Shown piece by piece: positions 1 through 64,000 of a DNA stretch of 64,000 nt. The stretch is from NCBI RefSeq assembly GCF_030684315.1, contig NC_081365.1, positions 32,081,394 through 32,145,393 on the forward strand, written 5' to 3'. A program made the position numbers and the translations under genes. Position 1 is the stretch's first letter. The number at the start of each line of letters is the position of its first letter. The notes under the pieces are model-generated. The model saw only the letters and a list, made by a program, of their open reading frames with translations, made no database searches and was not told where the DNA came from. The DNA is from Stegostoma tigrinum. Lineage: Eukaryota.

Positions 1-950
1 TCTTATCTTCAGCAGTCCCTTTTCACCTGCTTATCCACAGCCCTGGTCAAAGGATGGGCAGCAGGTTATCGGCAATCCAGCCAGGGATTACACAATAGTG
101 TCATGAAGCATAATCACAGTGGGTATCCCTTGGGTCCCAGTAACCAACCTTGTATGGTTCCTGGGCCCTAAAATAAATAAGATTCACAAGGGTGTTCCAG
201 CAACATGAGTTAATGCAGCTGCCATGGTGGTGGGCATGCACTTCCAGGAAGTGGTAATGATGATCACAGATCACTGGAACATCAATGAAATGGAAGCCTT
301 TCCACAATGTTGTGATATGGCCCTTTCAGTGCCATGAGCAGTCAATGGCACCCTGCACTTTGAGGCTGGCCGATATGTTCCTGACCCCTGTTTCCTCGGC
401 TTTACTGTTCACCTCAACATCGGGGAAGGAAAATGAACCAGTGTCACCTTGAGTAGATAGCATTGGCCATTGTCTTGTTCCCATAAATGTGAGAGATCCC
501 TTCAGGTTGCCCATCGCTCCTTGTAAGAAGCCAATTACATAAAAGCTTAAGATAATAAAATGTGAGGCTGGATGAACACAGCAGGCCAAGCAGCATCTCA
601 GGAGCACAAAAGCTGACGTTTCGGGCCTAGACCCTTCATCAGAGGTGATGAAGGGTCTAGGCCCGAAACGTCAGCTTTTGTGCTCCTGAGATGCTGCTTG
701 GCCTGCTGTGTTCATCCAGCCTCACATTTTATTATCTTGGAATCTCCAGCATCTGCAGTTCCCATTATCTCTCTCTACATAAAAGCTTAAAGCAGCTTTT
801 GTCTTCACAGTCACTAGGAGGAGACAATGGCCTTCTACTTCTGCGACCCTCAGGTCCTGCTCCAACATCTGATACAGTTCCATCACAGTGCCCTGGGGCA
901 TACAATGCTGTGCCTTTCTCATCCCCAAGAAAGAGAGTCAGGGCACTTCC
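1..950 (-). mobile_element. Degenerate PIF/Harbinger (HARBI1-like) transposase relic, interrupted by a Penelope insertion
   Basis: Frameshifted minus-strand peptides ...ELYQMLEQDL...VKTKAALSFY|VIGFLQG...KVQGAIDC...KGFHFIDVPVICDH...GWLLGPKGYP match the Harbinger DDE nuclease motifs (VQGAIDCTH, RKGFHSINVQLVCD, WLLGDxGYP). Confidence 0.8.
551..775. mobile_element. Penelope-like terminal-repeat insertion, inverted pair, with hammerhead core
   Basis: Perfect 93-bp inverted arms 549-641/646-738; 15-bp TSD TACATAAAAGCTTAA at 536-550 and 776-790; CTGATGA..GAAACGTC core on - strand 615-642. Confidence 0.9.
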
Positions 951-1282
951 TTAGGGAGGCATCCACAGCAACCAACATTCCACCTATAACAAGGTACATG
1001 ACACTTGCTATGACCTAGGTAGAGAACATAAGAAATAAAAGATGTTCTTACCTCTGAGGATAGTCAGTGATAGCATACCCTGTAGATGCAAGCTGCACAC
1101 ACTCAGCCACACAGTGAGACCCACAGCACCCTGATAATGAGGGCCATGTCTCCATCTTTCATCCATCTTCAGCCTTAGCATGTGCACCAATTTGGTGAAG
1201 GTTCTGCATCAGCTGAGTGACCAACACATTTTGTAAACAGGAGTTCCTGTTGTGCTCTGAAGCCTTCTCAACACAGCCCATA

Positions 1283-2990
1283 AAATCTTAAAGTTTAGCA
1301 TTGCATTCATTCATGTCCATCATAAGGTTTCTCCTACCAAAGTGGACAACCATATATTTACCACATAGCCCACTTAACTCTGCCCACATCCTCCTGAAGC
1401 TACTTTATATCTTCATCACAACAGACATTGTGATTTAATTTAGTATAGCCTGAAATTTTGGAAATACTATTTGGTCCCCTTATCTATTTTTGTTTTATAT
1501 TCAGATATGCTTTCATGCACAATTGCAATTTTTCGCTGTACTTTTCATCCATTATCTATGACCTTTAAATTACCTGCACTTTCCATGGATCAATTTCCAC
1601 ACAAAGTCTGAGAAAGGCAATTGGATCCCACATCGAAATCATTGATAAACATTGTGAACTTCTGGGTCAAAATATTGATCATTGTGGTGTCTCAATCCAA
1701 AAAGCTTGCCAACGCAGGAATCACCAATTACTTCCAACTTTGTGTTTTCTGTCTGTTGGCAAATCATTAATCCATGCCTGTCCATTACCTCCCATACCAT
1801 GTGCTTTAATTTTTCTAACCAGCCTCCAGTGGTGGACTTTATCAAAATCATTCTGAAAATGTAAGTATATCATATCCATCAAATACCCTATATCAATTTT
1901 GTTAGTACCACCTCCAAAAGCTGCAACATGCTCATCAAAACATGATTTCCTAGTCACAAGTCATACTGACTATTCCAAATCGAGTTATTGTTAACCAGGT
2001 ATTTATCTATTCTATCCTTTATAATATATTCTAGCATTTTCCCTATGACTGATGTAAAGCTACCAGGTCTGTCATTCCCTGTATTTTCTCTTACTCCTTT
2101 ACTAAATTAGGGGAGTAAAATTTCCTGCCTTCCAAACTGCTGGTATTGTTTCAGATATAGAATTTTGGAAGATATTCACCAATGTATTAATCATCTCTAT
2201 AGCCACTTCCTTTAACAGTCTGGGATGTAGGCCATCAGGTCCTGGAGATATTATCAACTTTTAGTCCCATTGTGATATTAATTTCCTTGAACTCCTCATT
2301 TCAGCCAGCACTTGGATCTTTGTAGAAGATTCCTGTTATCTTCTTCAGAGAAAAGGGGCACTAGGAATCATTTAGCTTTTCTGCCATTTATCTGTTCCCC
2401 ACTAACTGACTCAGCCTGTAATGACCCACATTTATAATTTTGCCAAATGTTCCCTTTCTGTGGACATATAGAAGCTTTTAGAGTTTTTTTTAATGCTTGT
2501 TACCAGATTGCATTCCTACCCTACTCTCCATATTGATTCCCCTCCCCATCCCCCTCTCTGATGAAGGGTCTAGGCCTGAAACGTCAGCTTTTGTGCTCCT
2601 GAGATGCTGCTTGGCCTGCTGTGTTCATCCAGCCTCACATTTTATTATCTCCATATTGATTTATTAATTTTCCTTTGTGGTAATCCAAAAATCTCCCCAT
2701 ATTGTTGCTTTTCTTTTGCTCATTGTACAAAATTAAAATAAATAGGCAATCATGAACTTCCTTTGTTAGCCACAGTTAACCGACTTTTTTTTGAGTTTGT
2801 GCACCTTGAAGAAATGTACAGTTGCTGCAAGCCTTTAATAGTTTTTCAAAGACTATGTAGAGTGATGCCATTTAATGTATTTTTCCAACCTACCTCAGCC
2901 AATCTTCAGAATGATCTACTCCCTTTTCAAACAGAGTTCTGTCATATTGTGCCCAATCATCCTTAAAGGTACTTCCACAGCAAAATTATT
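1283..2990 (-). mobile_element. CR1 LINE ORF2 (reverse transcriptase) remnant
   Basis: Minus-strand peptides MDMIYLHFQNDFDKVHH and KIKAHGMGG resemble CR1 RT (VDVVYLDFQKAFDKVPH); many stops and frameshifts. Confidence 0.8.
2539..2647 (+). mobile_element. Short Penelope-like terminal repeat with hammerhead core, nested in CR1
   Basis: CTGATGAAGGGTCTAGGCCTGAAACGTC at 2558-2585; 14-bp TSD TCTCCATATTGATT at 2525-2538 and 2648-2661. Confidence 0.88.
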
Positions 2991-3534
2991 AATTAGCTTT
3001 TTTTCTTTAGATGATATTTGATCTAAAATAGTATGTTCTCTGCATAGCTCCTCAACTTGATCCTTCCACCAAAGGCTTCCATATATATCCTTTGGTTATT
3101 GATCTCTCTGCTAATGAAAATAGGTCCTTCATCTCCAGTTTAACTTTGTTTTAATTGCTTCACAGATTATGGCCAGAATTTGTTGTTGGTCGCCAAATTC
3201 CCTTTGCATGATGGTGATGCACTATCTTCTGAAACCACCCAGTGTAGGCACATCACCTGTGCTGCTGGGAAGGGAGTTCTTGGATTTAGATTCTAAAGAA
3301 ACTTTGATGTTGACGGAACAGCAATACGCCATGATTTAGCTTCCTGTTAGTTTGATAATAAATCCACTATTGGCTTCCTCAGTTCCCAATAAACCATAGT
3401 CTGTACACTTTGCCACACAGTTAAAATTTTCCATGGATGGAAGTATCATTGTGAATCACCTCTCTACTCTCTCTAATGTGATCACTTTGTTCCTGTAATG
3501 CCCAACACACCCATTATATGTTACTTGTAGCTGT

Positions 3535-3763
3535 TGGAATAACTGCACAGAAACTGGTATCCTGTCATCAAGTCCCCCTCTACTTTCATGTGCGGGGTAC
3601 ATGGACTTTGACCAGCCAGCTCAGAGTCAGTCCCTAGAATGAAGAGACTCTCTGAGTCTGTTTATATCTGCCAGCCAGGGCTCCCTGATTGATCGAGGCT
3701 GTTAACTTTGATCAAGGATCTCAAACTCAATGAGATCTACCAGCCTTTGTCCCAGCCACTACA
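3535..3763 (-). mobile_element. Solo LTR (probably Gypsy-type)
   Basis: TG...CA termini flanked by a 4-bp TSD CTGT (3531-3534, 3764-3767); TATA-like GATATAAA on the - strand. Confidence 0.7.
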
Positions 3764-3879
3764 CTGTGTGTTTCTTTTATACAGTTATAGAAGAATAGCA
3801 TCCCTGCTTGTATATAGTAGGCCATGGCCAGTAATGCCTTCTGGACTATCTCACCAATGCCTTGCTTCTGGTGATCTAT

Positions 3880-4360
3880 GGATGCATACTTTGTGGTTCT
3901 GAACAATTTTCAGAATCCTACCATTCCTTGTGTATTACACTGACTGTTTTTCTCCAATATATGACCTCATATTTCTCTGAATTGAATTCTATTTGCCACT
4001 TCTTTGAGCCACCTGACCAAGACTTTTGCTGGTTTGGTGCAAACCTACAGTTTTCTTTTTCACTACCAACGCACACCATTTTTGCATCATCCACTTAACT
4101 TAGGCCCCTCTATTTTACGTCTGAATATTGGAAATACACAATGAACAGCAGAGATTGAATGCTGAGTCCTGCACAACATTACTGAAAACAGGAATCCTGT
4201 CACAAAAACATCTGTCAACACTTGACAATATTTGACCCAACATGCCACTTCCCCTTGGAATCTTTGTGATTTCAAGTAAATGATCAGTCTTCTACGCGGA
4301 ACCTTTTTAAAAACTTGGCAAAAAAAAACTCATTGAAAACTATATCTAATGCACTATCTG
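3880..4360 (-). mobile_element. Old CR1 RT fragment
   Basis: Degenerate similarity to the RT segments of other CR1 copies in the window. Confidence 0.55.
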
Positions 4361-7003
4361 TATCAACTAGTCATACTGGCCTAACCTTTCATACTTCATT
4401 GGTATGTCACAGTAAGACTGAGTTCTTAATTCTTAACTCAAATTTATACTGAATTATGAAAGAGCCCAGCAGTAAAGGTCAAAGCTGGAAACAGAACAGC
4501 TAATTGCACTTTAAGCAATTAATCACCCACTGCTACTTCAAGCCCTTTCATATTTAAGGTAGAAAATAAACAGCTCCTAACAGTAAAATAGATGAATGAA
4601 AATGTCAATAGTTGTATTCTAATCACTCCTTATCAGTTCCATTCTCTTCTGACCTTTCGTGCTCCATTAGTTGCTTGAAGGCTGAATTAATACAACTATT
4701 GCAACTTTCAGCTCCATGTTGCTCAATTTTGAATTAAATAAATACTGACTAAATTTTAATTTTGTGGAATATAAATTCACAACACTAAACGAGTTTTATT
4801 TGCATGACAGTCTGAAATGCTTCAGTGAGTAAAAATTTGCAGATGTTGAAAAAGATAAACACTTTTGTTCAGAGCAAGTAAAATGATATTCGTTTAACAC
4901 AAACCAGCTATAAACAGCTCTTGGTCTTTGTATCATCCAATCCAAATAACTTTATTTCATTACAACTATCATATCAGCCCATTGTAATCTGCCTTTGTAG
5001 GAGTCACATTACATAGCAAAATAACTTATCTGATAAGAGAATAAAAATATGTGATTAGATACCTCATGACATTAATATGCTAGTACAAGATTGCTAATGA
5101 TTTTCAAATAATTAACAAAAATGAAGCAGAAATCATCTGAAAAATAACTAATTGAGAGTGAAACACATATTCTGGCAAGAGCTGTTGCACCGGATTCAAT
5201 CTCAACATTTGGTTCCAACTAAGTGTAGCCCCGCAATGATGTCTATTTAAACTGCACACCAGCTCACGATTCTAGCCCTTCAAAAATCAGAACAAAGGTA
5301 CGTTTCCAAAGTCTGTTGATGTTTGTATCAGTGTAAAGCAGTGTGAGTCATGCAGTGATGGAAAAAATGAGACTGGGTGCCAAAATTAAATTGCAGTTAT
5401 CTGAGATAATATGCATGTGACACACTTTAAAGCAAGGAAAACCTTGGTATAGATGGAAGATTTCTACTGCAAATAAATGACTAACATCATAACCAATGTG
5501 TATGCCATTTCACAGTTTCTGTTCATAGATGATGCTTTTCCTGCTTTGAAAAGCATGTTCACTGGCTACATTAATGCTCCAAAATAGTTTGATGAAGAAA
5601 TCAAATTATAGCAGACTAGTGGCAATTTGGAGCAATCCTTAGCTCTGAAATATATTTGTGCAAGCTCATTTGCAGTGCTGGAAGAGGAAGGAAGCAACAC
5701 AGTGATATTATAATCAGATGTGCTCTAGTTTCACAGCAGCCCCTTACACGAGTAGCTATAAAAGAGAATTTGAGCCTTCAACATCAGAACTTGAGAGATT
5801 CCAGGAGTTTGCCTAAAAGCTGAAATTAATTAACAGTCAATCAATTGTTTCTTGCGCTTTTTCCTTCCTGAAGCAGATGAAATAAGTGGCACTGGAATTT
5901 AAAAGTGTAAGTAGCATGTAATGAATTTACATTCTCAAATAATTTTGCTCTCATCTGTAGATATATCGATATGTTGGCACTACCCTGATCAGCAAGTCTT
6001 GGCAGCTTCAATTAAATGATTAATTTCCATTCATTTGCAGGTCACTAGGCAGCCTCACATAGAAACGTGAGTGAGTTTTTGTTTTCCTGACCTTTGACAA
6101 TGAATGATCTATTATTTGTGATCAGTGAACAATTCTTTATCTTCTAAATCAATGGATGCATTTGATAATGCCTCAGAGAAAATCAAGCAGGTGATCCCAG
6201 AATGTAGGGAGTTTAATTATGAGAAAAAAAACTTGAATTTAGATTTATTGGAAATTTTCATCTTTTTTTCAATCACTGAGGAGTTGGTGAAGATAGATTC
6301 AATCCAAGTCTTTAAAAGGAAATTAGATAAACATTGGGCTATTGTTAAAGGTTTGGGAAATAGAGATAGTTAAAATACTCTTGTGAAGAGTTAGCATGAT
6401 GTCAATAGGCCAATCGTCTTATTCCCCGACCATTATGATTCTATGCTGTAATAGGAGAGGGCTGAATTGGACATTTGAAACTTCGCTTGGCAACAAAGGG
6501 GCTGCACATGTTTAGATTGACCCCTAAAAGATAAGAGACTGATGTAACCAGGGCCAAAGGTTGGTGTTGGTGTTGGGATAACAAAGTTAGATTATTTTTC
6601 TTATCCTAGCGTGCTGAATGGTAGGAAACTTTGGTTTAGTTGCATTTACATTTGGACAAGAAAACAAGCCAAGAAAGTGAAAATTATAAAAATCCATTAA
6701 CTGGAAGCATGATAGCAACACAAAATCATGTTCATGAAAAGGAAATAGTTACTATCCACCAATACGTGTTATTTGTCAAAGAAATTCTTGTTAATTCCAC
6801 AGTGTACTACATCCTTGAAAGCAGTGAGTAAAAAAAAAGTCATTAACTTATTATTGTTTGTAAATATTTGATTAATTACATTCATGTGATGTGAATGTCA
6901 AAAGCATTTATATAGCCCTGATACAATTTGGTTCTAGTGTGAAATATCATAAGTATTTCTCTGATCCTGGGGTAATGAAAGAATAAAAACTGACAGACCT
7001 CAA

Positions 7004-7580
7004 GGAAGGTGGTGGTTAAAGGATAGTCACTGGACTAATAACCCAGGGGCTCAGAAAAATATTCTTGGGGGTGTGGGTTTAAATTCCACCATAGCAGATT
7101 ATGCTTGTTTCACCGAGAATGTAGGAGAAATTCAACAGGTCTGGCAACATCTGTACAGAGAAAAAGCGAGGTAATGTTTCAAGTCGGGTATGACTCTCCA
7201 AGAACTAAGTCAAACTGGACTCGAAATGTTAGCTGTTTGTCTCTTCACAGATACTGTCTAAACTGTTGCATTTCACCAGAATTTGCAGTATTTTGCTTCT
7301 ACGGCAGATCATGAAATTTGAATTGAACAAAAACCTGGAATTAAATCAAAAGCTAGTCCAATCATTGGTCATCATTGTAGCCATCATTGACGGTCATAAA
7401 AACTCATCTGATTCAGTAATGTCCTTTAGGGAAGGAAATCTACCTTCCTTACCTGGTCTGTCCTATATGTGACTGAAAAGCCACAGCGATGTGGTTGACT
7501 CTCAACTGCTCTATGAGCTATTAGCAATGGACAATAAATGCTGGCCCAGCCAGCAATACCTTATCCTATAGATGAATAAA
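7004..7580 (+). mobile_element. tRNA-derived SINE (second family) interrupted by an old Penelope-like inverted insertion (~7110-7305)
   Basis: Homologous to 52965-53305 (gtcctttagggaaggaaat...aataaatgctggc tail); internal insert resembles 51591-51800. Confidence 0.7.
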
Positions 7581-8892
7581 AATAATCATAGTCTATAACC
7601 TTTACACGTTTAATAATGGCAAAAAATGAATCATTAGCAAGAAAATCTATGAGGCAAATTTTATATAACTACAAAAGAAAACTCAAGTCTCAGTTGCAAA
7701 TTATTAGGATGCCATAGCTTAGTAATCCTACCACCAATATTAAACTTGGAGCAGCGGCTGTGCCCTAAGTACAGATCTGCTGATTCTCAGATCTCAGAAC
7801 CCAAAGATTAATTATTTATAAATTTTCTTTAAATTAAAGTTGTTGAATGAAATTAATGATTTCCAGATCTCAAAGGGTATACGTGCGTTTGGACAGAAAC
7901 TTTCATTGATTATTTTCAGAGGAAAACAAACAGGCTCTCCCCACAGCCTCACAGAATGGTTTCCCTGCAGAAAATCTACCTAAAGCATTTAGAGGTAGCA
8001 TCAAAGCATTGTCACAGGGTAGTCATTACATTTCACTCTAGGATCAATGTGTATTTTGTTGTAGTAAGTAAATTGAAGCAGCCTATACTGCGTAATTCCA
8101 AAGTTTTAATATCAGAAAACATCAAGGCCTACCATAGTAGATAGGTCAGATTTCTGACCTGTCAGAGAGAAAATTTTTTTTTACACACAACCTTGCCTTG
8201 GGAGTGAGAAGTGGTTCAATAGAGCCCATGTTATATTAGACTGTACACGATATATGGAAGACAAAATATAATCCACTTTTTAACTCCATGCTTATGTTCT
8301 AATAAGGAGATGCAAATTTATTTTATCGAATCTCTTCCATAAAAGTATATTTAAAGTTTATTCAACTTTCTGTATTGTCATCTTAATACTCAATTTGAGA
8401 CAAATTATGAACAGTTTGATGCTACATTTTCTCACACTGAGAAACTCTATCAAGATGGCTTCAAATGCATATTACACACAACAGCAACTTATATGTATAT
8501 AGCACATTGAATGTAACATGACATCCACAGGTGTTTATTTGTCAAAGATAAATTTGAGCACAAGTCATCCAGCGGCTTATTTTGAAGAAAATTGTGGTCA
8601 AAATAGTATAAAGTATTGTATAAATGCAGACTATTTCCCTATCAGCATTGCATGTAGTCACAGTCTTTCCATAATCCTATAAAATGCTTATTTTAGTACC
8701 ATTGACAAATGTATTGATTTTATTCCCATTCATTACTTGGTGCCTTAATGCATTATGAATAATATGATTAGAATAAATACATAAAATTTATTTGTTCTGA
8801 AATTATAGTGATTAAATTGATGCACAGTAATCTTCATTGGAAATGTTTGCCATAATACATTGGAATACCTTTTCCATTAATCCCACATTAGA

Positions 8893-9035
8893 TTCATAGA
8901 ATCTATACAGTGTAGAAATAGGCCATTCAGCCCAACAAGTAACTTTTCACAAACACAGTCATCCAAGGCTGGACTTAAACCTAGGTCCCCTGCGCTGAGA
9001 GGCAACAGTGCTAACCACTGAGGCACTGTGTTGCC
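8893..9035 (-). mobile_element. HE1-type V-SINE with internal deletion
   Basis: Both ends match the full copy at 36176-36528; the middle is missing. Confidence 0.65.
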
Positions 9036-9668
9036 TCAGTGTAAAAACTTAAAGAACTGCAGAACAGTTCTGAATCCAAATATTTTCATTTAGATAGAGG
9101 TGTTTCTATGTTACTGAAAGTTTTTGCAAATGTCTATTGTCCAGGTGGCAACTTAACAGAAATAGTATTAGGTTTAATTTTCACTGAATGGTTCGAAATG
9201 CTGCTGGCTTGTGATACTTTGTATCTTATTTGAAGTATTTTATTGAAACAGTGTATTGACATGTCTAATTAACTCAATTTAAAACCAATAAATCATCTGT
9301 ACAGCAAGAAAACCAAGCAACTGACAATAAGAGGTTTTACTATTTGCAGTGCAACACTGTATTTGTAGTTTGTACAGCTCTTAACATTCAAGAGCACAAA
9401 TGAGACTGTTGATATCAGTTGCAAAGCAGCAAGAATATTTAAATAAAACTTAAAAACTTACACGGTCAAGTCACCAGGTGGATGCTCAAATCGAGAACCA
9501 TAATCATAGAGACCAATGTCAAAAAGAACAATTTTGGAGTAGAGTGTGGGAGTTTACAAAATAATATGTTTGTTATTATGAGTGAAATTGCGTATAACAT
9601 ACAGGGATTATGATGGCATAACAACAATGTTAGTGGACTGGTATTCAAGAGGACCAAGCTAATGATCT

Positions 9669-9797
9669 CTGATGAAGGGTCTAGGCCCGAAACGTCAGCT
9701 TTTGTGCTCCTGAGATGCTGCTGGGCCTGCTGTGTTCATCCAGCCTCACATTTTATTATCTTGGATTCTCCAGCATCTGCAGTTCCCATTATCTCTT
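9669..9797 (+). mobile_element. Short Penelope-like terminal repeat with intact hammerhead core, inserted in a SINE (~9610-10195)
   Basis: CTGATGAAGGGTCTAGGCCCGAAACGTC at 9669-9696; flanking ATGATCT duplicate at 9662-9668 and 9798-9804. Confidence 0.85.
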
Positions 9798-10549
9798 ATG
9801 ATCTAGGGACATGGATTCCATTCCCACCATGGCAACTGGTAGAATTTAAATTCAATTACTAAATAAATTGGGATTTGAAAGCTAGCATTAGTCACGGTGA
9901 CCATGAACACTGATCGACTGCTCCATAAATCCTCTCTGGTTTGCTAATAGGGAAAGTAAAGTAACATTGTTACTTATTCAGGCTTATCCCTAGCTCCAGA
10001 TCCATAGCAATGTGGCTTACTTTGAATTGACCCCTAAAATATCCTTTTATGCCACTCAATTATATTGAAACACTACAGAAAAGTCACATCAGATGCACTG
10101 TGGCAGTTGACGACTGTGGGTCTTTAACACAATCCCAAGGGTAATTCAGGATGAACAGCAAGTACTGTCCTTGCCTGTGATGTGCATATCCCATGGAAAA
10201 CCACAATGTCCCACCATTCACTCATCCACTCTTCCTGAATTCCCTTATCCACAAAATCCAAACTGTACCTTGGGGCCCACTGCACCTAAAATGTTTGGTT
10301 GTTTATAGTTTGTTGGGAGTGAAAGTGTGCACTATGCACACATTGTGTATACACAGTTGGCCATTCCCAAAAGTCATTGGCTTTCTCTGACAATGCAGTC
10401 CCTTTGAAAAGTGACCGTTCACTGCAAATTAACAAAAATAAGGTAGGCAGCTTTCTACCAGATAAAACAGGAAATGAGAAATTACTGTCAATCATATCAG
10501 GAGAATAATCCTTTGTTAGTTCAGGATTTTAGCAGAAATAATACCGCTA

Positions 10550-11215
10550 TAGAGTCATATAGCACAGAAAAGCCCTACAGGAAATCAAGTCTTGTACTAA
10601 TTTATCTACTTTAATCCCACTTTCCAGCACTTGGCCCTTAGCTTTGAATGTAGTAACATTTCAAGATTCTATCATGCCCTTTTGAAAGATTGAAATTTCC
10701 CACCTGAAATACCCTCCCAGTTAGTGCATTCCAAATTCCCACCACCCTCTGGGTGAAGCAATATTTCCTCAAATCCCCTTTAAGCCCCCTGCCCCTCACC
10801 TTAAAATTACATCCCTTGTTATTGACCCTCCAGCTAAGAGGAACAGCTGTTTCCTATCTACCATCTCCAAGCCCCTCATAACATTACACACCTCAATCCA
10901 GTCCACCTACCCCGCCCCCACCCCCGCCACGTCCCTCCCCCACCCCCCAAGCACTCTCTGCTTGGAAGACAAACAACCTGAGTTTATCCAGCCTCTCTTC
11001 ATGGTAAAATTCTCTGGGAAACATCCAGTTTCTGAAAAAGGCTCTAAGCCCGAAATATCAGCCTTCCTGCTCTTCTGATGCTGCTTGGCCGGCTGTCTTC
11101 ATCCAGCTCTATACCTTGTTATCTCAGATTCTCCAGCATCTGCAGTTCCTACTATCTCTGAAACGTCCTGGTAAATCTCCCCTGCATTCCCTCCACTGTG
11201 ACCACATCCTTCCAA
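10550..11215 (-). mobile_element. CR1 3' end remnant with nested Penelope-like repeat (~11030-11160)
   Basis: Similar to the reverse complement of other CR1 3' ends; nested copy has a degenerate CTGAAAA..GAAATATC core and the long tail. Confidence 0.65.
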
Positions 11216-14200
11216 TAATCAATTCATTTTATTCATTTCCAAATGCTATGTTTTTGACATATTTGACTGTTCAATGTCATATTTTAATACTTAATTCACT
11301 TGTATTTGTGTCAGGTTTCTGGTGAATAATTTTGAATATTGGCAGATATCTGTTAATTACATATTGATCCAAATTTTAAAAAAAACTTGGAAAAGGGGTA
11401 ATATAAAACACAAAAACTGATGTGCAGTCATGTCTGTGGCAATCATGTTAGAACTTGGTGGAAATTGTGTTGAGCCAAAATCAGATAACCTGAAACTCCA
11501 GTGTGTCCAACTACTTGGAACTTGGAGAGGCATCCAACCTGTGAGCTGCTCAGGGGAGGAGGCATTAAATTGTGTATTCTCAATTCTCAAGGCCTTCACA
11601 CTTATCTGGAGTCAAGGAGATATTTGGTCTTCAAGGAAGCAGCTCAGAGTGGAAGGCTATAAAATCACAGCCAAGTCTCAAGGCATACACCATTTAACTA
11701 GAGAGTTGGAGGGACAGTAAACCTGTGAGGGTGCAGATCTGAGTGGGAGGCTACAAAACATGGGCAAGTACAGGACTGGATGTTCATTATTGATGGGTCC
11801 AAGGTCTTCAGAAGAAATAACCAAGGAAGAAAGGAGAAGGACCGGTCGTAATGGCTAAGAAGAACTTTACAATGCTGTAGAAAGAGGATGTTTCAGAGTG
11901 TTTAAGTACAGATTCAATCTGGTCAGAGTGGAAGAATGAAATGGGTGCACTTACATCTATAGACCATTATCAAGTAGGAAGGATGTAGTGGATCAAAGGA
12001 AATTATAGGAAGATGTCAACAAAAACAAGTGGTCTTAATTGGGAACTTAATCTAAATGTAGACTGAATGTAGGGTGGACAGGGTCAAAATTTCTAAGATT
12101 GTGTTCAGGTTGATGCGCAAATCTGTAGCTGAATGATGGAATACATTCAATGGCTGCTTATCCTGAAGTCCAAGAAGCTCTGCAAAAATTGTACATAGCA
12201 ACCTTAGCAAAGAACATTCCCATCTCTCTGGATCAATCTTGCAAGAAAGGGAAGTCACCCTGGTAAAGGAGCTGGGCCATAAGGTCACCTGCAGCAAGGA
12301 ATGGATTCAATTCAAAGCATAGCATCATGTCTTCCAGGCGCTAAGCAGTGAGAGCAAAGAGGTTACTACAGCGATGACAGATGATTGGTTGTAAAGTAAG
12401 CTCTATGGTTCTAAAAGTAGAAAGTTCTTCTGGGCTAAAATCAAAAGAAAAACATGGGAAATATTTAAACAAAACTGACAATATCATTACAGACTTAATG
12501 CTTCATAGCAATGATATCCATCAGAAATGGGAATATCTGAGATGAATTAGGCTTTAAGTGAGTGAACAAATTGATGGTTGGAAATGAATAGACAGGAAAG
12601 ATTGTTATAGAGTAGAAGGCAGGATGGATTAAAAGTTAAAAAAAAGACTGTTGATAGTGCAAGGCCAAATGTAGTGGCAATAGGGCTAAAGTTTGAAAAA
12701 AATTGACATGCCTGGGTGTTCTGATCTTTTGATGCTCTGCATGTCACTAATTTGATATCTCAACTTTCTTTCTTCCTCTTTACATGCCAAGCTTGCTGCA
12801 TATTTCCAGCATTTTCTGCCTTTTTCAGATTCCAGCAACTGCAGTATCCCTCATTGGTGTTATATTTCTAGGAGGTGCATATGGTTGCTTACTGAATGTT
12901 AAAGAATCAGAAACAAGAGTACCACTAAAGAGAATTTTTTTTAAAAAGGGGGCAGAGATTACAATTTAAAATTGTTGAACTCAACATTGAGTGCAGAAAA
13001 CTGTCTCATCCTTAATTCTAACATGATTGCCACAGACATGATTGTACATCAGTGTTTGTGCTTTGTATTGGAACAAAAACTGATGTACAACTGGACATTT
13101 CACAACTTGACACTGGAAGTTTAAGGGTGAATGTGGGCAGGACAGCAATATCATCGCTCATGGATGGAACCTTGGGGGGGTCATTCCTGGATTCTGGACA
13201 TGAAGACCAGTCAGCAGTGCCACAAGTAAGGTTAAATGATCCAACATGAGTGGTCAGTGTCAGTGACTATATCTCCAAAAAGATATCTCTGACCCATCAA
13301 ACCACCAAACTCTGATTGCCCAGTGTACCACACTGACTCGCTTACCCAAAAGCATCAATAGTAGAGTATTCCGTGCTAAGCACACCTATGAAGAGTAAGT
13401 GCTAAGCAATGCCTAACAGAGGAGAATCAAAATATATGCCCTTGATATTCAGTGGGATTACTATTGCTGAATAAGCTATCATCAATACCCTTGGTGCCAT
13501 CATTTCCCAGAAATTGTGCTGGACCAGCCAGGTAAATACTGTAGCTGCAAGAACAGTGAATTCTGTGGCAAGTACTGTCCCCTCTGACTCCCCAAAGTCT
13601 GTCCATCACCTACAAGGCACAATTCAGGAGTATGGTGGAATACTCCACGTTTGCACTCCAGTGTAGCTCTGATGCAGGAAAGAAACCTGACATGATTCCT
13701 TTGACAGAACTTGTAGCACTGGCCTCTAAACACAGAGGCGAACATGCTCATCGTGTGGATGGGAGCAGTTTGCGGTTTACTGTTGTGTAAAGTGGGAGCA
13801 GGCAGATCACTGAGCACTTTTGTTAGAAGGGAGCTGGAAATATCTTGCCAGCATAAATCAAACAGCGTGAGGCAGTGACTTCAATAGGATTCCTACAATG
13901 CAGAGCGCGATCAGCTGCGTGCATCTCGCTTTCCTACTACTTTATGTCTACTCTTCCCTAGGCTGGGACTGATAGGTACTTCACCCCATCAATGTCAAAC
14001 TGGTGTGTGACCATAGACAGTAATGCATGCAGATCAAAATCCGAAAACCAGTCAGTAATTGATGTCTCAGTTCTGCAGCAGCCCACTATTCCAGATGTAT
14101 TAGAGCCACCATGTCGAACCAAGAGTAGAAAGAGCCAAGAACAGAATTTTTTAATTAAAAAATTCAGAGAATATTGGCATCACTGATTAGGCCAACATTC

Positions 14201-14662
14201 ACTGCTCATTCCTAAATGTCCTTGGGATGATGGTGAAGTAGGTAGAGGAACTCAGCAGGTGATTTCAGGAATTAGATGTGACGGAACTAATCACCCTGTT
14301 TTTCTGAAATCCATTCTTTCAAGTAGATACTGATGGGTTAGCTACCAAATTTCACCAGATGTTTGATGTATGAAATCAGCAGTCAATATAGAGACAACTA
14401 CAACCTAAAATGTTATTGAGCTAGGAGGGTTATTGAGCTAAAATGTTATTGAGATCAAGGGTCAGCGATTTTTGGGCAGTTGTAAACAGAGAAAAATCCC
14501 TGCTTCAGTCATCCTGTGCTGTTAGAGTGACATTGTACGTTGAGTCTGCATATCTCTATGAGACCATCATATTCAAATTTTGTATCCACCTCACAGATGA
14601 CCATTTAAATGGACTGCGTAGAACAGGCAGCCCAAACTTCAAACCAGACTTCTTGCAGATAA

Positions 14663-14755
14663 CAAGAATATATAAATATTATTTTGTCTTTGACTCACCA
14701 AATCTCAGACTGAGATTTAGTGAGTCAAAGACAAAATAACATTTATATATTCTTG
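14663..14755. repeat. 93-bp near-perfect palindrome
   Basis: 46-bp arms 14663-14708 and 14710-14755 with 2 mismatches and a 1-nt centre. Confidence 0.9.
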
Positions 14756-15276
14756 GTATTAGATTTATACAGCACTAAAAATGATTATGGGAAAGATCTC
14801 AGAGTTGCACTTAAATTCAAATAAGTAGTTGTGTGCTTAAAAAGCTTAGTGACCACTGGTAGAGATGATTCCCCTGACTCCTATTAACTTGAGTTTTACT
14901 GAGGCTTCTTGATGTCCTATTTGGGCGAAAGTAGTCCTGATATCAGGGCAGCTACTCTCACCACAACTCTTAAGTTCCGCAGTTTGTTCACAATTGGGCC
15001 AAGGCTATAAAAAAAAGAGGATCTGGAGCTGAGTGGCCCTGATGGGACTACGGCAACCTTCATAGGCACTAACAGCGTGTCTTTGCCTAGCCCTGAAGTT
15101 TCAGTTATGACTGCAGTAGGTAGCAGATTTCAATGAGTGTAGATATTGCAACATTGTTCCTCGATGGAGTTCAGGTGGAAGAGTTGAATGCATATCAGTT
15201 CTTTACAGAGCAATCCAATCTACCCCATTCTATCCAGTCAGCCCTGCAAATTTATTACCTCTTAAATACTAATCTA

Positions 15277-15410
15277 GGGGAGATGACAGTATAGCAGTAT
15301 TATCACTGGGCTAGTAATCCAGAATCCCCAGTCTAATGTTCTGCTAACATAGGGTTGAATCTCACCATGGCATATGGTGAAATTTAAATTCAATAAAATC
15401 TGGAATTAAA
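15277..15410 (+). mobile_element. tRNA-derived SINE 5' fragment
   Basis: Matches the head of 52965-53305. Confidence 0.65.
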
Positions 15411-15495
15411 AAATAGTTGAATTATGTCAAACAGCCATTTTTGTTTTTTTTTTCTCTGAATAATTTATAACATTCAATATGAAACCTGAGCATAT

Positions 15496-15740
15496 TTATA
15501 AGGTGAGAGGAGAAAGATTTAAAAAGGGCATGAGGGGCAATGTTTTACACCGACAGCGGTTCATGTGTGGAATGAGCTGCCAGGGGAAGTGGTGGATGCA
15601 GATACAGTTACATTGTTTAAAAGACATTTGGACAAGTACATGAGTAGGAATAATTTGGAGAGATATGGGCCAAACACAGGCAGTTGGGTCTAGTTTAGTG
15701 TGGACTAATTTGACCAAAGGTCTGCTTCCATGCTATATGT
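15496..15740 (+). mobile_element. CR1 3' end fragment
   Basis: Encodes a degenerate ...FTxRxVxxWNxLP... ORF2 C-terminus followed by 3' UTR. Confidence 0.7.
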
Positions 15741-15877
15741 CTCTCTCTAGTTCTGGGTTTAAATACACAAAAAAAAACAATTTTCAGATAACTTTATGGT
15801 CTCTCCCTCATAGTAGCACTAGTTTGGGGCTGTTCATATTGTTGAATATGTGTGTACCTGTGGCAGACAGAATCTTA

Positions 15878-17165
15878 GAAACATAGAAAATATGGACAAG
15901 AGTGGGCCATTTGGCCCTTAATCTTGTTCTGCCATTCAATATGATCACGTCTGCACATCCTACTCAGTACCCTATTCCCACTTTTGCCCAATACTCTTTA
16001 ACCCCTTTAGCCTTAAGAAGCATATCCATCTCCTGAATGAAAACGTTCAATGTTTTCCACAGGGTAAAGACATTTTTCCCTCATCTGTCTTAATCAATCA
16101 AAATCCTGATAAAAATCCACCTTCTTTTTTTGCTACCAATGAGGATAACTCCACAAAACAAAACCCAACTGCTTCATCTGCCATGCATTTGCCCACTCAC
16201 TCAACTTATCCAAATCACACTGAAGTATCTCCGCATCCTCCTCTCAACTCACCCTCCTATACAGTTTCATGTCATCTGAAAACAGAGATATTACATTTAG
16301 TTCCATCATCTAAATCATTAATATTATTATGAAAAGTGGGGGCAAAAGAACAGATACCCTACTAGTCAATAACTGACATTTCACTGATAAATGACCAACA
16401 CTCAGAATTATCCATGTATTCCTACTCTTTGATTCCTTTCTGCCAAACAGTTCTTTATCCATGTCAGTACTCTACCCCCAATCTCATGTGCTTTAATTTT
16501 CCATGCTAACCTCTTTTTTGGGACCTTACTGAATGCCTTCTGAAAGCCCAAGTGAACCACATCAACTGGTTCCCCTTTTTCACCTCTACTAGTTATAGTT
16601 ATATTCTGAAAAAAAAATTCAAATGAATTTGTCAAGCAGGATTTCCCCTTTGTAAAAGCATGCTGGCTTTGTTTCATCCTATCACTGTTTTCCAAGTGCA
16701 TTGCTATTCGGTTGTTAAAAGTGGGCTCTAGCATTTTACCTGCTACCAATGTCAGGCTAGTCAGTCTTTAATTCCACTTCTTCTCTCTACCTCCTTTTTA
16801 AATAGTGATACATTAGCTACCCTCCAATCTAAAAAGGAACAGCTCCACGCCTGTAGAATCATAAAAGATGACCATTCTTTCTCAGATCACTTCCTTAAGT
16901 ACCTGGAACATAGATTATCGGATTCTGGAGATTTGTTTGCCTTTAATCCCAACAGTGTCACCAACACCATCAGCTTCAGTCTCACTAGAACATATGTTCC
17001 CCAACAATTTTGGGATTTTTTTTGTCCTGCTTTGTGAAGCTAGAACCAAAATATGTATCTAATTGATCTGCTGTACATTTCTCCTCCATATATCTTGCCC
17101 TGTTTCTAGCTGTAAGGGACCAACATTTGTCTTCACTAATCATATTTGATAAGTTAGCATTGCTT
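15878..17165 (-). mobile_element. CR1 LINE RT remnant
   Basis: ORF 16408-16749 (QSQHAFTKGKSCLTN...VDVVHLGFQKAFSKVP) is CR1 RT. Confidence 0.85.
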
Positions 17166-17429
17166 AGAGCTTGACGTGATGATCTTTCTACTCTGCATGC
17201 TACTGGCATTGTCAGATTTTCAGGAGTTGATATGGAAGTGAAAACATGAGATCCCAAAGATGGTAATTGCTGTATTTCATTAGAAATTGGAAGTAGGGAA
17301 AACAAATATGTGACTGGAAGATTAGCTTTAGATACTTGAGCAAAAGCGATGAATTTCACACTGGATTCAGGTCTGGATTCAACGCCTTCACAGGGAAGTT
17401 CACTAATTTGTTTGGAGAAGGATTAGACA

Positions 17430-19050
17430 TGCCAGAGAAATAGGCACCAGTTTATAAAAGTAAACGTTGGACAGTATTAGAGAGGGAAATCATAGTATTA
17501 GATAGGAGCAAACTAAAAGGGACTACAAGGAATGCAAAGGCAAGATTACAAAGCATATATGCAAATGTTCAAAATATTGCAAATAAGACTGCTGAGCTGA
17601 AAGCACAAATAGCAGTGTAGAGATAATAACTTTGTGGCATTGTGATCTGGATGTACATTATTGCACAATCCTCATAATCAATGATATTGTTAGAAAAGGC
17701 TGTGAAGGGGAAAATTATTAGGGAAGTTACGGCAGTGTTGGAAGAGTGGATGTCCTTGAGGAGGCAAGAGTGGAGACTATATGCTAAAAGAAATAAGATC
17801 ACACTACTTGGAGTATTCTAAAGGCCTCCAAATAGTAAAAAAGAGATTTTAGGACAATAAATATTCAAAGAATTATTAGAGACATTCAAGAAATATGGAG
17901 TGATGATACCTAGGGACTTTGATTACCCAAATTTTGATTGGGATAATAATATGACTTTGAAAAATGGAAGAGTGTTAATTTCAATATGATGAGCAAAGAT
18001 TGAACCAGGGTTAAATTGGAATTACATAAGGAAATCTCTAGAAGAACAGTAGGTGGCCTTAAAGGAAGTGATAGATCAGTTAAAGGCTGGTTGTACTCCA
18101 ATAGGGCAAAGGGGGACCAAAAATAGGAATTGTTGAATGACAAGGGAGGTATAGGTAAGACGAAGTGAAAAAAGTGGTTCATGATGCATTTCAGATTGAA
18201 TTCTTCAAGTGAGCACCATTTTAAATGAAATAGCTTGAGACGAGCTGAAAATAGGATGGGAACAAAAAAAAATAGAAACGGCAAACAATGTAAAAGGAAA
18301 TCCAAAATCTTCCGTCAACGTATAAAGATGAAGCATGTAGGAGGAGGTGAATTGGATCTGACTAGGAGAAAGGTGTGCTTAGAGATGCAGGGCAATGCTT
18401 GAACTTGAAAAACTTTGTTTCAGTGTTCATTAATTATGATAATTCAGACAAAAATATCTCTCAAAACATAGGATTTAGGGATATAAGTGAGACATTTGGC
18501 CCTATGAGTCTGCTGGGGTTTGGGGGTGAGGGAAATGGTGAAAGCATAATGGAAACAATAGGTAGTGTGAGAATTGAAAAGTGGGGATGCAGAAAATATT
18601 GGTTTTTTCTAGGACAAGCACCTGATCCAGGTGTCTTGCCTCCCAGCTTGATAAATGAAATAGGAAGGGTCAGGGTTAGAGATATTGGAAGTGCCTCTCT
18701 TAATCTTTCAAATCTTACCTACATTTGGAGTGGGCACCCAATGACAGAGTGTAAACATGACATCCTTTTACAAGGAAGGGTGTAAGATGAATCCTGGAAA
18801 CCACAGGCTGGTGGCAAGGTTTTTAGAATCTGTAATCAAGGAGAAAAAAATAACAAATGTCATTTGCATTAATTGAGGACAGCCTGTAGCAATTTGGAAA
18901 AGACCAATTACTCTTTAATAAATTCAATGAAATTTTTTTGTGAATAATGCAGACGGTTGATGAAGGCGGTGTGATTGCTGTTGTCTACAGGAATTTTAAG
19001 AAAGCATTTCACAAAATACCACATAAAAGGCTCATTACCTAAATTGATAC
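17430..19050 (+). mobile_element. Old CR1 ORF2 (endonuclease to RT) remnant
   Basis: Degenerate TLLGVFxRPPNS, GDFxYP and DFKKAFxKIPHKRL-like segments. Confidence 0.65.
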
Positions 19051-19129
19051 TCAGAATAAGAAGGTCAGTATCCAACTGATCTTTTCAAAAAATTTAAGCA
19101 TAAAAAGGAAAGAAAAGGAAGTTGAGTCT

Positions 19130-19640
19130 GCAGAATAAGAGTGGAGGCATGCTAACTGACTTACGTCAAACTCCTGATCTGGCAGCACCTTCATTTTAAA
19201 ATTGACACCCTTGTTTTTCAATTTCTTCTTTGTGTCTCCCTTCCCTCTCTTTTTAAACTTGTCCAGCTCTACAATTCTTGAGATCTGCACCTTCATCCAA
19301 TTCCGGCCTCTTGTTCATCACTGACATCTTTCTTCATTCCATCACCAGTGGCCATATCTTCAGCTGTTTAGACCTTAATTTGTTGACAAAACCCCTTTAA
19401 ACCTATCTCTTTCCTTCTGGATGCTGCTCCGTCAAGCCTATCTCCTTAACTAAGCTTTGGTTCACCAAACTGAATATCTGCTTGAAGGGTCTCGGCCCAA
19501 AATGTCAGCTTCTGTACTCCTAAGATGCTGCTTGGCCTGCCGTGTTCAACGAGTTCCACGCTTTGTTACCTGCTTATACAGTTCAATGTTCACTATTTCA
19601 TGCAATTGCACATGTGATGTGCATTGGGATGTGTCTACAT
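19130..19640 (+). mobile_element. L2-like LINE 3' remnant with nested Penelope-like repeat (~19483-19571)
   Basis: Nested copy matches 2558-2650; flanks resemble L2 3' regions. Confidence 0.5.
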
Positions 19641-19960
19641 TGAAAAGGTATTCAGATTTTTGTTGCTTACAGGATTTTAGGGAGGAAGAATTATTTTGAA
19701 TAATTCACTTAGGATAAAACATTTCCTTTTCATGCATTAGTTATCTGAGACCTATTTCCTATGAGGTGAACACAATACTAGTTTCTGTCTGATTGAACTG
19801 GGTCATTGCACCACAAATGTCAAGATGAATGTTTAGAAAAAGGAAGTTCTGGACATCAGTAACCATTTCAAATATGTTGCAATATCTTTACAATTAACAT
19901 TATTAAGAAGAAAAGAATGGCTTGCATTTCTATAGTGTCTTGTGCAAAAACTAGGACATA

Positions 19961-20252
19961 ATCGTGGAGGTAGCTTTTACAAGAGGACATACTTTTAAAG
20001 TGAGTGGAGGTAGATATCGGGGAGACGTCAGAGGTAGGTTCTCTACTCAGAGTGGCAGGGGCATGAAATGCATTGCTGGAGAGGGTAGTGGAGTCGGCCT
20101 TATTAGGGGCATTTAAGCAGCTATTAGATAGGCATATGGATGATAGTAAAAGGTAGGAGTGGAGGTTAGATAGACCTTAGGTTTCGGGTACAAGTTTGGC
20201 ACAACATTGTGGGCCAAAGGGCCTGTACTGTGCTGTACTGTTCTATGTTCTA
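19961..20252 (+). mobile_element. Younger CR1 3' end
   Basis: Encodes RGHTFKVSGGRYRGDVRGRF-like ORF2 end; ends in a TGTTCTA repeat tail. Confidence 0.8.
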
Positions 20253-20299
20253 TCATACTGTTAAAGTTAATAGCACTCTGGAGGGTTTGAAAACTTCAA

Positions 20300-21910
20300 A
20301 ACACCAAAGATTTATTAGAAATAAAATCAAAACAGCTAAGATGAACCACAAAAGGAAACTAGTAGGAAATGAAAAGCACTGGCACCAAAATCTTCTGTAA
20401 GTATAACAAAAGGAGGACAATACTGAAAGTAAATGCTGGCTCTTCAGAGGACTAAAGTGGTGAGGTAATAATGGGAAACACAAATGGTGGAAACACTAAG
20501 CCAGTATTTTGTCAGTTTTCACAGTGGAAGATAATTTTTTTCCCAGAAACTGCAGTTACTACAGAGGAACTTGGTGAAATTACTGTAACTAGTGAGAGAG
20601 TATTCAGTAAACTAATGGAATTAAGGGCAGACAAGTCCCAGAGACCGGCATTCTAGGGTATTAAAGGAGTTGGCAGCAGAGACAGTGGATGTATTAGTTA
20701 TGAATTTTCCAGAATTCCCTGAATTCTGGAAAGGTACCAGTGGATGGAAACATGCTAATGCAACACATTAATTCAAAAAGGAGACAGGCAAAAAAAAAGG
20801 GCAAGTATAGATCATTTAGTTTGACTTCTGTAGTGGGAAGTTGTTGGAGTCAGACATAAAGGAGGAGATAATGGAACACTTGGAAAAAAACACTGCTCAT
20901 TTCACCAGTGTCAGCACGGTTTCCAAGAAGGACAAGTCATTCTTGATAAACTTGCTGGAGCTCTTTTAGGATGTAACCAGCAAAAATGCAAAATGGGGAT
21001 CCAGTGCTACATCTAAACTTCCAGAAAATATTTGACAAGGTGCCGCATAAAAGACAGATTCAGAAAGTTTAGATCTGGGGTGAGGGGTGGGGTAAGCAGA
21101 GTATTGGCTTGGATAAAGGATTGAATGACTGACAGAAATCAGAGGGTCAGGATAAATGGGTCCTTCTCTGGATGGTGAACTCTAACTAGTGGGGGTGCTG
21201 CAGTGTTCAGTTCTCAGACCTCAGCTATTTACAATCTCTATCAAATGATCTTCAAGCAGGCTCAGAGTGTAACATAGCAAAATTAACAGTTGATACTTAA
21301 ATAGGTGGGAAAGCAGGCTGTGATGAGGAGATAAAGAGCTTACAGATGGTTATTGATAGGCTAGGAGAATGGGACAGTATCTGGTAGATGGAGTTTAATG
21401 TGGATAGGTGCAAGGTTATCTGTTTTGGTTGGAAAAGATAGAACAGCAAACTATTATTTAAATGGGAAGCAGATTCAACATGTGTCAGTGCAAAGGGATC
21501 TGGACATCTTTATGCATGGATCACAGAGAGTGGCTATATAGGTGTAGCAGATAATAAGGACAGCAAATGGAATCCTGGCATTTATTGCAAAAGGACTGGA
21601 CTATGAAAGGTAACAAAAAGTGTTGTTACAATTATAGAAAACATTTGTGAGACCATGCCTTGAGTGTTGTGTCCTGTTTTGGTTTCCTTAAGGAAAGGTG
21701 TGGTGGCACTGGAAGCAGTTCAGAGGAGGTTCACCTAGTCGATTCCAGGGATGAATGGGTTGTCATGTGGAACAATTAAAAGATTCAGGCTTGTCTTTGC
21801 AGCAGTTCAGAAGAACGAGGAGGGATCTCATTGAGTTATACAAAATACTAAAGGGGATTGATAAGGTGGGCATTGAACAGATGTTTTTCTTTGTGGGACC
21901 ATCTATGTCA
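20300..21910 (+). mobile_element. CR1 ORF2 remnant
   Basis: FDKVPHKR, GVxQxSVL and LVRPxLExCVxFW-like motifs in broken frames. Confidence 0.8.
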
Positions 21911-24900
21911 ATGACATCTTGTTTGAGACTGAGTTAGAGGAGGTAGACATCAGTGTTTACATAGTATGACATCTTCCTGCAAAGGCTCAGTGAGATTGTC
22001 AAATGAACTATGAAGCAAGGCATTACCAGGTTCAATCCCTATCCCGTACTAGATAACCTGTAATCAGAAGAACATTACCATTAGCTTCAATGATGGAAAG
22101 TTAGGAAGAGGAAAATTAATCAAAGTTCTAATGCCTGATAATTATCCAGTAATTCCTGGCAACATTGTGCAAGGCAAGGTTAGTGAGAAAAGATTTGATT
22201 CTTATGATGTTTAATGTATTTCGGTAGCTTGCAAATACCCTAGAGGAACCTTCTGCTGCCAGAAGTGGTGAGCCTGGAGGAGAAAAAGGCACTTAATATT
22301 ACTCAAGTTGATGGTATGCCCAAACTCTGCTACTTTCCCAGCCCTGAGAATTAAAAATTGGCCAAAAAATCCTTTGACTTGCTACCAATTGAAACTCTTA
22401 AGTGATCAATTAAGGAACACTTAAAGGGCCTTAGTCTTTTGCTACTGGGATTCACCCAGCTGCAGACAAAGCTGCCGCTGTGTGGTGTTTCTCATAGCTG
22501 CAACTCTGTAAGCAGCTTCTTACACCAGGATGAAAAGCAGTCAGTGTCTGATGGAGAGACTTGACATCATTTATGGAGATTACCATTGGGAATCACACTC
22601 TGTTCATGCTTCCAACTCCAACGTTGACCTCTTCATACAGACTCCAACCTGATGAACCTCTCCACTCATCCATCTAAGAAAAAAATCTCTGCCCTGGTCC
22701 TTTGCAGTGCTCCGGGGCACACTTTCCCCAGTAGCTACAGACTTCACTGTGATGCCACTAAGTGTAAGAGTTGCTGGCTTCCAATCAGACAGCAGATCTC
22801 ACTGCATGGAACCTGCCCAGGGGACTTGATTTCAGGGTAGGCCAGCTGGTGGCTTTACCAATGCCTGATTGGCAATGTGGTTCAGAACCTCCTTCTTGGA
22901 AAAGGCAGTGCAGTTATTTCTAGCTGCCTAATGAGACCCCCTACTCTTCAACAATTACATGAATAAGTGATATCTCTAGGAGCAATGGCAGAAATCAAAC
23001 CACAGCATGTTGTAAGCTAAAGACAGGGAAACAAATTAATGAGAAAAAGAATGTTGTATCACTGTTACTGCCTTTCTTTCTTGGTACGGCTCATCTTTAA
23101 TGGGTTTATCTAAAATATCCTTGTGCACCGAATGATATTGTAGTGTGGCAGGTCCTGCAGTACAACCAAAGCGTCATGTTTGATGATTTAGCTAAGCTGG
23201 AAGCAAAGGTCTTAATGCAGTTATTGGTAAAGTAAACAAGGTTTACCATGTTTGGTTGCTTCCAATTTAATAATTTTTAAAATTTCATACAGAAATAAGC
23301 CCATGACCTTTTTGGTAAAGGATGGCGTGACTTCTTGAAACAGGCAGCCTGGGGTTATGTTTTATTCGTTTATGAACATTTTCAAAGACAAATTACTTCA
23401 ATTAGAATTGTGGATATGCTGAAAAGGTCACCACCATTTTGGTTAGCATTTTATTGTGCTTTTCTGACCACTGCTGATAATACCGGAAACATCGGCACCC
23501 AAGTATTTTCACTTCTAATTCACATTTACTGTTCTTAAAAAGGTCATACACAAAGATTTAGATATTTTCAAATCACAGCCTCCCCAGATTATTGATCATC
23601 ATTTTTTTTTCAAAACAGGCACATTTAATTTTGCTGTTATATCATCGTGTATCAAATTATTCTGTCTGCCATGACTTTTAATACTCACGTTTACAAACAA
23701 AAAAAATTATTTTTTTGCTATTTGATATTGTTGTGATCTCAACTGATGTATTAATGGACAGTTCAGATACCAGAATGAAACTTTAAATGAGAGCACAAAT
23801 GTAATTTTTGTTTTGTTTACCTTAGAAGTCAGTCACTAATGTACCTTTAACAAAATAATTTAACAGTCTATACAGAAAAAAAATACACAAACTATACAGT
23901 AATTAAAATGATTCTCATTACAAATATCAAAAGTAATTTCATGTATTTTACTCCAGCAAGTAACCTGACAGGCATTAAGTGATCCATTTTCTGAATGTTG
24001 AAACATCTTGCTCAGCTGCCATAGCTGTAATGGGTTTCCTAAAAGCAAATCCCTGCGGATTCCATAGATACTATTTTCTTCAGTTAATGTCTCTTCTGAG
24101 AGAACTCAGTTCACTATTGCTAAACATGGGTCCCCAAACTTAATGTCGTCAACAACCTTGTAGGATGTCTTCCTCTCTCACCACCACCTTCCCCTCTACA
24201 AACTGCCCTTTGTTTCTGTGCCCTTTTGTCTCTTACCTACCTAGGATTTTGTTCCATTTGTCCCTGCTGTTTGGAGACTGCTCTGGACAGAACCTCTGCC
24301 ATTATGGACCCCTTCTCCCAGAATGGATCGGCTTTTGGCTTCTCTATTTATTGGTCATAGAACTCAAATCCATCTCCCCAGGCGGCTGGCAGGTAATTTA
24401 GCTCAAATCACATGACTTCTTTTAAATTCTGTTTTGAACTCAATATTCAGAATAACTCTGACCTTTATATATATATATAAAATAAAGACCTTGACAGAAT
24501 CCATTTTTCTTCCACTTTAGAGCCCAGATTCTCAAATCATAACAATATATTATGAATCTTCATAGCAATATTCTCCACATCCTTGCTACCTTTGCATCTT
24601 TAAGAATGGTACAGCATGTGTATCTTGTTTTAACTGATTTCCAGACACTTCTGTTGATTTCTCATCTCAAAAAAGTGAGAATTCTTGCAGCTACAGTTTC
24701 ATAAGTGACAGTAGTTATCTAAACGCTAATTTATTCACCTTCCTGTGTAAAGCAAGGTCTTGCTTAAGAGCTGAAGGGGGGACAATGCCTAGGTTCAGGG
24801 AAAGGGGACAAACTGACCAATTGCCTGCAATACCTGGTGTACACCAAAAACACATGCAAGGTGATACTTGTACTGCCCTGGCTTTTGGTAATGAGTGGCA

Positions 24901-25104
24901 AACTCACTGATTTTTCAACTGTGGTCAGTAAACGAACATCTCGTTATTATGGTACAACTGCCAGAACCGTGATCTGAGGAACGTTCGGATTTACGCTCTT
25001 GATATCCTGCTAACCTGTTCAGTGGCCTACGATAGAAATAACTCTCAATTTTCCTTAAACTTGTACCGTGATTAAGTGTTGGCCAAATGAGAGGAGTAAC
25101 CATG

Positions 25105-26680
25105 TTGGCAAGTCTTCTTGCTGCCACCCCCCCCCCCCAGCTTAGGAAGTCCCTCAGGATGAAGGAGGACTTTCTTCTACTTTGGCCTTGCCAGGTGACC
25201 AAATAAAATCCGCACACAATACCTCCATTGGAGTGGGAGATGTCTGCTGCAGTTGTTGTTTACAAAGCTTGGACTCCCCCATTCCCATTCTGCTGGTTGT
25301 ACATGGCTCCCACCTAGAACTGTTGGTGGTGCCCTATACGGTTATGTCCTTCACAAATAGTTCTACTCCAAATTGGAGATTTTCACTAGTCAATGGGGAT
25401 GTCACATGTTTTCTGGAAGTCTTTCAGCATGTTGTTGAAGCATTTCCTTTGGCCTGCTTGTACCTCTTGCTGTGATGAAGCATGGAGTAGAGACCTTATT
25501 TGGAAGTCTTGTGCCAGGTAGGTGGACATTGTGGCTGACTCAACACAGCCCTGATTCTGGGGATGTTGGCCACTGGTATTGGAGCTCTTATCCTGCCATT
25601 GGATTTGCAGAATTTAAAGAGATGTTAATATTTTTAAGGGATATGGAATGTCTGCCGTACATTGTGCATGTATCCTATACATACAGAAGGGCTAGGTGAC
25701 AGCACTGCCCTGTGGACCATTTGCTTGGTGTCAGGTTTGAGGTCTTTGCCCTTAAACACTTTTCCTTCAATAGCCAACATCTGCACAAGCACACCAGAGG
25801 CATGTTGAATCTCACCATCTTTTAGATGTCTCCCAAAGTGTGGGAATCGACTCACATTGTCCTGTGCTCTGTTGTGGATCCTGATTGTCAGGGAACAATA
25901 TTGTGTGGTGAGATCAGAGTGGTAGAGGACCTTTTGCATATTTAACCTGAGGTCTGTTCTGTGAATGCAATGATGATAGTTTGGATTTGACTTCTGATTT
26001 TGCACATACACAAGCACTGCCTGCAACTGCAGTTTGACAATGGATGTTGCGGTGTTCTTCGTTATGAATGCAATGCAGGTTGAGTGTTTTTCTGCTCGTC
26101 CTGTAGATTAGCAGTCAGGAAGACTAATGAATTTGGGGTGGAGTGTTATGGCAAGGAGGATGGAGAAGACGTTTGGTGCAAAGAGACAGTCTTCCTTGAC
26201 ACCAATTTGCACAAACACATTCAATCTATGAGAGATCCATTGGTGACAGTCATAATTTGCATACCATTGCACAGCAGGCAGGGGATATGACAAACTTCTG
26301 TAGAACCAGTTTTGAGAAGGATGCTTCATTTGTTCCTCTTTCTTGATACAGTCAAAGGCCTTTTTGAGATTCATGAAAGCCACGTATAGGAGTTGCTGAT
26401 ATTCTCTACAGTTTTCCTGGATTTGTCTTGCCATGAAAATCATGTCCACTGTGCCTCTTGATCTACATAGTGCCGCTGGAGGAGTTTTTCCAGCCACTGA
26501 GCGGATGCAATTGACGATGATTTTTGCATTAATCTTTACTGTAGCAGACAGCGCCCTGTATTTACCGCAAATTGTCATATCTTCTTTCGTGAAGATGACC
26601 ACAATGATGGTGTCTCAGAGATCTCTTGCCATGTTCTCCCAGATGAGGGAGGTGAGTTTTATTGCCCCTTTATGGTGACA
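25105..26680 (-). mobile_element. RTE-clade LINE RT remnant
   Basis: ORF 26108-26602 RGTVDMIFMARQIQENCREYQQLLYVAFMNLKKAFD and ORF 25634-26026 (VSRFPHFG, TKQMVHRAVL) match RTE RT motifs. Confidence 0.85.
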
Positions 26681-28319
26681 ATTAAATGGGAGAGGGTGGG
26701 TGAGAGAAAATGTCTTCTTTTGGAATCATGGCTGTAACCATTTGGGTGCAGGAGTACTTTCTGTCCCCGTAACTTGCAAGTCATTTTATGACACTGTCTT
26801 TGTCTATGAAATATGAGCCACTTACTATCACTTGCTCAATCTTTGAGGGGTCTCATTGATATCTCAGCCTGTAGACCCAACTTCAGAGGAATTTACCTCA
26901 CTAAAAAATGTTTCTGCACTCATTACCAGTGCAAAGATCCCAGCTGAAGGCAGGAGAGGTTGCCTAAGCTAAGAATTTGAACAACTAATTTAGATAGGTC
27001 TTCACAGTAAAAAGCATGCCAAGAGTAGTGAAAAATCAAGAGGAAAGAGAATGTGAAGAGCTTAAAACTGTCACTAACACCAGAAAAAATGCATTTGAAC
27101 AACTAATAGGACTGAAGGCTGACAAGATGTTGAGACCCAATTGCATGCCTCTGAGGATTTTAAAAGAAGCAGATACATAGCAACATGCCTGTAATTTCCT
27201 CACTTTCAAGAATGCACAGGGATACAGGTTAAAAGTGAGCTTCGACCCTCGTCTGTGTGTCTCAGGAGGCTAATGTCTCAGTGCAGGCAGTGAGGTCTGC
27301 TTCTCTGAAACCAGCCATTTAACACGCACCTACACTGCATAGAAAAGAAAGGAAAGTGGGGGTTCTTGCTTACTCTGAGCGTTACCAGTCCAGAACGGCA
27401 AAAAACAGTCAGGGCAAATGAATTTCAACCAATCAATCTACAAGGCTACAGATCTCAGTTGAGTGTTCTCAACTATCAACGTCACCATTGGTGACAATCT
27501 GGTTTTCACAAACAATTCAGAGATGGATCCATACATTATTCTAACTTTTTAAAAATCATTTTGAACTCATGCCTCATGCTTTTTTTGTGTGACTATTGGT
27601 TTTCACATTCAATAATTAATAAGCTCACTTTTATTGCCAATTCAAGTAAGTCTGTTCAAGGCATTTCCTTTTAAAACACAAGTTAATTTGGATTTGAGAG
27701 TGTAAGGTAACACAGGAGAAGGGCTACATTTTAATATAATATTGTTGCAACCAAAAGAGGGAGCATGGCAAAAGCCAAAGGGCCCTACCTGACCCCTCTT
27801 CATCAGTACGTCAGTCTCTTGTTGGTTCTCCCATTATCTGACAACAACCTGGTTTAACAGCTCTGTCCTTTAGATCTTGACCAGCTTACTTGGTAGTTAG
27901 TTGTGCTGTTGAGTTACACTTAGTCATGGACCTTGAAACCCTCTGCAACCTTTGCCATGCTCGGTGCTTCCTCCAAATGCGGTTGAACACTAAGACTACA
28001 GACGCATCAATCAAGTCAATGGGGGATGCAACACTTGGTAAATAGCAGGAGATTTCATTGCCCATGTTTGAAATGATGCCTTTAGAATTGATGGGGTTCA
28101 GAATGAATGTTTAGGAGCCCCAGAACAACTCCTTCTCAACTGTAAAGTGTGATTCTACCTTTTTGCTAGTTCTGTCCTGCTAGTGGGACAGGACATCCCC
28201 AGGGCTGGTGATGGTGGTATTTGGGACATTGTGCTTCAGGTATGATTTAGTGAATGACTGTATCTGTTCTGCCAGTTTTGGCTCTAGCCCCAGACAAGTG
28301 GATCTTGATGGAATCCTCA

Positions 28320-28792
28320 CAACTTGCCTGGCTGGGTGAAGCACTAACAGCAATCAAGAAAATCAACAACATCCAAAAGAAAGGAGTCCACTTGGCTGGC
28401 ATCCTTTATGTTACTTTAAAACATTCACTTCATCCGCCATAAGTGAACAGCAGCAGACAAGAAGATGCACTGCAGCAACTTCAGAAGGTTCCTTCAGCCA
28501 CACTCTCTAAGTGACCTCTACCAGCCAGTAGGAATTGGCAATTGACATATAGTAAAACCATCACCTGCAAGTTCTCCTCAAAGCCACACGCCATCCTGAC
28601 TTGAAAATATATTGTTGTTACTTCACTGCACCTGTTCAAAATCCTGGAGCTCCCTTCCTGACAGCGCTTTGGATGGACTGCAGCAGTTCAAGGATGTAGC
28701 TCACCACCATCTCTCCAAGAGCACTTGGCAATGGACAACAAATGCTCATCTTGCCAACAATGGCCCCATCCCAAGTATGAATTTTAAAAAAT
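28320..28792 (+). mobile_element. LINE 3' end (CR1-group) whose tail is shared with the second SINE family
   Basis: ggactgcagcagttcaagg...caatggacaacaaatgct...ccccatccc tail also ends the SINEs at 7530-7580 and 53250-53305. Confidence 0.6.
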
Positions 28793-31700
28793 TGGAGGCA
28801 GCTCACTACTACCTTGAAACCGATGTGCCTTAGCAACAACTTCCAAATTCCATGAATGAGTAACACAATAAATTATGAATGGTCTTAGGTAGCTACTTTG
28901 TGATTTTGTTCCACTCTGATATTAGCTTTATACCTCCATCCACATTATCTATTTGATTTATTTTAGTTTCCTGTTTGTTTGTCTGCTCCCACCATCATCA
29001 TCCATGATTGCTACTTTCAGTTGATGCACCCAATCCTTAAAGTTATTGATCAAATGCACCACATTTTTAATCTCCCTTGATTTGCTTAAACGTCTACACT
29101 GCCAGTAAATTCCTCTTTTCTTAACTCAGTGTCCATCTTTCTATGTATGAGATATTGTCTTCCATGTGGAGCACTGTGCATATGATAGTTGTTGTTACTG
29201 CTCATAAATATAGAACTGTTCAAAGGTATGCAACTGAGTACATGAATATTATTGTTGTGTTTCATATGATATTTGCAAAACAAATTGGTGAGCTTGAATT
29301 CATAAGAAAATTAATTTAGAATGGAGGTTTTTAGAATGTGGTGTCGTGGTAACATCACCGTCCATAGGCTGGAAGCTTGGCGTTCAACTCTCCACAGGGA
29401 TTTGCTGGTCACCATAGACATGTTCACGATATGGTTAAAAAAGCTGATCAGGCAATGAAGGCAATGAGGCGGTGAGAGCAGGAACAGGCAGCCCTAACCA
29501 GCAGTGAGGGAGGGGTCAAGCCCTTGTGAGGAGTGTGAGCCCAGCTTGGCCAGTGCTTACCAACTGTGATGTTAAACTGTTTCTTTGTTTTTCTACACTT
29601 TAGTAAGAAGGACTGTCATATTTAACTTCTTAAAGTGCTTTCTTTATTTTCTACTTCGTACTAAGATTCTGTGCACAGGTGCGAAGGTACCTAAGGCCTA
29701 CTAAGTAAGTGGTAGCTTGTAAAATTTTCCACTGTACTCATGCAAGTAAGTACATGACAATAAAAGCTAATTGATAGTTGAATGTTTCCACTATTCCTTA
29801 AAAAGGGAAAGATGTGTGTGTAAAGAAGATTCTTTTATTGCTAAAGTTTCAAATCTACTATTTTTTCATATAATGTACTCACTGGTTTCTCGCAGCTAAA
29901 TTCTGAGACTATTCACAAATCTTTCACACAGATCTCCTTTGTTAGTTGAAGCCTCTTATTTCATCTGATTACTTTCATGCCTGAGGACTGTGATCAGTCA
30001 GTAGTGCATAACTGAGTGCTTTGCTCCACATTTTTGTTTCACCAGAGCAAGTCTGTTGATTAGTAGACATTAAATGTGTTTTACAAAGGTTTAGAGATAG
30101 TAGAATTTGATTATGCCATTAAGCATTCTCCAACACCTCTTCTGCTATACAGAATCATTTAATTATGAAATAAGACTGTGCTGATATAGTCTAACTAATT
30201 CAAAAGTAGCATTCCCATGGATGCAAATATGTATTCAAACTTTTTTTTAAAAGCTAGGACTTTGAAGTTTGAGTTTTAACATAATGGGGATATAACCAGC
30301 TTAATGCTGGGCAGGATGCTGCTTTTACAATCGGTCCAAAATTACTTTCCATTATTTTCAATTTTTTACTTAAACAGTCAATAATCTGGATCAAGTTAAT
30401 AATCCCTAGAACATTTCTCTTGAGTTAAACTAGTGTGGCGTACTTGGTCACAATAAAGAACAGTGTGGTTTAAAGAAAAATCAAGAAATGAGGTAAAGCC
30501 GATCATCATGAATCTGTCATGTCTCACTTGGAAAGCTATTTAAATAGTGAGCAGCAAGAGGCCCATTTGAATCTATTTGTCTGCATTAGTATTCCATTAT
30601 TACCTTGCCCCACTTCATTGATATGCAGTTTCCCAAACTTGCACCAGCCAAGGGTCGGGGACTTTGCTAAAATTCCTGACACGAAGTTCGGAGTGGATGC
30701 CTCATGACTGTAGCTCACTGTTTGCTCCTCCAGGCCTCCCTCTTGACCAGCAGTCCCCACTATCTCAGGGTACACTCCGTGTGTGTAACCACTTGCACCC
30801 TCTGTCCATGGACATTGGCATCAGACATGTAACTGCCTCACTGCACTTAAGTGGTATATCTCTAAACCACTTACAATATAGTTCTGCATTTTGAAGCCTA
30901 CCAGCACATTTCCTTGCAATGCTGCTGCCAGGCCACTTTGCATGTAAGGATAGACACCCAAATTATGGGCTGCAGCAGGGTACAACTCAGGGCTCCTTGC
31001 TTGCTCTTTTAGCACTCAGTTACTTTGAACCTACCTGGATGCTCACAACACCTCTGCCTTGCCTTTTTGTGCTTGGCTCCTTCAGCCAGAGCTTAAAGGC
31101 TTAGTGTAGACACAAAGCCAGGCAGCTTGCTATGGTTGTCGGCAGTGACCAGTTAAAAGAGGGTGAACATGTCTCTGTATGGCACAATGCTACATCAACC
31201 TCACACCTGCAGCATGTGCAGCAGCAAATGAAACCAACACATTGCAGTATGCTTCAAAGTAGTGGCCGTATCTCAAAGCTCACGGAGAGTAGTCCTCAAT
31301 CAGGCTGCATGCAACAGCATTCAGTTACAAGGTGCAAGCGCAGTAAGGCAAAGGCATTTTCCACTCTCATCAGTGCTTGGACACAGCTGGTCAGCTGTAT
31401 GCTGCCTCCAATGATTTCGCTAACCTCTCTGCCATAGCAGTGGCCCCGTTTCATTTTGATTTGTGCTAATCCTCCAGTGTTCGATCTGGTGCATCAGCCG
31501 TGCCGACCCCTTTACAGATTTGGATGGACAGCCCTGACAGTTGACTGACCAGACCCTGACTGGCCAAACCCCGACTGATCTGTATGCTGCTCCCCAAATG
31601 ACTTAACAAGATTCATCTGAATGCTTGAAATGGACCTGACCAATCATGGCCTACTCCCCAGACTGTAGCACCTCAGAGCGAAATGCTCGCTAAGATTCAC

Positions 31701-33065
31701 TGACAGAAACTCTCCATGTATTTTGCCAAATTGACACTTAGTTAATTTCTGGTATAATTTTAGTGCATGAAAGAAATATAAAGCTGATTTTCCATGTTGG
31801 TGCTCATACTGGAGAGCAGTGTTCATGAAGAATATGGTTGGGTAACTGAAAAAATGGATAGAGAATCAAGTCCTGTTAAGAGTATGGTTACTGAATCAAC
31901 ACTGTATATTGGAGCAGCTGACTATGATATCAATTCTGTAGATACTGTCATCTAATATACATTGGCATTGTTACAGAAAAACTGATGAACATAAATTTAA
32001 CAAGTCTATGAATCAAACTAGATAGGAGGGAAGGAATGATAAATAATTTGATACTTTGTGGCCATAAACTTGTAAAGTATTTAAATTGGTGAATGCCAGT
32101 ATCCAATGTCACAAATAGAAATGGTAGGGAGGGCAAGCGCTTTGAAACAAAGATTTAGTTGTGAAGAACATAATTACTCCAAATTCAAGAATTTGTATGA
32201 AACAAACATCACCAGCAATAAAAAACAGCATATTGGTTTGGTATACTCTGGTCTAAAACTCGCAAATTGACACTGATTTTCATGAAAAGTAAGCAAAAAT
32301 TGTCAGATAGTCTCAACTCACTCCGTGGTAACTTCAAAAGCAGAAGACTGTAAATTTGACTTGAAAAGCCAATTGTCATCCAATGTGCCAATGCAGTACT
32401 GAGGGATTGTTGCATTGTATGTAAACATAGAACCAAATGGCACTACTCACAGAAAATTAGCAGAGTGTTTTGGCCAATATTTATCCTTTCACCAATACCA
32501 GAAATACAACAACAGATTGCATACCTTATTTCCCATTATGATCCATCACTGCATGTGTTTTAGCTTGTCTGCAGCATTTCAAAAACAAAATATCTGGGGT
32601 ATCTGGAGGATCTTAAAAATGCTACTTAAATATAAGTTCTTTCTTGTTTGACTTTAATCTGGCAATCACATCTGCAGCTTAATGCTTAGCTTCTCCAAAC
32701 AAATGAAGTGATCTTTGCAAACTTTACCGGAAGCTCAAGGAAGTAATTAACACAGTTTCTCACAATTACGTAAAATGTTCAGTTAATTACTTTCTTTGAC
32801 GATTAAATATTCCCAGTTAAGTCTTCAAATGATCACCAAGTGCCTGTAAATTGCAAAAACTTTGGATCTCAACTGATAGTGATAATACCAGAAGAAGATT
32901 CCTTAGCCTTCACCTGAACATCTTAACAAGAAACTATGTGGATTTTCCACCAGATTTCTACCTAGGAGCAAACTATGCTAGATTTGTCTCAGTAAATTGT
33001 CAATCACGTTGCATTTTCTTGACCAAAGTCCAATTATTATACATTCAAGCTACAGAGTAAATTAT

Positions 33066-33240
33066 TGAACTGTCAGAAAATCAGCAATGTTTCATGGTCA
33101 TCATTAGACTCTTAATGCCAGATATTTATTGAATTCAAATTCCACCATCCACCATGGCAGAGTTTGAATCCAGGTCCCCAGAACAAAACCTGGTCTCTGG
33201 ATTAATCGTCCAACGATAATATCACTAGGTCATTACCTAC
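33066..33240 (-). mobile_element. tRNA-derived SINE 5' part
   Basis: Reverse complement of the head of 52965-53305. Confidence 0.7.
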
Positions 33241-33639
33241 CCCCAACTGTCGAAGGGGTCTTGGTGAGTCGGTGCAGAAAATCTTGTAGATGATGTAACT
33301 GCTGCTACTGAGCTTCAGTGGCGGAAAGAGAGGACATTTGTCAAAATTCCATGTTGGGTTATTCCGTGGCCGTCCTTGTTGGAGTATTCCATGTCCCACT
33401 AAGCAGAGCTGTACACAACGCTGTCATTTGAGAATGATGTGAATGCTGGCAGCTCTCATTATTAAGAACCTCCTCACAAAAGTTCAGTGTAGATGTGACT
33501 GAAAGGTTCATTCAAGCAGGAATTATCAGCACTGCAGGGTGTGGAGAAATGGAAGACGAGATGTGGCAGCAAGCTCAGAAGCAGCAGCAATGTCCAGAGG
33601 AGGTTGAACCACCTCCACATGAAGAGGCTGCAGCTGGAA

Positions 33640-34130
33640 GTCCTCTTAGGATGCACAGGTTGTACAGTAGGCTCAGAAGGTTATGACCCTCAGTGCATTT
33701 CCTCTGGCTGACCCAGGCTGAGGATGTTTGGAAACACTGTCAAAACTGAACTGTGCCAGCTGCTGGGTAGGGGCATGAAGGGGTGGGTGGCCATCTTATC
33801 CTGGTGACCAGCAAGGTGGCATCTGTTTTGAGCCTCTATGTAACTTGTCCCTTCCAAGGAGCCACTGGAACCTGTGTGAAATCTCCCAATCATTCACCCA
33901 CAAATGAATCAAGGTTGTTACCTTTGTGCCAGATCACACTCTTCACCTCATTCCTGTGATGAGTGCTAAAGCTGGGGAATTGGGCTTTACCAACATAGCT
34001 GGCAACCCCAGGTGCAGGGCATGATAAACTACACAATGTCACATTAAGAGTGTAATCGCACAATGCAGCTGGTTTCCACAATAGGAAAGGGCTCCATTCC
34101 ATCACCATGCATGTGATTTGTGTTCATTGG
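33640..34130 (+). mobile_element. Degenerate Harbinger (HARBI1-like) transposase relic
   Basis: Broken frames give GFTNIAG-PQVQGMINYT...FHNRKGLHSITMHVIC, matching GFPQVQGAIDCTH...NRKGFHSINVQLVC. Confidence 0.72.
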
Positions 34131-35188
34131 CACCACTTCTTAAAGATTTGTGCCACTGATTGACCAGCTGGCTAGCGATCAAATTTAGCACTAGTGCGAA
34201 AATGCTGGGAATTTCTGAGATCCCCAAAGTACTTCCAGCTACACAATTGAGAGAATTGGGCTCGCATCAGATGAGAATAGCACCTTGGATAGTTAATAAC
34301 AATCGCATGAGAAACCTTGGTAGGCCTAATGCAAAAGAACCCTCAACGAAACTTCAGGAAAACAATCCTCAGCTGAACTATGGGAAGGTTCAACCCACAG
34401 TGAGCTCTATGAAATCACTTGCATAATAAAGGTAATTTCAAACTGCAAATTTAACTTAATGCATCACCCCAGTACCCTGTACTGAAAAACCTCTTCACAA
34501 CTTACTTATTTATTTCATTGGCTTCAGTAACCGTTGCTGTAGGGCGTAAATATGTTCAGCGTTTGATCTGCCCACATATGTGACATTAACTTTCCTACGT
34601 TAAACCCGTTACACCACGCACAAAACTTTATGCACAGAGACACATGAGCCGATCAGCTGCCTTCTTCTTTTTTCATTCCCTCTTCTGCTTCTTCTTACCT
34701 GGAAAGTGATGGTTAGCTCTATTCTAATATGGTTTGCTTAGATATCGCCATCATTACTTTATCTCCATTTACATCCAATTTCTTTGTCACACATTTTACT
34801 GAGTCTTCTGGTAACTATTCATTTGTACTGGAATTATTCCTGGAACCATGATTGAAAGGACATGAGCATTATTGCCATTAGATAACTGAATTAGACATCT
34901 AAGGTTGAGTTACACTATAGAAATGGAGCACCAATAGTCTGGAAATGGTGGAAAATGACTTAGTGCTGCTTTTCTGCCATCACTGTGGTAACCACCATCT
35001 TTTCAGATTAACTTGATGGCAAGCCCACTCCCTGGATCAAGTAGTAGCTCAATTTAAAATGCATCTTTGTGATCTTTGAACAATTGGCCTCTTGTTAGGC
35101 TAAGCACCAGGCAAGGCACAAACAGCACTTGCCCCACAACTACCAGTCCAGCAGAATGAAGATCCAATAGAAACATTGACATTTCTTT

Positions 35189-35370
35189 AAAAATTGAAAG
35201 AAATGCGGATGCTGCAAATCAGGAACAAAAACAAAGTTGCTGAAAAAGTTCAGCAGGTCTGGCAGCATCTGTGAAGGAATATTCAGAGTTAAAGTTTCAG
35301 GTCCAGTGACCCTTCCTCAGAATGGGTCTGAGGAAGGGTCACCAGACCTGAAACTTTAACTCTGATTTAT
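35189..35370. mobile_element. Older Penelope-like terminal repeat family, inverted pair
   Basis: Inverted arms ~35283-35320 and 35327-35365 with a CTGAGGA..GAAAC core; ATTTCTTT at both flanks (35181-35188, 35371-35378). Confidence 0.7.
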
Positions 35371-36175
35371 ATTTCTTTGTATAGGTCTGTAAAGAGTCCA
35401 CTACTCAGGGGCTTCCTTCTCCACTATCCAGCCCAATCTTAGGTAGCCAGCTGTTTCAGTGTGGTGTCCACAGTCTGGAGGAGATTAAGGACTTTCAGCA
35501 CTCTACAAAGGCACTTGCCACCACCTTCTCCCTGCTATCTCATATTTACTCTAACTCTGCCATTGCACCCACCTCCCACCAAGACTCACAGTCTACCACA
35601 TTTGTTACTGCAGTCAGCTCTCACTGATTCTGACGCAACGTCTCCCACAGACACCCTCCATGCTCTCTGTGCTTCCTAATGTCTCACTCAGGAAACCTCG
35701 CCACTTTTCTTGACTGACAAAGGGACCCTTTCGCTGACCATGGTCTCTCTTGACTGTTCATCACCTGGCAACCTGTTTGAATTAAAAGACAAGGGTAGAA
35801 ATGTGAACATCCATGCAGGCACAAGATGAGCCAAAATCCTAAGGCTAAATCCTGTTCTGTTGCAGGAAATGGTGCCTGCCAGCTCCATGGTGCAGTTTGA
35901 AGTGCTAAAATGTTTTAAAAATGAGCTTCAAATGTACCCTGAAGATGTGATGGGCCTGGCATTTTGTCATTGCCACCTTCTGTGAATGGAGGATGTCATT
36001 GTCCATGAAGCTTGCACTGAAGTGTTGGGTAGAGCTGGCCAAGCTGAGGGTCTGAGAATGAGGTTGGTGAGTTGCAGTTACCCACTCAGACTTTCATGTT
36101 GGTAATTGTCACCGTCTAGCTTCACCCCACGGCCTTGGAAAATAGCAAACTGCATAGAAATGAGGCGAGATGTGA

Positions 36176-36528
36176 TAGAATAGAATCCCTACAGTATGGA
36201 AACAGGCCACTCGGCCCAACAAGTCCGCACTGACCCTCCAAAGAGAATCCTACCCAGACCCATCTCCCTTCCCTATAACCTGCATTTCCTATTGCTAATG
36301 CACCTAACCTACATTTCCCTGAACACTACAGAAAAATTTAGCATGGCCAATCCACCTAGCTTGCATATCTTTGGACTGTGGGATGAAACCACAGCACCCA
36401 GAGGAAATCCGCACAGACACGGGGAGAATGTGCAAACTCTGCACAGGCAGTTGCTTGAGGCGGGAATCAAACCTGGTCCTCTGGTGCTGTGAGGCAGCAC
36501 TGCTAACCACTGAACTACCATGCCGCCC
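36176..36528 (-). mobile_element. Full-length HE1-type V-SINE
   Basis: tRNA-like head (A and B boxes), V-domain gtttgcacattctccccgtgtctg, CR1-like tail ending in TTCTA repeats. Confidence 0.85.
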
Positions 36529-36532
36529 AAAA

Positions 36533-36604
36533 GGGTTTGTCTGGGATTTGAACCCAGGACCTCTCACACCCTAAGTGAGAATCATACCAGTAGACCAACA
36601 AGCT
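36533..36604 (-). pseudogene. tRNA-Pro(AGG) pseudogene
   Basis: 72-nt AGCTTGTTGGTCTACTGGTATGATTCTCACTTAGGGTGTGAGAGGTCCTGGGTTCAAATCCCAGACAAACCC aligns to vertebrate tRNA-Pro(AGG); all CpGs decayed, two acceptor-stem mismatches; TTTT follows. Confidence 0.85.
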
Positions 36605-37882
36605 TGTTAAAATGTCAATGCTTGCAAATCATCCTCTTGTCATTCACTAAGTGAGATTCTCATCTCATTATTAAGACATTGAATGGGATTTTGCTTTCTC
36701 AACCTTACTTTTCTATTCTCAACACATTTTTAACAACTGACTTACCATTGCTCACATTGTTCAGGGGGTCAGAAGATTTTGCCCATAATTTTAGGTAGCA
36801 ACCTACATGCAAAACATTACATTTAAGTGTATCAGTGTATCCAAAAATGGGGAATATTAATGTGGAAACTTTTAAGCTGTTTTAGAAAATGCAACATTTT
36901 ACAGTTCCTGGACTGTGACATTGGACTTGAAACATTAACTGTGTTTCTCTCTCCCCAGACGCTACGAAACCTGCTGAATTTCTCCAGCACTTTCTGTTTT
37001 AATTTTTAACGGCTTAACCATACTCAAAGTGAATAACAGAGAATAAGTGTTCGCCTGGTAAGTGATACCCATATGCCATGAATGTGTAAAAAAACTTGAG
37101 TAAACTAGTGCATTAAGCACAGCCACAGCTCTAAACTAAATATTTGTAAATATATTTCTGCATATCTCACGTTATGTGTTTCTAAAACCATCGCATGGAT
37201 GTTGCAATACTTAATGGGTGGGAGTGAGCTGGTGTGAAGATTTTCATTTTGATAACCATGACAAACATATAAACATCCTGTGTGGGCAGGATTATCGGGA
37301 ACTTCAGTTTTATGTCAGCTTTGGTTACACTTCTTCGTAATCACTATACGTATTCCATTTACTTGGCCCCTGGTGATATGGGTGGAACTCAAGTGAATGC
37401 AGTTACTACACCATCCTCGTAGGTACTAATAGTAATTGCTAACTGTAAAGTTTCCCCAAGGAGCAGAAACATGTTGCAGCAGAGGGTAATGTTGGTTCTT
37501 TTGGGCATCAATGAGTTCCCCATTGCTTCACTAATTCCCACCTTTGATGTTCCTCCCAGAGCATATCTAGACTTATGGCTCCAGTTCTGGAATTTGGTCC
37601 CAGTGCTGTGAATGTCTTTATTAGAAGAGAGTCATGCTGCAGTCTGTTAAAAACATTTCTACAGCCTTCCTGTCCAGGTGCAAAGCAACATAAATAACGT
37701 ATTACAATATGTAACACCTCTCACATCCCAGTCCTTTCAACTGGGTAACTGAGCAATGTTAAATCTGTTCATGATTGATGACCCCTGTGTTCACTTTTAC
37801 CTTATCAAAGTAGAAGCAGAATACAGTGCAAGCTCTGCAGCAAGCTTTCTTTAGTAAGTTTTTTCAGATGTTTGAGCAAATC

Positions 37883-38230
37883 ATAGAATCTCTACAGTGT
37901 GGAAGCAGGCTATTTGACATGTCGAGTCCACATCAATCTTCCAAAGCGCATCCCACCTAAAACCATCCCACCCATCCCAACCCTATTCATCATAATCTTG
38001 CATTTCCCATAACCTACACAACCCTGGACAGTACGGACAATTTAGCCTGGACAATCTACCTAACCTGCACATCTTTGGACTGTGGGAGGAAACTGGAGCA
38101 CCCAGAGGAAACTCATGCAGACACAGGAGAATGTATAAACTGCACACAGACAATCGACTGAGGGCAGAATTTAATGTTGGTCGCTGGAACTCTAAGGCAG
38201 CAATACTAACAACTGAGCCACCATGCCACA
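37883..38230 (-). mobile_element. HE1-type V-SINE
   Basis: Homologous to 36176-36528. Confidence 0.85.
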
Positions 38231-38671
38231 CTGATGGAGCTAGTGGGTATTTATAATTAGCCCAGTTCATGAATCCAAGCCAGTTTTATAAATAGGTGCA
38301 CCAAGAAATCTTGTCCACTGGCTGGTCTTAGTGATAAATCATGGTTATGCCACATTGGCACAATTGTGGTAAAATAGCCACATTAACATGACTGATAGAA
38401 AATTGTGGGTAGTATACTTACTTCAGTTTTCTGCTATGCAGAGCCAGTTTCCCACTGGTTGCAAGGGTGATAGAATCACAGAGATTAACAGTACGGAGAG
38501 AGGCCCTTCAGCCCATTGTATCCATGCCAGTCATCAAACTTACTCTTGTCCCATTTTTCATACTCGGCCTGAAGCCATGGAATCTGTGGTCATTCAAGTA
38601 ATGATTTAATCACTTCTTAAATATACAGATGTTTCCCACTTCTTCCACCCTTAGATTGAACAGTAGGTAAT

Positions 38672-41200
38672 GTAATCCCACAATTTAAAAATGGAGGTAG
38701 GGAGAAAACAGGGAATTATAGACTGGTTAGCCTGACATCAATCATGGGAAAAATGATAGAACATAGAACATAGAACACTACAGCGCAATACACGCTCTCC
38801 AGCCCTCGATGTTGTGCCGACTTGTGAAACCAATCTGAAGCCCATCTAACCTACACTATTCCATTATCATCCATATGTTTATCCAATGACCATTTAAATG
38901 CACTTAAAGTTGGCGAGTCTACTACTGTTGCTGGCAGGGCATTCCACGCCCTTACCACACCTCTCTGAGTAAAGAACCTGCCTCTGACATCTCTCCTATA
39001 TTTATCACCCCTCAATTTAAAGCTATGCCCCCTCATGTTAGCCATCTCCATCCGAGGAAAAAAGCTCACACTGCCCACCCTATCTAATCCTCTGATCATC
39101 TTGTATGTCTCTATTAGGTCACCTCTTAACCTTCTTCTCTCTAACAAAAGCAGCCTCAAGTCCCTCAGCCTTTCCTCATAAGATCTTCCCTCCATACCAG
39201 GCAACATCCTGGTAAATCTCCTCTGCACCCGTTCCAATGCTTCCACATCCTTCCTATAATGCAGCGACCAGAACTGTACACAATTCTCCAAGTACAGTCG
39301 CACCAGAGTTTTGTACAGCTGCAACATGACCTCATGGCTCAGAAACTCAATCCCTCTACCAATAAAACCCAACACACCGAGTGCCTTCTTAACAACCCTA
39401 CCAACCTGGGTGGCAACTTTCAGGGATCTATGCACATGAACGCCGAGAACTCTCTGCTCATCCACACTACCAAGAATCTTACCATTAGCCCAGTACTCTG
39501 TATTCTGTTACTCCTTCCAAAGTGAATCACCTCACACATTTCTGCATTAAACTCCATTTGCCACCTCTTAGCCCATCTCTGCAGTTTATCTAAATCCCTC
39601 TATAATCTGCAACATCCTTCTGCACTATCCACAATTCCACCGACTTTAGAGTCATCTGCAAATTTACTAACCCATCCTTCTACGCCCTCATCCAGGTCAT
39701 TTATAAAAATGACAAACAGCAGTGCCGCAAAACAGATCTTTGCGGTACACCACTAGAAACTGAACTCCAGGATGAACATTTCCCATTAACCACCACCTTC
39801 CGTCTTCTTCCAACTAGCCAATTTTAGATCCAAACTGCCAAATCACCCTCAATCCCATGCCTTCGTATTTTATACAATAGCCAATAGGATCCATTATAAA
39901 AGATTTAATAGTAGGCCGCTTGAAAAACAGTGACAGGATTGGACAGAGTGAACACGGACTTCGTAAGAGAAATCATGTTTGCCAAAACTGCTAGAATTTT
40001 GAAGGATGTAACTAATAGAGTCGATAAGAGGGAGCCAGTGGATGTTCTTTTACTTGGACTTTCAGATTTCCAATAAGGCCCCACACAAGGGATTAGTATG
40101 TAAAATTAAAGCAAATGGGATTGGGGGCAGTGTAACATGGACAGAGAACTGACTGGCAGACAGGAAACAAAGAATAGGAATAAATGGGTCTTTTCCCAGT
40201 TCACAACCAGTGTCTAGTGAAATACTACAGGGATCAGTGCTTGGGCCCCAGCTACTCATGATATCTATTAATGATTTAGATGGATGAACTAACCATAATA
40301 TCTTCAAGTTTGCATATGACACAAAGCTGAATGGGAGGGTGAACTATGAAGAGGATACAGAAATGCTTCAGTATGATTTGGACAAGCTGATTGGGCAAAT
40401 CCATGGCAAATGAAGTGTCACATTGATTATGTGAAATTAATAATTTAAAAAGTGTGTCAAATACAGGAAGGCAGAATATTGTCTGAACGGTGAGGGTTTG
40501 GGAAAAGGGTAGGTGGGATGAGACCTGGGTGTCATTGCATACCAGTTACTGAAGGTAAGCATGCAAGGGCAGCAGGTGTTGAAGAAGGTGAATGGTATGT
40601 TGGCGTTGAGGGGAGGGATGACATACTGAAGTTGTACAGGGGCTTGATGAGTCTACAGCTGGGTGCAGTTTTGGGTCTCCTTATCTGAGGAAGGATGTTC
40701 TGGCTATGGAGGGAGTGCAATAAAAAGTTTACCAGACTAATTCATGGGATGACAGGACTGACATATGAAAAAAGTTTGGATCAGTAAGGTCCATATTCAT
40801 TGGTTTAGAAGAATGAGGGGCGATCTCATATAAAATTCTAACAGGATTAGGCAGGGTGAATGCAGGAAGACTGTTCCCAATGATTAGGGAGTCAAGAACC
40901 CATAGGTCAGGGTTTAACAATGTGAGGTAGGTCATTTAGGTCTGAGATAAAGAGAAAGTTCTTCATAGAGACAGTGGTGAACCTGTGAAATTCTTCTGTC
41001 ACAGATAGCAGCTGATGTCAGAATGTTGAATGTTTTCAAGAAGGAATTAGATACAGTTCTTAGAGCTCAATGGATCAAAGGGTATGGGGTGAAAATTGGA
41101 ACAGGGCACCCGATTGAATGATCATCCATGATTTTAATTAAAGATGAAGCAGACTGGAATAGCTACATGGCCTACTCCTGCTCCAAAGTTTCTGTGTTCC
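38672..41200 (+). mobile_element. CR1 ORF2 3' half plus 3' UTR, split by a nested antisense CR1
   Basis: GNYRLVSLTSIMGK before the insert resumes as SIIKD...QSEHG...DFQ...QGSVLGP...KFAxDTKL after 39884. Confidence 0.85.
38758..39883 (-). mobile_element. Young 5'-truncated CR1 nested in CR1
   Basis: 204-aa ORF 38851-39465 (LYKTLVR...CVQFWS...VQRRFTRMLPG...WNALP) is the CR1 ORF2 C-terminus; (TTCTATG)n tail at 38758-38775. Confidence 0.92.
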
Positions 41201-42751
41201 TACCATTGATAAAATATTAAATTTGCACCATGACTTGCCCCAGAGATAGTGCTGGAAGCCTGCTAGTACACTGAACAGTATCCCATTTTATTTCACATGC
41301 CCACAAACCAAAATACTACCCAAAAATGGCTGGAGAAAGATGATTTCTAACCTTCGGATTTGTCCATGGGAGAAATCTTTAGTCTTTATATCTCACATAC
41401 AGCTTGTTAGGAAATTTGGGTTTTTTTTCACCCAGTTTATCCTACCTTGCAGATTACTCTGTATTTAGCACCACATTTTGATTCATGAATTGGTTTGCCT
41501 GTGGAAGGACAGAAAGAAGCAAATCATTTTTAATGGCCATAAGATTAAATGCTGTATTGAAGAGCATCTAAATTATGATGGGAGGAATTGAGACCCAATA
41601 ACACCAGATTAAATGTGTATAGTGTTTTTGTCACAGCAAAAAAGATTTAAAACATATCATATTTGTAGCTTAGTGGTAAGTAGGGTTAGCAGGAAGTTCT
41701 GGGATTTGGCCAAAGATGTTATCATTGCAGGTTTCTGTGTTGATGTTCGAAAGTGGACAGATATTACAAGGGGAAGGGGGTTAACGGGCGAGCTACAGCA
41801 AATCAGCCCTCAATGGTCGAGTGAGGGGAGACTGTTGTAAGTCCTAGTAGGGCTGAGGGTGGAGATCGGACTGGAGGAAGTTAAACTGGGAGGAGCAAAA
41901 CTGTGAAAGGGTGTACAAATGAGGATAAAGAGTTTGAATGAATTCTGAGGAATGAAAAGTCAATAAGAGTTGACCATTCTATTGAATGAATGAACATTAG
42001 TGTAAGAAAGATTGCAATGAATGAAGTTCCATATGAGTTAGAGTCTATGGGTGACAGTTGTACACTCGTGAAATGTATCAACTTCCATCCTCGCATTATC
42101 CAGCACAAGCAAGCAGTAAGCTAATGATATAGAATTCATCACTTCTAAAGTCTTCCAAGAACAAGCCCATATAAGCAATCATCAAATGAAAACAAGCACC
42201 GAATAGCTTTGGAAGAGCCTCTGTTAATTCAGATGGAGACACCTTGTGAGAATGGTCAGCATTGGCAATTTTTATTGCCTTTTAATTTATTTTTCTGGTG
42301 GCAAGTCATATATTAACACTATGACCTGCAAATAAATCCACTCATTTTCAATATTTCCTTCCTTGCTTCTATCCCCTTAACTACTTGTGATGTTTGGTGC
42401 ACTGCAGATACTAGTGGTGTTTTTCATTCAAGGTAATATTGCTGTAGTACAGGCATTCAGCCACCAGGTGAAATGCTTACACTTTGAGCTAATAAGTTCC
42501 TTGAGAGGAAAAATTTGTGGTTTTCCAACTTCTGTCACAACTCTCAAAGTTTGTGAAACTAATTTTGAAGACCTGGGTCTGATATAACTGATTAATTGAT
42601 AAATGAATCATCTAGTTCAATAAGGATCAGATCTCTCACCCAAATACAATGGTTATATATTTTAAAAATTGGCCGACAAAATGCAGACAAGTTGAACTCT
42701 TACCAGTATTTCTGAGAAATCCACGGAAACAGAAGTTTTCCATTTAGCTGC

Positions 42752-42837
42752 TGTGGTGTGCAGACTTCCTCGAGGGAAAATTAATAAACATAGGAACAAA
42801 TAAATATCCACAGATAAGGAATTCCCAGAATGGCGAG
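42752..42837 (+). promoter_or_regulatory. Candidate lymphoid promoter and non-coding first exon of the IgSF gene
   Basis: Adjacent RUNX (TGTGGT 42752-42757) and ETS (ACTTCCT 42764-42770) motifs; donor GAG|GTATTG at 42837/42838; the leader exon has an upstream acceptor at 44740. Confidence 0.3.
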
Positions 42838-44755
42838 GTATTGCCCAATTTACCTGGATCAGAGATCAAAAATCACATCAGTGCTGGTTAAAATGGAATC
42901 ACAGACACATTAGGATTTCCTTACAAACTATTGTGGGACTGACTGGAAGGAATCCCAGCCCTTAGATTTAGGTTTAATTGTTTTAAGCCCTGGTTATATG
43001 CAATTACAGTACAGTTCCTTAGAGATCAGATACAAGATAAGACCCCAAAGATTCTGATCACTTGGAATCCCTACTTCTGACCAAGATTAGACAGTAGGTT
43101 GCAAAGTTACATCCCTGTAACTTACCAGGCCTGAGTCTCCATGCACAAGAATACTTGCATAGAAGTCTGCAGAAAATATTTGAGGAATCTACTCCCAACC
43201 CTTGTGCCTACAGCTTTAACTCATGCATTTCAGTAAGTAAACACAGTTTAAATGTCCAAAGTTTCTTGGAAAGGTTATGGAAAGAAGGTAAGTTGGTGAG
43301 GGAGCAGGGTGGCCAGTGGACAGGAAAAGCATTGTCCACTGGGTGATGGTTAGGATGGAGGTCAGTAGGTCACAGGGTAGAGGGGCCAATGGTTGAAGGA
43401 GGAGTTAGCTGGCAGGTGGGTGGGTGTGTTGTGTACAGTAGGTGACTGATGGGTTGGGAAGTAGGTTGGTAGGGGCATAAGGTGGCAGGTGGCCGAGTGA
43501 AAAAATAGAATAGCAGGTGTAAGGATGGCAGCATGTGTTGGAGTAGGTCAAATGACGAGGTCAGGTCAGGGACGCAGTGAAGTCTGGCTAAAGGAAAGGG
43601 TTGATGGGGCTAGTTTAGTTGGCAAAGTGGGGTGGGGGGCAGTCTTGCTGAGTCGGGGGTGTTGGGAATGGTGATTGGTGGGTTGGGAACACAGGGTCAG
43701 AGTGAGTCAGTGAGGGGGTTGGTGTGTGGAAGATGGTCAGTCATTAATCCTTCTAAGTAAGTATCTAGTTCAGGGAGTCAGAACCCTCCAAAATATGGAA
43801 CAATAGCTCTGTTTTGTGAACTTACGCAGATGGCTGTGAGCGCTTATCAGGGGCATGATCAGAAATTTCTCCAAAATATTTTCAAAATCTCCACCTTAAA
43901 TGAAGGACTGTAAATAATACAAAAGCAGGGAGTTGAAATGTTGTTTAACCAGGGAAACTGGTTCCAGTGGAAATCTTTAAAATTCTTCTGTCAAAAGAGA
44001 ACATTTGAAAAGTTTTGGTATTGCTTCTGTGGAATAAATATTTTGGTTGTCTGGAAAATAGTTGACCGGAGTAGTGAACTATTTTTAATACATCTATTGG
44101 CTTCCATCAGGAATTACAGAAGTGGGATATATATCACTGATCATTTGAATTTCAGGTAACCTCTTCTCTCAGGTTTTAAAACCTCCAGAGTGAAACTAAA
44201 CCTTATTGCACCCGAGACTGGGTGTGTCAGATAAAACTATGTGACATATTCCAACAAACATTTACATCCAGGTATTGAAAAGGAAAACCTATGTGAAATA
44301 ACTTAAATCTATTTCTCATTTAATTTCTGATTTCTGAAGCTCCAGGTAGGGGCATAGTGTTCTGACTTAACATTTATTCACGAAGACATATTCAAAACAG
44401 AGATTTTCAAACTGCTATCCCATAACATTACAGTCAGTATGAATTATAAAAGCACAAATAGGATTGGATAAGGCTGAGATTTGAGGGTCAAATGACCAAG
44501 ATCCAGATCCTGGGCAATAAAATGGACAATAAATGCTGGGCTAGCCAGCAATGTCTCCATCCCATGAAGGAAAGAAACAAAAACACTATCTGAACATCGC
44601 TAATATCTCTGAGAAGTATCCTGGAAAATCTCTTGATATTAATGTAAATTGTTTAAATAAATTGTAATGTATAACATATGTAACTTATAAACCAAGTATT
44701 CATTCTTTTCTCAAATGAATGGTTTCTGTTATATCTTCAGAATGAAACAGATGAA

Positions 44756-44819
44756 ATGACAGCTCTGGGGACCCGAGTATTCAAACTTTGTGTTCTGCTT
44801 CATTTTTTTCATCTTGCAG
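44756..44819 (+). CDS. Signal-peptide exon of the VJ-C1 IgSF receptor (MTALGTRVFKLCVLLHFFHLA)
   Basis: Hydrophobic 21-codon leader; phase-1 donor GCAG|GTATGA; joins the V exon in frame (G+TG = Val, then WSKKLTVFQ); acceptor ttcag at 44740. Confidence 0.72.
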
Positions 44820-46304
44820 GTATGAATAATTCAGGTCTAACATCATTAATGAGTAACTGCAGTCACAATGAATTGCAGAAGGAGGAAAGAAATGATAGAA
44901 ATATTTTCTGACAAACAGAAATATTCCTTACTTGAACTTTACAAATCATTGGTTATAATACTATTTGTTTTAGTCACAAAGTAATTTTGAAAATGCACCC
45001 AAAACTTCCACAGCATTCCCATCAATATTTCTTTCCTTCTTATGCTGAATGCATAAAGCCTTCTCAAAATCTTACTCTTTGGCTATGCCTTAGCCATGAA
45101 GCTTAATTCTCATTAAAATACTTGCTTCTCTTTATTTCAATCAAGTGCTTTGGGGTTTCTTATTGTATTGTGAAAGCGATAAGGGGAGGGCAGCCAGAAG
45201 AAACTGCAAAGTAAAGCATAAAACAATGAAAACAGCCAGCTTAGAACAAGGAAACAGACAAGTTAATTAACATATTGGTGCTGGAATGTCTAAATGAGTT
45301 AGGATATGGCAGCACAGTTCAATTATGTGGAATGCCTACCCTTTTTGGGAACGGTGGATGCTTCATGTGGCCTAGATGATCAAGAAATATCTTCAGCTGC
45401 GAAATTTCAAACTCTTGCTTTTGGAACTTGAACAGCAGCAAGAGTCACAATGGTGCATCAGTAAAGCTGAGAGCTATGTGGATAGCACTATCAATAAAGA
45501 GGTCACATAGTTAATTAAGACTAGACAATGAAAGGTAACTGCTGGTCAGTCTAGAAAGAACAAGTAGGTAGTGCAGGAATCCCCAAAATCTATCTCGTTC
45601 ACGAACCCCTTTTGTAAAGCAGTGAGGACAATGGTTCATCTGAGGAATGTAATGAGAGCCAAGCTTTTGTCACAGCAAATGGCTCAGCTGCACTGAGGGT
45701 AGGGTGGAAGAGTGGGCAGGTGGTTCAATGGTTCACGGAACAGACAGGCATTTCTGAGGTCTTATGTGACTTCCGATTAGCATGTTGCCTCGATGATCCA
45801 GGCTTGAGGTTCTCACAGTGTGGCTGCAAGACATTCTTTTGGGGAGATGAACAGCCAGACGTCGTGATAGTTTTGGCATCAGTGGCCACAGTAGAAAGAG
45901 AGATGAAGTCCTGATAGTAAAATTTAGGAAGCCCAGCATATGGCTGAAAAGCAGGACCACAAAGGCAGTAATCTGTAAGTATACAAAAAGTGTGACAATA
46001 GTTCATAATACGTTATTGTTTGGGAATTTGGATTTCAAGGTAGAAGTTAATGTGCATTTTTTCAGTTTTGGGAAATTAAGGTCAGAAAATCGTTTTGAAC
46101 TGTGAGTTCAAACATTATTTCCAAGAAAGCCTGAGACTTAAGCAAAATGACAAGATATTTGTGCAGTTAATTGTTGAAATGTTTATAAAGTTGTACTTTT
46201 AGGACATATGGAATGTCAGAACAGGGTCACAATCACAATGAGAGCTGTGGAGGAAGATTGCCTGTACATGATAATTTTCTGAAGAAATATGTTGAGGGCA
46301 CTAG

Positions 46305-48096
46305 AGATAATGGGAACTGCAGATGCTGGAGAATCCGAGATAACAAAGTGTGGAGCTGGATGAACACAGCAGGCCAAGCAGCATCTCAGGAGCACAAAAG
46401 CTGATGTTTCAGGCCTAGACCCTTCATCAGAAAAGGGGGAGGGGGAGATGGTTCTGAAATAAATAAGGGGAGAGGGGGAGGCAGATCGAAGTTGGATAGA
46501 GGAGAAGATAGGTGGAGAGGAGACAGACAAGTTAAAGGGGTAGGGATGGAGCCAGTAGAGGTGAGTATAGTGGGGAATTTGGGAAGGGATAGGTCAGTCC
46601 GGGGAGGATGGACTGGTCAAGGGGGGCGGGATGAGGTCAATAGGTAGGGAATGGAGGTGCGGCTTGAGATAGGAGAAGGGGATGGGTGAGAGGAAGAACA
46701 GGATAGGGAGGCGGGGACGAGCTGGGCTGGTTGTGGGATGTGGTAGGGGGAGGGTAGATTTTGAAGCTTGGGGTCTGGGATGGGGGTGAGGGAGGAGTTA
46801 TGGAGGCAAGTATAGCACTTCCTTCGGTTGCAGGGGAAAGTGCCGGGTGTGTTGGGGTTCGAGGGGAGTGTGGAATGGACAAGGGAGTCACAGAGACAGT
46901 GGTCTCTCTGGAAAGCAGACAAGGGTGGGGGTGGGAAAATGTCTTTGGAGGTGGGGTCGGACCGCAACTTCCTCCCCGGCAGTGTTGAGAACGCCCTTGA
47001 CCATGTCTCCCGCATTTCCCGCAACTCATCCCTCACACCCCGTCCCCACAATAACCACCAAAAGAGAATCCCCCTCGTCCTCACATACCACCCCACCAAC
47101 CTCTGGATACAACGCATCATCCTCTGACGCTTCCGCCATCTGCAGTCTGACTCCACCACCAAAGACATTTTTCCATCCCCACCCTTGTCTGCCTTCCGGA
47201 GACACACTCTCTCCGTGACTCCCTTGTCCGCTCCACACTGCCCTCCAACCCCTCCACACCCGGCACCTTCCCCTGCAACTGCAGGAAGTGCTACACTTGC
47301 CCCCACACCTCCTCCCTCACCCCCATCCCAGGCCCCAAGAAGACTTCCCACATCAAGCAGATGTTCACCTTCACATCTGCTAATGCGGTATACTGCATCC
47401 ATTGAACCCGGTGTGGCTCCTTCTACATCAGGGAAACCACGCGGAGGCTTGGGGATCGCTTTGCAGAACACCTACGCTCGGTTCGCAATAAACAACTGCA
47501 CCTCCCAGTCGCGAACCACTTCAACTCCCCCTCCCATTCCTCAGACAACATGTCCATCATGGGCCTCCTGCAGTGCCACAACAATGCCGCCCGAAAGTTG
47601 CAGGAACAGCACCTCATATTCTGCTTGGGAACCCTGCAGCCCATTGGTATCAATGTGGATTTCACAATCTTCAAAACCTCCCCTCCCCCCACTGTATCCC
47701 AAAACTAGCCCAGCTCGTCCCTGCCTCCCTAACCTGTCCTTCCTCTCACCTATCCCCTCCTCCCACCCCAAGCCACACCTCCATTCCCTATCTACTAACC
47801 TCATCCCGCCCCCTTGACCTGTCCGTCCTCCCCGGACTGACCTATCCCCTCCCTCCCTCCCCACCTACACTCACATCTACTGGCTCCATCCCCACCCCTT
47901 TAACTTGTCTGCCTCCTCTCCACCTATCTCCTCCCCTATCCGTCTTTGATCCGCTCCCCCCCCTTCCCTATTTATTCCAGAACCCTCTCCCCATCCCCCT
48001 CTCTGATGAAGGGTCTAGGCCCGAAGAGTCAGCTTTTGTGTTCCTGAGATGCTGCTTGGCCTGCTGTGTTCATCCAGCTCCACACTTTGTTACCTC
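46305..48096. mobile_element. Penelope-like retroelement with inverted structure (- arm 46305-~46960, + arm ~46961-48096), GIY-YIG endonuclease remnant
   Basis: RIPLVLTYHPTNL and VYCIH...YIRET.RRLGDRFAEHLRS motifs; terminal repeats at both ends; 15-bp TSD TGTTGAGGGCACTAG at 46290-46304 and 48097-48111. Confidence 0.92.
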
Positions 48097-48681
48097 TGTT
48101 GAGGGCACTAGCTATTTTACATTTAATAGTATGGAGTGAGAAATGGCTAATTGATAATTCTGTGTAATACAAACTTTAATATTTACCAAATAAATTTGAA
48201 AATGTTGTATTTCAATCTGAAACTAAGATCTTAAATGATAACAGGGGCAATTATAAAGGCCGAGGAGAAAACTTGCTGCGGTGGATCAAAAATACATTAT
48301 AAGGTTTGACAGTACATGAAACATTGGCTATTATTTAAAGAACCAAAACATTCACTGTGAAAATATATTCATTATAAGATAAAAATACCCAAAAGGAAAA
48401 TCAGAAGAGTCATGGCTAACACAGGAAATTAAAGAAAATATCAGATCGAAGAAGAAGGCTTATAGCGTTGCCAAAATATATGTAAGCCTGAGAATTGGTA
48501 GAATTTCAGAAAGAATAGGATATGAATGTAAGATAGCAAGAAACATTAAGACAGACATTAATAGCTTTTATCAAGAAGAGAAAAGTAAATGATTAGCAAA
48601 GGACAAATGTGGTTCAAATGCAGGCAAACACAAGCAAATTAATAATAGGAAATGTAGAAATGGCAGAAAAACTGAATGAGT

Positions 48682-49496
48682 GATAATGGGAACTGCAGAT
48701 GCTGGAGAATCCAAGATAATAAAATGTGAGGCTGGATGAACACAGCAGGCCCAGCAGCATCTCAGGAGCACAAAAGCTGATGTTTCGGGCCTAGACCCTT
48801 CATCAGAGACAGGGATGGGGTGAGGGTTCTGGAATAAATAGGGAGAGAGGGGGAGGCAGACGGAAGATGGAGAGAAAAGAAGATAGGTGGAGAGGAGAGT
48901 ATAGGTGGGGAGGTAGGGAGGGGATAGGTCAGTCCAGGGAAGACGGACAGGTCAAGGAGGTGGGATGAGGTTAGTAGGTAGGAGATGGAGGTGCGGCTTG
49001 GGGTGGGAGGAAGGGATGGGTGAGAGAAAGAACAGGTTAGGGAGGCAGAGACAGGTTGCACTGGTTTTGGGATGCAGTGGGTGGAGGGGAAGAGCTGGGC
49101 TGGTTGTGTGGTGCAGTGGGGGGAGGGGACGAACTGGGCTTGTTTTGGGATGCTGTGGGGGAAGGGGAGATTTTGAAACTGGTGAAGTCCACATTGATAC
49201 CATTGGGCTGCAGGGTTCCCAAGCGGAATATAAGTTGCTGTTCCTGCAACCTTCGGGTGGCATCATTGTGGCACTGCAGGAGGCCCATGATGGACATGTT
49301 ATCTAAAGAATGGGAGGGGGAGTGGAAATGGTTTGCGACTGGGAGGTGCAGTTGTTTATTACAAACCGAGCGGAGGTGTTCTGCAAAGCGGTCCCCAAGC
49401 CTCCGCTTGGTTTCCCCAATGTAGAGGAAGCTACACCGGGTACAATGGATGCAGTATACCACATTGGCAGATGTGCAGGTGAACCTCTGCTTAATA
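48682..49496 (-). mobile_element. 5'-truncated Penelope-like element (GIY-YIG domain plus terminal repeat)
   Basis: ORF 49037-49462 VYCIHCTRCSFLYIGETKRRLGDRFAEH...EQQLIFRLGTLQPNGIN is the PLE GIY-YIG endonuclease. Confidence 0.92.
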
Positions 49497-50149
49497 TGAA
49501 TGGGTATTTTATGCCCTTCTTCACAATAGAAGACACAAGAAGACTTTTGTCAGTTAATCCAAGAGTCTAGTGAGAATGTGGAACTGAAAGAAATTATTAT
49601 TAGTGAAAATATCAGATTGGAAAAATTAACAGGATGGCAAGTTGACACATCCCTGGGGCCTGCTGACCTTCACTCTCTAGTGTCAAAAATGATGACTACA
49701 CAGGTATTGGATGCCTTAGTGATGATCTTTCAAAATTCTAATAATTAGGCAATGATACCTGCAGGTCAGAAGGTTACACATGTTACGAGTCATAGAGTCC
49801 GAGACTTGTACAGCTCAGTAACAGAACCTTCAGTCCTTTAGGAAAGGAGGGATCAATAAAACAACAAATGAACGATTTACTAGCCTGGTTTTAATAATCA
49901 GGAAAATGTTGGAATCTACTTTAAAGAATATGATTATTGGGTATTTAGAAAATAATTGTTCTGATTTGATTAAGTCAACTTGAATTTATGAAAGGATGCC
50001 ACGTTTGATGAACCTGATAGATTTTTCGGAGGATGTTACTTACTTAAGGGTTGATAAGGGGGAACCAGTGGATATGTCACATTTAGACTTTCAGGTTTTT
50101 TTTATAAACTCCAACACAAGAGGTTAGTAAACAATATTAAAGTGCATGG

Positions 50150-50678
50150 TTGCAGGAACAGCAACTCATATTCCGCCTGGGAACCCTGCAGCCATATGGT
50201 ATCAATGTGGACTTCACCAGTTTCAAAATCTCCCCTTCCCCCACTGCATCCCTAAACCAGCCCAGTTCATCCCCTCCCCCCACTGCACCACACAACCAGC
50301 CCAGCTCTTCCCCCCCACCCACTGCATCCCAAAACCAGTCCAACCTGTCTCTGCCTCCCTAACCGGTTCTTCCTCTCACCCATCCCTTCCTCCCACCCCA
50401 AGCCGCACCCCCAGCTACCTACTAACCTCATCCCACCTCCTTGACCTGTCCGTCTTCCCTGGACTGACCTATCCCCTCCCTACCTCCCGACCTACACCCT
50501 CTCCACCTATCTTCTTTACTCTCCATCTTCGGTCCGCCTCCCCCTCTCTCCCTATTTATTCCAGTTCCCTCCCCCCATCCCCCTCTATGATGAAGGGTCT
50601 AGGCCCAAAACGTCAGCTTTTGTGCTCCTGGGATGCTGCTTGGCCTGCTGTGTTCATCCAGCCTCACATTTTATTATC
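50150..50678 (+). mobile_element. 5'-truncated Penelope-like element
   Basis: EQQLIFRLGTLQPYGINVDF C-terminus and terminal repeat; 13-bp TSD TTAAAGTGCATGG at 50137-50149 and 50679-50691. Confidence 0.9.
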
Positions 50679-51590
50679 TTAAAGTGCATGGGATTGGGAT
50701 AAAATGTTCGCATGGATTGTGGAATGGTGGCCAGCTAGAAAGAAGGGAATAGGAATAATTGAGTCATTCTGCGGTTGGCCAGTGGGGTACCACAAGGATC
50801 ACTGCTTGGACCCAAGCTGTTCACAACCTATATCAATGATTCAAATATAGGGCCAATTGTAATATTTTCATTTTAGCAGGTGATGTAAACTTGATGACAA
50901 TGTGAGTTATAAGGAGAATGCAAAGGAACACCAATGGCATTTAGTCACATTATTTGAATGGACAACAATATGACAGATAAGGGATAATGTGGTTATTTGA
51001 GAGGTTACCCACTTTAGTACCAGGAACAAAGGTGCAGAGTATTTCTTAAATGGTAAGAGAGTGCAAAGTTTTGATGGGATCTTAGTGCCCTTGTTCATGA
51101 GTCACTGAAAGTTAACATGCAGGTGCAGCAAGTAAATGTGGCTATGAGGAGAGGTTGGAAAAACTTGGGTTGTTCTCATTGGAATGATGGAGGTTGAGGA
51201 GAAGCTTGATAGAGGCCTACAAGATTATGAAGGGCATGGACAGAGTGGACAGTTAGAAGCTTTTTCCCAAGTTGGAAGAATCAGTTACTCGGGGTTATAG
51301 ATTTAAGGTACGAGGAGCAAGGTTAAAGGAGATGTATGAGGCAAGTTTTTTACAGAGGATGGTGGGTGCCTGGAACTCACTGCTGGAGGAGGGAGTGGAA
51401 GCAGATATGATAGTGACTTTTAAAGGACATCTTGACAAATAGATGAATAAGATGGTAATAGAGGAATGCGTTCCCCGGAAGGGTAGGGGGTTTTAGTTGT
51501 GATGGGCAACATGTCGATGCAGGCTTAGAGGACTAAAGGGCCTGTTCCTGTGCTACAATTTTCTTTGTTCTTTGTTATGTTAGAAACATA

Positions 51591-51800
51591 GAGAATGCTG
51601 GAGAAACTCAACAGGTCTGGCAGCATCTGTGGAGAGAGAAACAGAGTTGACGTTTTGTGTCTAGTGCGACTCTTCTTCAGGTTCTTCTTATGTTCTAAGA
51701 AGAGATACAAGACTCAAAATGTTAACTCTGTTTCTCTCTGTACCAGACCTGCTGAGTTTCATTTTCTGCATCTGTTTCAAAATTTCCAGCCTCTGTAGTA
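51591..51800. mobile_element. Older Penelope-like inverted terminal-repeat pair
   Basis: aactcaacaggtctgg...gagagaaacagagttgacgttttg mirrored by caaaatgttaactctgtttctctc...ccagacctgctgagtt. Confidence 0.7.
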
Positions 51801-52964
51801 CTTTGCCTTTAAACATTGTGTTAGTCTTTATAGCTTGAGGATGGGAGCTCAGTTACAGGAAGCCTTGCTTCAAATGAAATGGGGTTAGGCAGTGATAGTC
51901 ACAAGAAGCAATTCATAAACTGTATTTGTTCAAAAAGAATATGTTGCAGATCCAACTTGGGATAAGGCTATTTTGGATCTTGTGATATGTCATGTGGCGG
52001 CTTTAATAAGTGATATCAGAGTAAAAGAACCCTGATGAAATCATGATCATAACATGGTAGCAAATAGCATTCAGTCTGAGAAGGAGGAACCTGGCTTAGA
52101 AGCAATTGTGTTAAGCTTAAATAAACTGCATTACAAAAGAATGAAGACAGAATTAGCTAGAGTAGATGGCAAAGAAATTTACCAACAAAGATAGTTGAGG
52201 AACAATGATGGAGAATTAAGAAACTAGCTCTTATCTCACAACAAAAATGTATCCCATTGAGAGAGAAAGATTATAGGAATACGATAAGTCAATTATGGTT
52301 AATGGGGGCAGTGAAGGATAGCATCAAGTTGAAAGAAGAAAAACATAGAAAAGTGGCAAAGATTAGTATTAAGCCAAAGGATTGAGAAAGTTGCAAAAAC
52401 CAAAAGCAAAGGGAAAAGATGAGAGTAAGCTTGCAAGTGACATGAAGATTGGCAGTAAAACACTCTTTAAATTCATAAAAAGGAAGAGAAAGTCAGAATA
52501 AATATATGTTCCTTAGGAACAAGGCTGGGAACTAATGACGGGGATCCAGAAATGGCAGAGGAATTAAATAAATACTTTGTATCAGTCTTTATAGTGAAAG
52601 ATGCTACAAAACTACTGAAGCAAAATCAAGGAGCAATCGGAAGAAAGGAAATAAATACAATAACAATCGCTAGAGGTAAAGTACTAGGGAAACAAATTGG
52701 CTAAAGACATATAAATGCCCTGGACCTAATGTGAAGCATCCTAAGATATTAAAGGAAGTAACAGAGGTAGTTGCTGTGCTGGTAATAATCTTCCAAGAAT
52801 CCTTAGATTCTGAAAAAGTCCCAAAGGATTGGAAAGCAACAATACAAAAATACTTAAAGAGGGAAAGAGATGTTAAAAAGTTAACTACAAGCCAGTTAGC
52901 TTAACATCAAGAAAATATAGGAGTCTATTACAAAATATATAACAACCGAATATTTGTAAATATA

Positions 52965-53305
52965 GGAGAGGCGATTGCCTAGTGGTATTATTGCTAGGCT
53001 GCTAAACCAGAGACTCCAGGTAACCTTCTGGGGACCCAGGTTCAAGTCCTGTCATGGCAGATGGTGGAATTTGAATTCAATAAAATATCTGGAATTAAGA
53101 ATCTACCAATGACCATGAAAAGTACCATGTCAGGAAAAACCCACCTGGCTCACTAATGCCCTTTAGGGAAGGAAATTGCTGGCCTGCATGTGAGTCCAGA
53201 CCCACAGCAATGTGGTTGACTCTGAACTGCCCTCTGGGCAATTAGAGATGGGCATTAAATGCTGCCTGGCCAGCAGGGCCCTCATCCCATTAATGAATTT
53301 TTAAA
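52965..53305 (+). mobile_element. tRNA-derived SINE, second family (near full length)
   Basis: A/B-box head (gattgcctagtggt...ggttcaagtcc), conserved core, LINE-like tail; copies at 53499-53822, 57356-57632 and 58946-59385 (-). Confidence 0.8.
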
Positions 53306-53498
53306 AATGTAATCAAACAGGATCAGCATGTCTTCATGAAGGGAAAATCATGCCTGACAAATTTAATAGAATATTTTGATGAGATAGTAAACAGGACATG
53401 TAAAGAAAAAGCAGTAGGTCTAATATATTTGGATTTCTAGAAGGCATTTGGTAAGGTGCTACATATTAGTCTACTTAAAGAAACTAAATAAAAGTCTT

Positions 53499-53822
53499 GG
53501 GAGGTGATGGCCCAGTAATATTTTTAACAGACCATTAATCCAGAAATTCAACTAATGTTCTAGGGACATGGGTTCGAATCCCACTACTGCAGATGTTGGA
53601 ATTTGAATTCAATACAAAATATCCTGGAATTAAGAGTCTAATAATGACCACAAAATCATTGTTGAAAAACCCATCTGGTTCACTAATGCTGTTTCAAGAA
53701 GGAAACTGCCATCGTGTGACTACATGTGACTCTAGACCCACAACAAAATGGTTGACTCTGCGCAATTAGGGATGCACAATAAATGCTGGCCTAGCCAGAG
53801 ACCTCCATATCCTGTGAATAAA
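53499..53822 (+). mobile_element. tRNA-derived SINE, second family
   Basis: Homologous to 52965-53305; B box GGTTCGAATCC. Confidence 0.8.
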
Positions 53823-54179
53823 GAGGGAAATCCAATGGTACTGGAGGGAGTGGCATGGATAAAGTGTAGAAGGCAGTGAGTTACGATAAGGCGGGAGTTT
53901 TCAAGATGGCAAACTGTAAGTAATGGAATGCTACAAGGATCATCACTGGGGCCATAGTTACTTGCCACATAGATTCATTATTTGAAAGGGAATGTACTAT
54001 AGTGAATTTGTGGATGACACAAAAATCGGTGGAAAGCCATGTAGTGAGATAAGTAAACAGAGGGAATAAGCAGGTTAAGCAACTGGGCAAACATTTGGCA
54101 GATAAAATATAATGTGGAAAAATGCAAAGTTATGCACTTTGATTGGTAGAAAAGAGGAACAGAACACTATTTAAATGGA

Positions 54180-54324
54180 TAACAAAGTGTGAGGCTGGAT
54201 GAACACAGCAGGCCAAGCAGCATCTCAGGAGCACAAAAGCTGACGTTTCGGGCCTAGACCCTTCAAAAGATCCAGCTTCACACTTTGTTATCTTGGATTG
54301 TCCAGCATCTGTAGTTCCCATTGT
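54180..54324. mobile_element. Penelope-like terminal repeat, inverted pair
   Basis: 15-bp TSD CACTATTTAAATGGA at 54165-54179 and 54325-54339; - arm then + arm. Confidence 0.88.
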
Positions 54325-55735
54325 CACTATTTAAATGGAGACAGATGGCAGAAAGCTTCGGCACAGAGGGATTTGAGAGTACTTGTCCATGAATCACATA
54401 AATATTCAGCAGGTAACATAGAAGGAAATGGAATATTAATCTTAATTTTCAAAGCAATAAAGCATGCAAATGGAGAGCATTTGCAATAAATATCCAAGGT
54501 ACTAGTTAAGCCCACGAGGAATACTATTAATAATTTGGCACCCTCTTATCTAACGAAAGATATACTGACATTGGAGGTAGCTTAAAGAAAGTTCATTATG
54601 TTGTTATCTGGTATGGAAGGATTGTATTATGAGGAGATACTCAGCAAATTGATCTTGTACTCATTGGAGCTTAGAAGAATGAGATGTGACCTTATTGAAA
54701 TACACAAGTTTCTTAGGGACTAACAGAGTAGATGCAGAGAGATTTTTACAACTTGTGGGAGAATTTAGGACCAGAGCACATAATAAGGGGATACCCAATT
54801 GAGACAGAAATTAATAGAAATGTCTTCTCTCAGAGTGTAGTGAAACTGTGGAACTTTTTGCACCAGAGGGCTGTCAAGGCTGGGTCATTAAATATATTTG
54901 AAGTGAGACAGATAGATTTTTAATCAATAAGGTGATCAAGTGTTGTGGTTAGAAGAGGGGAAGCAGAGTTGAGGATTATCATATTAGTCTTGGTCTCATT
55001 GTATGGCTGAGCAGGCCAAATGGGCTGAATAGCCTACTACTGTCCCTATGTCTAATGCTCTTATGGTAAATTGTCTAGGTTACTGGTGAGACTGTACTTG
55101 GAGTGTTGTGTACTGTTCAGGTGCCTTTGCTTAAGGGAGTTATGTAGAGGGCATTCGATAGAGATTCACCAGCCTGTTAGCAAGGAAGGTGGGTCAATCA
55201 TATGAGGAAAGATAGAGGAAATTGGGCCTGTATTTTCTGGAGTTTATAAGAAAGATTTTATGAAATTACTAACTTCTTATAGGGACAGACAGAGTGGATG
55301 CTTCCGTTGGCTGTGTGGTCTCACTGTGGGGACAAGCCATTTAGGACTGAGATGAGGAGGAATTTCTTCACTTGGAGGGTGATATTCTCCAGCTGAGAGG
55401 GCACAAAAGTAAGTTCAAGAGAGACTTTGATAGATTTCTAGTTACCAATGATGTTAAAGATGTGGGCAGATTGTGAGGTATTAAGGAAGATGATTAACCA
55501 TGATCTAGAATAGCAGAGCAGGCTTGAGGGGCTGAATGGCTTACTCCTGCTACTATGTTTCAATGCAATCTACAATATATCCAATTCCATTTACTTCTTT
55601 TCAGGAAAAGAGATTCATAATGTCTTTATATTGACTCAATTCACTGAACTACAAACTACACCCAGCTACATGATTCATTCAGTACTGGTCAGAAATAATA
55701 TATTGTTAATCATTTTTGTTTTTTAATTTCTTCAG

Positions 55736-56095
55736 TGTGGAGCAAAAAACTAACAGTATTCCAAACACCATCAGAGATCAGAGCACTGAAGCGGGACAAC
55801 GTACAAATAAATTGTTCATACAGTGACACAGTTGAACAGTTCCGGATTATGTGGAAGCGTAACACCAGTACACAATTATTCTGCTATCACATGGAAAATA
55901 AATTTAATTTTTCTTCTATCACGCATTGCACAGAACGTGCTAACATTACGGTGGACTCCTCAGCAAAATCCTCATCTTTAATAATCCACAATCTTCATTT
56001 AAGTGATGCTGACACTTACTTCTGTCAGGTTGATTTTGAAATTCCTCCTCCTTCACAATCAGCAAGAGGTAAAGGTACACGCATTACAGTGGAAG
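55736..56095 (+). CDS. Ig V-set exon with germline-joined J-like G strand; CD28/CTLA4/CD28H/NKp30-like
   Basis: Pyrimidine-rich acceptor ttcag| and donor GAAG|GTGAGT, both phase 1; INC...IMW...DADTYFC...RGKGTRITVE; extra Cys pair (LFC, THC); EIPPP loop. Confidence 0.93.
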
Positions 56096-56150
56096 GTGAG
56101 TTTAATACAGCCACAACTCAAAAAACATCACAGTTTTACCATTCAGGACA

Positions 56151-56353
56151 GTAAGAACTGCAGATGCTGGAGTCAAAGATAACACAGTGTGGAGCTGGAG
56201 GAACTCAGCAGGCCAGGCAGCATCAGAGGAGCAGGAAAGTTGACATTTCAAGTCGAGATCATAAAGTTTTCTGAAGAAAGATCCTGACCTGAAACGTTAA
56301 CTTTCCTTATCGTCTGATGCTGCCAGTGTTCCTCCAGCTCCACACTGTGTTAT
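56151..56353. mobile_element. Penelope-like terminal repeat, inverted pair, 55 bp downstream of the V exon
   Basis: gataacacagtgtggagctggaggaac mirrored by gttcctccagctccacactgtgttatc; degenerate core CTGAAGA..GAAACGTT. Confidence 0.75.
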
Positions 56354-57355
56354 CACAGTGTTGTCATTCCTCAGGTTCTAGATGTTTTCTGACCAACCTT
56401 TTCAGAAATGTTACTATGAAACTCTTGAGCAGGTGGGGTTTTAATCCTTGCTGCCTGGTTCTGAGAGAGAGAGGCTGGTCCTAAGCTTTATACATCATCA
56501 ACAACAATTCTCGATATATTGTGTTACAGAGTTAGGAGATTACACCAATAACAATGTATGTTTATGTAGCACCTTAAACATCTTAAGCCACTTCATAAGA
56601 GAACTTCCAGAGCAAATTTTACAGGCAGTAGGTATTAGGCCAGATGTGCAAAAACTTGATTAAAGATGATATATAAAGGGAAGACTTAAAGGAAGAGAGG
56701 GGTGGGGGTGCTTGAACAGACAGTGAGTGAGGTACTGAAAAACAGAACTTCAGGGTTTGCATCTGAAGGGTCAGAAATAAATTTGGAGTGTTGAAATCTG
56801 GGAATGCAGAAAAGGCCAGAATTAGAGCAACATTGATACTTTGACTGTGGTGGAGATTACATGGATAGAAAGTTAAAGTTATACGCGGATTTGAAAATGG
56901 CTAAGAATTTCAAAATTGAGGGAATTCTGCACTGGAGTCCAATAGAATTGAGAGGGCATATGGGATGGGTGAGCGGAACTGGATCTATATCAGAACAACA
57001 GACTTTTGGATGAGGCGAAATTTACACAGAGGGTAAGGGAAGGGGCTAGGCAAGACAAAATTCGAAAAAAGCCGTAAGATATAGGAGTAAGAGCAGGCCA
57101 TTTGGCCCCTCAATTCTTCTCCACATTCAAAAAATGATATCTGATCTGAAAATATCCTTAATTATTCAGTCAATGGTCCAGTCTCCACTGTTTCCCTGAG
57201 AAGGTAATTCTAAAGACAGTAATTTTAGCCTCCCAACATTAACCCTATTTCTCTCCATAGATGCTGCCAGACCTGCTGACTTCCTTCAGCATTCTCTGTG
57301 TTTGTTCCAAACACTAACAACCCTCTGAGGGAAAAAAATTCCTTCACCTGATGTG

Positions 57356-57632
57356 GGGAGGCAATGGCCTAGTGGTATTATCTCTGCACTGTTAATCCAG
57401 AGACCCAGGTAACATTCTAGGGGCCTGAGTTCAAATCTCACCATGGCAGATGGTGGAATTTGAATTCAATAAATATCTCGGATTAACAGTTTAATGATGA
57501 CGATGAATCCTTTGCTGATTGTGGGTAAGAAAACCCAACTGGTTCACTAATGCCCTGGTCTGACCTACATGTGACTCCAGATCCATAAATGCTGCCCTAG
57601 CCAGTGATGCCTTCATCCCATGAATGAATAAA
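57356..57632 (+). mobile_element. tRNA-derived SINE, second family
   Basis: Homologous to 52965-53305. Confidence 0.78.
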
Positions 57633-57643
57633 GGACTTCATAA

Positions 57644-57952
57644 CTATAGAAGCCCTACAGTGTGGGAGCAAGCCATTCAGCCCACCAAGTCCACATGGAC
57701 CCTCCGAAGAGTGTCCAACCGCCCTACCCTAACCTATCCTTGCATTTCCCATGGCTAACCCACCTAGCCTGAACAGTATGGGCAATTTAGCATGGCCGAT
57801 CCACCTAACCTGCACATCTGTTGGAGGAAGCAGGAGCACCTGGAGGAAACCCAAGCCGACGCAGGGAGAATGTGCAAACTCCACACGGACAGTCACCCAA
57901 TGCTGGAATCAAACCCTAGTGCCTTGAGGCAGCAACGCTGACCACAGAGCCA
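57644..57952 (-). mobile_element. HE1-type V-SINE
   Basis: Homologous to 36176-36528. Confidence 0.82.
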
Positions 57953-58731
57953 CCTCCACCTTAATTTGAAACTCCCTTATTTTTGAACTGTGCCTTTTAG
58001 ACCTTTACTCCCCCATGACAGGAAACATCCTCCTAGCACACTGGATTAGTTAAGGCAATTAGTAACAAGAGAACAGAGGAGTGTTTCAGAAACATGTTTC
58101 ACGGAATCACATGTAATAGATTCCAATAACATGATAGCAAGAAGAGTCTACAGTTCCCCATTACTTTCTCCAGAACCACGACTCAACCCAAAAACAGTAA
58201 TGTGCCAACCAATCGACACTATTTTCTGTTGTCTAACAAGTTGACGTATGCCATTCTTGTTTTTGCCCTGAAAAGAGCAAGTTAAAAAGTTTTGATAATA
58301 TTTCTCACTTTACAAAAATATTCGACACCTGCGCTATTATGCAAATGTCCAATACCATCCTCAACTCCTCAGATACTGAAGCAGTCCATGTCTCATTTAA
58401 CAAAATGTGGACTACGTTCAGATTGGACTGATAAGAAAGATTTGTGTCATACAAGTGTCAGGAAATATACAACAGGAGAGAATCTAACATCTTCACTTGA
58501 CATTCAATGGCATTACCATCACTGAATCTCCTACCATCAATATCCTGGGGGTTATCATTGACCAGAAACTGAACTGGATTCACCACATAAATAATGTAGC
58601 TACAAGAGCCGACCTACATTTGGGCTCTCTGAGCCAAATAACTCCTCAAAGATTCCTCAAAGACTATCCAACATATACATGGCCCAAGTCAAGGATGAAT
58701 TACTCTGCATCTTCTTAGACATGTGCTGCTA

Positions 58732-58905
58732 TAGACATTTTCGTTACTTACTGCAGTGCATCTTGTAGACAGCACACGCTGCTGGACACAGTGATTGATG
58801 AAAGGTGGCTTGATCTGCACTCTATCCACCAAGTTTCATCAATCACTGTGTCCAGCAGTGTGTACCATCCACAAGATGCACTGCAGTAAGTAACCAAAAT
58901 GTCTA
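58732..58905. repeat. Fold-back inverted duplication inside a LINE remnant
   Basis: 72-bp arms 58732-58803 and 58834-58905 with 6 mismatches and a 30-nt spacer. Confidence 0.88.
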
Positions 58906-58945
58906 CACCAGTGCCTTCCATTACATCTGCTACTTAGAGGAGCAA

Positions 58946-59385
58946 GGGCAGCCGGTCTTTTTTTAAATTCATTCATGGGACGTGGATGTCACTGGACAGA
59001 CCAGTATTTATTGCCCATTCCTAAATGCCTAGAGGGCAGTTAAGAGTCACCCATTCTGTGTATGGAGCCACATGTGAGCTAAGTCAAGTGAAGATGGCAG
59101 TTTCTTTTCCTAAAGAACCAGATGAGTTTTGCTGACAATCAGCAATCATTGCAGGGTCATCATTAGAGCCTTAATCCAAAACAAATTCTACCCTTTTCTG
59201 ACGAAGGGTCAATGCCCGAAATGTCAGCTTTTGTGCTCCTAAGATGCTGCTTGGCCTGCTGTGTTCATCCAGCTCCACACTTTGTTATCTGCCATTTGCA
59301 TTGTTAGATTTGAACCTGCATCTCCTGGACATTACCTAGGCCTGTGAACTCACAGTCTAGTGATAGTATCACTACGCCATCACCA
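58946..59385 (-). mobile_element. Second-family SINE interrupted by a Penelope-like repeat (~59195-59290, +)
   Basis: SINE homology on both sides; insert has the core CTGACGAAGGGTCAATGCCCGAAATGTC. Confidence 0.72.
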
Positions 59386-60245
59386 TCCCTAGAGTGTAGG
59401 AGAACATCTCCACCATAGGTGAGGTTCCTTCCAACTAAGGACAACCCTGACTGGAGGTATACCATCATTCCTTCATTGTCAAATTCCTGAAACTCCTTCT
59501 TAACAGCACTATGGCTGTGCCACCAACACCACATGGACAACTCACAGCCAGCTCCATCAGTACAATTAGGGACGGACAATAAACATTCACCTTGCCAATG
59601 ATTCCCATGGATAAGCTTGCATTTTATAGATCCCCAAACAACCATTATGAAGATTCAGGATGGAGGTGGCCACAATTATGAGGAATATTTGGTAGATAGA
59701 TAGAAAATGTTTCCATTGCCAAACGGGTCAGCAACAAAACAATATAGATTTAAAATATTGGAAAAATCAAAGGTTTTGACAGTGAGTGGTCAGTATTTCA
59801 TGCCCATTGTATGAATTGTGGTGTGGAGGAGGCAGATTTGCCTCTGGCTTTCAAAATGGCAATGTATGAGTGCCAGGAGGAAAACAAAATGCAGGGCACT
59901 AGGAAAGGAATGATGACATGGGACGAGCTGAATTGTTTTTACGGGGAACTGGCTGGGCTGAAAGGCCTCCTCCAAACCCACCTCTTGCCAGTTTCAGACG
60001 GGTAGATTGCTTACCAATTTTCATGCTCAACTGAAAATTGTACCAAGCGGGTCTTTAGGCAACAACTGACCTATGATACCAGCCCTCCCTGATTTGCAGT
60101 TGGTAGCCTTTTGTTTATCAGATACACTCATTGTCGACAGTTCAAAGTTTCTCATTGTGGATCTAAACTCTTGAGATTATTTGATTCAAACTTACAAACA
60201 GACTGAAGTGTAGAACTCTAATAACATGTTACAATTGATTTTCAG

Positions 60246-60551
60246 CTCAGCCAACTGTCCAGTTAATTGAAAGGACTCAGCCTTACCCTAATGAATGGAG
60301 AGAGTTAATCTGCACATCACTGGAGTTCTATCCTGATGACATTCAAGTGTCCTGGTTTAAAGATGGACAGCGAATCACCAATGGCGTTAAGAATGGGACT
60401 CTCTATACTAACAGTGATGGCTCATTCTCCATCACAAGTGCCCTGAATCTTTCTGCACTTGAGCAGAATGAAACTGGAATATATTACTGTCAAGTGAACC
60501 ACTCAACTCTTTCTGCACCCACCACTAAAAGGATTCCTGTTTGTAACCAAG
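60246..60551 (+). CDS. Ig C1-set exon
   Basis: Acceptor ttttcag| and donor CAAG|GTGAAA, both phase 1; AQPTVQL...LICTSLEFYPDDIQVSWFKDG...NSDGSFSITSAL...YYCQVNHSTL...IPVCNQ has the C1 hallmarks (FYP, NxDGxF, YxCxVxH). Confidence 0.95.
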
Positions 60552-60679
60552 GTGAAAGACAGTCCATTCATTGGATTTGTTAGCAAAATCTCTGGATTCT
60601 GCAAACTGGCAGAAGTTTAAGTTGCAATTCTAATTTTCTTTTGACTGTTATGATTTGAGTAACGTTATTGCATGAATGT

Positions 60680-61720
60680 GGTACTGTTATCACTCCTGGA
60701 ATCATTCTTCACCTGTATCACCTTTCCGTGACTAAAGATCGCGAATCCTAATGTCCACAATTGGAAAAAATAACTACTTGACAATTCACTTTCAGCTATA
60801 CTTTCAAAATGCCACCTATCTAGCCTTTGCCCCTTGATTTGCGACAATATGCTCACAGCTACTGATTCACTTAACTATACCCTCACCTCCACTTTTAATA
60901 TCCTAGTCCCCAATAAGTCTATTACGTTCCGTCATCTGGAACCTGATCACCAAAATCAAGGTAAATCTATCAACAACCTCTGTCCCTTCTCTCCCTTCCA
61001 CAAACCCAGTGGGCCAAATTTTCTCCAAAGCAAGTCCAGGTGTGAGCCTTGAGCTTGCATCTTTTTTTGAGTTTCCCACCCAGCTTTCCTCAGACTCTCC
61101 CCAAACTCATCTTACAGACAAGATTCATATTGTCCTCTGTTCCTAATCACTTACTAAAGTACTAAACACATGACTTCTGTCCTGGACTCCATTTTAGCTC
61201 ATATTGCCAATGGTTCTTCCTCTCAGATTCTGTCCCTTTTTCCTGTAAGCCACACTCCTCAAAATAGAAGCTCTGAGACCACTGATCTTGCAAAGTAGAG
61301 CTGTGCCATTTCCTATGAACTGCATTTTCCTCTGAAAACCTGTTAAATAGTCCACCTCCCAAATCCGTTCCCAATTCCCAGTGCAGTTTCTTTGAAATCT
61401 CACACTTAGTTATTTGACCCTTATTCCACACTGTCATAGTATAGAAATGGCTCTTATCAGATTCAGAAATCGCATGCTACTATTAGAAAGATAAACTATT
61501 CCTCCTTTTCCTTCTCAACCTGTCTATAGCCTTAGACATCGATGGTATCATTCTCCAACAATGCCTTCCCACTATTGCTCGACTGGGTGAAATTGCACTT
61601 GCCAGGGTTCAGTTCCATCTACTAACAGCCAGGGGAATAACTATAATAGCTTCTCTTCACATTTCCACATCATTACCCTGTTGATCAAAGCTGGGCCTCC
61701 TACTATTTCTCAACTTCACC
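60680..61720 (+). mobile_element. L2 LINE RT remnant
   Basis: Degenerate HSxExALI...LLLLNLSxAxD motif at ~61430-61540. Confidence 0.55.
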
Positions 61721-61726
61721 ATCTTT

Positions 61727-62051
61727 TGGCCACACTAAATTGCCTATTGTGTCCAGGGATGAGCAGTCTTGGCGGATTACTCATGGGGAATGTCAGGGTT
61801 ACAGGGAGAGGGTAAGGAGGAGGTCTGGGCAGGATGCTCTTCAGAGGGCTGGTGTGGACTTGATAGGCCGAATGGCCAGACCACCTAACCTGCACCTCTT
61901 TTGACTGTGGGAGGAGACCAGAGCACTTTGAGAAAACCCACGCAGACACAGGAAGAATGTATAAATTCCACACAGACATTTGCCTGAGGCTGGAATCGAA
62001 GCTATTCCCTGGTATTGTGAGGTAGCAGCACTAAACACTGTGCCACCATGC
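61727..62051 (-). mobile_element. HE1-type V-SINE with its 3' half inverted
   Basis: 5' half on - strand (61879-62051), 3' half on + strand (61727-61878), with TGGCCA at both breakpoints. Confidence 0.8.
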
Positions 62052-62853
62052 TGCAATGCAAATTACCTGTTCAATTAATCTACCATCTGCTTATTTTCTA
62101 CTATAATTCCCTCAGACTCACTTGCTACAGAACCATTTTTATTATTACAGTTGGTTATTATTATTATCTATTTTCATATTTCTAGCCAGTTTCCCCTCAT
62201 ACACTCGATTTTCCCACTGATTTTTAGGTCAGTCTTTGTTGCTCTGTTATATGTTCTGTTGAAACTTCTGACCTGCTACCCATTTTTGTGCAATTATACA
62301 TATATTCTATTAAAGTTTCATACTATCTCTAACTTTTTTTAGTCATCACAGATTGTGAGTCTTAAATGGGTGCATGTGGCTAGGATATTTACTCTCACAG
62401 GAGAATGTAGAACTAGAGATTGCTGCTTCAAATTAAAGGTCACCCATTTAAGTCAGGATAAGCAGAATTCTTTTTCTCTCTCACTGAGTGTCATGGAACT
62501 CTCATCCTGAAAAAGTGGTGGATGTAGAGTCCTTGAATATTTTTAAGGGAAAAGTAAATAGATGTTTGATGAGCAGGATCATTGGGTCTATGTGCAGCAA
62601 TCAGATCAATCTTACCTTATTGATTTTCAGAGCAGCTTCTAGTGTCTGAATGTTCTACTTTTTTTCCTAATCTTATGCTTGCGTATTTGCAATTCCTTCC
62701 CCAAATTTCTGTTTCTCTACTTCCTTTTCATAATATTTCCCTTAAAAACTTCCCCTTTGACACTTAAAACAAAATGATTTAATTCTTAAGTTCTGCTTTA
62801 TGATATGTTATTTGACATAGTTTTCAATGCCTGTCCACAATAATTCTCAACAG

Positions 62854-62958
62854 GTTCTGCCAGCAACAGAGGATTGTGGATATTACCAACAGTTAGTGGC
62901 TTAATTGCGTTGATGGTGTGTGTGGTTATTGCAATATTTTGCACATGTACAATTTCAA
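62854..62958 (+). CDS. Transmembrane exon (GSASNRGLWILPTVSGLIALMVCVVIAIFCTCTIS)
   Basis: Acceptor tctcaacag| and donor TCAA|GTAAGT, both phase 1; in frame with the C1 exon; uncharged hydrophobic stretch of about 23 aa. Confidence 0.85.
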
Positions 62959-63804
62959 GTAAGTAGCCACATTTTTCAGATTTAAATCTAACTTTATTTT
63001 AATCCCAAATTGTTTTCTGTAGGTCGTACCTTTGAAATGTTGTACTGTTGTTGGTAATCTGCTCCTCTGTCAGATTGCCTCCTGTTTTTGATTTCCGTTC
63101 CCATAGCGCTTGTTGGCACTTCTGTCACCTCCACCAGATTCAGCCCGTTAAATCTGTTACTGTCTCTGTAGACGCAGCCAAAACCTCCTGACTATTTCTG
63201 GCATTTTCTGTTTTTATTTCACATTTCCAATATCTGCTATAGTTTGGTCTTGTAAAGTATAACTACCTTCATATAGTTCCACTCCTATGTATCTGATCTT
63301 AGTCACACAATCTCTTGTCTTTAAACCCCGTATGACATTCCCCTTCCCTGTCTCTTTCACCTCTTCAATCCAACTTCTTCGACCACCGAGCTCACCTTTC
63401 CTCTGATCCTAGCTTGTTCATTTTCTCTTTCTTTTCTCACTTTTGAAAGTTTTGGCTTCAACTGCTAAGCCCCAATATTTGTCATGTCTTTTATAGAGTC
63501 CTCCAATTTACACTTCTTCATTTAAGGCACTCCTTATAACTTATTTCCTTGAATAAGCTCTAATGACCTGTCCTAATTCCATTTCTTTTGAAGTGGCATT
63601 CTTTATTCTTTGCATTTCTGCAAAATATCTTCAAGCACTGTGAGATGTTAGAGTGTAGTTTCAATATTAAAAGCAACTGAATGACTTGCTCGGTCACTCC
63701 AAAGGGCATTAATTACTCTTGCTATTCAGAAAGCCCAGAAATGTGCTTCAGACATAATTAAATCAATGCATTTTGAGGTGGGTGAGGTAGCAGTTATATA
63801 TGAA

Positions 63805-64000
63805 CAAGGAGTAAGAATAGGCCACTCAGCCCTTTGAGCCTGCTCCGTCATTCAGTGAGATCACCGCTGATCTGATTTTAACCTCAACTCTGCACTTCTG
63901 CATACCCCTGACAATCTTTCACCCTCTTGGTAATCGAGAATCTATCAATCTCTGCCTTAAAAATATTTAAAGATTCTGCATCCACTGCCTTTTGAAGAAG
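63805..64000 (-). mobile_element. CR1 3' end, continues past the window
   Basis: Reverse complement of the CR1 3' UTR seen at 41000-41200 and 54830-55060. Confidence 0.75.

Follow-up and report, generated by a model that had tools for sequence, protein, structure and literature searches.

A candidate inhibitory receptor of VJ-C1 architecture, with a CD28H-type FG loop, encoded beside a putative HHLA2 gene in the shark Stegostoma tigrinum

Introduction

The CD28 family has been defined as a set of single-V receptors, built as one IgV domain followed by transmembrane and intracellular segments (IgV-TM-IC), in a survey whose available portions count only single-V genes and state that the family's origin is left unrevealed (Quiniou et al. 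2024, PMC11599192). As given in those portions, EIPPP is the chondrichthyan form of the CD28H motif, occurring in shark CD28H (TMIGD2), CD28HL1 and CD28HL2; shark CD28H is listed with a YVNV motif, and CD28HL3 has an ITIM (PMC11599192). The PPP of CTLA-4, CD28 and ICOS is flanked by aromatic residues, and in the complexes of CTLA-4 and ICOS the PPP loop contributes 55-71% of the interface, according to the accessible sections of a second source (PMC7545189).

Human HHLA2, a B7-type protein of V-C-V layout encoded at 3q13, binds CD28H through its first IgV domain, and KIR3DL3 serves as its ITIM receptor (PMC10173190, as far as its text is accessible). In human 3q13, BBX and CIP2A lie in one domain together with HHLA2, and the BBX-HHLA2 interval contains CD47 (PMC8254995, accessible text). 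Other genes join a V domain that needs no rearrangement to C1 domains; among these, UrIg and UrIg2 are described, in the parts of the reports at hand, as having at least three C1 domains and as mapping to the MHC or to an antigen-receptor complex (PMC12227049, PMC10751288). Here we describe a shark gene in which a V domain with the CD28H-type loop is coupled to a C1 domain and an ITIM-bearing tail, and which lies next to a B7-type gene.

Results

The window analysed here is a stretch of 64,000 nucleotides from contig C14 of the S. tigrinum genome (G000), and positions given without a contig name refer to it. It carries all but the last exon of a plus-strand gene, hereafter gene A, organized as leader-VJ-C1-TM-ITIM. 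The exons, located by tblastn with shark homologues, number five, with canonical splice sites, phase 1 introns throughout and an open frame of 319 amino acids. Exon 1 (44756..44819) encodes the signal peptide as a split leader ending in phase 1 at a GT donor, and matches the whale-shark model P0001 at 81% in tblastn. The interval 55736..56095 is exactly one exon, preceded by AG and followed by GT, and encodes a germline-joined, VJ-type V-set domain; its frame from 55738 reads ...TQLFCYHMENKFNFSSITHC...YFCQVDFEIPPPSQSARGKGTRITVE, and the domain ends in YFCQVDFEIPPPSQSARGKGTRITVE. Pfam recognizes it both as V-set (E 2.5e-13) and as the ICOS V-set_2 (E 1.8e-9). Within it lie a C-strand arginine on the front face (Q-x-R, 55843..55845), an extra cysteine pair spaced C-x14-C (55882..55929; codons 55882-55884 and 55927-55929), the EIPPP motif of the FG, or CDR3-equivalent, loop (56038..56052), which the family alignment and the published shark motif mark as CD28H type, and a J-like GxG motif on the G strand (56068..56076), also placed by the family alignment. 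No exact CACAGTG or CACTGTG recombination heptamer occurs within this exon. Exon 3 (60246..60551) encodes a C1-set domain (Pfam E 1.1e-18) and exon 4 (62854..62958), placed by tblastn and splice sites, an uncharged transmembrane segment; the cytoplasmic exon 5 falls just past the window edge (G000:C14:32146584-32146713), and the tail ends there in VVYSLL, a consensus ITIM.

Contigs of 797-1613 bases from three of four runs of a relative (three studies, presumed to be RNA) align with 55733-56095 and end where the splice donor lies; leader-exon positions are covered at the same three depths, which fits a spliced transcript. The closest database protein is from the whale shark, with 93% identity over the V domain. 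At 60543-60583, the C1 exon closes with a stalk cysteine common to whale shark and absent from most gene A orthologues, and the C1 frame runs on into the intron up to a stop; P0001 ends in the same manner, possibly reflecting a secreted form or an annotation error.

Three other identities were considered for gene A and rejected. A rearranged TCR or Ig light chain is ruled out by the single germline exon, the TM-ITIM tail and the absence of an exact heptamer from that exon; a pseudogene by the open frame; and an orthologue of the named CD28H or CD28X by the location of the matching motifs, which sit at two other loci (L007 and L006, respectively). Separately, high-copy repeats with the look of retroelement fragments occur at 46200-50700 (intron 1) and at 38851-39507 upstream, and resemble Penelope-like and CR1-like elements. 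The stretch from gene A to the B7-type gene described below contains an RT-RNase H fragment (L010:2552-2875).

Conservation was assessed in an alignment of 36 family V domains, comprising 11 of the window gene's type (A-type), 9 of its sister's (B-type) and 16 others. The rows represent one sequence per species or paralogue out of 199 proteins, plus three G000 exons, with isoforms, truncated models and a duplicate of the G000 paralogue B left out; they were collected with profiles built on the family itself, and this biases the set towards the motif. The PPP is kept in 35 of these 36 domains, the exception being conger eel (MYPPD), and the extra cysteine pair is likewise kept in 35, being lost in the chimaera orthologue. 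Such retention, in the face of a mean identity of only 59% for A-type V domains of different species, argues for conservation beyond chance, and the persistence among orthologues on which the original prediction depended is borne out. IPPP is nearly invariant (32/36) amid variable flanking residues. The full EIPPP occurs in all 11 A-type and eight of nine B-type domains and in none of the 16 others; GxG is found in 10/11, 7/9 and 1/16, respectively; and the C-strand arginine, present in 11/11 A-type and 6/9 B-type domains, is not among the commonest residues in the remaining 16. In the bony-vertebrate members the C-strand Trp and GxG are gone, as is the conserved arginine. A tail motif of the form Y-S/T-x-L/V/I is carried by 12 of 15 database relatives outside the A and B groups.

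The family extends through sharks, rays, chimaera, sturgeon, bowfin, gar, eel, loach, carp, catfish, lungfish, a caecilian and sea turtles, its members being named automatically as SIRP-like, Ig-light-chain-like or uncharacterised. Nine outgroup V domains lack the cysteine pair without exception, while five of them contain PPP, which implies that PPP is a trait of the wider CD28 group and specifies no ligand. The V tree does not settle how the family relates to CD28H, and an AU test, with 13 rows left out, neither rejected nor established family monophyly (p 0.38).

Gene A was originally proposed to carry a MYPPPY-like FG loop and a CD28-like second disulfide, in a proposal that did not take in its C1 domain, ITIM tail, paralogues and HHLA2 neighbour. 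The underlying description, an EIPPP loop and two extra cysteines spaced C-x14-C, is correct, and when paralogue B is aligned with human CD28 the PPP falls in register with MYPPPY; the C-strand arginine also lines up, as does the first of the two extra cysteines. The likeness to MYPPPY ends there, however: the loop is EIPPP, of CD28H type, and an aromatic residue stands beside the PPP at -2, -1 and +1 in only 2, 2 and 0 of the 36 family domains. The likeness of the disulfide is also partial, in that the second extra cysteine of CD28 lies 19 residues on (C-x19-C), as against 14-15 in the family, about five residues earlier, and the pair is lost in chimaera. Strand assignments in two AlphaFold models do not show the separation of the cysteines that would have undermined the proposal. 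In the model of the window V domain (pLDDT 90.4), C49 belongs to strand 47-54 and C64 is the last residue of strand 59-64, and that of the white-shark orthologue has the same register; in this cross-strand arrangement on a hairpin the two residues could form the predicted C'-C'' disulfide. Fold searches were non-discriminating, giving generic V-set and Fab matches, with TCR V domains (Z 16-17) and CD28 (Z 14.9) close to a tie as structural neighbours, and a mixed V profile searched against the PDB returned antibodies and multi-Ig proteins only.

Two paralogues of gene A, B and C, lie upstream on C14. Paralogue B (G000:C14:31978098-32000281, L020-L022), a VJ-C1 gene on the minus strand and hence opposite to gene A, has a V domain 51% identical to that of gene A, a transmembrane arginine and no conserved ITIM. 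The arginine is found in all seven B-type models with a recognisable transmembrane segment and in one of nine A-type models (white shark); one database model of paralogue B skips the transmembrane exon that bears it (L021:479-634). Paralogue C (G000:C14:32041870-32047489, L015) carries YVNV and IYENTF in its tail and has no B-strand cysteine, yet retains the extra cysteine pair and IPPP; the first V tree places it among bony-vertebrate members (92/87), and the C1 tree puts it with those of lungfish and tetrapods. Bamboo shark has three locus tags near one another (chiPu_0002799, 2801 and 2802) which suggest that the same trio is present there. In the trees, the V domains of A and B cluster by paralogue and their C1 domains by species, the C1 exons (60246-60551 and L021:7828-8151 in S. 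tigrinum) being 77-98% identical within species and 72% between, a pattern that argues for repeated gene conversion of these exons in shark or ray lineages.

Downstream of gene A, on the same strand, lies a B7-type gene of V1-C-V2 layout, whose V1 exon starts 25.9 kb after the last exon of gene A. In the stretches scanned for transmembrane exons, none was located for this gene or for the C33 gene described below. Its best PDB matches among those listed are B7-H3 and B7-H4, and no HHLA2 structure is among the matches listed. The basking-shark orthologue of this neighbour (P0022) retrieves HHLA2-named Atlas clusters at ranks 1, 3 and 5, with a VTCN1-like cluster at rank 2 and a VTCN1-like name at NCBI. 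CIP2A and BBX match on C14 only, where they flank the receptor cluster and the B7 gene together; IFT57, another neighbour of HHLA2 in human, matches on C2 (G000:C2:106779485-106805161) and departs from this synteny. From the IgV1-IgC-IgV2 ectodomain, the Atlas names and the BBX/CIP2A synteny, we identify the neighbour as a putative HHLA2 gene; its linkage to the receptor genes is established in one genome. No CD47 match appeared between BBX and HHLA2 or elsewhere in G000, in a search that gave no match for its controls either; the receptor trio fills the interval occupied in human by CD47 and IFT57.

A VJ-C1 gene near a B7-type gene is not peculiar to this locus. Two further VJ-C1 loci were found by similarity, a V match in the Ig cluster of C55 falling outside the set. 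The first (G000:C33:16873331-16916326, L044-L046) holds a VJ-C1 gene with APPP and GKG motifs, 38 kb from a B7-type V exon; the second (G000:C14:38970923-39044345, L040-L042) holds a VJ-C1-TM gene with KPRP and GNG, 68 kb from a B7-type V-C gene. In both cases the best PDB matches of the B7-type gene are again B7-H3 and B7-H4. Thus each of the three VJ-C1 loci examined has a B7-type V exon no more than 70 kb away, as opposed to none of four single-V loci (L004-L007). A search with the V1 domain of HHLA2 yields 55 B7/butyrophilin-type matches in G000, so that by simple arithmetic at most about 0.24% of the genome lies within 70 kb of one. The recurrent layout may nonetheless come from duplication of one ancestral cassette rather than from binding. 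As to relatives of these loci, an axolotl protein of V-C1-V-C1 layout (P0068) resembles the C33 gene in the C1 tree, on long branches, and the second C14 gene has relatives in a ray and a caecilian (P0137, P0145). One of the single-V loci (L005, G000:C58:6492335-6492676) consists of one VJ exon whose motifs are an ERPIP loop and GNG, outside the motif table of the CD28 family and 0.8 Mb from a B7-type V exon.

Discussion

Gene A resembles a CD28-family checkpoint receptor and yet lies outside the family as it is currently drawn. It has the CDR3 motif (EIPPP) and a cytoplasmic tyrosine motif (VVYSLL), but an in-frame C1 exon stands between V and TM, as it does in the V-C1 database orthologues, and the gene lies outside the synteny blocks of the nine named CD28-family members, being flanked by BBX, HHLA2 and CIP2A. 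None of these three is among the synteny markers in the available portions of the 2024 survey and its supplements, nor do six accessions or motifs of the VJ-C1 family appear in the available supplements (PMC11599192).

The nearest likeness is to CD28H/TMIGD2, CD28HL1-3 and CD28X, with which gene A shares, in sharks, the YxC-x-EIPPP FG loop and GxG as well as a tail with tyrosine motifs, and the YVNV listed for shark CD28H recurs in paralogue C (PMC11599192, available portions). Members of that group are single-V genes at other synteny blocks, however, in contrast to the V-C1 layout of gene A and its position between BBX and CIP2A, and the shark single-V genes at L004, L006 and L007 are without its extra cysteine pair. 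The loop of gene A is therefore a known motif on an architecture that the survey excluded, as judged from sequence. CD28, CTLA-4 and ICOS share with gene A the register of PPP, the first extra cysteine, the C-strand arginine (in CD28) and the Pfam match to the ICOS V-set; they differ in their aromatic-flanked PPP (MYPPPY, FDPPPF), C-x19-C spacing and locus, and gene A differs from them further in its added C1 domain and ITIM tail.

By its one germline VJ exon with GxG, followed by a C1-set domain, gene A is on the other hand a VJ-C1 gene, and it shares the single-exon VJ, the C1 domain and the split leader with UrIg, UrIg2, PRARP and the Xenopus VJC1 genes. Its one C1 domain, ITIM, PPP loop and different locus set it apart from UrIg and UrIg2 as these are described in the accessible text, and it may overlap with PRARP or the Xenopus VJC1 genes. 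KIR3DL3, of three-domain architecture, is unrelated to gene A; the likeness lies in the proposed role as an ITIM receptor for HHLA2, a functional analogy only.

These features are best reconciled, in our opinion, with an inhibitory receptor for a ligand of the B7 family, which gene A probably encodes. That this ligand is HHLA2 specifically, the product of the gene 26 kb downstream, is an attractive proposition to which we would give somewhat less than an even chance. We infer the following course of events from motifs, synteny and established CD28/B7 biology. On another cell, a B7-type V domain would be contacted at its front face by the FG loop and C-strand arginine of the gene A V domain, and the VVYSLL motif of gene A, once phosphorylated, would recruit SHP-1/2, thereby damping lymphocyte activation. 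Paralogue B, by virtue of its transmembrane arginine, may work with an ITAM adaptor, and paralogue C, with its YVNV tail, may signal through Grb2; the two would then be activating counterparts that compete with gene A for the same or a related ligand.

Linkage requires some caution as a guide to binding. Human CD28 maps to 2q33 and CD80/86 to 3q13, with CD28H at 19p13, and since the known human CD28-family receptors are unlinked to their B7 ligands, the linkage seen here may reflect only shared descent from an ancestral block of Ig genes. In that event gene A might be an inhibitory CD28-like receptor for some other B7-family ligand (B7-H3/B7-H4-like, ICOSL-like or CD80/86-like), its proximity to HHLA2 being historical. 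The PPP, the cysteine pair and the alignment with CD28 would serve this reading equally; the 55 B7/butyrophilin-type V matches supply candidate ligands in number, and the CD28H-motif gene elsewhere in G000 (L007; a CD28X-motif gene is at L006) could itself be the alternative receptor for HHLA2. We nevertheless consider this reading unlikely: HHLA2 is tightly linked to gene A, the loop is of CD28H type and human CD28H binds HHLA2, and gene A lacks the aromatic flanks seen in receptors that bind CD80/86 and ICOSL.

A paired receptor of the SIRP kind, directed at a non-B7 ligand, whether a marker of self or a protein of microbial origin, and retaining PPP and the extra disulfide as structural inheritance, seems to us similarly doubtful. 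SIRPs have a V-C1-C1 ectodomain, the activating form bearing a transmembrane Lys. Gene A and its relatives are like SIRP alpha and beta in their VJ-like V domain with C1, in the pairing of an ITIM form with one that has a transmembrane arginine, and in their automatic annotation, databases and the Atlas alike naming relatives SIRP-like; gene conversion of C1 is typical of paired receptors, the A-type V domains diverge fast, and CD47 lies within the human BBX-HHLA2 interval. Against these likenesses stand the one C1 exon between V and TM in gene A, in place of the two that SIRPs carry, together with its one ITIM and PPP loop and, in the activating form, Arg rather than Lys. Moreover, a PPP held almost without exception amid drifting surroundings fits a fixed self ligand better than pursuit of a pathogen.

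More improbable still is a dimer resembling an invariant antigen receptor, in which near-identical C1 domains and GxG strands hold the A and B chains together and the two FG loops form one site. Its attractions are the similarity of the A and B C1 exons within species, the Fab and TCR chains among the fold matches, the stalk cysteine of the window gene, and the fact that UrIg2 (E 6e-51), a homodimer, is what the family profile matches best among PDB sequences. But GxG is absent from 15 of the 16 members outside A and B, most orthologues lack the stalk cysteine, and inverted neighbours can undergo conversion free of functional constraint. Finally, gene A is laid out as V-C1-TM and has a B7 gene for a neighbour, which might suggest a B7-type ligand akin to B7-H6 or ICOS-L that was duplicated next to HHLA2; a ligand role for gene A itself is largely excluded and highly improbable, in that its V exon is outside the 55 matches to HHLA2 V1, the PDB matches of the domain are TCR V, ICOS and CD28, and its tail carries an ITIM.

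Returning to the inhibitory receptor for a B7-type ligand, we can extend this preferred reading to a broader proposal that, as a whole, strikes us as a long shot. The locus may represent the original HHLA2 checkpoint module of jawed vertebrates, wherein VJ-C1 receptors of inhibitory, adaptor-coupled and co-stimulatory kinds are encoded in tight linkage with the ligand gene, as one of at least three linked VJ-C1 and B7 cassettes; the single-domain CD28 family would then have been derived by loss of C1, and KIR3DL3 would be a late mammalian replacement.

The EIPPP motif is already known in sharks; what is new is its setting, namely a trio of paralogues, a VJ-C1 architecture and adjacency to HHLA2. 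No account of the VJ-C1 family or of its linkage to HHLA2 was found in the literature searched, which mostly excludes subscription journals. HHLA2 is a cancer checkpoint target, and to our knowledge the family of KIR3DL3 is absent from non-mammals. For HHLA2 in sharks the locus supplies a candidate for the brake receptor, whose relatives occur in chimaera, sturgeon, gar, teleosts, lungfish, caecilian and turtles. Taken on the strength of motifs and gene order, gene A likely encodes a brake receptor of ancient standing whose ligand is of B7 type and most plausibly HHLA2. The coupling of a CD28H-type V domain to a C1 domain of antigen-receptor type, beside B7 genes at three loci, bears on how the CD28 family arose as well as on the ancestry of VJ-C1 receptors. 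Were the cassette origin true, CD28-type co-stimulation would be connected with the precursor of antigen receptors.
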